DNA of 64,000 bases from Pseudomonadales bacterium (GCA_035458985.1 DATHYR010000288.1:8832-72831); one strand, 5' to 3'. Positions 1 to 64,000 are shown, counted from the first letter of the stretch. The notes: a model not told the origin generated them from the letters alone. Translations and numbers: made by a program.

Positions 1-1067
1 CGCTGAGCGTGAATTCTGCGAACGTCACCAAAGTGCTGGGTATGGTGCAGGATTTTTCCGACCAAACCAATCTTTTGGCATTGAACGCCTCCATCGAAGC
101 TGCTCGTGCCGGCGATGCCGGACGAGGGTTTGCGGTGGTGGCTGATGAAGTTCGGACGCTGGCCCAAAAAGTGAGTCAAGCCACCACTGAAATTGAAAAA
201 AACATTGGTGAAATGACCGGCCTTGTTAAACACACAAAAGGCAGTGCAGATACCATTTTAGATTACGTTAACAATACCAAATCCGTCATCGACAGTACCG
301 GCGAGCACTTTGACCGCCTAGTGAACGAATTTGAAAGTGTTAATAGTCAGCTAACAGGTATCAGTGCTGCCCTAGATGAGTTGGTGTATACCAACAAAGA
401 GTCCCACAACCGCGTGGAAGAAATCACCGAAATCTCCAAAGGTATTCAGCACGAAATGCAGGAAACACTGTTGTTCTCTGAGGAGCTTGAACTTGCGACA
501 GAACAAACCCAAGAATTGTTGTCTCGCTTTATCATTGGTTATGGCGGATTTGAATCCATGATCCAAACCGGTCGCCGCTGGGCTCGCCAAACGGAGCACG
601 CGCTAGGTCAACTCCAGCAACAAGGTAATAACCTCTTCGATCAGAACTATCAGCGCGTTAACAAAGGTCAAAAACCCGAGAAATACCATGTGTCGTATAT
701 GGAAGCATACGAACGCATCATGCAGCCATTGTTCGATGGATTCATCAAAGAGCGGCCTGAATTTATCTATGCCATCGCCGTGGACAATAAAGGCTACGCA
801 CCGGCACATCACAGCAAAGTCTCCGCGCCTATCACAGGCGACTTCAGTGTCGACAATCTTAAAAGCCGTCATCGTCGGATTTTTAATGGTAATCGCGCCG
901 AAATAAGACGCGCCTCGCATACCGAACCCTTTTTGCTTCAGACCTTTATCCGCGATACCGGCGAAATTCTTAACGATCTCTCTATACCACTTCATGTCAA
1001 CGGCCGCCATTGGGGCGCCCTCATCATGGGCTTCAACCCCAGCACCCTTCTCGATGAAAATGCCTAA
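1..1067 (+). CDS. Methyl-accepting chemotaxis protein, 5'-truncated by the window edge; signalling domain followed by an extra ~170-aa C-terminal domain
   Basis: The frame is open to the window start. It carries the canonical MCP hairpin-tip motif [34 protein letters not shown]. The C-terminal region ends in ...[11 protein letters not shown]. Confidence 0.9.
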
Positions 1068-1160
1068 ATAAGAGACCGAATGACCGTGGAACACTTGTGA
1101 TACGGTTAGCGTATGTATATTATGCTTTGCTAATTTAATCATTCATCGTTCGGGGACGCT

Positions 1161-1598
1161 ATGATCGACATTGCATGGGAGCTCTTTACTCCTTGGGCTG
1201 CTATTTTTGGGGGCGCCATCATTGGCGTTTCCGCCACCATTTTTTTACTCTTTAATGGCAGAATCGCCGGTATCTCTGGCATTTTGGGCGGCCTTTTCCG
1301 CCCCATGCCAGGTGATATTTTCTGGCGTGTCGCATTCATACTCGGCATGTTACTCGCCCCCTGGGTCTGGCAAGCCATCGCAAAAATGCCTGAAATTCAA
1401 ATCAATGCGGGCTATGACACATTAATCATTGCAGGTTTATTGGTCGGTGTAGGAACGCGCTTCGGATCGGGATGCACCAGTGGACATGGCGTCTGCGGCT
1501 TATCTCGTTTATCACTGCGCTCTTTCGTCGCTACCCTATCTTTCATGAGCGCAGGATTTATCATGACATACGTGGTTCGCCACGCCTTTGGAGCTTAA
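1161..1598 (+). CDS. YeeE/YedE-family membrane protein (putative sulfur-compound transport), half-size subunit 1
   Basis: Hydrophobic 145-aa protein with the GSGCTSGHGVCG motif typical of YeeE/YedE. The second half-size paralogue starts 3 nt after its stop. Confidence 0.8.
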   Translation: MIDIAWELFTPWAAIFGGAIIGVSATIFLLFNGRIAGISGILGGLFRPMPGDIFWRVAFILGMLLAPWVWQAIAKMPEIQINAGYDTLIIAGLLVGVGTRFGSGCTSGHGVCGLSRLSLRSFVATLSFMSAGFIMTYVVRHAFGA

Positions 1599-1601
1599 GC
1601 C

Positions 1602-2027
1602 ATGAATGTTGGATTCTTTGCATTTCTTTCCGGCTTGGTATTTGGCATTGGCCTGCTCGTCAGTGGCATGGCCAACCCGGAGAAAGTTCTCAATTTCTTG
1701 GATATTACTGGTCATTGGGACCCGTCGCTTATGTTAGTGATGGTAGGTGCTATTGCGGTTGGCTTAGTCTCTTTCAGCATTGCCAAAAAACGCACCCTGA
1801 CGTTCCTTGGTCTAGGCATCAAATTGCCCACCGCCGACAAAGTTGACAAGCGACTTGTTGGGGGCAGTGTATTGTTTGGTATGGGCTGGGGTTTGGCAGG
1901 TTTCTGCCCGGGTCCTGCGCTGGTAGCCCTGGGCACGGGCGAATTTAAAGGGCTCGTGTTTGTGCTCGCCATGATCGCAGGTATGCTATTATTCGAAGCC
2001 ATTGATCGGCCTAAGCGCATTAGTTAA
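1602..2027 (+). CDS. YeeE/YedE-family membrane protein, half-size subunit 2
   Basis: Hydrophobic 141-aa protein with a GWGLAGFCPGPA motif. It is tightly coupled to the upstream paralogue. Confidence 0.75.
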   Translation: MNVGFFAFLSGLVFGIGLLVSGMANPEKVLNFLDITGHWDPSLMLVMVGAIAVGLVSFSIAKKRTLTFLGLGIKLPTADKVDKRLVGGSVLFGMGWGLAGFCPGPALVALGTGEFKGLVFVLAMIAGMLLFEAIDRPKRIS

Positions 2028-2068
2028 TCCTTCGCCCCGTATAGACGGGGCCCTAATAGAGAAAAGCC

Positions 2069-2473
2069 ATGACACCTCGCGAATTGGATGAAAATATCTC
2101 CGTCACGCCTCAGATCAGTATCGAGGACATTCACACTGCCGCCCAACTCGGCTTTAAAACCATTATTGCCAACCGTCCTGATGGCGAGGAATATGGCCAA
2201 ATACCCATGGCTGACCTTGAACAGGCGGCTAAAGACGCCGGCCTGTCATGGATATACCAGCCCGTTGTTTCTGGTCAGTTTACTCCACAGAGCGTGGCAG
2301 ATTTTGCCAGTCATTACGCCCAAGCAGAAAAACCGATTTTGGCATTTTGTCGTACCGGCACACGCTGCAGTATTCTCTGGGGTCTTTCCAACCCAGAACA
2401 ATACGATCTTGAGACTGTGATTCACAAAGCCCACGAGGCAGGTTACGACCTTAGCGGTCTGCGCGGCCGTTAA
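2069..2473 (+). CDS. DUF442/TIGR01244-type sulfurtransferase-like protein (stand-alone Blh N-terminal-like domain)
   Basis: 134 aa with ISVTPQI...IANRPDGEE...AFCRTGTRCS, a phosphatase-like Cys-Arg loop. It lies next to the YeeE-like genes. Confidence 0.7.
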   Translation: MTPRELDENISVTPQISIEDIHTAAQLGFKTIIANRPDGEEYGQIPMADLEQAAKDAGLSWIYQPVVSGQFTPQSVADFASHYAQAEKPILAFCRTGTRCSILWGLSNPEQYDLETVIHKAHEAGYDLSGLRGR

Positions 2474-2475
2474 TT

Positions 2476-3252
2476 TTGAATCACACGTTCGACGCCGAGG
2501 ATGTCGAGCAACTCGACATCCTCTTCCTTGATAAGCACTACGTCGTTATCGACAAACCCTCTGGCCTCCTTGTCCACCGCAGCCCTATTGATCGTCATGA
2601 GACGCGCTTTGCCTTACAAATACTGCGCGATCAACTCGGCCAATACATCTACCCTATTCACCGCCTAGACAAACCTACGTCAGGTGCCATGATCTTCGCT
2701 CTCAGCCGTGAGGCGGCCAATGCCATGGCCGAGCAAATTCATAGCGATACCGTTCAAAAAACCTATTGGGCGGTGGTAAGAGGCTTCACCCCTGAAGAAG
2801 GAAGTATTGAGCATGCGCTCAGTTATCAAGCGGATGATTATGCGGATAAGGACAAACGTATTTTACCACCTGCACAGTCCGCACTGACGCATTTTAGGCG
2901 TTTGGCCACCGTTGAAATTCCAGTCTTTGTCGATCGCTATCCTCAAACCCGGTATTCTTGGGTGGAACTCACGCCGGTCACAGGCCGTCGACACCAATTG
3001 CGTCGACACATGAAGCATATTGGACACCCCATCATTGGCGATGCTCGCCACGGTAAAGGGGTCCACAACCGATATTTTCAAGATGCCTATAACGCGCATC
3101 GTTTAATGTTGATGTCAAGACAACTGCGCTGGCAACATCCCTTCAGCGGCGACATGATCTGTTGCGAAGCGTCAATGGATGAAGCGTTTCGAAATGTGTT
3201 TACCGCGTTTGAATGGGCGCTGCCTACGCTAGGCGACAGCCCCCACCAATAG
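2476..3252 (+). CDS. truC: tRNA pseudouridine(65) synthase TruC (RluA family)
   Basis: Motifs DKPSGLLVHRS...HRLDKPTSGAMIFA, and length and layout match TruC. TTG start. Confidence 0.85.
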   Translation: MNHTFDAEDVEQLDILFLDKHYVVIDKPSGLLVHRSPIDRHETRFALQILRDQLGQYIYPIHRLDKPTSGAMIFALSREAANAMAEQIHSDTVQKTYWAVVRGFTPEEGSIEHALSYQADDYADKDKRILPPAQSALTHFRRLATVEIPVFVDRYPQTRYSWVELTPVTGRRHQLRRHMKHIGHPIIGDARHGKGVHNRYFQDAYNAHRLMLMSRQLRWQHPFSGDMICCEASMDEAFRNVFTAFEWALPTLGDSPHQ

Positions 3253-5070
3253 GTAGAAGAGATAAGCTACCACATAAGCCATGATGCCATAACCCACAAA
3301 CAGCTGGGCAGGTAAACGCCACGATCTTGATTCGCGGCGCAACGTCGCCAGCGTGGAGATGCACTGGGAAGCCAGGGCAAAGAACACCACAATAGCCACA
3401 CCCGAGGCCAAACTCAAACCACTGGTCGTGATTTGGTCGGCCAAGGATCCAATGTTCTCTTCACCGTCTTCGATACCAAACAAGGTGCCCAATGTACCAA
3501 CAAAGACTTCTCTAGCGAGGAAAGACGCCAAGATGGCGACGCCGTATTTCCAGTCTAATCCCAGGGGCTCAAAAACGGGTTCAATTAAACGGCCGGCATA
3601 ACCTAGCCAGGATTCACCGAGATCCTGACCGTAGTTAGGCATGTAACCTAAGACCCACACCACCAAGCTCACCCAGAAAATAACCGGACCTGCACGTTTA
3701 ACGAAATCGCCGCTGCGCTCCCAAGCATTACGTATCAATGTGACAACACCGGGCGTTCGATAGGGAGGCATTTCAAGCACAAAGGGAGTATCGTCGCTCT
3801 CGGCCTGATCAAAGCGCGATACCACGGCTACCACCAACAAGCCGGCGACAATACCCAGCAAATAAATGAACAATAAGGCCAAACCCTGCAGTCCAACCCA
3901 ACCCCCGAGGATGGTTTGGTCGGGTATAAAAGCAGCAATCAGTAAACCATACACCGGGAGACGTGCCGAACATGGCATCAGAGGAATCGCCAAGTAAGTC
4001 AGCCAACGGCGGCGTGGCGACTCGATGGTGCGCGCCGCATAAATGCCAGGAATAGCACAGGCCACACCAGACAACATGGGCACGAAACTCTTACCGGTTA
4101 ACCCGAAGCTGCGCAAAGGGCGGTGACAAATCACTGCCGCTCGGGCAAGGTAACCCGAGTCTTCCATCAGTCCAACCACCATCGTAAGAATAAAAATCTG
4201 CGGTACGAAGACCAAGAATGATCCCAAACCACCAAACAAGGCATCGGCGACAAAATCGCGCGACCAGCCATCATCGAACCACGGCAGAACCGCATCCGCA
4301 GCCAAACCAATCAGCGTTTCTACCCCGTCCATCAGCGGTGCGGCCCAGGTGAAGATAGACTGGAACAACAAAAACATGATGAAAACGAAACTCAAGCCAC
4401 CAGTGACGGTATTCAAAAAGAACTGGTCAGCCTTGGTATGGGCTTTTAATAAGTAGTCGCCCTTCGGGCCGTATTCGGCCGTGAGATCTTCCGCTAAATT
4501 ACGCAGACGATTCTGATCAACAGCGATTTCATTGGCGGCCAGCAGTGATGTCGGTGGGGCTATTTGCCCACCCAATAATGCCACCAATGCTTTGACCCCA
4601 TCACCACTACGCGCCGACACAGGCACCACTGGCACGCCTAGTCTATCGGAGAGGCCAGGCGCATCGATCGCCATGTTGTGACGACTGAGAATATCGGTCA
4701 TGTTACTGGCGATAACCATGGGATGCCCCGCTGCACGACACGCCTCACGCACCTGCAGGGCAAAAAATAGGCCTTTCTCAAGACGGGTCGAATCCACTAC
4801 ACAAACAACACCGGCAATCTCACCCGGATGAGCTTGGACAGCATCATTAAATGCCTTGACCGCAATCTCTTCCTCGCCAGAAATGTACTGCAGTGAATAG
4901 ACACCTGGAAAATCCACCACTTCAAGGTCGTGATTGTCACGACACATCCCAGCGTGGGTTGACACGGTAATACCAGGAAAGTTAGCGACACGCTGGTTCA
5001 TACCGGTCATGCGGTTGAACAGCATACTCTTGCCAGAATTTGGACTTCCTACGAGGAGAACTTTCTTCAT
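3229..5070 (-). CDS. feoB: Ferrous iron transporter FeoB
   Basis: N-terminal G domain (GSPNSGKSMLFN, DFPG) followed by a polytopic membrane domain. The start overlaps the feoA stop by 4 nt. Confidence 0.95.
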   Translation of the reverse strand: MKKVLLVGSPNSGKSMLFNRMTGMNQRVANFPGITVSTHAGMCRDNHDLEVVDFPGVYSLQYISGEEEIAVKAFNDAVQAHPGEIAGVVCVVDSTRLEKGLFFALQVREACRAAGHPMVIASNMTDILSRHNMAIDAPGLSDRLGVPVVPVSARSGDGVKALVALLGGQIAPPTSLLAANEIAVDQNRLRNLAEDLTAEYGPKGDYLLKAHTKADQFFLNTVTGGLSFVFIMFLLFQSIFTWAAPLMDGVETLIGLAADAVLPWFDDGWSRDFVADALFGGLGSFLVFVPQIFILTMVVGLMEDSGYLARAAVICHRPLRSFGLTGKSFVPMLSGVACAIPGIYAARTIESPRRRWLTYLAIPLMPCSARLPVYGLLIAAFIPDQTILGGWVGLQGLALLFIYLLGIVAGLLVVAVVSRFDQAESDDTPFVLEMPPYRTPGVVTLIRNAWERSGDFVKRAGPVIFWVSLVVWVLGYMPNYGQDLGESWLGYAGRLIEPVFEPLGLDWKYGVAILASFLAREVFVGTLGTLFGIEDGEENIGSLADQITTSGLSLASGVAIVVFFALASQCISTLATLRRESRSWRLPAQLFVGYGIMAYVVAYLFYLLVGAVA

Positions 5071-5318
5071 GCGTGAAGGGATTGAATGTGAACGAGTTCC
5101 GCGAGCGGTTGCTCAAGCGAATAAACACTGTTGGCTACTTGATACAACTTGGGCGCACCCAAGGAGGGAGCCATAGAACAGGTAACAACTGCACCTTCAC
5201 GAAACCCCAACTCTTCGAGACGCAAACGAATATTGGCTTTCATGCTGGCATCAAAGCCAGTCACGACACAACTTTTTCCACGGCGCATTTGCCATAGCGA
5301 AGAGGCACTATTAATCAA
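5067..5318 (-). CDS. feoA: Ferrous iron transport protein FeoA
   Basis: Small SH3-like protein directly upstream of feoB. TTG start preceded by GGAG at about 7 nt. An ATG alternative exists at 5288. Confidence 0.85.
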   Translation of the reverse strand: MINSASSLWQMRRGKSCVVTGFDASMKANIRLRLEELGFREGAVVTCSMAPSLGAPKLYQVANSVYSLEQPLAELVHIQSLHA

Positions 5319-5369
5319 GGGTTAGCTCCAGTAAAGTACACGAATAATTTTAGCACTTTAAATGCAAAT

Positions 5370-5388
5370 AACAATCTTTATCATTTAC
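5370..5388 (-). promoter_or_regulatory. Putative Fur box upstream of feoAB
   Basis: The minus strand reads GTAAATGATAAAGATTGTT. By my manual alignment this matches 13/19 positions of the GATAATGATAATCATTATC consensus. It lies 52-70 nt upstream of the feoA start. Confidence 0.5.
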
Positions 5389-5427
5389 GTTTCATCGTCA
5401 CATTTAGTTTAGCCTAACCACAAGGAA

Positions 5428-6198
5428 ATGCTTTATATGGTGCATAGCGACAACACTCCCGCTTGGCTCGTGGAACGCCGAGAGCGTGTTTTCTTGGTTT
5501 TAGCCGGGGTTTTTATCTGCAGTATGACCATGCTGAACATTATTGGTATCACGCGTTTTGTGCAACTCGGCCCCATGTCCCTCGCCGTGGGTGTTCTCCC
5601 CTACCCAATTACCTTTCTCTGTACAGATCTCATCTGTGAGTTATATGGACAGCGTCGCGCTAACTTCATGGTCACAGTAGGGCTGTTTTTAAACTTGTTC
5701 ATTTTTGGCGTCATGAGCCTCGCTAACGTGCTGCCAGCAGCGGACGCCATACCGCCTTGGCAGGCGTTGATGCTCGCCAATGAAGTGGGGCTGCCCGACG
5801 GCAGTGTTCTGAAAGATTCGGCTGAACTATTTACCTTATTGTACGCCTGCACGTCTGGCGCCATGTTTGCCTCCATGATGGCCTACATCGCTGCGCAATA
5901 CTGCGATGTGAAACTTTTTCACTTCTGGAAACGGGTAACGAAAGGAAAATATCTGTGGATACGCAATAATTTCAGCACGATGGTCAGCCAATTAGTCGAT
6001 TCATTCACCGTGATTGCCGTGACCTTTGGCGCCGCCTTCTTGAGTGGCGACCTGACGCTGAAAGCGATGTTCGTGTTACTGGCTAGCAACTATTTCTTTA
6101 AGGTGGTCTGCGCCCTGGCAGACACACCCTTTTTCTACTTCTTTACCTTCAAACTGCGTCACTACCTGCAGTTTGAAGACCCTACAAAGGCTCACTAA
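5428..6198 (+). CDS. yhhQ: Queuosine-precursor transporter (YhhQ/VUT family)
   Basis: Polytopic 256-aa protein with the ...YPITFLCTDLICELYG... signature of the YhhQ family. Confidence 0.8.
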   Translation: MLYMVHSDNTPAWLVERRERVFLVLAGVFICSMTMLNIIGITRFVQLGPMSLAVGVLPYPITFLCTDLICELYGQRRANFMVTVGLFLNLFIFGVMSLANVLPAADAIPPWQALMLANEVGLPDGSVLKDSAELFTLLYACTSGAMFASMMAYIAAQYCDVKLFHFWKRVTKGKYLWIRNNFSTMVSQLVDSFTVIAVTFGAAFLSGDLTLKAMFVLLASNYFFKVVCALADTPFFYFFTFKLRHYLQFEDPTKAH

Positions 6199-9100
6199 AC
6201 CGCTTGTTTTGGCTGGCGCCATGCCAGCCATTTATCCTTTAAGACACCGGGCAAGACCAACATCACCGGGGTAAGAAACAAGGTCATTATGGTCGAAAAG
6301 AACAAACCAAACACAATCGCGCGGGCCACAAACACAAAGTAAGACGACACCACACCATTGACGATGATTTCACGCCCCACCAAATCGATACTCAGACCAG
6401 CCGCCAAGGGCAAAAGCCCCAAAATAGTGGTCGTGGTGGTTAAAAAGATCGGCCTTAATCGCTGAGCACACGCTCTCACCGCCGCCTCAGCACGCTGACT
6501 GTCTGTGCCTTTGAAGACCTCGTTGTAGGTGTCAATTAAGACGATATTATTGTTCACCACAATACCGGCGAGTGCCACAACGCCCACCCCAGTCATAATG
6601 GTACTGAACGGGTCGCCAGTAATGAGGAGCCCCAACAACACCCCGGCGGTAGACAACACCACGGAACTGAGAATCAAGAAGGCTTGATAAAAACTATTGA
6701 ACTGGGTCACCAATAGCACAAACATTAAAAACAGTGCCAATAAAAACGCCAACGATAAAAATCTCAACGAGTCTTCCTGCTCTTCATTGGCACCGCGAAA
6801 CACAACCCTCACCTCAGGATCAACGGGGTTTTGTTGCAAATACGCCTGCACCGCTTTAACCACATTATCGGCCAAATACCCGGCCTGCACGTCGGCCTGC
6901 ACCTTCATGACATCGATATAATCCACGCGCTCGACTTTATCGACCTTAGGTTTGGGCACGCGATTGACAAACGTACTCACCGGCACAGGACCTTGCGGGG
7001 TAGTCACGCGTAATTCTTCAAGCATTTTTAAACCCCGGTATTCTTCGGGATAGCGAAGGCGAATTTCAATTTCATCGTTAGCATCATCGGGTCGGTATTC
7101 CGCCAATAACAAACCGTCAGTGACCAACTGAATCGCACGCCCAACCTGTAAAATATTCACCCCCATCTGGGCCGCCAGTGCACGGTCGACTTCCATCTCC
7201 CATTGAATACCTGGCAGTGGGGTGCTATCTGTGACGTCGCGAGTCCCTTCGATCTCATTTTCCAACACGCGCTGTAGATAGCGGGTGGTGGCTAACAATT
7301 TGTCGCGATTAATACTTTCCAATTGTATTTGGATCGGCTTACCCACTGGCGGGCCACCCTCAAATACATCCGCCGACACAAAAATACCTGGAATATCACG
7401 GGTAGCTTCACGCATCGCCTCGAACACTTCTCGGGTTGAGCGTGGGAATGACTTAGGATCTTTAAGCTCAACCAGGATATTCGCAACTTCATCCTTGGCA
7501 CTCACCCGCGCTGAACGCGAACCACCACTGCGCGTGTTGATCAATTTCACCTCATCAAAGGTCAGTAGACGCTTTTCAACTTCACTGACCAAGCGACGCG
7601 TCTCTTCAATCGACAAGTTGCCTTGCGCCCTGACCGCCACAACACCCGCGGTTTCTTCAGTCTCGGCAAAGAACATCACCCCATTGTTAAATTTGCCGTA
7701 AATTTCAAAGATGGCAAACACAATCAACATGGCCACCGCCATGCTTCTCAAGGGATGGCGAACCAGTTTGTGCAGCGCTCGAGCATACAAACCGGTATAC
7801 CCTCCTAGAGTTAAGGGGTTGTCTTCCTCTAAATGGCAAAGATACTGACGGGTTTTCTCGCTCATATTAGAGCTGGGTAGCAACGACCCGAGCACCGGGG
7901 CGAAAAATAGCGCATAGGCCAAGGAGCACAGCAAAACACTGAACACGGTGACCGGCAGATAGCGCATAAAATCGCCTGACACACCCGGCCAAAACATCAT
8001 CGGTAAGAACGCCGCTAGGGTGGTCGCTGTCGACGCCACCACCGGCCAAAACATGCGTCGCACGGCATACAGATAGGCGCGCTGGTTGTCCATACCCTCG
8101 GCCATTTTTCGATTGGCAAACTCTGAAATTACGATCGGGCCGTCAATCAACATACCCAGTGCCAACAACATGCCAAACATCACCATGAAGTTGAAGGAGA
8201 AATCCACGTAGTGCAGCCAGATCATCGACATGAGTAGCGAAAAGGGAATCCCCAAACCAACCAAAATGCCCGTTTTAAAACCCAGTGCACCCACTACAAT
8301 TACCATCACCAGTACCACAGCGGTGAGAATGTTGCCGCGCATTTCCTCAATCATACCGCTGGAAAACTGCGACAAATCGAAGGCGTAAGAGACCGTGACA
8401 CCACGAGGAATTCGGTGCTTAATACTGTCTATTTGCTCACGCACGAGCGAAGCCACTTCAATTTGGTTCGCTTCTACACGCTTTTGAACCTCGAGCAAAA
8501 TGGCCGGCTCACCATTAAAATTGCTAAAACTTAACGGGTCTTTGAAGGTACGCCTAACGTCGGCAACGTCAGATAACAACACAGTGCCATTGGCATTCGA
8601 CAACACCGGAATGTTGGCAATGTCGCTGTATTTTTCGATTAGCGCAGGGACTTTCACAGGAAATCGGCCACGGCCATAATCCACATCGCCGGCGGGAATC
8701 AATAAATTATTCGCACTTAAAAGGTCGATCAGAGTTTCAGCGGTAAGCTGGTAATTTTCCAGCCTGGCAGGATCTATGACAATCTCAACCAACTCCTCGC
8801 GCTCACCAATTAAGGAGGCCTCAAGCACGCCATTCAGTCCTTCGACTTCGCGCTGTATCATTTGCGCCGTTTGGAAAACCATGCGCTCACTTGCCCCATC
8901 TGACATCGAGAAGGCAATCGTGATGGCAGGAAAATCATCGGCCGTCAGCTCTTTGACCACAGGCTCTTCTGCATCCATAGGCAGTTCGGCTTTGGCGCGA
9001 TCAATGGCAACGCGCACATCATTGACAGCCTTGTCTGATTTCACCGCCCCCGCTTCAAATTTAATAATAATGGTGGCGACCGACTCGCTGCCTATGGCAC

Positions 9101-9341
9101 GCACCTCTTCGATCCCTTCAACCGCCCGCAATTCCTTTTCAATGGGACGAACCAATAGTCGAGAAGCGTCTTCTGGAGACACACCAAATAACACTACCGA
9201 TACCAACACATAGGGCACTTTCACTCGCGGTGTGGCTTCCAATGGGATAGTGAAGTAACTGTAAAGACTGACAGCCATTAATAATAAGAGCACCGAAAAG
9301 GTACTGCGATAATGATTAACCGCGCTGGTAATGATACTCAT
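6195..9341 (-). CDS. RND efflux transporter permease (AcrB/HAE family)
   Basis: 1048 aa with 12-TM RND topology and two large periplasmic loops. It is preceded by an adaptor gene 2 nt upstream. Confidence 0.95.
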   Translation of the reverse strand: MSIITSAVNHYRSTFSVLLLLMAVSLYSYFTIPLEATPRVKVPYVLVSVVLFGVSPEDASRLLVRPIEKELRAVEGIEEVRAIGSESVATIIIKFEAGAVKSDKAVNDVRVAIDRAKAELPMDAEEPVVKELTADDFPAITIAFSMSDGASERMVFQTAQMIQREVEGLNGVLEASLIGEREELVEIVIDPARLENYQLTAETLIDLLSANNLLIPAGDVDYGRGRFPVKVPALIEKYSDIANIPVLSNANGTVLLSDVADVRRTFKDPLSFSNFNGEPAILLEVQKRVEANQIEVASLVREQIDSIKHRIPRGVTVSYAFDLSQFSSGMIEEMRGNILTAVVLVMVIVVGALGFKTGILVGLGIPFSLLMSMIWLHYVDFSFNFMVMFGMLLALGMLIDGPIVISEFANRKMAEGMDNQRAYLYAVRRMFWPVVASTATTLAAFLPMMFWPGVSGDFMRYLPVTVFSVLLCSLAYALFFAPVLGSLLPSSNMSEKTRQYLCHLEEDNPLTLGGYTGLYARALHKLVRHPLRSMAVAMLIVFAIFEIYGKFNNGVMFFAETEETAGVVAVRAQGNLSIEETRRLVSEVEKRLLTFDEVKLINTRSGGSRSARVSAKDEVANILVELKDPKSFPRSTREVFEAMREATRDIPGIFVSADVFEGGPPVGKPIQIQLESINRDKLLATTRYLQRVLENEIEGTRDVTDSTPLPGIQWEMEVDRALAAQMGVNILQVGRAIQLVTDGLLLAEYRPDDANDEIEIRLRYPEEYRGLKMLEELRVTTPQGPVPVSTFVNRVPKPKVDKVERVDYIDVMKVQADVQAGYLADNVVKAVQAYLQQNPVDPEVRVVFRGANEEQEDSLRFLSLAFLLALFLMFVLLVTQFNSFYQAFLILSSVVLSTAGVLLGLLITGDPFSTIMTGVGVVALAGIVVNNNIVLIDTYNEVFKGTDSQRAEAAVRACAQRLRPIFLTTTTTILGLLPLAAGLSIDLVGREIIVNGVVSSYFVFVARAIVFGLFFSTIMTLFLTPVMLVLPGVLKDKWLAWRQPKQAV

Positions 9342-9343
9342 AA

Positions 9344-10441
9344 CTAGCGACCCATCTCATCATCAGAGGTTTCAAATGACACCTCAACCCGCTGACCGGC
9401 ACTGACGTATTCCTGACCAATCGTCACCAACGTCGTCACGTCAGGTAAACCACGTACCCAGATACCGGCCTCACTGTCGGCCAATGTTTCAACCAGCGCA
9501 AAATGAACCACGTTATCACTATCGAGATATTTCAAACCCATACGACCAGCATCATCCAAACTCAGCAGGGATGAAGGCACGTTGTGGGCTTTCACCGCAG
9601 GTAAATTGACACTGATATTGGCGGTTAACCCTGCACGCACGAGATAGTCAGTGTTATCAAGTAAGGCTTCGATTTTGAAGGTCCGCGTCATCGCATCGGC
9701 TTGTGATGCCACATAGCGTAACGTCCCTTGAACAGTAGTTTCCCCAGCCAAGACCACATCAACGGGCATACCGGGTTGTAATTGAGACACCACACGCTCA
9801 GACACTTGGCCGACCACTACCAAGGGATTCAATTCCAACACAGACGCACACTGCGTACCTACATTAAGTAAATCGCCTTGCTCCACATGGAAGGTTTCAA
9901 CCACACCTTTAAAGGGCGCGCGAATCTCAAGATACGCCATTTCAAGCTCTCGGCGTTTTAACTGAGCAGAGGCACTGTCCATACGAGCTTTGGCAGCAGC
10001 GATAGCCTGCTTTGATTGATACCCGGCGGTTTTGAGTGCCAACGCTCCATCGTACTCAATTTTTGCTTGGGTCAATACTGAACGCGCTTCTTGCAGTTTC
10101 AGGGCGCGATCTTCCTCAGCTAAGCGACACAAGAGTGCCCCTGCTTCGACAACTTGCCCCTCGCTATCGGCGCGAAATGCCAGCAAGCCGCCAATTTGAG
10201 CCTTAAGCACAACACGCCGATTGGCTTCAGTGCGGCCTTTAACCGCTAAGCTAGGTATGAAGTCGACAGCCTCCAACTGTTTTACCTTGACCACCATATT
10301 TTGAGCATTGGTCACCCGATCTTCTTGAGCCACCGTCTCGTGTGAGGAGAATACACCCGAGACAAGCCATGCCACAGAAAGGACCAAAATAAGTAATGCG
10401 GTTCGGTAATTTTTATTGGTCGCAAGATCTTTAATGAGCAT
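9344..10441 (-). CDS. RND efflux periplasmic adaptor (membrane fusion protein)
   Basis: N-terminal anchor helix, coiled-coil hairpin and beta-barrel regions typical of HlyD/AcrA-like MFPs. ATG at 10441 is preferred over the GTG at 10492. Confidence 0.9.
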   Translation of the reverse strand: MLIKDLATNKNYRTALLILVLSVAWLVSGVFSSHETVAQEDRVTNAQNMVVKVKQLEAVDFIPSLAVKGRTEANRRVVLKAQIGGLLAFRADSEGQVVEAGALLCRLAEEDRALKLQEARSVLTQAKIEYDGALALKTAGYQSKQAIAAAKARMDSASAQLKRRELEMAYLEIRAPFKGVVETFHVEQGDLLNVGTQCASVLELNPLVVVGQVSERVVSQLQPGMPVDVVLAGETTVQGTLRYVASQADAMTRTFKIEALLDNTDYLVRAGLTANISVNLPAVKAHNVPSSLLSLDDAGRMGLKYLDSDNVVHFALVETLADSEAGIWVRGLPDVTTLVTIGQEYVSAGQRVEVSFETSDDEMGR

Positions 10442-10575
10442 TGAATTTTCCGCTGCAATGTTGAAGATTAGGGGGGCGTGCAAACAACGCACAAGCCTTA
10501 TAAAAAGTGCAGCATTCTACTCTCTTGTAAAGCCATGCGCTAATGTAATGGCGGCCATTTTGCTTAATTAATACG

Positions 10576-11277
10576 CTAGGCGTGGCTCAACACTTGATCT
10601 ACCCATTCGGGCACCAACGCGCTGGCCAACCCTTGACGCGCCTCGTCAAATACAGAGGTCACAAGGCTCACATCCATATTCAGCTCAAGCGTCTTGGCAC
10701 CCGCGGCATTGGCCACGTCTACAAAGCCTGCTGCAGGATACACATGCCCTGACGTACCAATGGCAACAAATAAATCAGCCTTTTCAAGGGCCGAGTAGAT
10801 CTCATTCATGGCTTTAGGCATCTCACCAAACCAGACAATGTCTGGTCGCAGTTCGCCGACGCGTCGACAAGCGGTGCACGCATGTGCTGGTGAACAATCA
10901 TCGCGATGAATAAATACTTCACCACACCCCTGACAACATACCTTGAGCAATTCACCATGCATATGAATAACCTTTGTGCTGCCGCCACGCTCGTGCAAGT
11001 CGTCAACATTTTGGGTGACCAAGGTCACCCGCTCCGGCAGCGCCCGCTGTAATTTTGCCAATGCCCTATGGGCAGCATTGGGCACGACCGATTCACTCAT
11101 TAGCTGCCGTCGCCGTGCGTTGTAAAATTGGTGCACTACTTCGGGATGCCTGACAAAGCCCTCCGGCGAGGCCACGTCCTCAATCCGGTGGCCTTCCCAT
11201 AAGCCATCCGAAGCGCGAAATGTTTGGATACCTGATTCGGCGGAAATCCCCGCCCCTGTCAAAATAACTATTTTCAT
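10576..11277 (-). CDS. cobB: NAD-dependent protein deacylase (Sir2 family, CobB)
   Basis: GAGISAESGIQTFR and QNVDDLHERGG motifs, with a Cys-x2-Cys...Cys-x2-Cys zinc ribbon. Confidence 0.9.
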   Translation of the reverse strand: MKIVILTGAGISAESGIQTFRASDGLWEGHRIEDVASPEGFVRHPEVVHQFYNARRRQLMSESVVPNAAHRALAKLQRALPERVTLVTQNVDDLHERGGSTKVIHMHGELLKVCCQGCGEVFIHRDDCSPAHACTACRRVGELRPDIVWFGEMPKAMNEIYSALEKADLFVAIGTSGHVYPAAGFVDVANAAGAKTLELNMDVSLVTSVFDEARQGLASALVPEWVDQVLSHA

Positions 11278-11369
11278 AATTGGCTATCCAGGATCTATTA
11301 CAATCGGTTGCAAAATGCTAGTCTCTCAACTATCGCACCTAAGCAATAACAAGACTAGCAGGTATACTC

Positions 11370-12149
11370 ATGACCATAAAAACGATCGTGTGGGGCGAAA
11401 ACGTCCACGAACATACCAATACCGTTGTCGGCAGACTTTATCCCGACGGCATGCACAGTACCATCGCCGCAGCCCTCAACGAAGATCCCCGAATTGAGGC
11501 CACCACCGCTACGCTTCAAGACGCCGAGCACGGCCTAAGCGAAGCGCGTCTGGAAGGCACCGACGTACTGATATGGTGGGGCCATTGCGCCCACGGCGAT
11601 GTCGACGACGAGATCGTCGACCGTGTTCAACGTCGGGTATTAGAGGGCATGGGTCTGATTGTGCTGCACTCGGGCCACTACTCCAAAATCTTTAAACGCC
11701 TCATGGGGACAACCTGTTCTCTCAAGTGGCGCGAAGCGGGTGAGCGAGAACGCCTCTGGGTGGTTAACCCAGGTCATCCCATTGTGCAAGGCCTCGGTGA
11801 CTACCTCGAACTTCCCCATACCGAAATGTATGGCGAGCCCTTTGCGGTACCCAATCCCGACGAAGTGGTATTCATCAGTGCTTTTGAAGGCGGTGAAGTC
11901 TTCCGCTCAGGCCTGACCTACAAACGTGGTAATGGCAAAATATTTTATTTCCGCCCGGGTCATGAAACCTACCCCATTTTTTACAATGAGGAAGTCCGCA
12001 TGGTGTTGAGAAACGCTGTAAAATGGGCTCAGCCAGAGGGCTCTCGTTGGATTGATAGCTGCCCTAACGTTCCACCAGAGAAAGCGCCTAACCCCATCAC
12101 CGTGAAAGGTGAAGGCCTACACAGACCTGGCGATAAAGGATTTAAGTAA
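11370..12149 (+). CDS. ThuA-domain protein (trehalose-utilisation-like)
   Basis: 259 aa with ThuA-like sequence ([11 protein letters not shown]...VLHSGHYSK). Confidence 0.75.
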
Positions 12150-13195
12150 TGGTCAATATCGCTATCGTAGGAACCGGTGGCATGGCTAAAAACCATGCCG
12201 AAATGTTTGCCGCCGCCAAGGATTGTCAAGTCGTTGCTGTATGCGATATTGACCTCGCCAAAGCCAAGGGCTTCGCCAAGGCACACGGTATTGCCAACGT
12301 GTACGACAACCTGGAAGCGCTGCTCGCCGACCCCACTATCGACGGGGTCAGTAATGTCACACCGGACAAGTTTCACAAGCCGGTGTCATTACAAATCATC
12401 GCAGCAGGCAAGCACGTATTGTGTGAAAAGCCACTGGCCGTGAATGCGGCAGATGCACAGGCAATGGCTGACGCCGCCCAAGCGGCAGGCGTGATCAACA
12501 TGGTGAATCTTAGCTACCGTGATGCACCCGCCATTCAAGATGCCCGCACACGGATAGCGGCCGGCGAAATCGGCCGCGTTAGGCATGTCGATGCAAGCTA
12601 TTTACAAAGTTGGTTGGTAAGCAATCAGTGGGGCGAATGGCATAGCGAAGACACGTGGTTGTGGCGCTTATCCAGCCAGCATGGTTCCAAAGGCGTCTTA
12701 GGCGATGTGGGCATTCATATCCTCGACTTTGCCAGCTATCCGGTCGGCGACATCGACGAAGTATTTTGCCAACTGGCATGCTTTGACAAAGCCCCCAACA
12801 ACCAGATTGGCGAATACACTCTAGACGCTAATGACAGTGCATTGATTCAAGCGCGTTTTGCCAATGGTGCCATGGCAAGCATCCATACCACACGATGGGC
12901 CACCGGCAATATCAATACCCTGCGTTTGCGCATTCACGGTGACCAAGGCGCCATCGATATCGACCTCGATCGCTCGCGCACCTCGCTGCAAATGTGCCGC
13001 GGTGACAATATCCATGACGCCGTGTGGGAAACCCTTGAATGCCCCCCTACCCCTAATAATTATCAACGTTTTGTTGATAGCATTCGACACGGTAAAAACG
13101 ATCAGCCGGACTTTGCTTACGGCGCCAAGCTGCAAGTAATTATCGATAGCTGCTTTGATTCAGATGCACAACGTAGCCCAATCAAAATTGGCTAA
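12149..13195 (+). CDS. Gfo/Idh/MocA-family NAD(P)-dependent oxidoreductase
   Basis: N-terminal Rossmann motif IAIVGTGGMAKNH and EKPLA motif. The start overlaps the ThuA stop. Confidence 0.85.
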   Translation: MVNIAIVGTGGMAKNHAEMFAAAKDCQVVAVCDIDLAKAKGFAKAHGIANVYDNLEALLADPTIDGVSNVTPDKFHKPVSLQIIAAGKHVLCEKPLAVNAADAQAMADAAQAAGVINMVNLSYRDAPAIQDARTRIAAGEIGRVRHVDASYLQSWLVSNQWGEWHSEDTWLWRLSSQHGSKGVLGDVGIHILDFASYPVGDIDEVFCQLACFDKAPNNQIGEYTLDANDSALIQARFANGAMASIHTTRWATGNINTLRLRIHGDQGAIDIDLDRSRTSLQMCRGDNIHDAVWETLECPPTPNNYQRFVDSIRHGKNDQPDFAYGAKLQVIIDSCFDSDAQRSPIKIG

Positions 13196-14112
13196 CGACT
13201 AAAAAGGCGTTCCAGCTCATCCAGCAGACGCGCAAACCCGCGTGTCTCTGGATGCAACCAATCAAAATGCCCCGCCTCACTGATTTCAATGACATCAAAA
13301 CCTGCGCCGCGTGGGTGCGCTATAGGCACAATGGTGTCTTGACCACCATGAAGTAAAACAACGCGAGGCAATAGGGTTCGTCCGACAGGATTGGCGGCAT
13401 TATAGGCATCAGGGTTCTCGCTGTAACTTTGTCCTATAAACGCACGAGCCGCTCTCTGGCAGCCACTAGCACCCTCGGCAAAGGCTACGAAATCCACGAT
13501 GGATGCCAATCCGATCACGGCACTAAGCTGAGAAGCCTCTGGTTGAGACGCAGCCAACAACCCTAGATGCCCTCCTGCAGAATGTCCTGCCAGCACCACT
13601 CTTGTCGTGTCAACACCATAATTGCGAAGGCTCGACAGTTTGCCTAAAGCCGCAACTACATCGTCGTAAGAACCGGGCCATCCTCCCCCAACATCGCCCG
13701 TTGATCGGTATTCAAGCGACCACACTGCGATACCGTAATTGTCGGCGACCTCTGAAGCAAAACCATAGGATTGGTCAAGCCGATACTGATTACTCCAACA
13801 TCCCCCGTGCACAAAAATCAGTAGCGGCGTAGCCTCAGTATTTTGCCTTGGCAACCATAATTCTCCGTACTGTAGATCTCCCTCACCGTAATCAATGCGG
13901 GCATCTGGATCACGATTATCGAGAGTGACGATACTCGAGAACGAGGGGTTTGATAGGTATTCGCCTGTCGATGGTTGCTCGCTGTCATCGATAACGGGCG
14001 GGGGCGGTGAAAGTGTTGGTGACACAGGCACAGACGAATCTGCACCTCCCCCACAGGCACTTAACACTAGCAAAGTACTAAAAAGAAATAGTTTGTTCAC
14101 CAAAGCTCTCAT
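13192..14112 (-). CDS. Alpha/beta-hydrolase lipoprotein (esterase/lipase-like)
   Basis: Lipobox LLVLSACGG, HGGCW oxyanion-type motif and GHSAGG nucleophile elbow. Confidence 0.8.
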   Translation of the reverse strand: MRALVNKLFLFSTLLVLSACGGGADSSVPVSPTLSPPPPVIDDSEQPSTGEYLSNPSFSSIVTLDNRDPDARIDYGEGDLQYGELWLPRQNTEATPLLIFVHGGCWSNQYRLDQSYGFASEVADNYGIAVWSLEYRSTGDVGGGWPGSYDDVVAALGKLSSLRNYGVDTTRVVLAGHSAGGHLGLLAASQPEASQLSAVIGLASIVDFVAFAEGASGCQRAARAFIGQSYSENPDAYNAANPVGRTLLPRVVLLHGGQDTIVPIAHPRGAGFDVIEISEAGHFDWLHPETRGFARLLDELERLFSR

Positions 14113-14186
14113 TTTATTTATTTATACGCCACAAACTCAGGTCGAGACTTTATAAGGCGATGGTCTAACGGCTGTGCCCAGGTCAT

Positions 14187-14211
14187 AAAAAAACCCCAAA
14201 GATGGGGTTTT
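14187..14211 (-). terminator. Rho-independent terminator downstream of ppnP (palindromic, potentially bidirectional)
   Basis: AAAACCCCA-aag-TGGGGTTTT hairpin flanked by A and T runs, 25 nt after the ppnP stop. Confidence 0.7.
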
Positions 14212-14235
14212 ACGTCCGACCATACTCGTCAAAAG

Positions 14236-14517
14236 TTAGCTATAAAAGCAAAGATAAGCGGTTGGTGCAGCCACCTGTAAATCAAACGAGCTATTTGCCT
14301 CCACACTGAATTCACTTCCAGCAGGAAAGGCTTGCCATGCTTCACTACCCGCAAACCTTACAACCAGTTCGCCGTATACAACGCGCATAACTTCATGTTG
14401 ACTGGTACCGAAGGTGTACTCGCCCGCCGCCATCACACCCGAGGTGACATGGCCTTCTGCGCCTTGGAAGGCGATTGATTTAACCTTGCCATCAAAGTAT
14501 TCATTTACATTCAACAT
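14236..14517 (-). CDS. ppnP: Pyrimidine/purine nucleoside phosphorylase PpnP (DUF1255)
   Basis: 93-aa cupin beginning [17 protein letters not shown], characteristic of YaiE/PpnP. Confidence 0.85.
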
Positions 14518-14586
14518 AGGGTTCTCTCCAAAAAAAGTGGCGAGATAATACGCTGGCCACGCCGTACTGTCATGTAAAAATCCACG

Positions 14587-15066
14587 TCATTCCGCCAATT
14601 CAAGGGGCAACTCGGTGGTGTTTTTGATCTCGGTGACGGCAATGTGTGAGTGCACCTCGCCCACATGATCAAGTTGCAACAATTTTTCCCGCACAAAGAC
14701 CTCGTACTGACGAATGCCTAGGGCAACAATTTTCAACATATAATCCCAATTACCCGCCATGGTGTAGCACTCTACCACTTCAGGAAAACGCTGGATGTCG
14801 CGTTCAAAATCTTCTAGGTTACTGCGCCCTTGTGCGGTGAGATTCACGGTGGCAAAAACTATTAAATCAAAGCCCAGTTTGCGGCTATCAAGCAAGGTGA
14901 CATGCTTTTTAATCACGCCACTTTCTTCCAGACGATTGATTCTTCGCCAGCACGGTGACTGGGACATATTGCTCATATCGGCAATTTCTTGGGTGGTGTA
15001 TTTGGCATTGCGCTGCATGCAGTCCAAGATATTTAGGTCAGTTTTGTCCAGTTTTATCGCCGGCAT
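14587..15066 (-). CDS. Lrp/AsnC-family transcriptional regulator (BkdR-like by context)
   Basis: Helix-turn-helix (LDKTDLNILDCMQRNAKYTTQEIA) plus an RAM domain. It is divergent from the Ior/Ldh genes. Confidence 0.9.
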   Translation of the reverse strand: MPAIKLDKTDLNILDCMQRNAKYTTQEIADMSNMSQSPCWRRINRLEESGVIKKHVTLLDSRKLGFDLIVFATVNLTAQGRSNLEDFERDIQRFPEVVECYTMAGNWDYMLKIVALGIRQYEVFVREKLLQLDHVGEVHSHIAVTEIKNTTELPLELAE

Positions 15067-15211
15067 TTCGATAACCTCAAAAAATTAGATAATTTATTCT
15101 TAAAATTATAGATAAAAGAATAAACTTTACTAAATATCGCAAAGCGCCAACATAAATAGCATAAAATTTTCCGTTATCTCAGCCTACTATTGGCATAGTT
15201 GGTTTACCCAT

Positions 15212-18200
15212 ATGAAGGTGCAAAGACCCATGGCAAAGATCTCGCTGGATGACAAATACGCGCTAAGTAAAACCCGCGCTTACATGACCGGTATTGAGGC
15301 CCTCGTTCGGTTACCGATATTGCAGCACCAGCGTGACCTGGATAACGGGCTCAACACCGCCGGATTCATTTCAGGCTACCGCGGCTCCCCCCTTGGCAGC
15401 GTTGACCAGGCCATGTGGCGAGCCAAATCCTATCTTGACGAGCACAACATTGTTTTCCAACCGGGTATTAATGAAGATTTAGCCGCGACGGCCGTATGGG
15501 GCAGCCAGCAGGTGAATTTATTCGAAGGCGCCAAATACGACGGTGTCTTTTCCATGTGGTATGGCAAAGGCCCCGGCGTGGATCGCTCCATGGATGTCAT
15601 AAAACACGCCAACGCCTTTGGTACCGCCAAGTACGGTGGCGTGTTGGCCGTGGCTGGAGATGACCATGCCTCAAAGTCGTCTACCCTTCCGCACCAATCA
15701 GAGCATATGTTTATCGGCGCCTCCATTCCTGTTCTCAACCCTGCCAACGTGCAAGAAGTGCTCGATCTTGGGATCTTTGGCTGGGAGCTATCACGCTACT
15801 GTGGCAGCTGGGTCGCCCTAAAAGCCATTACCGACAACATGGATTCGGCTATTTCAGCCGATATTGATCCACAGCGCGTCAAAATTGTGATTCCAGATCA
15901 GTTCACACTGCCCGAAGACGGTGTACATGCCCGCCTTGATGACACACCACTGGCGCAGGAGCAGCGCCTGAACAAGTACAAGATTTATGCCGCTCGCGAA
16001 TTCGCGCGAGTAAACAATATCAACAAAATCGTGGTCGATTCCCCCAAAGCACGCCTTGGCATTATCACTACCGGCAAAGCGTATTTAGATGTCATGCAAG
16101 CCCTTGAGGATCTGGGGATCGACGAAGCTAAGGCCAGCGACATTGGTCTTAGAGTATTCAAAGTGGGGATGAGCTGGCCACTAGAACCCGTGTCGACCCA
16201 TGCCTTTGCCGAGGGCTTGGAAGAAATTTTGGTCGTGGAAGAAAAGCGCTCCATCATTGAAGACCAACTGACAGGGCAACTTTACAACTGGCCAGTGAAT
16301 AAACGTCCCGTCGTGATTGGGGAATTTGACAGCGAGGGCCATGACTTATTACCTAACCAAGGTGAACTGACCCCCGCTATGGTGGCACGCGCCATCGCGT
16401 CGCGCATGTATCGCTTTTATAGCGACGACAACATCGACAAACGCCTGCAGTTTTACAACGTAAAAGAACAATCGCTCGCTAAAAATCGTCCCAAGCTCGA
16501 CCGAGTACCGCACTATTGCTCTGGCTGCCCGCACAGCAGCGGTACGCGCGTTCCTGAAGGCAGTCGTACCCTAGGTGGCATTGGATGCCACTACATGGGC
16601 ACCTGGCAGAAAGGAAATCGCAAGGCGGATACGTTTAGCCAAATGGGTGGTGAAGGGGTCACATGGATGGGACAAGCGCCCTTCACAAACACCAAACACG
16701 TCTTTCAAAACCTCGGTGATGGCACCTATTTCCACTCGGGAATTTTGGCGATTCGCCAATCCATTTCAGCCAAGGTGAATATCACTTACAAAATTCTTTA
16801 CAACGACGCGGTGGCAATGACCGGCGGCCAGCCAATCGATGGCACGCTGAGTGTCACAGACATCATCGATCAATTATTTGCTGAAGGTATCAAACGCATC
16901 GCCGTGGTCAGCGATGAGCCCAAGAAATACCCACGTCACGTTGGTCGCCGCCACGGAGTGAGCATCGATCACCGCAAGCGTCTGCTTACCGTTGAAGATG
17001 AACTTCGCAACACCCCCGGCACCACCATATTGATTTATGATCAAACCTGCGCCGCTGAAAAACGTCGTCGCCGTAAAAAAGGTGCTATGGTCGACCCAAA
17101 TACTCGCGTGTTTATTAACCCAGAGGTCTGCGAAGGCTGTGGCGATTGTAGCGTGCAATCTAACTGTTTGTCGGTGATACCGCTGGAAACCGAGTTGGGG
17201 CGCAAGCGTCAAATTGATCAGAGCGCGTGCAACAAGGACTACAGTTGCGTCAATGGCTTTTGCCCCAGCTTTGTAAGCATCACCGGCGGATCCCTCAAAA
17301 CTAACAACAACGCTGCCAGTGGTTCACTGGGCACACTGCCCACTCCTACGCTGGCGCCCATTGAAGAACGCCCGTGGAATATTCTAATCACGGGGATAGG
17401 CGGCACCGGGGTACTCACCATCTCAGCACTCGTCTCCATGGCAGCTCATATCGAGGGTAAAGGTTGTGCGACGATGAACCAAACCGGTTTGGCGCAAAAA
17501 TTCGGTGCCGTCATTAGCCATGTACGTATTGGTAAAACCCAGAGCGCTATTAACTCCGTGCGTATTCCCGCTGGCGATGCCGATTTATTGCTGGGCTGCG
17601 ATCTTGTGGTCGCCGCAAGCGATGAAGCCATCGCCAAGGTCAATATTGAACGCAGTTATGCCATCGTGAATGACTTCGAAGCCATCACTGCCGAGTTTGT
17701 CAGTAATCCTGACTTGGTCTTCCCGGCTGAAGCCATGAAAACCACTATTCAAGAAGAGGTCGGCGCTGACAAAGTGACCTTTTTTAACGCCACCGACTTA
17801 GCCACCCATCTGTTTGGTGACAGCATAGCCAGCAACGTCTTTTTGCTGGGCTACGCCTACCAACAGGGCATGATCCCAGTGGGCCATGAGGCGATTTTGG
17901 AAGCCATAGAACTCAACAAAGTACAAATCGAGCTGAATAAACGCGCCTTTGAATGGGGCCGCCATGCGGCTATTGATCTGGAGTACGTGGCCAAAGTCGC
18001 TGATGTTCACGCCAAATTCGAACCGCTAGAAGACCTCGATGCCATCCTGAACGATCGATACAAGCGCCTCGTGGCTTATCAAAATACCGCCTATGCCGAC
18101 CGCTACTTGGCGCTGATGCGCCCACTCATGGAAGCCGACATGGCGCACCCCACACGCCACAGCGAACTGAGCAAGCACGCGGCGCGTCAGCTATTTCGGG

Positions 18201-18703
18201 CCATGGCCTACAAAGATGAGTATGAAGTCGCGCGCCTCTTCAGCGACGACAGCTTCACCAAACGCGTCGCCGCTATTTTCGAGGGCAACATCAGCATGGA
18301 CTTCCATCTCTCTCCACCGCTTCTCGCCGGGCACGATAAAGACCTCAACCGCCCCGCCAAATACCGCCTCCCTGGCTGGTTAATGCGTCCCATGTTTAGA
18401 TTACTTCAGCACGGAAAAGTGCTACGCGGCAGCGCGTTGGATATCTTTGGCTACAGCGAAGAACGCCAGAAAGAACGTGCGCTGATCGACAACTATAGCG
18501 ATGACATTCGTTTCGTCACTGAGCACTTGAATGCCGACAACTACTCTCAGGCCGTGCATTTACTGGCAGGTATGGCTCAGGTGCGCGGCTATGGCCCGGT
18601 AAAATTGGCCAACCTAGACAATTATTTAGAAGAACGCCAACATTGGCGCCAACGCTTTGAACAAAAAGGCGTTGATACCATTACATTTATTAATGCCGCA
18701 TAG
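15212..18703 (+). CDS. Indolepyruvate/2-oxoacid:ferredoxin oxidoreductase family protein (fused alpha-beta, ~1160 aa)
   Basis: TPP-enzyme N-terminal region, CEGCGDCSVQSNC ferredoxin-type cluster motif and IorB-like C-terminal part. An alternative start exists at M7. Confidence 0.9.
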   Translation: MKVQRPMAKISLDDKYALSKTRAYMTGIEALVRLPILQHQRDLDNGLNTAGFISGYRGSPLGSVDQAMWRAKSYLDEHNIVFQPGINEDLAATAVWGSQQVNLFEGAKYDGVFSMWYGKGPGVDRSMDVIKHANAFGTAKYGGVLAVAGDDHASKSSTLPHQSEHMFIGASIPVLNPANVQEVLDLGIFGWELSRYCGSWVALKAITDNMDSAISADIDPQRVKIVIPDQFTLPEDGVHARLDDTPLAQEQRLNKYKIYAAREFARVNNINKIVVDSPKARLGIITTGKAYLDVMQALEDLGIDEAKASDIGLRVFKVGMSWPLEPVSTHAFAEGLEEILVVEEKRSIIEDQLTGQLYNWPVNKRPVVIGEFDSEGHDLLPNQGELTPAMVARAIASRMYRFYSDDNIDKRLQFYNVKEQSLAKNRPKLDRVPHYCSGCPHSSGTRVPEGSRTLGGIGCHYMGTWQKGNRKADTFSQMGGEGVTWMGQAPFTNTKHVFQNLGDGTYFHSGILAIRQSISAKVNITYKILYNDAVAMTGGQPIDGTLSVTDIIDQLFAEGIKRIAVVSDEPKKYPRHVGRRHGVSIDHRKRLLTVEDELRNTPGTTILIYDQTCAAEKRRRRKKGAMVDPNTRVFINPEVCEGCGDCSVQSNCLSVIPLETELGRKRQIDQSACNKDYSCVNGFCPSFVSITGGSLKTNNNAASGSLGTLPTPTLAPIEERPWNILITGIGGTGVLTISALVSMAAHIEGKGCATMNQTGLAQKFGAVISHVRIGKTQSAINSVRIPAGDADLLLGCDLVVAASDEAIAKVNIERSYAIVNDFEAITAEFVSNPDLVFPAEAMKTTIQEEVGADKVTFFNATDLATHLFGDSIASNVFLLGYAYQQGMIPVGHEAILEAIELNKVQIELNKRAFEWGRHAAIDLEYVAKVADVHAKFEPLEDLDAILNDRYKRLVAYQNTAYADRYLALMRPLMEADMAHPTRHSELSKHAARQLFRAMAYKDEYEVARLFSDDSFTKRVAAIFEGNISMDFHLSPPLLAGHDKDLNRPAKYRLPGWLMRPMFRLLQHGKVLRGSALDIFGYSEERQKERALIDNYSDDIRFVTEHLNADNYSQAVHLLAGMAQVRGYGPVKLANLDNYLEERQHWRQRFEQKGVDTITFINAA

Positions 18704-18712
18704 GGAATCTGT

Positions 18713-19771
18713 ATGTCTGTTTTGTCACACCCCGAATTCGACAACCACGAAATGGTGGCTTTTCACTCGGATGAAGCCAGCGGTTTAAAAGCCATTATTG
18801 CGGTTCACAACAGCAAACTTGGACCCGCCACGGGGGGTTGCCGCATGTATCCCTACGCCAACGAGGACGATGCCATTCGCGATGTATTGCGTCTCTCACG
18901 TGGTATGACCTACAAATCGGCCCTGGCTGGTCTGCCGCTCGGCGGCGGTAAATCGGTGATCATTGGCGACCCAAAACGCGACAAGCATCCGGCGCTACTG
19001 CACGCCATGGGTGCCTTTATCAACAGTCTCGGTGGACGCTATGTCGGCGCCGAAGATTCAGGCACCAGCGTTGCCGATGTCGCCAAAATGGGTGAGCGTA
19101 CACGCTATGTCAGCGGCATTAATAGCCAAGCCAAACACGGCGGCGACCCTTCACCGGTCACCGCTTACGGAGTTTATGTAGGAATTATGGCCACCCTTGA
19201 ACAGCTGGGGTACAGCGGGCTTAATGGCCGCAGCATTGCTATTCAAGGCGTAGGCAATGTTGGCTACAACCTTTGCGGCTTATTACGTGAAGCAGGTGCC
19301 GAGGTATTTGTCAGCGACATCCATCAGGATAATCTGCAACGCGCCACTGACCTAGGCGCCAAGGTGGTGCCTAACCAAGACATACTTAACATGGACGTCG
19401 ACGTATTTGCGCCCTGCGCAATGGGCGCTGTCATCAATCCTCTGAGCATCGATCAATTGCGCTGTAAAGCCATTGCGGGCGCAGCAAATAATCAACTCGC
19501 TACCCTAGAGATGGGAGATCAGCTTCACGCCAAGGGCATTATCTACGCGCCCGATTATGTCATCAACGCTGGAGGAATTATCGAGGTCTATTACCAAAAT
19601 CAAGGGATACTCGATGCCAACAAGGTCACTCAGCATGTCGATACTATCGCCGAGCGCCTGCGTGACATCTACCAGCGTTCGCAGCATGAAAATCGTGCCA
19701 CACAGCGCATTGCCGACGCCATGGCAGAAGAAAAATTTAAGGGTAGCAGCGCGAAACACCTCGCTGCTTAG
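18713..19771 (+). CDS. ldh: Leucine (Leu/Phe/Val) dehydrogenase
   Basis: GPATGGCRMYPY, LGGGKSVIIGDP and GVGNVG Rossmann motifs of Glu/Leu/Phe/Val dehydrogenases. It starts 9 nt after the Ior gene. Confidence 0.9.
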   Translation: MSVLSHPEFDNHEMVAFHSDEASGLKAIIAVHNSKLGPATGGCRMYPYANEDDAIRDVLRLSRGMTYKSALAGLPLGGGKSVIIGDPKRDKHPALLHAMGAFINSLGGRYVGAEDSGTSVADVAKMGERTRYVSGINSQAKHGGDPSPVTAYGVYVGIMATLEQLGYSGLNGRSIAIQGVGNVGYNLCGLLREAGAEVFVSDIHQDNLQRATDLGAKVVPNQDILNMDVDVFAPCAMGAVINPLSIDQLRCKAIAGAANNQLATLEMGDQLHAKGIIYAPDYVINAGGIIEVYYQNQGILDANKVTQHVDTIAERLRDIYQRSQHENRATQRIADAMAEEKFKGSSAKHLAA

Positions 19772-19890
19772 ATGGCATGACTTGGTGGGTGGTCAGCCAT
19801 ATTGGGCCACCCACTGGATTCACGACTATTGACGAACAAAAACAAAAATGATTACTATTTTGTCACACAAAAAAATATAAAAACAACGCG

Positions 19891-20226
19891 ATGGCACAAT
19901 TTTCTATGGCTTTACAGGACAAAGAGCACTACCAAGTGCTGTCGTTGGCAGGACGCCTCGATCTAAGAACTATCCATGTCAACTCATTGGCAGTGAAAGA
20001 TTTGCCTATTCAACACACACTAATTAATTGCCAAGACATCGAATTTATAGACTCGTCAGGACTTGGAATGATTACAAGCCTTTTACAACGCTTAGGAAGA
20101 GACGGTAAAAAACTGGTCTTGATGGCGGTGTCCGACACCCTACTCACGGTATTCAAACGCACCCGTTTGGATGCGTTATTTCATATCGTGGAAAGTGAAG
20201 AGCAAGCGGCCAGTTTCTTCAACTAA
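19891..20226 (+). CDS. STAS-domain anti-sigma-factor antagonist (SpoIIAA-like), orphan
   Basis: 111 aa with FIDSSGLGMI containing the conserved phosphorylatable Ser. No partner kinase or phosphatase is adjacent. Confidence 0.8.
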   Translation: MAQFSMALQDKEHYQVLSLAGRLDLRTIHVNSLAVKDLPIQHTLINCQDIEFIDSSGLGMITSLLQRLGRDGKKLVLMAVSDTLLTVFKRTRLDALFHIVESEEQAASFFN

Positions 20227-20240
20227 CCGCCCAATCCACC

Positions 20241-21359
20241 TTACATACTCAGCGCATCTAGCGGATCTACATAAGGCGTATGTAACGCCTCAGCCACCGC
20301 ACGATAAGTGATGTGTCCTTTATGAACGTTTAAGCCATTGCGCAAATGTACATCGTCGTGCAACGCCTGCACGGCGCCTTTGTCTGCCAAGGCCAAGACG
20401 AAAGGCATGGTAGCATTAACCAATGCAAGGCTAGACGTGCGCGCCACCCCGCCGGGCATATTACTGACACAGTAATGCACCACGTTATCCACCACGTAAG
20501 TCGGCTTTTCATGGCTGGTGGGCTTAGATGTTTCGAAACAGCCACCCTGGTCAATAGCAACATCCACAACCACTGAACCAGGCTTCATTCTGGCCAAATG
20601 TTCGCGACGCAATAATTTGGGGGCCGCCGCGCCAGGAATCAACACCGCACCGATCACAAGGTCCGCCTCGAACGCGTATTGTTCGACCGCTTCCGCTGTG
20701 GAATAAACACACTTCATACGGCCACCGTAGCGCTGATCTAGCTCGCGTAACCGAGGTAACGAACGATCTAAAATCACCACATCAGCGCCCATACCCATGG
20801 CCATTTGTGCCGCATTCTCACCAACGACACCGCCACCTAAAATAAGTACCTTACCTGGGGCTACGCCGGGCACACCGCCCAGCAAAGTGCCATTGCCACC
20901 CTGCGCTTTTTCCAAGTGGTGCGCGCCCGCCTGAATTGACATACGGCCCGCTACTTCACTCATGGGAGCTAATAACGGCAACGAACCGGAAGACGATGTC
21001 ACGGTTTCATAGGCAATACACGTGGCGTTTGATTCAGCCAATAACTTAGCCTGAACAGGATCTGGCGCTAAGTGTAAGAAAGTAAATAAACACTGACCTT
21101 CGCGCAGACGTTTACATTCATCGGGCTGAGGCTCTTTGACCTTCACCACCATATCGCTGTCAGCAAAGATTTGTTCAGCAGATGCCACAATGACAGCACC
21201 AGCCTCTAGATACGCTTGATCCTCAAAACCTACCCCGCTACCCGCCTGAGTCTCAATCAACACCTCATGGCCGCGCTGACACAATTCACGCACAGCTGCA
21301 GGTGTTAAGCCCACGCGATACTCGTGATTTTTGATTTCCTTTGGAACACCTACACGCAT
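20241..21359 (-). CDS. ald: Alanine dehydrogenase
   Basis: Starts [21 protein letters not shown], the classical Ald N-terminus. GGAGG lies 5 nt upstream of this ATG. The 10 extra codons of the ORF-track model are rejected. Confidence 0.95.
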
Positions 21360-21572
21360 AACTGCCTCCGCAATAATTGATGTGAGCATGTTAAGTTGTT
21401 ACGCAGTATTTAATAGCACGAAATACCGCCAAAACCACACTTTTTTCCTGATTGAAACACCCATTACAGGAAAATAAATAACTCAATAGCCTTCTTTCGC
21501 CGAGAACCCTTTCAGAGGCGATCATATCAGCCACTTGAGGCGAGTTTTTTGCGCTTTTTCAAGGAGGATAGA

Positions 21573-21601
21573 TTGACAGCGCAAGGCCAAATCATCATAA
21601 T
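21573..21601 (+). promoter_or_regulatory. Sigma70-type promoter for tRNA-Leu
   Basis: TTGACA, a 17-nt spacer, then CATAAT, followed by the GC-rich discriminator GCGCGCC. It lies about 75 nt upstream of the tRNA. Confidence 0.55.
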
Positions 21602-21675
21602 GCGCGCCAATTATTGGGAGCACCCCTCAATGTCGTTTGACATTTGATCCTGATATGACCTAACGGTCTCGCATT

Positions 21676-21762
21676 GCCCAGGTGGTGGAATTGGTAGACA
21701 CGCTAGCTTCAGGTGCTAGTGCTCGCAAGGGCGTGGAGGTTCAAGTCCTCTCCTGGGCACCA
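21676..21762 (+). tRNA. tRNA-Leu (anticodon CAG), type II with long variable arm, CCA encoded
   Basis: The acceptor GCCCAGG pairs with CCTGGGC before ACCA. The anticodon stem CTAGC/GCTAG encloses the loop TTCAGGT. The T-arm is GGAGGTTCAAGTCCTCT. Confidence 0.95.
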
Positions 21763-21767
21763 ATATT
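21747..21767 (+). repeat. att-like direct repeat, copy 1 (last 16 nt of tRNA-Leu plus 5 nt)
   Basis: CCTCTCCTGGGCACCAATATT; 20/21 identical to 21958-21978. Confidence 0.8.
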
Positions 21768-21770
21768 TTT

Positions 21771-21797
21771 AAAACCGAGCACTAGCTCGGTTTTTTT
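21771..21797 (+). terminator. Rho-independent terminator after tRNA-Leu
   Basis: ACCGAGC-acta-GCTCGGT hairpin followed by TTTTTTT. Confidence 0.85.
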
Positions 21798-21957
21798 ATA
21801 CGTCAAACATACGTTATTCAAAAACATCCCAATTCGTAATGAAGACGCCGATGACTCGCGCAAAAGCGCTTTCATCGTCGAGAGGACTACACCTGCCCGC
21901 ATCAGAGATGCGGGCGCTCAACGGCTCATCGCTATGCGATTCGAAACCCCGTTTCGC

Positions 21958-21978
21958 CCTCTCCTGGACACCAATATT
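21958..21978 (+). repeat. att-like direct repeat, copy 2
   Basis: CCTCTCCTGGACACCAATATT; a single G-to-A difference from the tRNA-Leu 3' end. Confidence 0.8.
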
Positions 21979-22084
21979 CAGCAGATTCTTGCTTGAAAGT
22001 TCCATTCTAAGCGGCTTTTTATTTTCTCGTCCAAACGTTTCTGTAACTACTCCTGTAACTTTTGCCGCTTTCTGTAACTTTACA

Positions 22085-22300
22085 CCTTCCATGAGTAGGC
22101 GAGGTAACTGCCATGACAAAGCCGTGGCTGAAAGCTTCTTTGCAACGTTCAAGAAGCGAGAAACACGCAGACGCATCTATTCAACACGGGGGGATGCTAA
22201 AACAGAAGTCTTTAATTTTATCGAGATGTTCTACAATCCAATCAAGCGGCACACCCATAAAGGCGGCGTGTCACCTGTAAAGTTTGAAGAACAGTATTTT
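22085..22300 (+). pseudogene. IS3-family transposase (OrfB) C-terminal fragment, ~70 codons
   Basis: PSMSRRGNCHDKAVAESFFATFKKRE...RIYSTRGDAKTEVFNFIEMFYNPIKRHTHKGGVSPVKFEEQ matches the conserved end of IS3 rve-domain transposases. No upstream catalytic region or inverted repeats were seen. Confidence 0.8.
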
Positions 22301-23461
22301 TCAGCGCTGGAAGGCGTCTTTAGAAGTCTGGGAAGTCCAATTAAGATCCGCCACAACCCTATTTCGTCCAGTCTCTTTTGCTCGGTAAAGCTGTTTATCT
22401 GCCTCTTTCATTAACTCATCAGTACTCGATAGTTTGAACTGTCCGGCGACACCGAAACTGGATGTAAGCTTGATTTGATCTGCGCCTACATTAATATCGG
22501 TTTTTTCTATAGCTTCTCTCAATCGCTCAGCTAATTTGATCGCATCTTCCATATCAGTCTGGGGAAGAATTAGAGCAAACTCCTCGCCACCGAGCCGCGC
22601 CACGATATCACTGTTGCGAGATAACTCTAATAGTTTACTGGAGTATTCTTTTATAACGATGTCGCCTACATCATGGCCATATCTATCGTTTATTCGTTTG
22701 AAGTGGTCTATGTCACAAGCTACTGCGCTAACTTGTATCGGATTGTGCAGATTCTGATAAGTTAGACGAGCTAATCTGGCGTCTAATCCTCTTCGATTGT
22801 ATAGCCCAGTAAGAGGATCTATGTCAGCTAGATGCTGCAATGAATCTCGATGAGATACGAGGTTCATAGTCATAAACCCGAGTGCGACTAAACTAAAGCT
22901 TGTCGCAGAGCTAATAAGACCGATACCGATGACTATCTCGTGGTTATCCTTGGTCAGGTTATACATCTGTAGCAAACTGAGCGATAGGGGTAAAAATATA
23001 GCTAAAGCAATTATACGGTCACCGACATTTCTCATTAGCTTCAGTGATACCAAGAGCAGAACAGTCATATGGATTAAGTTGTAGATCGCAAAGTTCCAAA
23101 GTGTTGCCTGTATCGAATCTGACAAGAGAACACCGACGACAAAAAGAACATTCGAGCCCAACCAAATCAAACCATATTTGCGAAAAGGCACGCTGTCAGC
23201 CAGCATGTAAAGCAGCAGGTAGGTTGCCAAATAAAAGGGTATTACCTGAACTGCTATCGGCACCACAACATTTAACAGCTCAATGAAACACAGCGCTATC
23301 CAGCCGATTCCGCCGCCGTAGAAGTACATCTGAAAAAACTTCAACGTTCTAGGTGAGCGCGTTTGAAAATCAAGCATATAGCTAGCGTACAGTACCGAAG
23401 ACGATATGACGGCGATAACTCCCATCAACGAAATAATGAAAAATAGCGGTGCAATTGACAT
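22301..23461 (-). CDS. Diguanylate cyclase (GGDEF) with N-terminal multi-pass membrane domain
   Basis: About 7 predicted TM helices, then DPLTGLYNRRG...RNSD(I-site)IVARLGGEEF. GC is visibly lower than in neighbours (about 43% in a 60-nt spot count). Confidence 0.9.
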   Translation of the reverse strand: MSIAPLFFIISLMGVIAVISSSVLYASYMLDFQTRSPRTLKFFQMYFYGGGIGWIALCFIELLNVVVPIAVQVIPFYLATYLLLYMLADSVPFRKYGLIWLGSNVLFVVGVLLSDSIQATLWNFAIYNLIHMTVLLLVSLKLMRNVGDRIIALAIFLPLSLSLLQMYNLTKDNHEIVIGIGLISSATSFSLVALGFMTMNLVSHRDSLQHLADIDPLTGLYNRRGLDARLARLTYQNLHNPIQVSAVACDIDHFKRINDRYGHDVGDIVIKEYSSKLLELSRNSDIVARLGGEEFALILPQTDMEDAIKLAERLREAIEKTDINVGADQIKLTSSFGVAGQFKLSSTDELMKEADKQLYRAKETGRNRVVADLNWTSQTSKDAFQR

Positions 23462-23930
23462 TTCCGTGCTAAACCTCGAAACCTAGACGATGTGTTTTGA
23501 AAAGAAAACCGCTACCTTTCACTATGCCTCTCTTTGAGTTGAGTGTATGACGACGATGCCTATACACTACCTAGCTTTGACAGCGTTCTAACCGCTGATT
23601 TACAGCATCAGGCAGTTGTAAAGTCAAGGTTTCGGGTGCTTTCAGTCAAACTACCTCGGTGGGAAGGATGATAAAACTCAATTGACTCATTCAACCTGCT
23701 CCCTCATTGACACTACAAGGTTTACGCGCTTTATTAGGACGAAAACCAAGTCCCCAGCAATCTCCTACTATCATAGTATTTCCACCGGAAATAAAGTAGC
23801 ACTTGCTTAAGGACTGGATATTGGAAAGACCCTAGTTCGTAGATGGCTGCCAGCTATCGTAAATCCTAGTCTCCGTATTGAACTGGAGAAGTCGATATAC
23901 CTAATAGGCCAATACGTCGCGTTGGCGCGG

Positions 23931-25364
23931 CTACTCTTTGGCTTTTTTGATCTTGTATTCGTCCGGAATCGGCATGCGGTTAAACGCATCCAACCCTGCA
24001 ATTTTGTAAGCTTCAGCTAAAGTCGGATAGTTAAAAGTATTTTGCACAAAGTAGTCTACCGTTCCTTTCAAATTCATTACCGCCTGTCCAATATGAATCA
24101 GCTCTGTGGCCCCCTCACCTACAATCTGCACGCCCAAAATGCGGCGCGTTTTGAGGCTGACCAACATTTTCAGCATGCCATTTTCGAGCCCCATAATATT
24201 GCCACGCGATGTCTCCCGAAAACGGGCGATGCCCACTTCATATGGAATGCCGCGCTCATGCAGTTCTTCTTCGGACATCCCACAGGTAGAAATTTCAGGG
24301 ACCGAATAAATACCGTAAGGGAACCATGGACTCTCCTCAAGAGTGGGTGTATCTAGCGCATGACACGCCGCTACCCGCCCCTGTTGCAAGGAAGTAGAAG
24401 CCAAGCTCGGGTGGCCAATGACATCCCCGGTGGCATACACATTATCGATGGCGGTTTGGTAGGTTTTTCGATTAACTTCCAAGCGACCGCGATGGTCGGT
24501 TTTCAGCCCTAAATTCTCCAAGCCCAACGCATCAGTGGCCCCCATACGACCGGCCGCAAATAACAGCAATTCTGAACGCACTCGGCGACCATTGGCCGTC
24601 GACACTTCAACATACTCACCACTATCTTTGATACTCTCCACTGCTGAACCCAAGCGTAAATCTACGCCATTTTCTCGGATCTGATGGGCAAACTCTTCGA
24701 TGGTCGCTTTATCAATAAAATCCAAGAAGGTGTTTCGGGGTTCAATCAAGGTGACACGGATATCTAAGGCAGAAAACATCGTGGCGTATTCAACGCCAAT
24801 CACGCCAGCCCCAATAACCGTTAAGCTGCGAGGCAATTGCGTGAGCTCTAAAAACTCGTCGGTATCCACCACGGTTTTACCATTAAACGGCACCCACTCT
24901 GGACGAAAGGTCTTAGTGCCGGTGGCAATTAAAAACTTATCGCCGCGAATACGCTGCGTTTCACCCGCATCGGTGGCTACCTCTATGGTGTGATTGTCGA
25001 TGAATTTAGCCGCCCCCAACAGGGTATCAACGTAGTTACGATTAAACTGATGCTCGAGTACATCAACCTCATAGTCGAGGGTCATGTGCAGGCGTGATCG
25101 CAAATCTTCCGCCACGATTTCATCTTTCACGCGGTAAGAACGCCCATAAAACGAGCGCTCTCGCCAACCAGTAAGGTTAAGCACCGTTTCGCGCAAGGTT
25201 TTGGAAGGAATGGTCCCAGTGTGAACCGACACCCCACCAAGACGATTTTTTCGGTCGACCACTAACACCCGACGCTTGAGCTTGCCCGCTTGAATCGCCG
25301 CCGTGCGACCCGAGGGGCCGCTACCGATAATAATCAGGTCGTAGTCGTAAGAAGTCTTAGCCAT
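23931..25364 (-). CDS. sthA: Soluble pyridine nucleotide transhydrogenase SthA
   Basis: YDLIIIGSGPSG...GGVSVHTGTIPSKTLRE is the SthA-type flavoprotein signature. Start taken at MAKTSYDYDL, and the 23-codon upstream extension is rejected. Confidence 0.9.
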   Translation of the reverse strand: MAKTSYDYDLIIIGSGPSGRTAAIQAGKLKRRVLVVDRKNRLGGVSVHTGTIPSKTLRETVLNLTGWRERSFYGRSYRVKDEIVAEDLRSRLHMTLDYEVDVLEHQFNRNYVDTLLGAAKFIDNHTIEVATDAGETQRIRGDKFLIATGTKTFRPEWVPFNGKTVVDTDEFLELTQLPRSLTVIGAGVIGVEYATMFSALDIRVTLIEPRNTFLDFIDKATIEEFAHQIRENGVDLRLGSAVESIKDSGEYVEVSTANGRRVRSELLLFAAGRMGATDALGLENLGLKTDHRGRLEVNRKTYQTAIDNVYATGDVIGHPSLASTSLQQGRVAACHALDTPTLEESPWFPYGIYSVPEISTCGMSEEELHERGIPYEVGIARFRETSRGNIMGLENGMLKMLVSLKTRRILGVQIVGEGATELIHIGQAVMNLKGTVDYFVQNTFNYPTLAEAYKIAGLDAFNRMPIPDEYKIKKAKE

Positions 25365-25815
25365 ATCATGCGCCTTGTAAATACGAATAAAAACGCTAAT
25401 GATAACGCCTGAGTGACGCAAAGGACATTGCAAAAAGCGTCGCCCAAGCTGTTCAAGGTAGTAGCTATGGCAAGACTCACCTCTGCCTTTTATACAGCTT
25501 GCAAGGCCCTTGTATGGGGTGTTAACGCCAAAGCATCGTAAAGATGATCACCCGTAAATACACCATCTTACACATTGATTGCCTAATGCCATTTTTCAGC
25601 GCGCTATTTCACGGTATACTCGCCGTTTTTCTTGTTAAAACAGCAACAATATAACGCCGATTCTTTTGAATATTTATTTGTGGCGTCCCACGGAGCCTTG
25701 CGTGGCGTATGAAGTGTTGTAGCAAGAATTAGCCATGCATAAGCAGGTGATAATTTTCGTTTAACGTACAGGTAGTGATTTCAAGCTACCTCACCCCGGT
25801 AATGAGAGACATTCT

Positions 25816-26307
25816 ATGACATCGCTTAACTACGCTCCTGTGACAATCATCATGGGTTCGCGCTCTGACTGGCCTACCATGCAAGAGGCCACTAATCCCC
25901 TGCGCGAACTGGGCGTTGAATTTGCGACTAACGTGGTGTCCGCGCACCGCACCCCGGACCGCCTTGCCCATTTTGCCAAGACCGCGAAAGCACAAGGTGT
26001 GCAAGTGGTAATTGCTGGCGCCGGTGGGGCCGCTCATTTGCCTGGTATGGCGGCGGCCATGACCCCATTACCCGTGCTAGGGGTGCCGGTTAAAAGTAAA
26101 TTTAACGACGGCCTCGACAGCTTGATGTCTATTGTACAAATGCCACGCGGTATCGCCGTGGGCACGCTAGCTGTTGGCGGCGCAGGTGCCTATAACGCAG
26201 GACTCATGGCTGCACAAATCCTCGCTTTAAGCGACCCTGCACTCGCCGAGCGTCTAGACGCGTGGCGCCAAAAACAGACCGACGGTGTGCCAGTCGAGGT
26301 TGAATAA
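25816..26307 (+). CDS. purE: 5-(carboxyamino)imidazole ribonucleotide mutase PurE
   Basis: [12 protein letters not shown]...SAHRTPD...[10 protein letters not shown] motifs. Confidence 0.95.
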
Positions 26308-27410
26308 TGCATATTGCTGTCTACGGCTGCGGCCAACTTGCTCAAATGATGATCCAAGCGGCAAAGCCACTTGGTCACACCGCGAGTTTCATTCGCGAAG
26401 ACGGTGAAGACACCGTCTGCGTTCAAGACCTTGGCACAATTGTGCTACGTAGCGACCTAGTCAGTGACGAAGCCCTACGAGCCTTCCTTGCCGATGTTGA
26501 CGTCATGACCGTTGAAAAAGAACAGGTCAATCTCGACTTTTTGCGCCGCTGCGCGAAATACGTGACCGTTCACCCCAACCCAGATGCGGTAGAAATTTGT
26601 GGTGATCGCTGGAAAGAAAAGAGCACCTTGCGTGCCCTCGATATCCCTGTCACTGACTTCTTCGACTATGCCAACCCGCCGGCAGAACCGACCCATAGCC
26701 CCCTGGGCTACATCGCTAAAAGTTGTCGCGATGGTTACGATGGTAAACACCAGCACCGGGTTAAAACCTGGGACGAACTTGCTCAACTCCCCCTGCAAGG
26801 CGTCGCGGTAGGTGAGTGGATCGTAGAAGCCATGGTGCCGTTTGATTTTGAATTTTCAGTGATTGGTTGCCGCGATCAAGCTGGCAATATTGCGATGTAT
26901 TCGGCCATTGAAAACGAACACGTTAGTGGTATTTTGCGCCGCTCAGTCACCCCGTCTAAGCGCATTCCTGTGGACCTGCGCTTAGAAGCCGAAACCTACC
27001 TGAGTCGCCTGCTCGACCATTGGCACTATGTCGGCGTACTAACCATGGAATGCTTTGCTGTCCATGGCCGAATGATGGTCAATGAACTCGCCCCACGTGT
27101 TCATAACAGCGGTCATTGGAGCATGCTGAATACCGCGGCCTCACAATTTGAAAACCACATGCGCTGCGTCACTGGCATGACGGTGACTAACCCCACCTAC
27201 CAAGGCGTGCGCGGCATGTTGAATCTAGTGGGAAGCGACGACATTCCCGCCATGGCACACAACCATCCGAGTATTGCCGTGCACCTGTATGGCAAGTCTG
27301 TTCGACCTGGACGAAAGGTTGGCCATATCAATGTTCAGAGCGACGACCCAATGGTCGTCCACCAACTACTGGATCAACTCGAAGCTGCAGTGTACAAAGC
27401 CGAGGTATGA
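26307..27410 (+). CDS. purK: N5-carboxyaminoimidazole ribonucleotide synthase PurK
   Basis: ATP-grasp protein whose start overlaps the purE stop; NELAPRVHNSGHW motif. Confidence 0.95.
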   Translation: MHIAVYGCGQLAQMMIQAAKPLGHTASFIREDGEDTVCVQDLGTIVLRSDLVSDEALRAFLADVDVMTVEKEQVNLDFLRRCAKYVTVHPNPDAVEICGDRWKEKSTLRALDIPVTDFFDYANPPAEPTHSPLGYIAKSCRDGYDGKHQHRVKTWDELAQLPLQGVAVGEWIVEAMVPFDFEFSVIGCRDQAGNIAMYSAIENEHVSGILRRSVTPSKRIPVDLRLEAETYLSRLLDHWHYVGVLTMECFAVHGRMMVNELAPRVHNSGHWSMLNTAASQFENHMRCVTGMTVTNPTYQGVRGMLNLVGSDDIPAMAHNHPSIAVHLYGKSVRPGRKVGHINVQSDDPMVVHQLLDQLEAAVYKAEV

Positions 27411-27552
27411 TAGGTGCATGTGCTGAGTATTCGCCCAGCGCAAGTGCTTAAGGTTTGCAGCCATGTTCTTTGCTGAGGAACAGCCCGTCATGGCTTCAAA
27501 AAGTCCCGATTAGTCGGTGACGGCCAAGCTGCAGCCGCTTGATAAGAGCCGC

Positions 27553-27885
27553 CTACTTTGACATGAGCTGCCTAACCGCCCCCAGTAACGAGTGCCTAAC
27601 CAGCGGGCGCTCGTGGTGTGGCACCCAAATTTCAACCAACTCACCTAAATTTAACGTCACGTGCGTGATCTTTTCTTCAATGGTTTGACCGTTGGCACTG
27701 GAAATAAGGTCGTTTAACCCTAAATCGAGCAAAGCATTAAAAATGGTGTGTTCATCGGCATTATGCCGTGACAGCTCGTGGGCAACACCTATTAAACCGG
27801 CAGACAGTTGACGCTCTGATAAATTAAAGGTCGTTTGCCCTTCACTGTCAGTAACCATAAATTGATCTCGCGTATTATCATTCAT
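27553..27885 (-). CDS. Hypothetical acidic soluble protein (110 aa; 132 aa if the TTG at 27951 is used)
   Basis: Only ORF of its size in the region. I recognise no family. It is divergent from the DUF4041-like pair. The RBS is weak. Confidence 0.5.
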   Translation of the reverse strand: MNDNTRDQFMVTDSEGQTTFNLSERQLSAGLIGVAHELSRHNADEHTIFNALLDLGLNDLISSANGQTIEEKITHVTLNLGELVEIWVPHHERPLVRHSLLGAVRQLMSK

Positions 27886-27979
27886 CCATGAATCTCTGTT
27901 TATTTTTATCTGTAACCAAGCACTATCATTTGAGTTACATGTTAGTGACAACTTAAATACTTAACATCTTAATTTTTTG

Positions 27980-28013
27980 AATAAATTCGAATATTTAATC
28001 CAATAAATTCGAA
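27980..28013. promoter_or_regulatory. Duplicated 12-mer AATAAATTCGAA (22-bp period), candidate operator
   Basis: Exact copies at 27980-27991 and 28002-28013 inside the AT-rich divergent intergenic region. The first copy contains the palindrome ATTCGAAT. Confidence 0.4.
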
Positions 28014-28246
28014 AAAAATTAACTACCTAAAGGTGACTTTTCAGAACAGCCACACCATCACCGCCGGCAATGGCCACACGCCAGCAACGATTTTTTTTAA
28101 TCTCGAAAGGAAATAACAACGCATTCAGTTAGTTGAAAATGTTCTTTATTTGTACGTCTTTGTTACACAAAAACAAAACATCCTAACTACATTCACATGG
28201 TGCACTTGCTTTTTGCACAGCACGCCGACGGAAATGGCGTGTCTTA

Positions 28247-29371
28247 ATGCTCATGGAGGATGGCATGCAAGACCTATCACTCATAAGCCTGTCACTAGTC
28301 AGCATAACGTGCTTGTTGTTATTAATGATGGGGTTTCAGTGGCAACGACGCCACAACACCTATGTACAGTTCTTAGCTGACACCACGGCGTCACTTGGCC
28401 CGCGCAGTATTAACGATGAAAAAAATCGCCTTCTACTTGAACGAGAACATCTAGAACAGCGCCACGATCAAGGCAAGCATCGATATAAGCAGCTTCAACA
28501 CCATCTGCAAGACGCCACGAAAACCATTGCCCAATTCAAAGTGGGACTAGAACCCCCCACCTTTTGCCAAGACGAGGACGAGTTTCACAAGGCTCAAATA
28601 CGCGAATTACGTCGCCAACAATATGCCATGATCAGCACTGGCCGCGCCGTATCTCGACTTAACACTACTACGCCTGATACTCACGACCACCGACATGAAC
28701 GGCACGTTCACATGTTACTGCGCAGCTTTAATGCCGAATGCGAGTCACTTTACCGCCGGCTTCGCTCCAGCAACCTCATGCTCATGCAATCCAAGTTGCT
28801 TCAAGCTCAAGCGCACTGTAACAAATTCACGCAATGCTTTGGTCTTGCCATTACTGATGGCTATGCCCACTTAAAAGCACAAGAAATGGATGCTTGGTAT
28901 GCGTCCCTCGTGGATCGCATCAAAGCCAAACACCATACACCATCTATGGGTCGTGACAGCGGTTATATCTATGTGCTGTCAAATATAGGCAGTTTTGGCA
29001 AAGATACTCTGTTGGTGGGCTACACCCAAGACCCTCACCCCGAACAGGTGATTGCAGACATGGGTAAGGAAATCACCCCCTTTAATTTCAATGTACACAC
29101 GCTGGCGTTCAGCGAACAAATGTTCATGATGTATGCCGCCATCACAGACAAGATGGATGCTCAATGCATTAGTCGGCTTGGCAGTAACCCCGCTTACTTT
29201 AAGATATCCAAGCCACGCGCCAAACAGGTTTTTGAAAGCTTGGGCGTGATCTCGCCATGGTACTTTGATACCGCGCCACGCGACTTCATTGAAAGCCAGT
29301 TGCAACGCCATGCTGGCCAAGTCTTTTCTACCGAACGCTTGCCCTCAAGCCTACTGCCCTCTGACATTTAG
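28247..29371 (+). CDS. Membrane-anchored DUF4041/T5orf172(GIY-YIG-like)-domain protein, paralogue 1
   Basis: N-terminal TM helix (LSLISLSLVSITCLLLLMMGF) and a coiled-coil region. A DUF4041-like block (LLRSFNAECESLYRRL) follows, then C-terminal GYIYVLSNIGSFGKDTLLVGYT...FNVHTLAFSE. The likely true start is the ATG at 28265, 4 nt after GGAGGA. Confidence 0.75.
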   Translation: MLMEDGMQDLSLISLSLVSITCLLLLMMGFQWQRRHNTYVQFLADTTASLGPRSINDEKNRLLLEREHLEQRHDQGKHRYKQLQHHLQDATKTIAQFKVGLEPPTFCQDEDEFHKAQIRELRRQQYAMISTGRAVSRLNTTTPDTHDHRHERHVHMLLRSFNAECESLYRRLRSSNLMLMQSKLLQAQAHCNKFTQCFGLAITDGYAHLKAQEMDAWYASLVDRIKAKHHTPSMGRDSGYIYVLSNIGSFGKDTLLVGYTQDPHPEQVIADMGKEITPFNFNVHTLAFSEQMFMMYAAITDKMDAQCISRLGSNPAYFKISKPRAKQVFESLGVISPWYFDTAPRDFIESQLQRHAGQVFSTERLPSSLLPSDI

Positions 29372-29380
29372 GAGCTCACT

Positions 29381-30574
29381 ATGTCGATAGTTATTTACTC
29401 CACGATGCTTGGTTTAAGTGCAGGATACGCCGCCTATGGCTACTGGCATATGCAGCAGGTCAAGGACGAATACACGCGAGTAAAACGGCACATTTTTCCG
29501 GTGCAAAGGGAGCGTAATCTGATAGCCAAGCGCCTTGCTAGCTATCAAGAACTGCAGCAACGCTACCGTGAAGAACGCCAACAGCTCAAACAGTGCGAAG
29601 AGATTATACAAACACATCACATTGGGGTGGGTACCTTTGACCCAGTATTATACAAACGCAGCAAGGACATCGCCGATCTCGAGGTATTAGACACAGAATT
29701 GCAACACGTCAGCCGACAAATCGCCACCATGGCAGCCGAGCATATGGCGGTTGATTACCCAGCAGAAATGGCCGATGAATACCATCAAAACCATGCCGCA
29801 CTGCGACTACGTTGTTTCGACGCCGAAGCCGATGCCGCTATTGCTCAAGTCACCTGGTACAACGTGCACCGCCTCAGTCAACGTCTGCGTCATTGCTGCA
29901 AAGATATCGGCACCGATAACGACTGCATGGGGGTTACCATCAACCCCGATTACCGCGATCTTCGCCTCCATCAACTTCGCTTGGTCTATGAAATTAAACA
30001 ATTGCACGAAGACCAAGACGCCCTCAAAAATGCCCAAAACAGCACGCAGCAACATCAAGAATTGGCACTCGAGAAGGCCTTACAACAAGCCATGCAAGAA
30101 ACCACCGAACGCCAAGCCTCCTTGGAAGAAGCGCTATTTTTACTTGATAGAAAAGCCCCCGACTACCGACAGCGGCGAGATGATCTGCTGCAGCTATTAG
30201 CCTTGATCAAGTCACGCATGCATTACGTGCAAGACATTCAACAAAATCCCCAGGCTGGCTTCGTGTATGTCGCGTCGAACGAAGGCGTATTTTCTAACCG
30301 CATGGTTAAAATCGGTGCCTGTCGTCACCCCGACCCAGAACGTCATATTAAAGATATCAGCCAAGTCTTACCCACTAGCATGGATATACATGGCGTGTTT
30401 TTTAGTACGCATACCGAGCGGCTACTCGACCAACTTCACCAAACATTAGCCGACCATCAAGTGAACCTTACCGACAGCCATAAAGGGTTTTATTTCGTCA
30501 AACCTGAGGTGGCCCTGCACCACATTGAGAACATACAACGCAGCAACGACAACATAAACATCAAGGCGGTGTAG
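29381..30574 (+). CDS. Membrane-anchored DUF4041/T5orf172(GIY-YIG-like)-domain protein, paralogue 2
   Basis: AGGAG RBS and a 9-nt gap from paralogue 1. TM helix and coiled coil are present. The DUF4041-like block is LRLRCFDAEADAAIAQVTWYNVHRL, and the C-terminal domain reads GFVYVASNEGVFSNRMVKIGAC...IHGVFFS...LHQTL. Confidence 0.8.
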   Translation: MSIVIYSTMLGLSAGYAAYGYWHMQQVKDEYTRVKRHIFPVQRERNLIAKRLASYQELQQRYREERQQLKQCEEIIQTHHIGVGTFDPVLYKRSKDIADLEVLDTELQHVSRQIATMAAEHMAVDYPAEMADEYHQNHAALRLRCFDAEADAAIAQVTWYNVHRLSQRLRHCCKDIGTDNDCMGVTINPDYRDLRLHQLRLVYEIKQLHEDQDALKNAQNSTQQHQELALEKALQQAMQETTERQASLEEALFLLDRKAPDYRQRRDDLLQLLALIKSRMHYVQDIQQNPQAGFVYVASNEGVFSNRMVKIGACRHPDPERHIKDISQVLPTSMDIHGVFFSTHTERLLDQLHQTLADHQVNLTDSHKGFYFVKPEVALHHIENIQRSNDNINIKAV

Positions 30575-30663
30575 CAAACTAACGTTTGCCGCCGTCTCTA
30601 CCGACAGCCCACCCCCTTTGTCATATAATGCAGGGCAAGCCAATAAACAAAACGTGGGCACCC

Positions 30664-31707
30664 ATGAAAGCCGTAGTATTTGAACAGTTTGCACAGTTAC
30701 CCAAGATCATGCGGGTGGACGACCCCACCCCCAGCCCAGCAGGTGTGGTCATTAAAGTAGCAGCCACCGGGGTATGTCGCAGTGACTGGCACGGATGGAT
30801 GGGCCACGACCCAGATATTACGCTACCGCATGTGCCTGGCCACGAATTCGCCGGCACCATTGAAGCGGTTGGCCACCAAGTTCGAGGCTTTAAAATTGGC
30901 GACCGCGTCACCTCGCCTTTCATTAGCGCCTGTGGCCATTGCCGCGACTGCGCCTCGGGCAACCACCAAGTGTGTGCCACCCAAACCCAACCTGGCTTTA
31001 CCCACTGGGGCTCATTTGCAGAATACGTGCGCATAGACCACGCCGATGTGAACCTGATCACCCTCCCCGACAGCATGAGTTTCACCACCGCTGCCAGCCT
31101 AGGCTGTCGCTTTGCCACCGCCTTTCGCGCCGTGGTTGATCAAGGGGCCGTGCGCGCTGGGCAATGGGTCGCGGTGCATGGCTGCGGCGGGGTGGGTCTT
31201 TCTGCCGTGATGATCGCCATCGCCTTGGGCGCCAATGTGATTGCCGTGGATGTTTCACCAGACGCTCTCGCACTCGCACACCGCTTAGGTGCGGCGGCTA
31301 CTCTTAATGCCAACGAGGTGGACGACGTGCCAGGGGCGATACAAGCCTTGACCCAAGGCGGTGCACACGTCTCTCTCGACGCACTCGGCCATCCGACCAC
31401 TGCCGTCAATTCGGTGGCATGCTTACGCCGCCTAGGGCGGCATATTCAAGTGGGATTATTGCTGGCAGATCAAGCTACGCCTCCGCTACCCATGGACAGA
31501 GTGGTCGCTTACGAGTTAATGATTCTCGGCAGCCACGGCATGCAAGCACACCGCTACGACGCCATGCTGGCGATGATTCTTAACGGCAAATTGCACCCAG
31601 AAAAGTTGCTTCACCGCACCATTAGCCTAGAAGCATCCATTGAGGCGCTCACCGCCATGGACAGCTTCAAGCACCCGGGAGTGACGGTGGTCACGCAGTT
31701 TCGATAG
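30664..31707 (+). CDS. Zinc-dependent alcohol dehydrogenase family oxidoreductase
   Basis: Starts MKAVVFEQF, with [20 protein letters not shown] and CGHCRDC structural-zinc motifs. The upstream 26 codons are rejected. Confidence 0.9.
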
Positions 31708-31787
31708 GCGCTGACAGGAACAACTCGCGAAGATGTTTGCGCGCGCAGCAAACGTGCTTCTCCGGGGGTATAGCGTCATTTCTGAAA

Positions 31788-31820
31788 ACAAAAAAGGAGC
31801 CCCGAAGGGCTCCCAAAAAT
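31788..31820. terminator. Bidirectional Rho-independent terminator between adh and ahpF
   Basis: AAAAAA-GGAGCCC-cgaa-GGGCTCC-CAAAAAT. Confidence 0.8.
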
Positions 31821-31849
31821 AAGACACTGGGTAAATGTCTAGGAGAAAA

Positions 31850-33439
31850 CTACGCTGCCTTAGCCGCTGAGTCGCTGTGACTCTCGGGCACCGGTGTTTT
31901 CAGCAGGTACTCGAAAGCGGATAGAGAGGCTTTGGCGCCTTCGCCCATGGCGATGACGATTTGTTTGAAGGGCACAGTGGTCACATCACCACAGGCGTAA
32001 ATACCTTCAACTGACGTGTGGCACTTCTCATCAATAATGATTTCGCCGTGCTTGGTGGTATCGACCACGTCCTTCACGAATTGGCTGTTGGGCACCAAAC
32101 CAATTTGTACAAACACCCCTGCCAACGCCACTTGATGAGCTTCACCGGTGGCGCGATCGGTATAGTTCAAACCGTTCACTTTGCCATGCTCTGCTGTCAC
32201 TTCGGTGGTTTGCGCATTAGTAATAATGCGGATGTTGTCACGTTTCTTGGCCTGATCTACCAGTACCTTATCGGCACGCAGCGTGTCGGCAAACTCCAGC
32301 ACCGTGACTGACTTGACGATACCCGCCAAATCCAACGCGGCTTCAATACCTGAGTTACCACCGCCGATCACTGCCACGTCTTTGCCCTTGAAGAAGGGGC
32401 CATCACAGTGGGGGCAATACGCCACACCATTACCGATATTTTCTTTCTCACCAGGTACGCCCAACTCTCTCCAACGGGCACCGGTGGCTAGGATAACGCT
32501 GCGGCTTTCAATCACTTCGCCAGAGCTGAGAGTAATACGTTTAATTTCGCCTTTTTCAAGGCTGTCTACCTTCAGGTGTTCACGCAGCGTGATGTCGTAC
32601 GCTTCCATGTGCTCGCGCAAATTGCCCGACAGTTTAGGACCCGTGGTCTCTTTTACCGAGATCAAGTTTTCAATTCCCATGGTGTCTTTGACTTGTCCAC
32701 CGAAGCGGTCAGCCACAATTGTCACCTTGAGTCCTTTACGAGCACTGTAAATCGCCGCGGCCACCCCGGCAGGACCACCACCAATGACAGTTACATCTTG
32801 CATTGGCAAGCGGCCTTGCACGGGGGCGTTAACCGGTGCAACGGCCATCAATTTTTCAACTAATAACGCGGTGTCTACTTTACCGTTGGCAAATAATTCA
32901 CCATTGAGATACACCGCGGGCACGCCTTGCAGGTCGCGTTTTTGAACGTCGTCCTGGAACAAGCCACCATCGATCATTTCTGAGGAAATGTGGGGGTTCA
33001 ACAGGGCGAATTGGTTGAGCGCCTGTACAACATCGGGGCAGTTGTGGCAGCTAAGGCTAACAAACACTTCAAAGTGCATGTCTTGCTCCATGCCTTTGAC
33101 CAAGTCAGCCACGCTCTGATCAATTTTCATGTCTCGACCACCGGCGTGTAGCATGGCTAACACCAGTGAATTGAATTCGTGACCGCCAGGAATACCCGAA
33201 AAGATCACACCGGTTGGCGCATTATCGCTCAACAGGGTGAAACTAATAGGGCTGCGCAATGTATCGGCCATATCGCGCTCTTCGAATGTCAGTTTGTCTG
33301 ACACGCTACAAATTTTTTCGAGAAAATCGACCAACTCTGCGCGCTTGCTGTGACTGCCTGTTTGCAGCACAAAGCTGACAGATTTAGTCATGCTCTCAGC
33401 ATAACCCGTTAAGGCTTGTAAAATATCGTTGTTCAACAT
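31850..33439 (-). CDS. ahpF: Alkyl hydroperoxide reductase subunit F
   Basis: CHNCPD and CPHCDG redox motifs, FAD/NAD Rossmann motifs, and location downstream of ahpC. Confidence 0.95.
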
Positions 33440-33470
33440 GCTAACGCTCCTTTCGTTGTGTCGATATGTT

Positions 33471-33488
33471 GGGGTGCCGAAGCACCCC
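33471..33488 (-). terminator. Intercistronic hairpin (attenuator-type) between ahpC and ahpF
   Basis: GGGGTGC-cgaa-GCACCCC in the 66-nt ahpC-ahpF spacer, with no clear U run. Confidence 0.45.
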
Positions 33489-33505
33489 GAGGGAAACGGC
33501 GTGGC

Positions 33506-34069
33506 TTAGATCTTGCCAACCAAATCCAATGAAGGTGCTAAGGTTGCTTCACCTTCTTTCCATTTTGCAGGGCATACTTGACCGGGGTTAGCGGCTACGT
33601 ATTGCGCAGCTTTTACTTTGCGAACCAATTCGCCTGCGTCACGGCCGATACCTTCAGCAGTGATTTCCATCGCCTGGATGATGCCTTCTGGGTCAACCAA
33701 GAACGTACCGCGGTCAGCCAGACCTTGATCTTCACGCATCACTTCGAAGTTGCGAGTGATTGCACCTGTTGGGTCGCCGATCATGGTGTACTTGATCTTG
33801 CCAATGGTTTCAGACGTTTCGTGCCACGCTTTGTGCGTGAAGTGAGTATCAGTAGATACTGAGTACACTTCTACGCCACGGCTTTGCAGTTCTTCGTAGT
33901 AGTCCGCCAGGTCACCCAGTTCAGTGGGGCACACAAAGGTGAAGTCAGCGGGGTAGAAGAAGAAGATCGCCCACTTACCTTTAACATCGGCTTCAGTCAC
34001 TTCAACGAATTTGCCATCGCGAAATGCTTGTGCTTTAAAGGGTTTGATTGCGGTGTTAATAAGTGCCAT
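33506..34069 (-). CDS. ahpC: Alkyl hydroperoxide reductase subunit C (2-Cys peroxiredoxin)
   Basis: FTFVCPTEL peroxidatic Cys motif and C-terminal resolving Cys (QVCPAKW). Confidence 0.95.
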
Positions 34070-34145
34070 TTGAATAGTCTCCTATTGGGTTAGTAAAAAG
34101 TCGTTTCAATGAATGACTTGATGAGGCGTATAGTAAAAGGCTTGC

Positions 34146-34197
34146 ATCGATTGATAAATTTTGTAATATCTATTTTTAAATTCGATAAAATCTATCA
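34146..34197. promoter_or_regulatory. Putative OxyR operator in the ahpC-oxyR divergent region
   Basis: AT-rich tract ATCGATTGATAAATTTTGTAATATCTATTTTTAAATTCGATAAAATCTATC. CTAT elements recur at a 22-bp period, resembling ATAG-N7-CTAT arrays. Confidence 0.4.
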
Positions 34198-34209
34198 AAA
34201 AGGACTTGC

Positions 34210-35112
34210 ATGATTTCTTTAAAGCAGATCAAGTATGCATTGGCAGTTGGCCGCACGCTGCATTTCCGGCGCGCCGCCGAGGAATGCAACATCTCGCAAT
34301 CAGCGTTAAGTACCGCGTTGCAAGACATGGAGCAGCAACTTGGTTTTGCGGTGTTTGAACGCGACAACAAAAAAGTGCTGGTGACCCCCCTGGGGCAGGA
34401 GGTGTTAGACAAAGCCAGTAATATTCAAGTGCAAGTGGAAGACATCATGCGCTTGGGCCAAACTCACGGCAAGGTACTGAGTGGTCCTTTAAGCATGGGG
34501 ATGATTCCCACCATTGCCCCTTATTTATTACCGCGCTTGTTACCTGGGCTTAGTCGTGAATACCCTGACTTACAATTGAGCGTGGCCGAACAGCAATCGC
34601 ATGTTTTAGTCGATCAGGTGCGACGTGGTGAGTTGGACTGCGCTGTACTCGCCCTGCCCTATGATTGCGAAGGCTTGTTAACGTTCAGCTTTTGGAAAGA
34701 AAACTTCTTTTGGGTAAGCCATAGCGATCTTGCGCCTACCAGTCCGGTGATGCATGCGGACGAACTCGTTGACCACCAACTGATGCTGCTCAGCGAAGGC
34801 CACTGCCTTAAAGACCACGCCCTCGCCGCCTGCAAATTGGATAGCCATGCGACTCACTCCTTGAGCGCCACGAGCCTCACTACCCTGATTCAATTGGTGG
34901 TAGGTAAAATGGGCAGCACCTTAGTGCCTGATATCGCCGTTGACCAATTGGTAGATATTCACCCCGAACTGGTCAAACTCCCCTTGGATGAGCCAGGACC
35001 ACACCGTGAACTAGCATTTGTGATTCGCCCCAACTACCCCAATATTAAAAATATTGAAGCCCTCATGACGCTCGCGGCACGCGAATTACGTGCTCAACTT
35101 AAAGGCCATTAG
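34210..35112 (+). CDS. oxyR: LysR-family hydrogen-peroxide sensor OxyR
   Basis: LysR helix-turn-helix and an EGHCLKDHALAAC region equivalent to the OxyR redox Cys pair. It is divergent from ahpCF. Confidence 0.9.
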   Translation: MISLKQIKYALAVGRTLHFRRAAEECNISQSALSTALQDMEQQLGFAVFERDNKKVLVTPLGQEVLDKASNIQVQVEDIMRLGQTHGKVLSGPLSMGMIPTIAPYLLPRLLPGLSREYPDLQLSVAEQQSHVLVDQVRRGELDCAVLALPYDCEGLLTFSFWKENFFWVSHSDLAPTSPVMHADELVDHQLMLLSEGHCLKDHALAACKLDSHATHSLSATSLTTLIQLVVGKMGSTLVPDIAVDQLVDIHPELVKLPLDEPGPHRELAFVIRPNYPNIKNIEALMTLAARELRAQLKGH

Positions 35113-35310
35113 ATCACTATTATTGAATATGAAAATTATGTTTTAGCTCAATTGACACGGTGCAATTTTAATCCATAATTTGTACATTGAAGCGGCGCCG
35201 TGCGGTAAAGCGCCCATGATTCAACACCAAGTTCCCTCCCCGGCATCTCCGCCGACTTGAATGCTAACGTTTGATGGGAAAACGCAGCCAATACCGCGAA
35301 AGGACACCCC

Positions 35311-36759
35311 GTGAGTAAGACATTAATTGTTGTTGATAACGACGATATCGCCTATGGCCAACCCCAGGCCACCATCAGCTTTGAACAGTATCTGCGTGAC
35401 TACCCAAAACTCAATGAAGGCCATAACCGCATCATTAACTTGTGCGACACCGAACACTATTTGAGCCGTGGCTACTATTGTTCATTACTGGCGGAAGCCA
35501 GGGAACACCGAGTATTACCGAGCGTGCGTACCATCAATGCCCTGAGAGGAAGCGATGGTGACGTTGAATTTCGCTTATCGCGCGTTGAAGCGACCCTACC
35601 GGCAAACGTCGACGTGCCCGACGGCGAATACCCAGTCTACTTCGGCGCGTGTGCCGAAGAATCCCTGCAGAAATTAGCTAAACGGATGTTTCAGCAGTAC
35701 CCCAGCCCGGCACTTATGATGGTGATTAAAAAGCACAGCGGCAAGTTCCATATCCGTTTGCGCGCACAATCACCGGCGGAGCTTAGTGGCCAGCAAAAAA
35801 CGTTATTTGACGCAGCCCTGGAAAACTTTACCCGCGTAGTATGGAAAACCAGTAGCACCAAAAAAGCGCGTTGGAATATGGCCATCTTGGTGAATCCTGA
35901 AGAAAGCTTACCGCCCTCAGACAAAGAAGCCATTAGCCGATTTGTGCGAGCAGCGCGAAAACTCGGCATAGCGGCGGAAACGATAACCGCTGACGATCTA
36001 CAGAGCATCGCCAACTACGATGCCTTATTTATTCGAGAAACGACAGCGATTGACCATCACACTTATCGCTTAGCCGCCAAAGCTGAACGCGAAGGTTTGG
36101 TGGTGATGGACGATGCATCATCGATTCTGCGCTGCTGTAACAAAGTGTACCTACAGGACGCGTTCAGTTATCACAAAGTACCATGCCTAAAAACCGAGGT
36201 GATCAGTGACGACAGTGACGCTACCTTGGATCAACTGGAAGCCATCTTTGGCTATCCCTTAGTATTGAAAATGCCCGAGGGGTCTTTCTCGCGTGGCGTG
36301 TACAAAGTTAAAACACGCGATGAACTGCGCGAACACTTGGCTCAGTTGTTTACCGAGACGGCCTTGGTATTAGCGCAAGAGTTTATGTACACCGACCACG
36401 ACTGGCGCGTGGGCGTGTTAAATGGCCGCGCCTTGTACGCGTGTAAATACTTCATGGTGCGCAATCACTGGCAGATCTACAACCACGGTAAAAAACGCAG
36501 TCAGTCGGGCGGCTTTGAAACGCTACCGACGTTTGAGGTCCCTAAAGCCGTGTTAAATGCCGCACTTAAAGCCGCCAAAGTCGCGGGCAACGGCTTGTAT
36601 GGTGTCGATATCAAGTATCGCGATGGAAATGCCTACGTACTTGAGGTCAACGATAACCCTAGCCTTGACCATGACGTAGAAGATCTGTTCCTTGGTGATG
36701 AGCTCTACATGCAAATTATGTCCGAGTTTTTACGTCGCTTAGAACTGCGCGGTAAATAA
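35311..36759 (+). CDS. RimK-family ATP-grasp protein with ~190-aa N-terminal extension
   Basis: C-terminal ATP-grasp region (YPLVLKMPEGSFSRGV...VLEVNDNPS). GTG start. Confidence 0.75.
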   Translation: MSKTLIVVDNDDIAYGQPQATISFEQYLRDYPKLNEGHNRIINLCDTEHYLSRGYYCSLLAEAREHRVLPSVRTINALRGSDGDVEFRLSRVEATLPANVDVPDGEYPVYFGACAEESLQKLAKRMFQQYPSPALMMVIKKHSGKFHIRLRAQSPAELSGQQKTLFDAALENFTRVVWKTSSTKKARWNMAILVNPEESLPPSDKEAISRFVRAARKLGIAAETITADDLQSIANYDALFIRETTAIDHHTYRLAAKAEREGLVVMDDASSILRCCNKVYLQDAFSYHKVPCLKTEVISDDSDATLDQLEAIFGYPLVLKMPEGSFSRGVYKVKTRDELREHLAQLFTETALVLAQEFMYTDHDWRVGVLNGRALYACKYFMVRNHWQIYNHGKKRSQSGGFETLPTFEVPKAVLNAALKAAKVAGNGLYGVDIKYRDGNAYVLEVNDNPSLDHDVEDLFLGDELYMQIMSEFLRRLELRGK

Positions 36760-36835
36760 CCAAAAAAGACACATGTCAAGACTGTACAACACAGCGCGCA
36801 CTGTTATCATGCGCGCTGTGTATAACGATTAGGTA

Positions 36836-37519
36836 GTGTCTATCATGAGAAGTACCGTCTCCGATTTGTTTGGCAAATCGCCGATCAAACCCCTACAACA
36901 ACACATGACCGCCGTCATTGAATGCAGCAATGAGCTGACTAATTTCGTCGACGCCGCCATTCATGATGATTGGGAAAAGGCCGAAGCGTCTTACAACACC
37001 ATTCGAGATCTAGAACACCGCGCCGATGACATGAAACGCCAGTTCCGTCTCGATCTTCCCTCTAGCTTATTTCTCCCTGTACCCCGCACTGACCTGCTTG
37101 AAATGGTGACCTTGCAAGACAAAATTGCCAACGGTGCGCGTGACATCGCCGGCACTATGTTGGGACGTCAAATGCAGGTACCTGAAGCTATTCGCGAAGA
37201 CTTTGTCAATTTCGTCGCCAGCTCGCTGCATGTGGCCCACCAAGCCCACACGGCTATCAACGAGTTGGATGAGTTGTTAGAAAGTGGATTTAAAGGTAAG
37301 GAAATCACCATCATCACGGAAATTTTGGACCAGCTTGATTCGAAAGAGGGCTTAGCCGATGACGCCGAGCGCGCTATTCGTCGCAAGCTGCTGGCCATTG
37401 AGGAAGAGATTCCCGCGATTAAAGCGATGTTCTTGTACAAGATCATCGACAAAATTGGTGACTTGTCCAACCGTGCTCAGCGCGTTGGTAGTCGCATGCA
37501 ATTGTTCATGGCTCGATAA
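36836..37519 (+). CDS. DUF47/TIGR00153 PhoU-like phosphate-transport regulator
   Basis: LFGKSPIKPLQQH N-terminus and helical repeats, immediately upstream of the Pit gene. The ATG at 36845 may be the true start. Confidence 0.85.
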   Translation: MSIMRSTVSDLFGKSPIKPLQQHMTAVIECSNELTNFVDAAIHDDWEKAEASYNTIRDLEHRADDMKRQFRLDLPSSLFLPVPRTDLLEMVTLQDKIANGARDIAGTMLGRQMQVPEAIREDFVNFVASSLHVAHQAHTAINELDELLESGFKGKEITIITEILDQLDSKEGLADDAERAIRRKLLAIEEEIPAIKAMFLYKIIDKIGDLSNRAQRVGSRMQLFMAR

Positions 37520-37562
37520 GCCTTTGCTTATCTTGTTCAACACGCATTAAGAGTACGAAATT

Positions 37563-38840
37563 ATGGATATCTTAAGTCAGTACAGCATGATTTTGCTGGT
37601 ATTAGCATGCGTCTTCGGCTTTTTTATGGCTTGGGGCGTGGGTGCCAACGATGTCGCTAACGCCATGGGTACCTCGGTAGGCTCGAAAGCCATTACCGTT
37701 AAACAGGCGATTTTGATTGCCATGGTATTTGAGTTTTTAGGTGCCTACTTGGCCGGTGGCGAAGTCACCTCTACCATACGCAAAGGCATTATTGACCCAA
37801 TGATAATGGCCGATACCCCGCATTACTTAGTGTATGGTATGTTGGCGGCCCTGTTATCGGCGGGCACGTGGTTGGCCATTGCCTCCGCCCGCGGATGGCC
37901 AGTATCTACCACCCACTCAATCGTTGGTGCCATCGTAGGTTTTGCCGCGTTTGGCATAGGATTTGATACCGTCAGTTGGGGCAAGGTGGGTAACATCGTC
38001 ATGAGTTGGGTGGTGTCACCCCTACTCGCTGGCACCATTTCTTACATGCTTTTCGTCAGTGTGCAGAAGTTGATTTTGCAACAAGACAACCCCTACGAGC
38101 GCGCCAAAAAATACATCCCTTTCTATATGTTTGCCGTCGGATTTTTGATCTCGATGGTAACCTTCTTGAAGGGCTTAAAACACGTTTTCAAAGATATCGG
38201 CATGAGTCTCAGTATGGGCGAGTCGATGTTTTATTCGGCCATTGTGGGTGGCATCGTCGCTGTTTTTGGGGCTTACCTTCTCAGCCGAATCAAGCGGGAT
38301 GAAACCAGAGAGAAAAACGACCGGTTCTACAATGTAGAGCGCGTGTTTGCGATTCTGATGGTATTTACTGCCTGTGCCATGGCCTTTGCACACGGATCCA
38401 ACGATGTGGCTAATGCGGTGGGACCCTTAGCCGCCATCGTCAACGTTATTTCCACGGGCGTGGTCGGCGCTAAATCTGCCATGCCATCTTGGATTCTGTT
38501 ACTTGGTGGCTTGGGTATCGTGGCAGGCCTGGCTACCTTTGGCTTCAAAGTGATGGCGACCATTGGTAAAAAGATTACCGAACTGACACCTAGTCGTGGT
38601 TTTGCGGCTGAATTAGGCGCGGCATCCACGGTGGTAGTCGCCTCTTATTTTGGTCTGCCCATCTCTACTACACATACCTTGGTGGGTGCGGTGTTGGGTG
38701 TTGGTTTAGCACGCGGTATTGGCGCATTAAACCTTAATGTGATTGGCGGCATCTTCCTGTCTTGGTTAGTGACGCTGCCCGCCGGCGCGATTATGGCCAT
38801 CGCCTTCTTTAGCCTATTTAAGGTTATCTTTGGCGCTTAG
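37563..38840 (+). CDS. Inorganic phosphate transporter (PiT family)
   Basis: Duplicated GANDVANA / GSNDVANA signatures in a polytopic protein. Confidence 0.95.
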   Translation: MDILSQYSMILLVLACVFGFFMAWGVGANDVANAMGTSVGSKAITVKQAILIAMVFEFLGAYLAGGEVTSTIRKGIIDPMIMADTPHYLVYGMLAALLSAGTWLAIASARGWPVSTTHSIVGAIVGFAAFGIGFDTVSWGKVGNIVMSWVVSPLLAGTISYMLFVSVQKLILQQDNPYERAKKYIPFYMFAVGFLISMVTFLKGLKHVFKDIGMSLSMGESMFYSAIVGGIVAVFGAYLLSRIKRDETREKNDRFYNVERVFAILMVFTACAMAFAHGSNDVANAVGPLAAIVNVISTGVVGAKSAMPSWILLLGGLGIVAGLATFGFKVMATIGKKITELTPSRGFAAELGAASTVVVASYFGLPISTTHTLVGAVLGVGLARGIGALNLNVIGGIFLSWLVTLPAGAIMAIAFFSLFKVIFGA

Positions 38841-38927
38841 GATCCCCTAAGTCGCCATCTCTTCGAGATGCCTCCTACAAGATAAACCGTGGGAGGCACA
38901 AGCTTAACTACGGCGACAGTCGTTTCA

Positions 38928-39608
38928 CTACACTGCTAATAATAGCGGTCCATGTGCTTTAAGCCATTCACAATGAGCCTTGTAATCGGGTACCCACGAC
39001 GCGACTTCTCGCCAGAAATGGACGGAGTGATTCATTTCCACCATATGTGCCAACTCATGGTAGATCACATAATCACGGACGGCTGGCGGTGCCATAATTA
39101 AGCGCCAATTCAATTTAATCACACCCTTCGTATCACAACTTCCCCACCGGGCGGTAAAACTGCGGACAGTAATTTGACTCGGCCTACGACCGACCTGCTC
39201 CGCTAGGAACTGGCAACGCGCAGTCAGCTCGCGACTAGCCCGCTCGCGCAAGAATTTTTGTAATGCTTTTGCCGCCGCTTGGTCGTGAGTGACCGGCAAA
39301 TAGATGACGCCGTCCACAAGGCAGACATCACCTCGACCCTGGGGGCGGTACCAACGCAATGTATGGTAACGGCCATCCACCATTAACGTAGCCCCATCGT
39401 GATAAGCCACCGGGGCGGGGCTTTTCGCCAACACCTTTTGCAACCAAGCCTGCCGCTTTTGCAAGAGTGCGGACAAATAATCATCAGAGACCCAATGCGG
39501 GGCGCGAAGCTCGACCGTACAGGCATTTAGAATACGCAGCGCCACTGTTTTACGGCGGTGGCTGCGTTTAATAACAAGATCGTATTCCACTTCACATCCT
39601 TGGGTCAT
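38928..39608 (-). CDS. M48-like metallopeptidase (YgjP/DUF45 family)
   Basis: HELAHMVEMNHS zinc motif in the C-terminal third. Confidence 0.85.
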   Translation of the reverse strand: MTQGCEVEYDLVIKRSHRRKTVALRILNACTVELRAPHWVSDDYLSALLQKRQAWLQKVLAKSPAPVAYHDGATLMVDGRYHTLRWYRPQGRGDVCLVDGVIYLPVTHDQAAAKALQKFLRERASRELTARCQFLAEQVGRRPSQITVRSFTARWGSCDTKGVIKLNWRLIMAPPAVRDYVIYHELAHMVEMNHSVHFWREVASWVPDYKAHCEWLKAHGPLLLAV

Positions 39609-39728
39609 CGTGAGCCATTATGCCGAAACATCGAAACCAGCTAAAGAAAATACACATCGGGGTTAGCGATTTGTCACACCTTTGCTATTATTGGCTGACC
39701 ACTAAAAAAACCAAAAAGGGATAGGGGT

Positions 39729-40481
39729 ATGGATTTCTCACTTGGCAAAGGAATGTCGGCGATTGCCGTGTCTGCGGGATTAACGTTATCACACATGGTA
39801 CATGCCGATACACTGATTGGCCTGTACATTGGCAGTGATTATTGGAAAACTTCAACCTCTGGATCTCTCAGCAGCCAAACTAGCGACACTAGCACAGACT
39901 TTTCGAGCAATAAGCCCGCAACAAGCTACCTAGCCTTTGAACATCCTATCCCTCTGCTACCCAATATTATGCTTCGCAATGCGTCACTCGATTTAACGGG
40001 CAACAGCGTCAGCGGGATCAATGTTTATGGGGGTTCTAATATCACCAGCGCTACGGCCAATGTTGATCAAACCGATGCCGTGCTCTATTACGAACTTCTC
40101 GACAACGGCCTCGTCAGTTTCGATCTAGGGGTGAACCTTCGTAAAGTTGATGGCGATTTTAGCGTCTATTCCAGCAACAATGTATTGGTGGAGGAAACCC
40201 GTTTCTCCGGTTATGTACCGATGCTTTATGCAGCAGCGGAGATCGGCATCGTGACAACCGGGCTTTCGGTTTATGGTGATTTCAATGCACTAAGTGTGGG
40301 TGACCATAGCCTGCGTGATTACCAAGCAGGTATTGCCTACCAATTTGTCGATAGTGCCTTAATAGATATGAGTGCTCGCGTGGGTTTTCGCAAACTCACT
40401 ATTGATTTACAAGATCTCGATGGTATTAACAGCGATCTCAGTGTTGATGGCGTTACCGCGGGTCTTCGGGTTCACTTTTAA
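39729..40481 (+). CDS. Putative outer-membrane beta-barrel protein
   Basis: Signal peptide ending HMVHA, alternating amphipathic strands and a C-terminal ...GLRVHF. Confidence 0.65.
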   Translation: MDFSLGKGMSAIAVSAGLTLSHMVHADTLIGLYIGSDYWKTSTSGSLSSQTSDTSTDFSSNKPATSYLAFEHPIPLLPNIMLRNASLDLTGNSVSGINVYGGSNITSATANVDQTDAVLYYELLDNGLVSFDLGVNLRKVDGDFSVYSSNNVLVEETRFSGYVPMLYAAAEIGIVTTGLSVYGDFNALSVGDHSLRDYQAGIAYQFVDSALIDMSARVGFRKLTIDLQDLDGINSDLSVDGVTAGLRVHF

Positions 40482-41848
40482 GGAATCCAAACCCTAGCTT
40501 CGGGGATATCTTTGATCAGCAGTTGCTGCAACTGCTGTTTAGCGGCATCGTCACCATGGACAATGCGAATTTCCTTTGGCGCCTCATTAATCCCTAGCAC
40601 AAAACGTCGCAAGCCTCGTTGATCGGCGTGGGCCGAAAACCCGTTAATTGTCTGCACCTTGGCTTTAACATTGACATCTTCGCCATCAATGCGCACTTTT
40701 TTGGCACCTTCCTGTAGTGCTCGACCTACCGAATCGCTGGCTTGATACCCAATGAACAGCACATCCGTTCGAGGATCAGGTAACAGCGCTTTTAAATAGT
40801 TTACAATGCGACCACCATTACACATTCCACTCGCGGAAATCACAATGGCGGGGCGTGCGGTTTCTTTAAGATGCTGCACCACACGCTGGTGAGCCTCGTG
40901 ATTATCTACCGTGAGCATTTTGGCAAAATTAAGCGGTCGATGTCCTCGCTTTAGACGAAGCTGTGCTTCACTGTCCCAGTACGGTTTAAGGCTTCGGTAT
41001 ATCTTGGTGAACTTATTGGCCAGCGGCGAATCGACAATCACAGCAATATCTGACCAGGCCCCCCTCCCCTCTTCGGTATTAATACGATCACTGATGATCG
41101 CTTCAATTTCATACAGTAGCTCCTGAGTACGACCTAGGCTAAACGCGGGAATGAGAATAGTGCCAAGGTCTTGCACAGCGCGTTCAATGCTCTGAGCAAG
41201 GCGCTCGCGGCGTGTTGCACGGTTCTCATGGTTACGGTTACCGTAGGTTCCCTCTAACACTAATAAGTCGGCCTTCACTGGGCTCTTGGGTGAGGGTAAC
41301 AGCACCGCATCATCGGCACCTAAATCGCCAGAGAACACGACCCGCCCTTCGCCCATCAAACTGCATTCCACGAAAGCTGAGCCAAGGATGTGTCCTGCCG
41401 GCTGAAGACGAATTGAGACTTTTTGCGTTAAGGGTGCCCATGCGCCATAGCTGAGTGGGCGAATTTGCTTTTCTATTCGATCAACGATCGCTTCAATCTT
41501 GTCTTTATTGCGGATACCACTCATCTTGATGGACTCTCGAAGCACTTCTGGCATCAACAGCGCACTGGGAAAACTGCAATAAATAGGGCCATCAAATCCA
41601 GCAGCCACAAGATGGGGTAACCGTGAAATATGATCGGCATGCACGTGGGTACAAATGAGTGCGACAACACCCGTAAGATCAAAATCGATGCTCACATCGT
41701 CTTCATCGGCACCATAGGGAGAGCTATCTCCGCCTTGGAATAATCCACAGTCGATCAACAAGGACTTACCCTCACCAATCATCAGTTGGTGGCAAGACCC
41801 GGTAACTCCGGAAACAGCGCCATGGTGGATTACATTTATCATGCGCAC
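40478..41848 (-). CDS. MBL-fold beta-CASP hydrolase (RNA-specificity-domain family)
   Basis: HVHADH metallo-beta-lactamase motif. Size and C-terminal region are typical of beta-CASP RNases. Confidence 0.8.
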   Translation of the reverse strand: MRMINVIHHGAVSGVTGSCHQLMIGEGKSLLIDCGLFQGGDSSPYGADEDDVSIDFDLTGVVALICTHVHADHISRLPHLVAAGFDGPIYCSFPSALLMPEVLRESIKMSGIRNKDKIEAIVDRIEKQIRPLSYGAWAPLTQKVSIRLQPAGHILGSAFVECSLMGEGRVVFSGDLGADDAVLLPSPKSPVKADLLVLEGTYGNRNHENRATRRERLAQSIERAVQDLGTILIPAFSLGRTQELLYEIEAIISDRINTEEGRGAWSDIAVIVDSPLANKFTKIYRSLKPYWDSEAQLRLKRGHRPLNFAKMLTVDNHEAHQRVVQHLKETARPAIVISASGMCNGGRIVNYLKALLPDPRTDVLFIGYQASDSVGRALQEGAKKVRIDGEDVNVKAKVQTINGFSAHADQRGLRRFVLGINEAPKEIRIVHGDDAAKQQLQQLLIKDIPEARVWIP

Positions 41849-41896
41849 AGATTAGTACAAATTAGTTACAAAATATATCTATTTTGTAACAAATAC

Positions 41897-42580
41897 TCAA
41901 AACTCTGACTTTTTGAGTATTTCTCCCAGTTTGGCACGATGGCCAAGGTAGGCTATTTGTGCTTGTAGAAGCTCGAGCGTGGCCAAGGCATCACTCAAGG
42001 CATTGTGCAGGGGATAATCGGGCAAGCCATAACGGCGGCGACAGGCGTGTAATCTTAAACTGTCGGTAGGAATCAAATGATAACGCTTCAAAATTTTCGT
42101 TTTTTCCCACTGCAAAGTATCGACAATGGGCGCAACAATAGGGGCACCAATAAGTCGCCGCGACAATTTATTGAGATACGCCATGTCAATGTGGGCATTG
42201 TGAAACACTAATACCCGCCCATTAGCGGCCTGCAGCAACTGCCAAAACATCTCGCTGGCACGCGCGCCATAACTCGATTGCTCATCACTGATATGGTGAA
42301 AAACAGCACTTTGCCCAACTTCACGGCGCACACCCACCACAAGATGACGTGCCTCCGACAAGATAATACTGCCGTGCCTTAAAGGCACCCAACCAATACT
42401 GACAATCTCACCTTCGTTGTGATCAAGTGACGTGGTTTCAATATCGATCGAGAGAAACTCCACCTCATCGCTATAGGCCGAAAATGCGGGAAGCGCAGAA
42501 GAAAAAAAGGCGTTTACACGATGCTCCCTTAATTTATAGGCATACCAAGTGCGTTTAAGAAAGAGGTACCAATAGCGCAT
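41897..42580 (-). CDS. DEDDh 3'-5' exonuclease (DnaQ/epsilon-like)
   Basis: Exo motifs SIDIETTSLD, HNAHIDMAYL and HNALSDALAT. The start overlaps the upstream gene's stop by 1 nt. Confidence 0.85.
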   Translation of the reverse strand: MRYWYLFLKRTWYAYKLREHRVNAFFSSALPAFSAYSDEVEFLSIDIETTSLDHNEGEIVSIGWVPLRHGSIILSEARHLVVGVRREVGQSAVFHHISDEQSSYGARASEMFWQLLQAANGRVLVFHNAHIDMAYLNKLSRRLIGAPIVAPIVDTLQWEKTKILKRYHLIPTDSLRLHACRRRYGLPDYPLHNALSDALATLELLQAQIAYLGHRAKLGEILKKSEF

Positions 42581-44448
42581 TACGCCATACCCGAACGATA
42601 GCGGGTTTTAATAAAGCCCTGCGCATCGTGAACCACCTCAAATGCATCTTTTAACTGACGCCGCCTAACGTCGGGTAACTTATCGGGGTCAAGATAATTA
42701 CTGACGTGCGACGCGCCCTCGTTTTGGATGGTAGCTGCCATATTCTCCACGCGCAGCTGCATAATAAAGTCAAACGCATCTTGCATATTGCGTCCGTCCT
42801 TCACCGTCATCACCTTAGCTTTGATGAGTGCGTTAATGCGATCGGTGGTGTTCACGGCGGGAATATGATTGGCCAGTGAGTGGATGCGCATCATGTCGAT
42901 AATAGGGATCACCCCACGTTTCTTAAGATTAAGTGAATCCTTATGCTCGCCATTACGCTCGACGAGAAAACGTCTAAACACACCCAAAGGCGGGGTATAT
43001 TGCAGCACATTTTCAGCCAACGCCGCTAAAAAGATGCCATTTTTACTGGTACGACTCAGCATATGCTGTTGCAGTTGTTCCGTCAGCGATTCGTCACCGT
43101 ACACGTGGCGGATATCAAAGAAAATACTCACTCGCATCACGGCATCAGGCGTAGGGTGGTTGGTCCAACCGTCGACGGTATAACACCAACCTTTAAGGGG
43201 TAGGCGCCATGTGTCCGTCATGGCCATGATCTTGCCAGGACAATGCACATAGCCACACGCGTTTAGCCCGTCACAGACAAATTTGGCGACCCGCTTAAAC
43301 CAATCGGCCTGTTCAGGACGCATACTGTCGTGAATCACCATGCCATTGTCTTGGTCGGCGTTGATCAGTTGCTCCGCCCGTCCCTGCGAACCAAACCCCA
43401 ACCAGGCAAACGGGACAGGCTCAGGGCCATACTTCTCTTTGGCAAGTTCGATCAACCGCTTAGTAACTGCATCACTTATCGCGGTAAGAAAATGACTAAT
43501 TTGATTCGATTTAATACCTGCATTGACCCACTCAGCCATGGTCGCTGGAAGGCTATCAACCACCGAACGCATGGCATCAATGGTCAAGGCTCGACTCAGG
43601 TGCTGGACTAAATTGACCGGGTCATCTTGACGCGCCAACATCAGATCTGACGTCGTAATAATACCCAAAACGGTGCGGTCATCACTCGCGGCCACAATCG
43701 GTAGGTGATGAATTTTATTGCGCACCATAAAGAGCGTGGCATCGAATAGGGTCGCGTCAACATGCATGGCTTTGGGAGCCACCGTCATGACGTCGCCCAC
43801 TGGAGTGGCAACATCTAGTCCCACTGCAACCACCCGACTGCGCAGATCGCGGTCGGTGATGATACCGACCAAGACACCATCCAACAGAATCATGCCCGAG
43901 GAAACGCGACGTTCCGACATCGCCACAGCAACCTCTTGGATGGATTGGTCAGGATGAAACACTAAGACGTCGCGCGTCATGATGCTATCAACACGCCGCA
44001 TCAAATTATTGGGCTCAGGCGTATAGCGGGCGGCGCGACGCAAGCGGCGGTGTAACTGACGATGATAGTGGCGATCAACGTCTCGATAGGAGGAGGACAA
44101 CTCCTTAAACACTACCTCCGGTACCGTGTAAATCAGGGAGTCTTCATACAGAATCACCGTCACATTCGGGTTTTCTAAAAACATCTCCGAGAGAATGTAG
44201 CTTTCACCCTCACCCATGCGGTCCAGCAAGCGCTTGTCGTCGGCAATAATATCGATTGCACCACTGCGAATGATGCGTAAATCCGCAGGATTTTTAGAGC
44301 CGCAGACATGGCCACGGCGGTAATAATTGATTTCGATGTTCTGCGCCACCTTGTGTAAGGTGGATTCTTTGAGCAGATCAAAGGGAGGACAGGTCGCAAG
44401 GAACTCCACGACCATCATTAATTCAGGACTTAACCCCTGCTCGCTCAC
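42580..44448 (-). CDS. cNMP-binding/CBS-pair/DUF294 putative nucleotidyltransferase signalling protein
   Basis: 622 aa with an N-terminal cyclic-nucleotide-binding-like region, tandem CBS motifs, then a DUF294 NTase (LGFGSQGRAEQLINADQDNG) and C-terminal substrate-binding domain. Confidence 0.85.
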   Translation of the reverse strand: MSEQGLSPELMMVVEFLATCPPFDLLKESTLHKVAQNIEINYYRRGHVCGSKNPADLRIIRSGAIDIIADDKRLLDRMGEGESYILSEMFLENPNVTVILYEDSLIYTVPEVVFKELSSSYRDVDRHYHRQLHRRLRRAARYTPEPNNLMRRVDSIMTRDVLVFHPDQSIQEVAVAMSERRVSSGMILLDGVLVGIITDRDLRSRVVAVGLDVATPVGDVMTVAPKAMHVDATLFDATLFMVRNKIHHLPIVAASDDRTVLGIITTSDLMLARQDDPVNLVQHLSRALTIDAMRSVVDSLPATMAEWVNAGIKSNQISHFLTAISDAVTKRLIELAKEKYGPEPVPFAWLGFGSQGRAEQLINADQDNGMVIHDSMRPEQADWFKRVAKFVCDGLNACGYVHCPGKIMAMTDTWRLPLKGWCYTVDGWTNHPTPDAVMRVSIFFDIRHVYGDESLTEQLQQHMLSRTSKNGIFLAALAENVLQYTPPLGVFRRFLVERNGEHKDSLNLKKRGVIPIIDMMRIHSLANHIPAVNTTDRINALIKAKVMTVKDGRNMQDAFDFIMQLRVENMAATIQNEGASHVSNYLDPDKLPDVRRRQLKDAFEVVHDAQGFIKTRYRSGMA

Positions 44449-44948
44449 CGAACAGCTTCCTCTCTAAAGTCTTTGTGGTAGGACGTGTCGTAACCGAAAA
44501 ACACCGCTGTGGTTTGGCCGTAATACAGCGAATCATTGATCGAAACAACCACGTGCATGGACTCATCAGCCGCCGGGTGATAATTCAGAGGTAAGCGCCA
44601 TTGCAGAGGGCCATCTTCAGACATAGCAAAGTCTTTAGGCATATTCTCAGTGGGGTCGCCGAATGACATTTTCACGCCATCAAGCGGTAGCGTTGAAATA
44701 ACACGCACCTCCCCATAACCGCTATCACCGCCCTGCCAAACTACATTGAACTCCACGTCGCCATTAAAAAAACCACACATACCACTGCTATGCAGGCAAT
44801 TTGGCCGTGTGGCCAATTTATAGGTACCGCCTTGCTGTGCCACATGGGGCTTTTCAGACACCACCATATCCACACCATAATAAGTAATCACCGCCAGTAT
44901 TGGGGCGACGATAAAAGCAACGATAACGTGTTTATTGGTAAAAATCAT
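44445..44948 (-). CDS. Hypothetical membrane-anchored protein (167 aa)
   Basis: ATG at 44948 gives MIFTNKHVIVAFIVAPILAVITYYG (one TM helix) followed by a soluble domain. Its stop overlaps the DUF294 gene start by 4 nt. The upstream 65 codons are rejected. Confidence 0.6.
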   Translation of the reverse strand: MIFTNKHVIVAFIVAPILAVITYYGVDMVVSEKPHVAQQGGTYKLATRPNCLHSSGMCGFFNGDVEFNVVWQGGDSGYGEVRVISTLPLDGVKMSFGDPTENMPKDFAMSEDGPLQWRLPLNYHPAADESMHVVVSINDSLYYGQTTAVFFGYDTSYHKDFREEAVR

Positions 44949-45157
44949 AGATCTCTTCTTATGTAGAATGCATGAAATAAACACGACTATAACACGTGGC
45001 AAGGCGCATACAGATACGACCTTGGTCAAAGTTTTTGGATTCATTTGAAGGCGCAGTGATGCTTTACCTATGCCCCAGCTCCTGGCCACAAAGTCAGAAT
45101 TAAGGACAAAAAAAAGGGCCTCTACGAGGCCCTTTCCTATCAACTAATCACGCACTA

Positions 45158-46927
45158 TTAGTGATCTTGTGCTGCTTCTACACCAGAGGGTACACGGATA
45201 TGTTCAACCATATCTTGTACTTCTTGTGGGACTTCACCGGTAGCGTTAGACACAACATAGGCGACGATAAAGTTCACCACTGCGCCCACTGCACCGAAGG
45301 CGTTAGCCTCAATGCCGAAGAACCAGTTAGAACCTAAGCTTTCAAGGTATTTCCAATCCGCAACGAACAAGAAGCCTTTGTGTTGGAATACGTAGAACAG
45401 TGTCACGACGATACCAGCCACCATACCTGCAATAGCACCTTCTTTGTTAATACGCTTGCTGAAGATACCCATCATCAAGGCAGGGAAGATCGATGACGCG
45501 GCCAGACCGAAGGCCAAAGCCACTGTACCCGCTGCGAATCCAGGAGGATTCAGACCGAGATAACCGGCCACACCAATCGCACCAGCCATCGCAATACGGC
45601 TGTACATCAACTCAGATTTCTCGTCCAAGTCAGGCTTGAATACACCCTTCATCAAGTCGTGAGAGATCGATGAAGAAATCGCCAACAACAGACCCGCTGC
45701 CGTAGACAATGCTGCCGCCAGACCACCCGCGGCTACCAGCGCAATGACCCAGTTTGGCAGTTGTGCGATTTCGGGGTTCGCCAATACCATAATGTCGTTA
45801 TCTACTTTCAGCTCGTTGCCTGCCCAGCCTTTTTCGGCTGCCAGTGCTTGGCCAGTCGCAGATTTGTCATTGTAGTACTGGATACGACCGTCGCCGTTCT
45901 TATCTTCAAACTTCAACAGACCGGTTTTTTCCCAGTTGGTGAACCACTCGGGTGCATCGGCATAGGCCAAATTCTCACCGCCATTAGGCTGAATAGTTTC
46001 GTGCAGGTTCAAGCGAGCCATAGCCGCAACAGCAGGTGCTGTGGTGTACAGAATCGCAATGAATACCAATGCCCAACCCGCTGATGAACGCGCATCTTTC
46101 ACGGTAGGTACAGTGAAGAAACGAATGATAACGTGCGGCAAGCCAGCCGTACCAATCATCAGAGACATGGTGTAAACAAACATGTTCAAGGTGCTCAAGC
46201 GAGGCCCTGTCGTGTAGTTTGCAAAACCTAAGTCTGTGACCACCTGATCCAGTTTCACTAGCAGTGGTGTGCCATCCGCCAACGAACCACCCAAGCCCAA
46301 TTGTGGCAGTGGGTTACCGGTGAGATTCAATGAAATGAAGATCGCAGGAATGGTGTAGGCAAAGATCAATACACAGTACTGCGCGATCTGGGTGTAAGTA
46401 ATACCTTTCATACCACCCAATACCGCATAGATAAATACGATGGTCATACCAATGTACAGACCTGTGTCGTAATCAACCTGCAAGAAGCGAGAGAACGCTA
46501 CGCCAACCCCTTTCATCTGACCAATAACGTACGTTACCGATACAATGATCAAACATATCACCGCCACAACGCGCGCGCTGTTTGAGTAGTAACGATCACC
46601 AATGAACTCAGGCACAGTGAACTTACCGAACTTACGTAAGTAAGGCGCCAGCAACATCGCCAAAATTACGTAACCACCGGTCCAGCCCATCAAGAACACA
46701 GAACCGCCGTTACCACCGTACGAGAGGGCAATCAAACCTGCCATTGAAATGAACGACGCCGCTGACATCCAATCCGCCGCGGTCGCCATACCATTTGCCA
46801 CAGGATTAATACCGCCCCCTGCAATGTAAAACTCTTTTGTCGATCCTGCTTTCGCCCAGATCGCAATACCGATGTACAGTGCAAACGTTGCACCGACGAC
46901 GATATAGGTAATTGTTTGTAAATCCAT
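45158..46927 (-). CDS. Sodium:solute symporter, VC_2705-type large subunit (acetate/monocarboxylate permease-like)
   Basis: 589-aa polytopic SSS protein, preceded by a DUF4212 small subunit 10 nt upstream. Confidence 0.9.
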   Translation of the reverse strand: MDLQTITYIVVGATFALYIGIAIWAKAGSTKEFYIAGGGINPVANGMATAADWMSAASFISMAGLIALSYGGNGGSVFLMGWTGGYVILAMLLAPYLRKFGKFTVPEFIGDRYYSNSARVVAVICLIIVSVTYVIGQMKGVGVAFSRFLQVDYDTGLYIGMTIVFIYAVLGGMKGITYTQIAQYCVLIFAYTIPAIFISLNLTGNPLPQLGLGGSLADGTPLLVKLDQVVTDLGFANYTTGPRLSTLNMFVYTMSLMIGTAGLPHVIIRFFTVPTVKDARSSAGWALVFIAILYTTAPAVAAMARLNLHETIQPNGGENLAYADAPEWFTNWEKTGLLKFEDKNGDGRIQYYNDKSATGQALAAEKGWAGNELKVDNDIMVLANPEIAQLPNWVIALVAAGGLAAALSTAAGLLLAISSSISHDLMKGVFKPDLDEKSELMYSRIAMAGAIGVAGYLGLNPPGFAAGTVALAFGLAASSIFPALMMGIFSKRINKEGAIAGMVAGIVVTLFYVFQHKGFLFVADWKYLESLGSNWFFGIEANAFGAVGAVVNFIVAYVVSNATGEVPQEVQDMVEHIRVPSGVEAAQDH

Positions 46928-46937
46928 GATACGTCTC

Positions 46938-47204
46938 CTATTCGCCGTCTACGCCGTATTTGGCGTCCAACTTACCCATTGCCTTGGCATAGTAAAAAAT
47001 CAATATCAAGAAGGTGTAAATTGAACCCTGTTGTGCGAACCAGAAGCCCAGTTTGTAACCACCGATCTGAATGGTGTTCAGTACATCCGCCAACAAAATG
47101 CCACAGCCGAAAGAAACCACGAACCACACAACCATGAGTTTGATCATGAGGCTGACGTTTTCCGACCAATATGCCTTGGCGTCATCTTCACTTTTGAAAG
47201 CCAT
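46938..47204 (-). CDS. DUF4212 small subunit of the sodium:solute symporter
   Basis: 88 aa with two TM helices and a YWSENVSLMIKLMVVWFVVSFG... pattern typical of DUF4212. Confidence 0.85.
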   Translation of the reverse strand: MAFKSEDDAKAYWSENVSLMIKLMVVWFVVSFGCGILLADVLNTIQIGGYKLGFWFAQQGSIYTFLILIFYYAKAMGKLDAKYGVDGE

Positions 47205-47282
47205 GATAGACCCTCCACTTATTAATTTTATGTTTAAAGTTTGGCCGAGGGTTAGCTCGGCCGGTGGTACTCGTTAATCCAA

Positions 47283-48383
47283 TTAGAGGGCCATTTTGAC
47301 CATCAATTGGAGGTATTTGTTTTCGCCGTTAGCCGAACCGCCGTCGTCATCAATAGAATAGCGACCCACTTCCAAGCCACCCGTCAAACCTGGGGCCAGC
47401 GTGGTCATGATGTTGGCACCGAAGTGAGTGCGATCACGACCCGACTCATCGCCCTCTAGGCCGCCAAAGAACACGTTGGTGCGCCAGCCATCACCCATGA
47501 CATGGCGATACGCGATGGTGTATGAGGTCGTTGAATCCATCTCAACGTTGCCGTCGCCATCAAAATCACCCAATTCAGCACCTTGACCGGCACCGATGTA
47601 GCGACCCCACTCGCCCACGTTTAACTGCATACGAACATCGTTCTGACCAAACTTCAATTTAGCCGCCGCACCAAAGGCAGTCGCGGTGTGCTTTGCACCA
47701 CCTTCGTCGATGCTACGTACGATACCGTTCACCTGAATGTTGCCCCAATCACCACTAGTGGCGTATGAGGTAATGAAGTCAGGCGTTGATTCTTGCGCGT
47801 TAGCTTGTGTCATGCCCGCGGCTGCGCCGCTGGTACCAAATTTGCCGCCTTGGTAGGTCTCAGGGTTTTCCACCGAGAATGTCCAACCGCCACTGCTGTA
47901 GCGAATACCAGGCTGACGAACGAACACCATACCGACAATGGGACCACCAAAGTCAACGGTTTCAGGGATAGCAATCAGGTTCATCGCGGCGGTCCATGCT
48001 TGGCCGACTTTCCAACCACCATGCGTGATAAAGGCCTGACGTAAACGTAGGTGTTCAGAATTAGACACCAACTCATTACCCGAACCACCATAGAGGTCAA
48101 ATTCGACGTAGCCCGTCGTCGCACCACGTTTGTACGTGGTTGTAAAACGCGATTCACGCATGCTGAAAGCTGTTGACGAAGTATCAGCGGGAGTTAAAGA
48201 AGCACCGCGGTAGTAAGAGGTTGCCTTGAAGTCACCCGACTCGTGACGTGCGTCAAGTTTGAGGTAACCACCGAAAGAAATGCTTCCTTGATCACCCAAA
48301 TCGACGGTAAAAGCTGCCATAGAAGGCGCTGCAAATGCCAATGCTACGGCACCAGCAAGCAAGCTTTTCTGTACTGTTTTCAT
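47283..48383 (-). CDS. Putative outer-membrane porin
   Basis: The start at 48383 gives the signal peptide MKTVQKSLLAGAVALAFAAPSMA. The protein is Gly/aromatic-rich with beta-strand periodicity. The upstream 35 codons are rejected. Confidence 0.7.
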   Translation of the reverse strand: MKTVQKSLLAGAVALAFAAPSMAAFTVDLGDQGSISFGGYLKLDARHESGDFKATSYYRGASLTPADTSSTAFSMRESRFTTTYKRGATTGYVEFDLYGGSGNELVSNSEHLRLRQAFITHGGWKVGQAWTAAMNLIAIPETVDFGGPIVGMVFVRQPGIRYSSGGWTFSVENPETYQGGKFGTSGAAAGMTQANAQESTPDFITSYATSGDWGNIQVNGIVRSIDEGGAKHTATAFGAAAKLKFGQNDVRMQLNVGEWGRYIGAGQGAELGDFDGDGNVEMDSTTSYTIAYRHVMGDGWRTNVFFGGLEGDESGRDRTHFGANIMTTLAPGLTGGLEVGRYSIDDDGGSANGENKYLQLMVKMAL

Positions 48384-48587
48384 GTTGTTCCCCTTGTGAG
48401 AATTATTGTTTCTTTTGGATATTGCCAAGACGTAGACTGCAACATGAGGACTTGTAAACCTATTAGCCATTAGTCTATATTCGACCAAAGTCTAACGACG
48501 TTGTGACAAACACTGTAACGGCACCCTTTCATCGGCAAGCGAGGGGCTTAGTCAAAGCACAATTATGATAAAAATGGAGAAAATCTT

Positions 48588-49253
48588 TTGGCCATTACAG
48601 CAAAACTTGTTATCGCTGATGACCACCCGTTATTTCGCGCCGCGCTGACGCAAACCATCGCGCAACATGACAATGACGACATTATGATTCTTGAAGCCTC
48701 TGACATCAGTAGCCTGCAAGAGATTTGTCAGCGCGAACAACATATTGACCTCGTCTTACTCGATCTTCATATCCCAGGAGCAAGAGGACTAAGCGGTCTG
48801 ATCTATCTCGTTAATAACTTCCCTCACATACCTGTGATGATGATTTCAGCCAATGATGGTGACGACATTATCGGTAAAGCCATTGCGCAAGGTGCGGCTG
48901 GCTTTTTGTCAAAGAGTGCTGAACCGGCCGAGATCGCACGGGCCATTCAAGTCGTGAAGATGGGCGATATATACTTACCGCCCCACTGCAATGTTGATTT
49001 AGAAGCCCTTGAAGACAGCCAGGACACCGACATCAGCCAACTGATGTCGCAACTCACCCCACAGCAATTTAAAGTCGCGGTGATGCTCGCGGAAGGTCTC
49101 CTCAACAAGCAAATCGCCTTTGAACTTAATGTGACCGAAGCGACCGTGAAAGCTCATGTCACCGAAATCTTTCGTAAGTTGGGTGTCAGCTCACGTACCC
49201 AAGCCGTGCTGATGATTAGTCAACTGGACATCCAAACGCCAAGCTTTAACTAA
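48588..49253 (+). CDS. crbR: LuxR/FixJ-family response regulator (CrbR-like)
   Basis: Receiver domain (DLVLLDLHIPG) plus a LuxR helix-turn-helix (LNKQIAFELNVTEATVKAHV). It is adjacent to an SSS-domain hybrid kinase. TTG start. Confidence 0.75.
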   Translation: MAITAKLVIADDHPLFRAALTQTIAQHDNDDIMILEASDISSLQEICQREQHIDLVLLDLHIPGARGLSGLIYLVNNFPHIPVMMISANDGDDIIGKAIAQGAAGFLSKSAEPAEIARAIQVVKMGDIYLPPHCNVDLEALEDSQDTDISQLMSQLTPQQFKVAVMLAEGLLNKQIAFELNVTEATVKAHVTEIFRKLGVSSRTQAVLMISQLDIQTPSFN

Positions 49254-52200
49254 CCGCGTTTACGATGACGGATTAAACTCCGCATCGTGGCACGAAGGCT
49301 AGCGGCCGGCACAGGCTTAGATAAATACTGAATATTCAACTGCTTGACATGCTCGCGCACAGCTTCACTGTCATCTGCCGAAATCACAATGGCTGGTAGC
49401 GCAGAGTTCCAGTGCAAGCGCAAAGTCTCGACAAGAGCGGTACCCAACTCGCCATCGTCAAGGTGATAATCCACAATGACCATGTCGGGCGGTGTTGATA
49501 ACGTCCAATTAGCGAGCGAGCCACTGAGATTACTGGCAGTCACCACATGACACCCCCATTGCTCAAGCAAGGCGCGCATGCCTCGGACGATGTGCATCTC
49601 ATTGTCGACACACAACACGGTTACCCCGGCTAAATCACCCATAACCTTGGGTCTGGGTTCCTGTACAGCAACGACTCGACCATAGGGCACATCAATGGCA
49701 AACATCGAGCCAGCACCCAGTTTACTGGCCACTTCCACTTCATGTCCGAGCACCTGAGCAATGCGCCGCGCAATGGACAAACCCAACCCCAGGCCCTTTT
49801 GACCCTCAATATTGCGCGTATCTGACAAGCGTTCAAATTCGTTAAAAATACGCTCCATCGCATCATCCGGAATCCCAGGACCGGTATCCCACACTTGAAT
49901 TTGCAAGCCCTCTTTACGACGACGACAACCGAACACAATCCGGCCGCTGTCGGTATAACGCACCGCGTTAGCTAGGAAATTTTGTAACACCCGCCGCAAC
50001 AGTGCCTGATCTGAGTACACCCACGTTTTACAAGGTACGTAGTGCAAATCGAGGCCCTTTTGCTCGGCAAACAGACTAAATTCTCGCGTCAATGTCTTCA
50101 TGAGCTCATCAATATTGAAGTGCTCGCGCCTTGCACTGAGCTTGCCAGAATCAAGCCGCGCCATTTCGCGCAAGGCGTTAATCAGATTCTCCGCACCGGA
50201 TAAAGCGTCATCGATGTGCCCCACCTCCTCTCTAAGTTGGGGTTGATTCGCCACGTCTTGACGCGCCTGTACCGCGCTGACAAATAACCTCGCCGCATTG
50301 ATCGGCTGCAGTAAGTCGTGACTCGCAGCGGCTAGGAACTGCGTTTTAGAGGCATAAGCATCGTTGAGCTCACTCTCCAGCCTCGCGCGCAGACGGTTCT
50401 CTTCGCGCATCGATTCATTGGCCGCCGAGAGTTCTTGTGTACGCTCCTGAACACGTTGTTCTAGCTGGGTCTTGGCGCCCTCAAGCTCTTCGAGGATATT
50501 GTGGTAGTCGCTAATATCCGTGTAGGTCGTGACATAACCTCCATCACCTAAGGGCGTGCCGCGAATTTCAATCACTGCGCCGTTGGGTAGCTCTCGCTCT
50601 ATGCGGTAGGCATCCCCCTCTTTTAACAGATTGAGACGTTTACTCACCAACACTTCAACATCATCGTGATCACTGCCAAGCATGCCGCGCCCGGCGTTAA
50701 ATTTATAGACGCGTTCAATGGGGCAGCCCACATACAACAATCGAGGCGGAAAATTAAACATGCGTTCGTACTGTTTATTCCACGCCATAAGATTGAGGTC
50801 TTTGTCGACCACGCTTATCCCTTGAGGCATATTTTCCAACGTGGTTTGGAGCAAGTCCTGAGAGAAACGAGCGACGCGGTTACTACCACCAATGAAACTC
50901 ACAAAGTCTTCAATTTGCATGGGCTCCTGGCGACGCAACAGCTCAATCACTCGGTGCGCTGACACAGCGCCAATAATGCGCGCTAGGCTTGTTTCAACGT
51001 CCTGCACAACAAAGCGCGGCACTTTGTCGTGGGGTAACAATCGGTGCCCCAACCGCTGCTCAAAATCATTCCATAAATTACCACTGCGCGTTTCGCCTAA
51101 AAGGGGGTCCAACACCGCTTGGAGTTGGCGACTCTCAATCGAGGTCAGTTCAAAATCCTGCTGACGGAAGTTGAAGCGTGAGCGTAAATTCGTGAAGGCC
51201 TCAGCCTGGCGAAAATCCAAGGTATTGAAACGGCTCCTTCGCGACAGCCAATAAAACACCATGACATTGATCACCAAACTCCACAGCACTCCATGGGTGA
51301 GAGGATCTAGAAACGACAACCCGAACAATCGGTAGGGCGCCAGCATGGCAATGCCCCAAGGACCTTCCGTCATCAAGGGGTGGTCGGGGGCCAAAAAGGC
51401 GGGAATAAACAGCGTATAGGCCCACACCAAAATTCCGAAAAACATCCCCCACAACACACCGTTGCGGTGAGCCCCAGGCCAATACAACCCGGCGACAATG
51501 GCGGGCATAAACTGCGCTGAAGCAGCAAAGCTAATCAAACCTAACGAAGCCAGCCCACCAGGCACTTGCAGGGACGTTTCCGCCCACCACGCCAGTACCA
51601 TCACCAAAACAATCGTGATGCGACGCACCATGCGTAAGTCGCCGGCCATGCGCCGCGGCAAATTTCCGCGACGCCCCAAATTGAGCAATAGCGGAACAAT
51701 TAACTCATTGGAGATCATAATCGATAAGGTCACGCTCGCGACCACGATCATCCCCGTGGCAGCCGATAGACCGCCAATAAAGGCAATAGCCGCTAAATTG
51801 TTTTCACCGAGGAACATCGGCAATTGCAACACATATAAATCCGATGGCACCGATGTACCGACAAAGAAATGAGAACCCGCCACGGCGATCGGCATCACCA
51901 TGACGGAAAAAATAACCAAATACAGGGGAAAGGTCCATCGCGCGGTACGAATATCACGGCGAGTGTGTGGCTCGACCACCATGACGTGGAATTGCCGCGG
52001 CAAACACACTATCGCGAACATCGCTAACACGGTTTGAGTGATAAACGTCGAACTGGGCAGTTTGTCTGTCGCCGAAAAGTAGCGAGAAATGTCATCGACG
52101 GGGCTTGGCAAAAGCTGCCACGCCATAACCCCCACCGCCACAAAGGCCAGCAGTTTGACAAAGGATTCGATGGCTACCGCGGAAATTAATCCACGCATTT

Positions 52201-52756
52201 TATTACTACCATCACTGACCCGGGTGCCAAACACGATAGCAAACCACGCCATTACCAAGGCACCAATAAAGCTGGTCCCCGACCCGACCCGCAGGACTTC
52301 CCCTGGCGGTGTATCAATCGCTGCCCAGGCAAGTGATACCGCACGAAGCTGCAAGGCGATATAAGGTAATGTACCCACTACAGCAATAATCGTGACCATC
52401 GAGGCCAAAACTTGGCGTTTTCCGAAACGAGAGCCCACAAAATCAGCAATGGACGTCACTTTGTTGCGGTTGCTAAAAATCAACAGCCGGCGTAAAAACG
52501 GCCACCCCAATAGGAACAATAAAATGGGACCCAGATAGATGGCAAAATAGCCCCAACCATTATTAGCCGCCACACCCACAGCGCCAAAAAAAGTCCAAGA
52601 GGTACAGTACACCGCCAACGACAGACTATAGACCGCACGCCCTATCCATCGCGGTGGACGTTTGACGCGTTCCGCACGTGCCGCCGCAATAAACAGCCCC
52701 GCCGCATAGATAAAGGCTAATAGAATAAGAAAGTTGGTCTGCATGTATTGCAGCAT
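49250..52756 (-). CDS. crbS: Hybrid sensor histidine kinase with N-terminal sodium:solute-symporter domain (CrbS/CbrA-like)
   Basis: About 13 TM helices of SLC5 type, a PAS-like region, the H-box FLAAASHDLLQP, a HATPase domain and a C-terminal receiver. Confidence 0.8.
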   Translation of the reverse strand: MLQYMQTNFLILLAFIYAAGLFIAAARAERVKRPPRWIGRAVYSLSLAVYCTSWTFFGAVGVAANNGWGYFAIYLGPILLFLLGWPFLRRLLIFSNRNKVTSIADFVGSRFGKRQVLASMVTIIAVVGTLPYIALQLRAVSLAWAAIDTPPGEVLRVGSGTSFIGALVMAWFAIVFGTRVSDGSNKMRGLISAVAIESFVKLLAFVAVGVMAWQLLPSPVDDISRYFSATDKLPSSTFITQTVLAMFAIVCLPRQFHVMVVEPHTRRDIRTARWTFPLYLVIFSVMVMPIAVAGSHFFVGTSVPSDLYVLQLPMFLGENNLAAIAFIGGLSAATGMIVVASVTLSIMISNELIVPLLLNLGRRGNLPRRMAGDLRMVRRITIVLVMVLAWWAETSLQVPGGLASLGLISFAASAQFMPAIVAGLYWPGAHRNGVLWGMFFGILVWAYTLFIPAFLAPDHPLMTEGPWGIAMLAPYRLFGLSFLDPLTHGVLWSLVINVMVFYWLSRRSRFNTLDFRQAEAFTNLRSRFNFRQQDFELTSIESRQLQAVLDPLLGETRSGNLWNDFEQRLGHRLLPHDKVPRFVVQDVETSLARIIGAVSAHRVIELLRRQEPMQIEDFVSFIGGSNRVARFSQDLLQTTLENMPQGISVVDKDLNLMAWNKQYERMFNFPPRLLYVGCPIERVYKFNAGRGMLGSDHDDVEVLVSKRLNLLKEGDAYRIERELPNGAVIEIRGTPLGDGGYVTTYTDISDYHNILEELEGAKTQLEQRVQERTQELSAANESMREENRLRARLESELNDAYASKTQFLAAASHDLLQPINAARLFVSAVQARQDVANQPQLREEVGHIDDALSGAENLINALREMARLDSGKLSARREHFNIDELMKTLTREFSLFAEQKGLDLHYVPCKTWVYSDQALLRRVLQNFLANAVRYTDSGRIVFGCRRRKEGLQIQVWDTGPGIPDDAMERIFNEFERLSDTRNIEGQKGLGLGLSIARRIAQVLGHEVEVASKLGAGSMFAIDVPYGRVVAVQEPRPKVMGDLAGVTVLCVDNEMHIVRGMRALLEQWGCHVVTASNLSGSLANWTLSTPPDMVIVDYHLDDGELGTALVETLRLHWNSALPAIVISADDSEAVREHVKQLNIQYLSKPVPAASLRATMRSLIRHRKRG

Positions 52757-52923
52757 GGAGTCTTGTCCTTATATTTTCTTGCACTGTATCACTAGAAAGA
52801 TAAGGTGAGCAGCCCTCAGTATTGCATTATTTGAAACGTTAAGTTTCGAATATTTCATTTTACGCAACAAACTAAAGTCCTTAGAATGCCCCCACATTTA
52901 AACATCACACTCTGGAGTGCCCC

Positions 52924-54399
52924 ATGGGACAAAATTACTTCAACACGCTACCTCTGCGTGTTCAACTGGAAGAACTTGGCAAATGCCGCTTCATGGATCA
53001 ATCGGAATTCGCCAATGGCTGCGATTACCTCAAAGGCAAAAAGATTGTCGTGATTGGCTGCGGTGCACAAGGCTTGAACCAAGGTCTCAACATGCGAGAC
53101 AGCGGCTTGGACGTCTCGTATGCACTGCGTGCTGAGGCAATTGCCGAAAAGCGTCAGTCATGGAAAAACGCCACCGAGAATGGTTTTACTGTTGGTACCT
53201 ACGAGGAACTAATTCCAACGGCTGACGTTGTTATGAACCTCACCCCAGACAAACAACACAGCGCGGTTGTGAGCGCGGTCATGCCGTTGATGAAAGAAGG
53301 CGCATGTCTAGACTATGCCCACGGCTTCAACTTAGTGGAAGAAGGCATGCAGATCCGCAAGGACCTGACCGTTACTCTTATGTGCCCTAAGTGCCCAGGT
53401 TCAGAAGTACGCGCCGAGTACGTTCGTGGCTTTGGTGTACCTACCCTGATCGCTGTTCACCGTGAAAACGATCCTAAGGGCGAAGGCATGGAGATCGCCA
53501 AAGCGCTCGCCTCTGCCACTGGCGGCGACCGCGCTGGCGTGCTCGAATCATCACCGATTGCCGAAGTGAAATCCGACTTGATGGGCGAACAAACCATTTT
53601 GTGCGGCATGCTGCAAACCGGTTCTATTTTGTGTTTTGACAAAATGATTGCTGAGGGCATTGATCCTAACTATGCCTCTAAACTGATCCAATACGGCTGG
53701 GAAACCATTACCGAGGGTCTGAAACACGGCGGCATCACCAACATGATGGACCGTTTGTCAAACCCTGCCAAAATCGTGGCTTTTGAATTGGCGCAAGAAT
53801 TGAAAGACATCATGCGTCCATTATTCGAAAAACACCAAGACGATATTATGTCTGGCGAATTCTCTCGCACCATGATGGAAGACTGGGCTAACGATGACAA
53901 AAATCTGCTGACCTGGCGCGCCGCTACCGCTGAGACGGCCTTCGAGAAAACGCCCTCTGGCGATGTCGAAATCAGCGAGCAAGAATACTACGACAAGGGT
54001 ATTTTGATGGTTGCCATGGTGAAAGCAGGCGTTGAATTAGCGTTTGAAACCATGGTGGCCGCAGGTATCGTCGAGGAATCGGCGTATTACGAGTCACTGC
54101 ATGAAACACCCCTAATCGCTAATACCATTGCGCGCAAGAAACTGTACGAAATGAACGTGGTCATTTCTGACACGGCGGAATATGGCTGTTACTTGTTCGA
54201 CCACGCGTGCCGTCCGCTACTGGCTGATTTCATGGAAAAGGTCGGCACCGACGTGATCGGCATGGGATTAGAACTGGACGATCTAGGCGTAGATAACCGC
54301 AAACTGATCGAAGTTAACGCAGAGATTCGCTACCACCCCGTCGAGATTGTGGGCGAGGAACTGCGCGGTTACATGACGGCGATGAAATCGATCGTTTAA
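52924..54399 (+). CDS. ilvC: Ketol-acid reductoisomerase (class II)
   Basis: 491 aa beginning [23 protein letters not shown], with [17 protein letters not shown]. Confidence 0.95.
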
Positions 54400-54418
54400 T
54401 CAACGTACCGTTGTCATT

Positions 54419-54444
54419 AAAAAAGGGCGCCTCGGCGCCCTTTT
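54419..54444. terminator. Bidirectional Rho-independent terminator (ilvC / acyl-CoA dehydrogenase)
   Basis: AAAAAA-GGGCGCC-tc-GGCGCCC-TTTT. Confidence 0.85.
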
Positions 54445-54465
54445 GCGTGATATTGCGTCCGAGGA

Positions 54466-55650
54466 CTATGCGATCTCGATATCACGATCAACAAAATCCG
54501 CACGCTCCCCAGCCAACATGTCGCGTGAAATGATCAACTGCATGACTTCGCTTGAGCCAGCATAAATGCGCGCCACACGAATATCAGTGTACATGCGAGA
54601 GATCGCATACTCATCCATATAGCCGGCCCCCCCATGTAATTGCAAGCAAGCGTCAATACAACGACAGGCAAACTCGGCGGTCAGGTACTTTGCTTTGGCC
54701 GCATCAACCGCGGTGAATTCACCCGCATTGAAGGATTCCACACAACGATCCACATAAACCTGCAAGCTATCTGCTTCCGCTTGCAATTTTGCCAGAGTAA
54801 ATTGTGTATTTTGGAATTCAGCCAAAGTCTGGCCAAACAGCTTGCGCTGCTTCGCAAAATCAATAGTGATATCCAAGGCCTTTTGTGCGCGGGTAATGTA
54901 TTCCACGGTACCGAGTAAACGCTCTTCAGCGAGGCCTTCCATCAAATAGTGCATGCCTTTAGCGGGATCACCTAACACGTTTGCCTTGGGAATTTTCACA
55001 TTATTGAAGAACAACTCAGCGGTATCTTGGGCTTTCTGACCCAGTTTTTCCAAGTTGCGACCGCGCTCAAAGCCTTCCATACCACGCTCAACGATGAACA
55101 GGCCGATTTGCTTAGGATTATTCACGTGATCAGACTTAGCGGCCACAATCACCACGTCGGCATTGATACCGTTTGAAATATAGGTCTTGCTGCCATTCAA
55201 CAGGTAGTGATCGCCCATATCCACCGCCGTCGTACGCATACCACGCAGGTCGCTGCCGGCATCCGGCTCAGTCATACCAATAGCGAGAATTGTTTCCCCA
55301 GTCACACACTTAGGCAGAAAACGGTTCTGCTGTTCCTCGTTGCCAAACCGAGTAAAATAGGGGCCTACCAGACGACTATGCAAGGTGGCATACCAGTCAC
55401 CGGTGTGCGCATAAATATTTTCTTCGATAATGATTTGCTCAAAACGAAAATCGTCGTCCCCCATACCGCCGAATTTCTCATCGGGCCAAATCATCAAGAA
55501 ACCGAGATCGCCCGCCTTGCGGAAAATTTCACGATCAACAATGCGCTGCTTACGGTAATGCTCCATGTTGGGCACAAGCTCATCATGCAAAAATTTGCGG
55601 TAAGCTTCACGAAACATTTGTTGTTCTTCAGTAAAGCGGCGTTTGAGCAT
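54466..55650 (-). CDS. Acyl-CoA dehydrogenase
   Basis: 394 aa with ACAD N, middle and C domains (GMTEPDAGSD; catalytic region YAGSSEV). Confidence 0.9.
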   Translation of the reverse strand: MLKRRFTEEQQMFREAYRKFLHDELVPNMEHYRKQRIVDREIFRKAGDLGFLMIWPDEKFGGMGDDDFRFEQIIIEENIYAHTGDWYATLHSRLVGPYFTRFGNEEQQNRFLPKCVTGETILAIGMTEPDAGSDLRGMRTTAVDMGDHYLLNGSKTYISNGINADVVIVAAKSDHVNNPKQIGLFIVERGMEGFERGRNLEKLGQKAQDTAELFFNNVKIPKANVLGDPAKGMHYLMEGLAEERLLGTVEYITRAQKALDITIDFAKQRKLFGQTLAEFQNTQFTLAKLQAEADSLQVYVDRCVESFNAGEFTAVDAAKAKYLTAEFACRCIDACLQLHGGAGYMDEYAISRMYTDIRVARIYAGSSEVMQLIISRDMLAGERADFVDRDIEIA

Positions 55651-55752
55651 GGCTCTCTCCTTTTATTTTGTGGCGTGTTGTCGCAAAGTGATCGCCTATT
55701 GGCGGCCATAAATTCCTACAATGCAGCATTCTATTCAAAGCGGGGACTAACC

Positions 55753-56565
55753 ATGAGCGTGATTTCGTGCCATATCGACAACCATATCGCTACGTTGACG
55801 TTAAACAACCCACGTGTTGGTAACGCGTTAGGTCAAGCATTTTGGCAAGAGTTCCCTACGGCGGTGGCCGCCTTGCAAGCCAACCCAGACGTTCATGTTG
55901 TCATTCTCAAAGGCGAAGGCAAACATTTCTGCGTGGGCATCGATCTACCCTACGCGCAAACACTGTTTAGCGGACCGTCAGATGACACCATCCGGCAGCG
56001 TAGAATTGATGACATCAAGGCAATGCAGGAGGCGTTTCAATCCCTTGAACATCTGGATATTCCAGTCATTGCTGCGGTACATGGTGCCTGCATCGGTGCT
56101 GGCGTCGAACTCGCTAGCTGCGCTGATATTCGTCTGTGTACGCAAGATGCCACCTTTGCACTCAAGGAGATTCAGCTTGCGATCATCCCCGATCTTGGCG
56201 GACTTCAACGCCTCCCGCGTCAAATGCCCTTAGGTATCGCACGGGAATTGGCCATGACAGGTAGGAACTTTAGTGCCGCTGAAGCGCACCAATGGTATTG
56301 GGTGAATAAGACCTTTGAAGATGTCGAAGGTTTGCACCATGCCGCTCTCCAGATGGCTCAACAGATGGCTGCATGTGCACCCAGAGCCATGCGCCATATC
56401 AAACGCAGTTTATCCGACAACGCGATTGCGCAGGATCTAGAAGGTATGCGTGCGCTCATTGAACCTCAAATCGACGAGTGCATTACCGTTGATATGTTTG
56501 AAGCGATGCGCGCCATGCAGGAAAAGCGTCCTGCCAATTTCCCACCCAGACCGACAAAAAAATAA
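55753..56565 (+). CDS. Enoyl-CoA hydratase/isomerase (crotonase) family protein
   Basis: Starts MSVISCHIDNHIATLTLNNP, with FCVGIDL and AAVHGACIGAGVELA motifs. The upstream part of the 452-aa ORF is an antisense shadow. Confidence 0.9.
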   Translation: MSVISCHIDNHIATLTLNNPRVGNALGQAFWQEFPTAVAALQANPDVHVVILKGEGKHFCVGIDLPYAQTLFSGPSDDTIRQRRIDDIKAMQEAFQSLEHLDIPVIAAVHGACIGAGVELASCADIRLCTQDATFALKEIQLAIIPDLGGLQRLPRQMPLGIARELAMTGRNFSAAEAHQWYWVNKTFEDVEGLHHAALQMAQQMAACAPRAMRHIKRSLSDNAIAQDLEGMRALIEPQIDECITVDMFEAMRAMQEKRPANFPPRPTKK

Positions 56566-56629
56566 AATCGATAGCCCTTCGCTGGGTTTTTGCTTTATAT
56601 TTGTTACAAATAAAAGCAAGGATCAAGCT

Positions 56630-57166
56630 ATGAAGGGCGTCATATTTAATGTTCTTGAAGAGCTCGTCATTGAAACCGCCGGTATGGAAAGCTGGAATGC
56701 CATTTTAGCGGCATCGGGTAGCGACGGTATTTTCACCTCAGGTGAAAGTTATTCCGATGAAGAACTGTTTGCTATTGTCGCAGAAGTTTGTAAAGCCCTG
56801 GATATGCCCGCCGAAAAGGTGATTGGCATTTTTGGGGAGTATTTATTTGACCAACTGGATGTTCGACACCCCTCCTTCGTAGCGCATGCTAATGGCCTCA
56901 AAGACTTCCTGATGAGCGTCGACACCGTCATTCATGGAGAAGTACTTAAGTTATATACCAATCCGAATTTACCTCGCTTTGAATACCAAGACCGCGGCGA
57001 TAACAAATTAACCATGCACTATCGCTCCCCTCGAAAATTATGCATTTTAGCCGAGGGACTGGTTCGAGGCGCCGCCAAACGTTTTGGGCAAGAGATCACT
57101 ATTGAACACCCCATATGTATGCACAACGGCGCCGATCACTGCCAACTGGATGTGAGCATTAAATAG
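56630..57166 (+). CDS. hnoX: H-NOX (heme NO/O2-binding) sensor protein
   Basis: Starts MKGVIFNVLEELVIETAGMESWN. The YRSPR (Y-x-S-x-R) heme-propionate motif is present. 178 aa. Confidence 0.85.
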   Translation: MKGVIFNVLEELVIETAGMESWNAILAASGSDGIFTSGESYSDEELFAIVAEVCKALDMPAEKVIGIFGEYLFDQLDVRHPSFVAHANGLKDFLMSVDTVIHGEVLKLYTNPNLPRFEYQDRGDNKLTMHYRSPRKLCILAEGLVRGAAKRFGQEITIEHPICMHNGADHCQLDVSIK

Positions 57167-58113
57167 TGGACGACGAAAGCACTCATCCTTTTGAAATTGC
57201 CTATCACCGCGAGCGCAAAATTCGTCGTGCCGCTGAGCAACTGCTGGAAGATAAAACTCGCATGTTGCACCAACGAAATATCGAACTCAGCAAGACCAAC
57301 GAACAATTAATTCAACAACAAGCCAGCATGCTAAAACAAGAAAAACTGGCCACACTGGGTACGCTGGCGGCAGGCGTTGCGCACGAAATTAATAATCCAC
57401 TGGCCTTTGTTACCAGTAATATTTCTGCCTTAGAAGAGTACCATCGCGCTTACCACGATATGTTTGAGTTTGTTAAAACGCTGCGCACCAGAATGACACA
57501 GGATAAGGCTAACGACCTAAACCGAGAAATTGCAAAACTCGACCTCGAGTATCTCGATCAAGATTTGCCACAGTTAATGTCTGAAACCTTGGAGGGTCTT
57601 GAGCGCGTTAAGAAAATTGTCTTGAGTCTGAGAAATTTTGCGCGATCACAAGACGGTGAGCGTGCTGACAGTGACATCAACGAGGGGATTCGCAGCACGT
57701 TACGCCTAGTGCAATCAGAAATTAAACAAGGGATCGACGTGCAGCTCGCGCTTGGCGATGTCCCCAAGGTCAATTGCAACCCCAGTGAAATCAATCAGGT
57801 CATACTTAATATCGTCATCAATGCCGCGCATGCCGCCAGAGACAGAGCCCACCCCTATATTCGCATTACCACGGAGGCCACCAACAAACATGTGCTCGTA
57901 AGCATTGAAGACAATGGCCATGGAATGAATCCACATACATTAAATAATTTATTTATGCCCTTTTTCACCACCAAACCTATTGGTGAAGGCACGGGGATGG
58001 GCATGGCTATTGCGCATAAAATTGTGGAAGACCACGGTGGTGAGCTGAGTGTGACATCTCAAGAAGGCGTTGGCAGTACCTTTACGCTAGCACTGCCTAT
58101 CACATCAAATTAA
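57166..58113 (+). CDS. hnoK: H-NOX-associated histidine kinase (HnoK-like, no receiver domain)
   Basis: The GTG start overlaps the hnoX stop by 1 nt. H-box AAGVAHEINNPL, and N and G boxes (GTGMGMAI). Confidence 0.85.
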   Translation: MDDESTHPFEIAYHRERKIRRAAEQLLEDKTRMLHQRNIELSKTNEQLIQQQASMLKQEKLATLGTLAAGVAHEINNPLAFVTSNISALEEYHRAYHDMFEFVKTLRTRMTQDKANDLNREIAKLDLEYLDQDLPQLMSETLEGLERVKKIVLSLRNFARSQDGERADSDINEGIRSTLRLVQSEIKQGIDVQLALGDVPKVNCNPSEINQVILNIVINAAHAARDRAHPYIRITTEATNKHVLVSIEDNGHGMNPHTLNNLFMPFFTTKPIGEGTGMGMAIAHKIVEDHGGELSVTSQEGVGSTFTLALPITSN

Positions 58114-58374
58114 GAGAAGTATATCGACCCCGGCCAGGGCCAACATAGCCCTAACCATGAGCTTGGTTCGCTTGTCCATGGCCGCATATTGGCTTTTCAA
58201 ATCCTTCAACTCTGCGCGCATAGCCTCGTTGGCTTTTTGCCATTGAGAATCCATAGCCACAGCGGCCTGTTGCCAATGTGTATCTACCGCTTGAGCAGTC
58301 TGTACCACTACCGCGCCCGCTGTGGCAGCGGCAGCATAGCGTGAAGCGCGATTTAAAAATTGACGTCTATCCAT
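58105..58374 (-). CDS. Small hypothetical protein with twin-arginine-like signal and C-terminal hydrophobic tail
   Basis: MDRRQFLNRASRYAAAATAGAVVVQTAQA..., a coiled-coil middle and a ...MLALAGVDILLLI tail. It overlaps the hnoK 3' end by 9 nt (convergent). Confidence 0.45.
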   Translation of the reverse strand: MDRRQFLNRASRYAAAATAGAVVVQTAQAVDTHWQQAAVAMDSQWQKANEAMRAELKDLKSQYAAMDKRTKLMVRAMLALAGVDILLLI

Positions 58375-58540
58375 GCGTTCCTCCTGATAGAACGTGCATT
58401 AGAGCATAAACCATTGGCCAGTGCCTTATGCTACTTAGACAATAAAGTCATATAACCACTCACATGACATGATTTTTAAAACTGGCGTATCGTCAAAACT
58501 GGCGTACTATTAAAGGGCACAAAAGCTTAAGGAGGTGTCG

Positions 58541-58843
58541 ATGCATACAGCACGACGTCATTCAATTTGCGCTTCATTTATTGTGTGGCTTACGCTTAGC
58601 TGCACGGTCATGTTTTGTAGTCAAAATGCCTTGGCTTGGGCATTGTTTGATGAAGAGATCAGCTATTACACCCTGCAAATAGATGATCAACCCGCCCTAC
58701 CTAAAACGACAAAATCATTCTGTTTAGTTGGTCTGGCTGAACCATCCCTCAACCCGGTGGCGCCTTGCGACCCATATGCCTCTGTTAAGCACGCGCCAGT
58801 AGCAAGAGGCCCTCCACGAATACTCTCCATAGTTATTACCTAA
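58541..58843 (+). CDS. Small secreted hypothetical protein (about 100 aa)
   Basis: A strong AAGGAGG RBS lies 6 nt before the ATG at 58541. The signal peptide ends NALA. The CBS gene follows 22 nt downstream. Confidence 0.5.
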   Translation: MHTARRHSICASFIVWLTLSCTVMFCSQNALAWALFDEEISYYTLQIDDQPALPKTTKSFCLVGLAEPSLNPVAPCDPYASVKHAPVARGPPRILSIVIT

Positions 58844-58865
58844 ATACCCACTAAGGAGACGCTCC

Positions 58866-59441
58866 ATGAAAACTTTTCGAACCCTAGATACATTTGATAT
58901 GAACGCTGTTTATTCCATTCAAACACCGGAGGATAGCAGCCATATTGATTTACAAGATACCGCTATGCTGGTGTTTACTGACTTTATGAAATACCAACCG
59001 CGTATGCTTGAGGAAAATGCCTCTGTAGACGAAGCGTTGGAGATGATGCGCAAAACCCACGTCAGGATGAATTTGGTCATCGACCAAGAAGAACACTTTA
59101 AAGGCATCATTAGCCTACTGGATTTGCAATCGTCCAAAGTCATGAGCGCCAGTACCAACTTAAGTCTCTCTCGTAGCGACCTGAGTGTCAGAGATGTCAT
59201 GCTGCCTAAAGAAAAATTGCATGCTATAACACTCAGTGAACTGCGCAGAGCCTGCATTGGCGATGTTGTTAAAACCATGCAGTACTATGGCGACCAACAT
59301 GCCTTAGTGGTCGATGACGCCGATGGCCATATTCTTCGGGGTATAGTCTCGGCCAGCGATATTGCCAGAGCGTTACATATCCCACTGCTCATTGGCGATC
59401 GCGCCAATAGTTTTGCGGATATTTATCGCGCCTTGCACTAG
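58866..59441 (+). CDS. CBS-pair domain protein
   Basis: AAGGAG RBS and two CBS motifs (...FKGIISLLDL...; ...ILRGIVSASDIARAL). Confidence 0.8.
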   Translation: MKTFRTLDTFDMNAVYSIQTPEDSSHIDLQDTAMLVFTDFMKYQPRMLEENASVDEALEMMRKTHVRMNLVIDQEEHFKGIISLLDLQSSKVMSASTNLSLSRSDLSVRDVMLPKEKLHAITLSELRRACIGDVVKTMQYYGDQHALVVDDADGHILRGIVSASDIARALHIPLLIGDRANSFADIYRALH

Positions 59442-59585
59442 GTGCCTGCAGGAGCCATCTCGCCAGAGATAGCAAAAAACTCTAGCCGGAGCGATATACT
59501 CAAGCGCCTCCGGCGGTACCCTTCGTTCCATACGAAGGGTCGAACGGGTATTGGTTAAAATAGCTAAGGATAACAGCCATACAAA

Positions 59586-59621
59586 TAAAAAAGCCCTAGT
59601 CTTTCGACAAGGGCTTTTTTG
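59586..59621. terminator. Bidirectional Rho-independent terminator (tRNA-Arg on the minus strand, CBS operon on the plus strand)
   Basis: AAAAAA-GCCCT...AGGGC-TTTTTT; 7-bp stem AAGCCCT/AGGGCTT with a 12-nt loop. Confidence 0.75.
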
Positions 59622-59627
59622 TTTGTA

Positions 59628-59704
59628 TGGCGCACCCGGAGCGATTCGAACGCCCGACCTACTGGTTCGTAGCCAGTTGCTCTATCCAGCTGAGCTACGG
59701 GTGC
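59628..59704 (-). tRNA. tRNA-Arg (anticodon ACG), CCA encoded
   Basis: The reverse complement reads GCACCCGTAGCTCAGCTGGATAGAGCAACTGGCTACGAACCAGTAGGTCGGGCGTTCGAATCGCTCCGGGTGCGCCA. The anticodon loop is CTACGAA. Confidence 0.95.
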
Positions 59705-59715
59705 GGAGAGCGCGT

Positions 59716-59744
59716 ATATTAGTGATCCACCCCAAAGGTGTCAA
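59716..59744 (-). promoter_or_regulatory. Sigma70-type promoter for tRNA-Arg
   Basis: The minus strand reads TTGACA, a 17-nt spacer, TAATAT, then the GC-rich discriminator ACGCGCTCTCC immediately before the tRNA. Confidence 0.6.
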
Positions 59745-59938
59745 CACTTGGACGCAAAAAAAACATGAAGAAAACTCCATGTGTTTAAGGCTTGATCAAG
59801 TTGCATATTTTTTGGTCAACACAGGACTTGATATCGATCAAAGCGCCCCAAATATTGATTATGTACTATCAGCACATAGAGTGAATTCATCTCGCACTCT
59901 TGTCTGAGAGCATTGGATTGAGATCCACCCAGTTTATT

Positions 59939-59964
59939 GGCCCCATGATTGGGGCCTTTTTTTT
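59939..59964 (+). terminator. Orphan plus-strand Rho-independent terminator upstream of azlC
   Basis: GGCCCCA-tgat-TGGGGCC followed by eight T. No annotated plus-strand gene lies upstream of it. Confidence 0.75.
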
Positions 59965-60033
59965 CAACGTATAACGGCTTGCTCAACCTAGTATCTGTAA
60001 TTACTCTAGCCTTTTTGATCGCAGCAAACATTC

Positions 60034-60726
60034 ATGACTAAACATCGCTCTCTCGCGCTATGGCGCGGCACCCTTGACATGCTTCCACTCAGCTTAGCCG
60101 TATTACCCTGGGGAATTTTATTTGGCTCACTGGCTATCCAGCGCGGATTCAGTGCATGGGAAACTCAGGCAATTTCTGCCTTAGTGTTTGGCGGCGCCGT
60201 TCAAATTGTTTCCATCGAGTTACTCGCACAGGGTACCCCCCTCGTCGCCGTTTTATTTAGCGCCTTTGTTATCAGCTCACGACATTTTTTATACGGCCTT
60301 CATTTGCGCGAGCGAATGTCCTGCCACCCTCTACCATGGCGCTTAAGTATTGGTTTCTTACTGACAGATGAATTATTCGCACTGTCGGGTGATCGTCGGG
60401 CCTACCGCCATAACTTTCGGCTCTGGTATGCCCTTGGCGCGGGAGGCAGCTTTTATCTCGCCTGGAATCTATGGACAGCGATTGGCATTCTTGGCGGCAA
60501 TACTCTCCCTGACCTCAGCCAACTCGGTGTCGAATTTGCTATAGCCGCTATTTTTATTGCGTTAGTGATCCCCAATATCAAAGATCTTGCCAGTGCGGCG
60601 AGCGTCATAATAGCGGCTGGTGTGGCGGTATTTATGGCGACCACTGACAGCCAGGTAGGCTTAATTATTGCCGCCTGTGCAGGCATGGCCGCCGGCTACC
60701 TCGTACAAACGTGTCAGGAGGGGTAA
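60034..60726 (+). CDS. azlC: Branched-chain amino acid exporter subunit AzlC
   Basis: 230-aa polytopic protein of the AzlC family, followed by an overlapping AzlD-like gene. Confidence 0.85.
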   Translation: MTKHRSLALWRGTLDMLPLSLAVLPWGILFGSLAIQRGFSAWETQAISALVFGGAVQIVSIELLAQGTPLVAVLFSAFVISSRHFLYGLHLRERMSCHPLPWRLSIGFLLTDELFALSGDRRAYRHNFRLWYALGAGGSFYLAWNLWTAIGILGGNTLPDLSQLGVEFAIAAIFIALVIPNIKDLASAASVIIAAGVAVFMATTDSQVGLIIAACAGMAAGYLVQTCQEG

Positions 60727-61040
60727 TGATTTTCACCATACTCGCGCTAACCGCCATCACGTTTTCAACCCGCTATTTATTCTTGGAAAAGCACCTCCCT
60801 CTTCGAATGGGGCCGAATCTAAAGCGCGCACTAAGCTTTAGCGGCCCCGCGGTACTGAGCGCAATAACCGCGCCGATATTACTGGTGCATGAGGGTCAGT
60901 TGAACACAGAACTCACCAACCCCTTCCTGTGGGGTGGTTTGGCGGCGATCATCACCGCCCGACTCAGTGCCAATGTGTATGCCACCATGATCGTGGGTGG
61001 TGCTTGCTTTATCGCGGTTAAATTATCACTGGGTACTTAA
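60726..61040 (+). CDS. azlD: Branched-chain amino acid exporter subunit AzlD
   Basis: 104-aa hydrophobic protein. Its ATG overlaps the azlC stop (TAATG), with a GGAGGGG RBS. Confidence 0.8.
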   Translation: MIFTILALTAITFSTRYLFLEKHLPLRMGPNLKRALSFSGPAVLSAITAPILLVHEGQLNTELTNPFLWGGLAAIITARLSANVYATMIVGGACFIAVKLSLGT

Positions 61041-61088
61041 GTAAACCCTTGATGCGCCGACAACTTCCCCATCAACGACACTGGAGAA

Positions 61089-62705
61089 GTGGTCATGCTC
61101 GGATCGACACTCATTGCACGATTTAAAATTCTTTCAGCTATCCTCGCTGTAGTTGTCATCCTCCAAGGTGCGATTGTGCTGTTAAATTCAGGAGCCACCA
61201 ATGCCAGCATTGAGGAAATGGCGGAGCAACATTTGCCGAATCTCAATGATGCACACGAACTAAAATACTCGGTGGCCCAGGTTCAACAATGGTTGCAAGA
61301 TATTGCCGCAACCCGCGGACTCGACGGTCTTGATGACGGGTTTGATACCGCCGAAGAATACGCACAACAGTTTTATACCATCGTTGAGCGATTAGCCCGA
61401 AATGACCCTCAAAACGCTCGAAAATATCGCGATTTAGTGCCCACCTTTGAAGCGTTTTACAGCACAGGCAAGGAAATGGCGCAAGCCTATGTTGACTTTG
61501 GTCCGGCGGGCGGTAATCCAATGATGGGCGAATTTGACGAGGTCGCAGAGGCAATGACCAGCGACGTCGAATCGATGCTCAATCGAATCATTAACACCAG
61601 CCAAAACACGGCCAAACAACAGGAATCGCTGTCTCGCAGTACGCTCTGGTCGGTCATAATTGGCTCTCTACTCGTTCTCGGCGGTGTGATCATTCTGTTT
61701 TTAACCATCTCCAGTAGCTTGCGTTTCTTGCCCACCTTGATTGATGAAATGGATAAAATTGCCGCCGGAGATCTAACCTCTCACATCCACACAGATCGTG
61801 AAGATGAGTTTGGACAATTGGCTACAAGCATGAAAGCCATGCAACAAAAATTGCAGGCCATGATTAGCAAAATTTCAGACATGACCAATCAGCTGAGTGC
61901 CACCAGTGAAGAAATGTCTGCCACTATGTCGGTGTCTAGCCAAAATATTCGCACCCAACAAAGTGAAACAGACCAAATGGCAACGGCCATGATGCAGATG
62001 ACCCAATCGGTGATGGAAGTAGCGCGTAACGTCGCAGAAACGGCTACTGCCGTTAACTCCACCCGCAGTGAGACAGAGCACGGCAAACAAGTGGTCGACC
62101 AAACCTTAGAGGGTATTCGCAGTCTGTCCCACCAAATTGATAATACTGCCAATGTTATCTCAAAGGTTGGCCAAGACAGTGAAAACATTTCCACCGTGTT
62201 AGATGTGATCAAAAGTATTGCCGAACAGACAAATTTACTCGCCTTGAACGCAGCTATTGAAGCGGCCAGGGCCGGCGAACAAGGCCGAGGATTTGCCGTT
62301 GTCGCAGACGAAGTACGCACCTTGGCAGGCCGCACACAAGATTCGACCCAAGAAATTAACGCCATCATTGAACAGCTACAACACGGTGCGCGTCAGGCCG
62401 CTCAATCTATGAATGACTCGCGAGAACAGACGACCCATGTGGTCCATCAAGCCACACAGGCGGGTGAATCTTTGGGGGTTATTGCCGACTCAATCACACA
62501 AATTGACTCGATGAGCAGCATGATTGCCGCGGCTACCGAAGAACAAAATGCCGTCGCTGAAAACATGCAAATGTCAGTGTCGCAAATCAATCAGTCTATC
62601 CATGGCAGCGCGACCAGCGCCGAACAAACCGCTGTAGCCGCTAATGAATTGGCCCGAATGGCAACCACATTACAGAGTATGATGCAGCAGTTTAGAGTGA
62701 GGTAG
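61089..62705 (+). CDS. Methyl-accepting chemotaxis protein (periplasmic helical sensor, HAMP, signalling domain)
   Basis: Two TM helices, a HAMP domain (IAAGDLTSHIH) and [34 protein letters not shown]. Confidence 0.95.
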   Translation: MVMLGSTLIARFKILSAILAVVVILQGAIVLLNSGATNASIEEMAEQHLPNLNDAHELKYSVAQVQQWLQDIAATRGLDGLDDGFDTAEEYAQQFYTIVERLARNDPQNARKYRDLVPTFEAFYSTGKEMAQAYVDFGPAGGNPMMGEFDEVAEAMTSDVESMLNRIINTSQNTAKQQESLSRSTLWSVIIGSLLVLGGVIILFLTISSSLRFLPTLIDEMDKIAAGDLTSHIHTDREDEFGQLATSMKAMQQKLQAMISKISDMTNQLSATSEEMSATMSVSSQNIRTQQSETDQMATAMMQMTQSVMEVARNVAETATAVNSTRSETEHGKQVVDQTLEGIRSLSHQIDNTANVISKVGQDSENISTVLDVIKSIAEQTNLLALNAAIEAARAGEQGRGFAVVADEVRTLAGRTQDSTQEINAIIEQLQHGARQAAQSMNDSREQTTHVVHQATQAGESLGVIADSITQIDSMSSMIAAATEEQNAVAENMQMSVSQINQSIHGSATSAEQTAVAANELARMATTLQSMMQQFRVR

Positions 62706-62733
62706 TCTACAGTTAACGCATTAAGGAGAACTT

Positions 62734-63819
62734 ATGCGAAAAATACTACCTCTCATGCTTCTGGCGTCGGCCTCGGCCCAAGCTGAATTTTCAGCCGTGT
62801 ATACTGTCGATGTTGCCTCAGTACTTGAGGGAGGCATCAAGACCGGCAGTGTTTTTCTGGACAATATCGAAGTGTCTAGCAGCGGTACAACATCACAGGG
62901 TGAATGGAGCGGAACGCTGCTGTACACCAACAGCAATACCTTCTCCGACCTCTATGCCGGCGATGGCCAAGTTGCCAGCAACATAGACAATACCAGTATG
63001 ATTCGCCTGTATGAATTATGGTACCGGCACGATCTGCATGCCCAATCTTGGCAATTTGGTTTAATAGATCTCAACGGGCTATATGACGCCATTGATACTG
63101 CCGGTTTATTCTTGAATTCTTCCCATGGTATTGGGCCCGACTTTTCACAATCCGGGGAAAATGGCCCTTCCATTTTTCCAGTGACCTCCTTGGCATTGAA
63201 TTGGCAATGGCAAGTTACCGAGAACGTCCATTGGCAAGTAGGTGTATTTGATGGCGTGCCCGGTGATCCAGATCACCCCCGCCGCTCCACCATCGATGTC
63301 AACAGTCGTGACGGTGCCCTGATAAGCAGCGAACTGAATATTCAACACGAAGGACGTCGCTATGCGATGGGAGCATGGCGTTACACGGCAGATAGTGAAT
63401 TCACAGATAGCACCGCTACAGGTAAAAATAGTGGTCTCTATGGCATTATAGAAAAGCCTGCTGACGACAGTGAGAACGCGCTTGCTTGGTGGTTACGTGC
63501 GGGTTTGGCCAATCGAGATATCAACAGCGTTGAGAATTATCTAGGTGGCGGGATCACCCTACAACGCTTTAATGACACCCACCCCGAGGATATCCTTGGC
63601 GTTGCCATCGCCTATGCAGCCAGTGCAGATCGTTGGCGTAATACAGAAAATGCCGGCAACGGCGAAACAGCCATTGAGATCAGCTACAGTCGCCAAGTCA
63701 CCGAATGGTTACGGTTACAACCCGATCTACAATATGTGATATCACCCTCCGCCAATAAGGGCCTGGATGATACGCTTATTTTCATTTTGCGCGCCGAGTT
63801 TACCCTAACGCACCTCTAA
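62734..63819 (+). CDS. Carbohydrate-selective porin (OprB family)
   Basis: Signal peptide ending SAQA. OprB-like motifs (LYELWYRH..., GLIDLNG..., LQPDLQYVISP). Confidence 0.7.
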   Translation: MRKILPLMLLASASAQAEFSAVYTVDVASVLEGGIKTGSVFLDNIEVSSSGTTSQGEWSGTLLYTNSNTFSDLYAGDGQVASNIDNTSMIRLYELWYRHDLHAQSWQFGLIDLNGLYDAIDTAGLFLNSSHGIGPDFSQSGENGPSIFPVTSLALNWQWQVTENVHWQVGVFDGVPGDPDHPRRSTIDVNSRDGALISSELNIQHEGRRYAMGAWRYTADSEFTDSTATGKNSGLYGIIEKPADDSENALAWWLRAGLANRDINSVENYLGGGITLQRFNDTHPEDILGVAIAYAASADRWRNTENAGNGETAIEISYSRQVTEWLRLQPDLQYVISPSANKGLDDTLIFILRAEFTLTHL

Positions 63820-64000
63820 CTAAGCTGCTGTATGGCGGCAATCAGATCCTCTAAAATAACCGGCTTATGCAGATATTCATTCATACCGGAGGCTAGCGCG
63901 GCGTCTTTATCCTCCACAATACTGTTGCCCGAGAGCCCAATAATAGGTAATTGCTTTAACCCAAGCTCTCGTATTTTTCTCGCCAGCTGAAGTCCATCCA
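63816..64000 (-). CDS. Receiver (REC) domain C-terminus of a response regulator or hybrid kinase, 5'-truncated by the window edge
   Basis: My manual translation of the minus strand gives DGLQLARKIRELGLKQLPIIGLSGNSIVEDKDAALASGMNEYLHKPVILEDLIAAIQQLS*. It contains the LHKP motif of receiver domains. Confidence 0.7.
   Translation of the reverse strand, partial: DGLQLARKIRELGLKQLPIIGLSGNSIVEDKDAALASGMNEYLHKPVILEDLIAAIQQLS

Follow-up and report, generated by a model that had tools for sequence, protein, structure and literature searches.

The window analysed here is a 64,000-nucleotide stretch of DNA from a Pseudomonadales bacterium (GCA_035458985.1, DATHYR010000288.1:8832-72831), in which two ORFs on the plus strand were called as the A-type and B-type paralogues of the anti-phage protein SNIPE. 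Gene A (28265..29371, 368 aa) is preceded by a GGAGGA ribosome-binding site (28255-28260), and gene B (29381..30574, 397 aa) by an AGGAG site (29370-29374). The genes are separated by 9 nt and have a common reading frame, and at their junction (29369..29380) the TAG stop codon of A overlaps the ribosome-binding site of B. An alternative upstream ATG for A is found at 28247 (ORF 28247/28265-29371). At the related locus L003, the orthologue of A keeps the ribosome-binding site and, of the two start codons, only the ATG at 28265; A was therefore assigned 368 aa. Hence, the layout in the original prediction, two same-strand ORFs 9 nt apart with a ribosome-binding site each, is confirmed. Its spot GC counts of 53-55% were about 5 points off, as both A and B have a GC content of 49%, although its view that this composition is not atypical holds for both genes (window mean, 50%). 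A recent import of the pair was rejected on the same composition.

A small ORF, C (27553..27885, minus strand; 110 aa, pI 5.3), with a start conserved at 27885, is divergent from A across a 379-bp AT-rich intergenic region (27886..28264, 36% GC), in agreement with the small acidic divergent ORF described previously. The intergenic region contains conserved blocks at about 28120-28150 and 28220-28242 and should hold the A-B promoter. Scans for sigma-70 and terminator patterns gave nothing above the shuffled expectation, and an Rfam search found nothing. A hairpin in the 5′-UTR is predicted and conserved in three lineages, with folding z-scores that are not significant. C had been proposed to form a three-gene module with A and B, which was not borne out: in L006 and L007, C is the neighbour of purK and A/B are missing, and in L002, A/B follow a ferredoxin gene, with no C, so that C and A/B do not obligatorily co-occur. 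In Pfam, PADLOC, PHROGs and NCBIfam, C had no match above noise, and none to a defence or regulator family. Its AlphaFold2 model (pLDDT 85) is an orphan five-helix protein that resembled no known fold when compared with the PDB (best E=0.93) and BFVD (best E=0.24), and no RNA contigs cover C in the environmental sample (X12) in which A and B are covered. A dedicated role for C as a partner of A/B, whether as regulator, adaptor or antitoxin-like inhibitor, is very unlikely, even though C diverges from A across a shared intergenic region both in the window and in L003 and evolves fast, like A/B (dN 0.75). We conclude that C is not a component of the A/B module.

Both A and B are homologous to SNIPE (PD-lambda-1). 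A functional selection for anti-phage systems yielded PD-lambda-1 (Vassallo et al. 2022, PMC9519451), and SNIPE was shown to be a membrane-bound nuclease of the GIY-YIG type that cuts phage DNA while it is being injected (Saxton et al. 2026, PMC13190303). SNIPE is a single protein composed of a transmembrane (TM) anchor, a DUF4041 domain, which binds DNA and the tape-measure protein, and a GIY-YIG domain; it protects against siphoviruses and is found in association with both the tape-measure protein and ManYZ, and its authors describe the nuclease domain as the most conserved part of the family (PMC13190303). The earlier statement that DUF4041-T5orf172 proteins have no established function is, hence, out of date (PMC9519451, PMC13190303). 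The PADLOC PD-Lambda-1 models matched A (E=8.2e-34) and B (E=4.8e-41), the latter as one stretch (residues 42-389), and Pfam PF13250 (DUF4041/SNIPE) was recovered above its gathering threshold of 27 bits in both proteins (A, 34.4 bits, E=2.1e-8; B, 44.1 bits, E=1.9e-11). MUG113 passes its threshold in B (23.1 bits versus 22.3), T5orf172 lies just below its threshold in A (19.1 bits versus 20), and an HMM built from canonical nuclease domains matched both (A, E=2.6e-18; B, E=1.5e-17), as did PHROG 1847. Both proteins thus carry the C-terminal GIY-YIG (T5orf172/MUG113) domain of SNIPE, and the DUF4041 and T5orf172/MUG113-type assignments made previously by eye stand. The old duplication, estimated from about a quarter of shared positions, is also confirmed for A and B (BLASTP E=4e-8; global identity 21.9%).

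The original prediction named, as one refutation, that the pair maps to an already characterised system, and this is partly the case because A and B match the PD-Lambda-1 models (1e-34 to 1e-41) of a system that has been characterised. Defence as a candidate role stands. None of A, B and C matched a PADLOC model for the components of Kiwa (KwaA/KwaB) or Zorya (ZorA-D) at E<=1. Compared with SNIPE, which is encoded by one gene (in E. coli, by a solitary ORF within a lambdoid prophage), A and B are two genes in tandem, and neither has the intact set of catalytic residues, notably the glutamate equivalent to E414.

The N-terminal TM anchor, helical stalk, DUF4041 and C-terminal GIY-YIG-type domain follow the same order in A, B and SNIPE. 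In A, the predicted TM helix (residues 4-24, 28274..28336) is strongly hydrophobic (Kyte-Doolittle 19-residue mean, 2.42) and is followed by the positive cluster QRRH. The DUF4041/SNIPE core (28715..28876) and a degenerate GIY-YIG-like domain (residues 232-348, 28958..29308), supported by the custom HMM, residue tables and the model, lead into a C-terminal tail (29258..29368), which alignments and the model resolve into a WYF...RDFIESQL helix and a terminal SSLLPSDI. The tail motif, of the form SS[IL][IL]P...I, is common to E. coli SNIPE (SSIIPE...ADAI) and is absent from B. The AlphaFold2 model of A (mean pLDDT 86.8) places the TM segment inside a continuous helix (2-92), followed by a beta-beta-alpha-beta-alpha core (233-325), a tail helix (338-351) and a disordered end (353-368). 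A Foldseek search of the full-length model against the PDB returned only noise (best E=0.1, no GIY-YIG chain), since the long helix dominates the model. The orthologues of A are 54% (P0011) and 40% (P0012) identical.

In B, the N-terminal segment (residues 1-22, 29381..29446) is uncharged over its 22 residues and conserved in three lineages, as is a small-xxx-small motif within it (G11-L-S-A-G15), but it is only weakly hydrophobic (Kyte-Doolittle 19-residue mean, 1.17) and is probably a weak TM helix. It is followed by a stalk, the DUF4041/SNIPE core (29807..29965), a linker helix and the GIY-YIG domain of the MUG113 type (residues 291-384, 30251..30532; Pfam and residue tables), with no C-terminal tail. 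The orthologue P0002 is 59% identical to B and the partial L002 gene 43%. An N-terminal membrane anchor, which is a single TM helix in 59% of SNIPE homologues, is therefore strongly predicted in A and probable in B, and the membrane anchoring previously assigned to the two proteins stands. According to the alignments, A and B have undergone complementary domain losses: A keeps the C-terminal tail and has lost the linker of about 80 aa, whereas B keeps the linker and has lost the tail. Both are shorter than SNIPE (368 and 397 aa versus 500 aa).

We then compared the catalytic residues. The full signature Y-K-R-R-R-E-H-N-E is found in 99/99 canonical loci, and E414, located via the published mutagenic primers and via the E. 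coli gene itself, is kept in 175 of the 181 family representatives outside the clade of A/B. The E414A mutation in E. coli SNIPE abolishes both defence and DNA cleavage (PMC13190303). In A, almost all of the catalytic motifs are lost: the canonical K is replaced by L250, RR by Q255 D256, E414 by Y290, H by T294, N by S303 and the Glu of KEFF by A310. The A-type proteins carry Y, Q or D in the E414 column, which is thus not conserved, and lack K, RR, H, N and the KEFF Glu. B retains Y296, K310, R315, H353 and N362, and has L349 in the E414 column, G369 in the KEFF Glu column and histidines at two canonical Arg positions (H316 and H322). The B-type proteins share the Leu and Gly substitutions and retain Y, K, R, H and N; the acidic residues near their E414 column are not conserved in position. 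The same R->H, R->H and E->L changes occur in a distant homologue (P0152) that is 24% identical to B. A search by sequence for a solved structure with the canonical nuclease-domain profile found none, so the catalytic residues were assigned from the published E414A results and from where Pfam places the family, rather than by structural superposition.

Judged from these residues, A no longer has the canonical GIY-YIG chemistry and B has it in crippled form at best, and the nuclease activity of the pair is probably lost or altered. Since B retains five catalytic-type residues under selection, it may have a residual or altered nuclease activity. As both proteins lack the catalytic Glu, the description of the pair as nuclease-like needs to be qualified. 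The degeneracy of the catalytic residues in both copies sets this locus apart from an ordinary family member; it had been overlooked in the original prediction.

The two genes lie side by side not only in the window but also in L001/L003/L089 and in L002; the gap is 9 nt in the first two cases and 15 nt in L002. The tandem layout is thus conserved in three lineages, and the co-location of the two genes holds in related genomes. When a second full-length copy was sought in the 99 canonical loci, none was paired (0/99); the only doubly matched locus, L065, is a single gene split in two. Tandem pairing together with loss of the E414-equivalent Glu is seen only in a small clade of uncultured Pseudomonadales. 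This clade is rare, with only 2 clusters at 50% identity among 1.84 billion representatives. Metagenome scans with the A-type and B-type alignments gave no close relatives, only two distant canonical loci, and scans of viral contigs gave no A-type or B-type relatives. In two diverged species, the pair occupies a syntenic chromosomal position between purEK and ahpCF-oxyR, at a hot-spot where its presence varies: in L006, A/B are deleted and only a remnant of B is left, and in L007 they are absent, with flanks 90-96% identical in both cases. E. coli SNIPE, in contrast, is prophage-borne. No mobile-element genes or defence neighbours were found at the locus. A defence-island context was rejected, A and B being the only clear PADLOC family matches in the window.

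Among strains, A has 11 nonsynonymous and 14 synonymous variants and B has 9 and 10, with no stops or indels. The resulting pN/pS is about 0.2, and neutral evolution is rejected (p=1.5e-6). Between species, dN/dS is about 0.12, but dS is saturated for all genes and, hence, the age of the alleles cannot be separated from their rate. A and B are under purifying selection. The flanking proteins are 90-98% identical to those of L003, compared to 53% for A and about 59% for B, and the A/B proteins evolve about 6-10 times faster than their flanks. In the L089 strain, which is 99.8% identical and so too close for dN/dS, A and B together have 3 nonsynonymous and 0 synonymous changes, and adh and ahpF together have 1 and 5. 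Intact A/B ORFs with strongly conserved motifs are found in lineages that have diverged to 39-59% identity, and metatranscriptome contigs from X12 cover both genes at a depth like that of purK.

We consider the chances about even that A and B form a two-subunit, SNIPE-derived inner-membrane complex that is likely to act in defence at phage DNA entry. One SNIPE (PD-lambda-1)-type gene would have been duplicated long ago to give A and B, which would now assemble, in keeping with the heteromeric pair suggested in the original prediction, as a heteromer anchored in the inner membrane. By analogy with E. coli SNIPE and by the positive-inside rule, both subunits would have an N-out/C-in topology, with the DUF4041 and GIY-YIG-like domains facing the cytoplasm. 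Their anti-phage role would most likely be exerted at the DNA-entry step. As both copies have lost the catalytic glutamate, they would probably act together by a modified mechanism. With canonical chemistry gone from A and crippled in B, either the incoming phage DNA and tape-measure complex could be held or blocked without cutting, or cutting could occur by means of a non-canonical active site of B for which A is required. More tentatively, A/B may be an obligate heteromeric pseudo-nuclease derived from SNIPE that protects without canonical GIY-YIG cleavage. It might clamp the DNA and tape-measure complex at the inner membrane as an entry plug, or use a rebuilt B active site (two Arg->His, Glu->Leu) that is completed or switched on by the C-terminal tail of A, with its invariant acidic residues D340 and E343.

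Several observations go against a SNIPE-derived, membrane-anchored defence complex. The nuclease-dead E. coli SNIPE (E414A) gives no protection, and so binding alone is insufficient in the one system studied (PMC13190303). In addition, the locus has no mobile-element genes, defence neighbours or relatives on viral contigs, the TM segment of B is weak, and the three known lineages do not suffice for a test of coevolution.

The full TM, DUF4041 and GIY-YIG-like layout of each protein would also suit two independent, stand-alone SNIPE-type defence proteins, perhaps directed against different phages, since specificity among SNIPE homologues is changed by diversification of the N-terminal region and of DUF4041 (PMC13190303). 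Each would then keep a nuclease by means of substitute residues, such as nearby acidic residues or the extra histidines of B; B retains five residues, and the substitutions it shares with P0152 hint at a functional alternative constellation. However, A has lost essentially all of its catalytic residues and varies in the E414 column, the acidic residues of the B-types hold no fixed position, the linker and the tail have been lost complementarily, and the two genes are never seen apart, are translationally linked and are lost together, which makes independent action unlikely. A use outside defence, as a domesticated, nuclease-dead, membrane-tethered DNA-binding complex for tethering, DNA uptake or repair, would account for catalytic residues being lost under purifying selection. 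It would also fit the syntenic chromosomal position of the pair in two species, the lack of mobile-element genes and of viral-contig relatives, the host-like GC content and the RNA contigs at purK-like depth in the environmental sample. We nevertheless regard domestication as doubtful, given that the pair is dispensable (deleted in L006 and absent in L007 between well-conserved flanks), that its proteins evolve 6-10 times faster than the flanks, as those of conflict genes typically do, that the clade is tiny and that all of the characterised relatives are anti-phage (PMC9519451, PMC13190303). The loss of catalytic residues in A and B, the loss of the pair in sister lineages and two internal in-frame deletions in the B of L003 could even point to a decaying relic of a SNIPE system with no current function. 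This reading is disfavoured by the selection data (pN/pS, no stops or indels among strains, rejected neutrality), and the intact ORFs and conserved motifs across diverged lineages, the RNA contigs over both genes and the confident fold of A make it extremely improbable.

The SNIPE-derived complex can be compared with other known systems. Kiwa (KwaA/KwaB), as outlined alongside SNIPE, consists of two genes, is localised to the membrane and acts around the entry of the genome, with an effector that binds DNA with no cleavage (PMC13190303). This non-nucleolytic mode, as described there, is of the kind that a Glu-less SNIPE pair might use, but Kiwa has no sequence relation to A/B and no PADLOC Kiwa match, and KwaA and KwaB are mutually unrelated, unlike the paralogues A and B. 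Prophage superinfection-exclusion proteins are small and membrane-anchored, and stop phage DNA translocation without degradation by acting on the tape-measure protein and inner-membrane channel step, which is also the target of SNIPE. The inner-membrane class of these proteins is mentioned in the SNIPE study (PMC13190303). They are not homologous to A/B, which have DUF4041 and a GIY-YIG-derived domain and do not lie in a prophage. XPF-ERCC1 and Mus81-Eme1 are heterodimeric nucleases made of an active and a degenerate paralogue. By analogy, duplication followed by subfunctionalisation could have left B with more of the motif and A with a dead domain for assembly or substrate binding, but those nucleases belong to another fold and family, and here even B lacks the metal-binding Glu.

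In summary, A and B probably form a heteromer that derives from SNIPE and whose nuclease chemistry has been lost or altered. The pair represents a natural lineage in which SNIPE was duplicated, its accessory parts were split, the catalytic glutamate was dropped twice and purifying selection was retained, in a tiny clade of uncultured Pseudomonadales. It also provides a natural experiment on the oligomeric state of SNIPE and on the roles of its linker and C-terminal tail. If the pair does not defend, a defence nuclease would have been domesticated to another use. SNIPE itself introduced a new way of distinguishing self from non-self, with a nuclease sited at phage DNA entry (PMC13190303). If A and B still defend, the scaffold of SNIPE, with its TM anchor, DUF4041 and GIY-YIG fold, would work without canonical cleavage, which would help to separate recognition and positioning from cutting. 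If they do so as a pseudo-nuclease, this would add a second, nuclease-independent or non-canonical mode to the SNIPE scaffold.

The tandem genes A (28265-29371, + strand) and B (29381-30574, + strand) and the small divergent ORF C (27553-27951, - strand) were all found in an ORF scan as originally described. Since the ATG at 28265 and its GGAGGA (28255-28260) are kept in the orthologue of L003, an uncultured Pseudomonadales MAG, while the alternative ATG at 28247 is not, A is a protein of 368 aa. The AGGAG ribosome-binding site of B (29370-29374) overlaps the TAG stop codon of A, and the gap between the two genes is 9 nt. Their GC content is not atypical, as had been stated, but it is 49% for both genes against a window mean of 50%, and not 53-55%. 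A and B align by BLASTP across the GIY-YIG block (E=4e-8) with a global identity of 21.9% and, by sequence comparison, are true but old paralogues.

The two genes share a reading frame in all three lineages (window 28265-30574; L001, a Logan contig of the L003 lineage, 507-2801; the distant L002 lineage, 3234-4793), and stop-codon readthrough at the window junction, which reads A-TAG-ELT-B, would fuse A to B; given shared ancestry, such a frame occurs by chance in about 1 in 9 cases and may mean nothing. A hairpin (CACGCC-loop-GGCGTG) lies 5′ of the ribosome-binding site of A in the window (28220-28242), L003 (~9956-9978) and L002 (~3200-3219), with an apparent compensatory G-C to A-T change in L002, and a second predicted hairpin takes in the ribosome-binding site itself; the folding z-scores of this region (-1.0, -0.1 and -1.3) are not significant.

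The assignment of both proteins to a DUF4041/T5orf172-like family was correct. PF13250 (DUF4041, now named 'SNIPE' in Pfam) is above threshold in A and B, and MUG113 is above threshold in B, while T5orf172 falls just short in A (19.1 bits, threshold 20); the PADLOC PD-Lambda-1 models match A at 8e-34 and B at 5e-41, and PHROG 1847 matches both. This family is already characterised, so that the original statement that it has no established function is out of date. PD-lambda-1 was isolated in E. coli by functional selection for phage defence (PMC9519451) and later characterised as SNIPE, a single inner-membrane protein with a periplasmic N-terminus, whose DUF4041 domain binds to DNA and, probably, to the tape-measure proteins of siphoviruses and whose C-terminal GIY-YIG nuclease cuts phage DNA during injection (PMC13190303). 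The E414A substitution abolishes both defence and cleavage, and SNIPE lacking its TM helix has a nuclease that is toxic to the host (PMC13190303).

In E. coli (NZ_CP023142.1), the SNIPE gene (500 aa) belongs to a lambdoid prophage, where it stands alone and oppositely oriented between ren and the P22AR/nin region (3699299-3700801). Of 5,426 complete E. coli genomes, 131 contain the 78 nt of the E414A mutagenic primers, in each case on the chromosome and in a single 'DUF4041 domain-containing protein' gene. Contrary to this solitary arrangement, a B-type gene is present 3′ of the A-type gene at every A-type locus found, with a gap of 9 nt in L001 and L003, which represent one lineage, and in L089, a strain of the window organism, and of 15 nt in L002, where the contig ends within B and the genomic context differs. 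No second full-length copy was found among the canonical loci examined, which are ordinary family members outside the A/B clade. The sole doubly matched canonical locus (L065) is not a pair, as it consists of one gene split in two. Relatives of A and B are extremely rare: word-indexed searches gave one or two close relatives for each, and an A-type profile searched with HMMER against 1.84 billion representatives gave two A-type clusters (663-675 bits) before falling to 198 bits at the next match, where canonical SNIPE proteins start. A viral-contig search found no A-type or B-type relatives.

A full alignment of A and B with E. coli SNIPE revealed complementary losses between the two proteins. 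The TM helix is strong in A (KD 2.42) and weaker in B, where it is uncharged and has a conserved small-xxx-small motif, and DUF4041 is present in both, that of B being nearer to the canonical form. The linker helix of ~80 aa (E. coli 268-350) is lost from A and kept in B, whereas the C-terminal tail is kept in A (WYF..RDFIESQL, ending in SSLLPSDI; SSIIPE...ADAI in E. coli) and lost from B. The AlphaFold2 model of A is confident (mean pLDDT 86.8) and predicts a single helix (2-92), a helical DUF4041 (106-223), a beta-beta-alpha-beta-alpha core (233-325) and a tail helix (338-351), the last 16 residues being disordered. A Foldseek search with the full-length model was uninformative, and no solved structure for the subfamily was detectable by sequence.

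We located the catalytic Glu of SNIPE, E414, in two independent ways, from the mutagenic primers and from the E. coli gene itself: oDS92 and oDS93 translate to MIYSEDAPSL[E>A]KKLHDVFDKKRVN, and all the residue numbers that the SNIPE study gives fit the gene in NZ_CP023142.1 (PMC13190303). The canonical signature (GxVY Tyr, K-I-G Lys, T-R-R, D-R, E414 Glu, L-H, V-N and K-E-F-F Glu) is found in 99/99 canonical loci, and the E414 Glu is kept in 175 of the 181 family representatives outside the A/B clade. In the A-type proteins (window A, P0011 and P0012, in this order), the GIY Tyr is kept except in P0011, where it is Phe, the K-I-G Lys is L/A/A, T-R-R is QD/FD/QE, the D-R Arg is lost, the E414 Glu is Y/Q/D (Y290 in the window), the L-H His is T/A/T, the V-N Asn is S/G/S and the K-E-F-F Glu is A/C/Y (A310 in the window). 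The B-type proteins (window B and P0002) keep the GIY Tyr (Y296), the K-I-G Lys (K310), the first Arg of T-R-R (R315), the L-H His (H353) and the V-N Asn (N362), and have His at the second Arg (H316) and at the D-R Arg (H322), with Leu at E414 (L349 in the window) and Gly at the K-E-F-F Glu (G369 in the window) in both; acidic residues around the E414 column are not positionally conserved between them. The loss of the metal-binding Glu from both proteins is an argument that A can no longer carry out canonical GIY-YIG cleavage and that in B this activity is impaired, if not lost. A distant family protein of 357 aa (P0152), 24% identical to B and retaining the C-terminal tail, has in common with B the changes of the second Arg and the D-R Arg to His and of the E414 Glu to Leu, which hints that this set may be a functional alternative and not random decay. 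Five other representatives lack the Glu (Q, K, R, V and R), and such homologues are sporadic, at ~3% of those sampled.

Synteny between L003 and the window extends over purE, purK, C, A, B, ahpF, ahpC and oxyR, with protein identities of 97.5% for purE, 90% for purK, 92% for ahpF, 98% for ahpC and 93% for oxyR, and of 53% for A and 34-42% for C; B is 59% identical to the full-length copy in L001. The dN of A and B is 0.34-0.37, compared to 0.01-0.06 for the flanks, and their dN/dS is ~0.12, with dS saturated for every gene. In two further genomes with flanks 90-96% identical, the pair is missing: the purK-ahpF interval holds C, a ~160-nt remnant of the B nuclease domain and orf135 in L006, and C followed by adh in L007. 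Where the pair is present, it is followed by adh in the window (C-A-B-adh, 27411-31849) as opposed to two orphan ORFs in L003 (C-A-B-orf177-orf135, 8914-13251), neither of which matches Pfam. The missing pair and the varying content 3′ of B make this interval a variable hot-spot and the pair accessory; no mobility genes were seen beside A and B, nor direct repeats flanking the interval. Over the 56 ORFs of the window, the only clear defence-family matches in PADLOC were those of PD-Lambda-1 to A and B. Single ORFs in the window matched DEDDh (7e-28), PDC-S48 (2e-17) and CARF3/Csa3-type (~1e-6 to 1e-8) models, which often match housekeeping proteins. B of L003 (11099-11695) has only 198 aa, owing to two internal in-frame deletions, and in L001, where B is full length, an internal deletion cuts C (121-303) to 60 aa; these short forms may reflect true decay or errors of assembly.

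That A and B are a decaying relic is disfavoured by the selection data. In two metagenomes (runs X5 and X8) that contain strains of 95-99% identity to the window, the nonsynonymous to synonymous counts among variants were 11:14 for A and 9:10 for B, with 9:14 for purK and 2:18 for ahpF as controls, and there were no indels or stop codons; neutral evolution was rejected (p=1.5e-6, with ~79% of sites nonsynonymous; pN/pS ~0.2). Environmental metatranscriptome contigs cover parts of A (28243-28533 and 28738-29172) and B (30057-30406) at a depth like that of purK, in a library where DNA carry-over is possible, and none lies on C. The original inclusion of C in a three-gene module is likewise disfavoured, by presence and absence: C always adjoins purK, with or without A/B (window 27553-27885, - strand; L003 9284-9622; L006 2366-2719; L007 698-1033), and is not found upstream of the pair in L002. 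From its conserved start (ATG 27885), C has 110 aa (pI 5.3), and 379 bp of 36% GC separate it from A. Only five relatives were found among 5.8 billion clusters, with no match in family profile collections, including Pfam, PADLOC and PHROG, and its confident five-helix AlphaFold2 model (pLDDT 85, pTM 0.76) has no fold match in PDB or BFVD. With a dN of 0.75 against L003, where the neighbouring purK is 90% identical, C is a fast-evolving orphan neighbour and not a module component.

In summary, the observation behind the original prediction was largely real, and the best-supported reading of these sequences is that A and B form a subfunctionalised SNIPE derivative, anchored in the inner membrane and probably heteromeric. 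A putative defence at the DNA-entry step is indicated by the only role known for the family, by the rapid evolution of the two proteins and by the accessory place of the pair in a hot-spot; the rival explanations are that A and B are two independent genes, or that they have been domesticated to a host function. As a defence, the pair could hold or plug the complex of incoming DNA and tape-measure protein without cutting, in a manner reminiscent of the Kiwa effector, which binds DNA, or of superinfection-exclusion proteins; alternatively, B could act by a non-canonical catalysis for which it needs A. The chief counter-argument is that E414A SNIPE gives E. coli no protection (PMC13190303), and so binding alone is insufficient in the sole system studied. 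The pair departs from both defining SNIPE features tested, a single gene and an intact catalytic Glu. Hence, the A/B locus is not an ordinary member of the SNIPE family.
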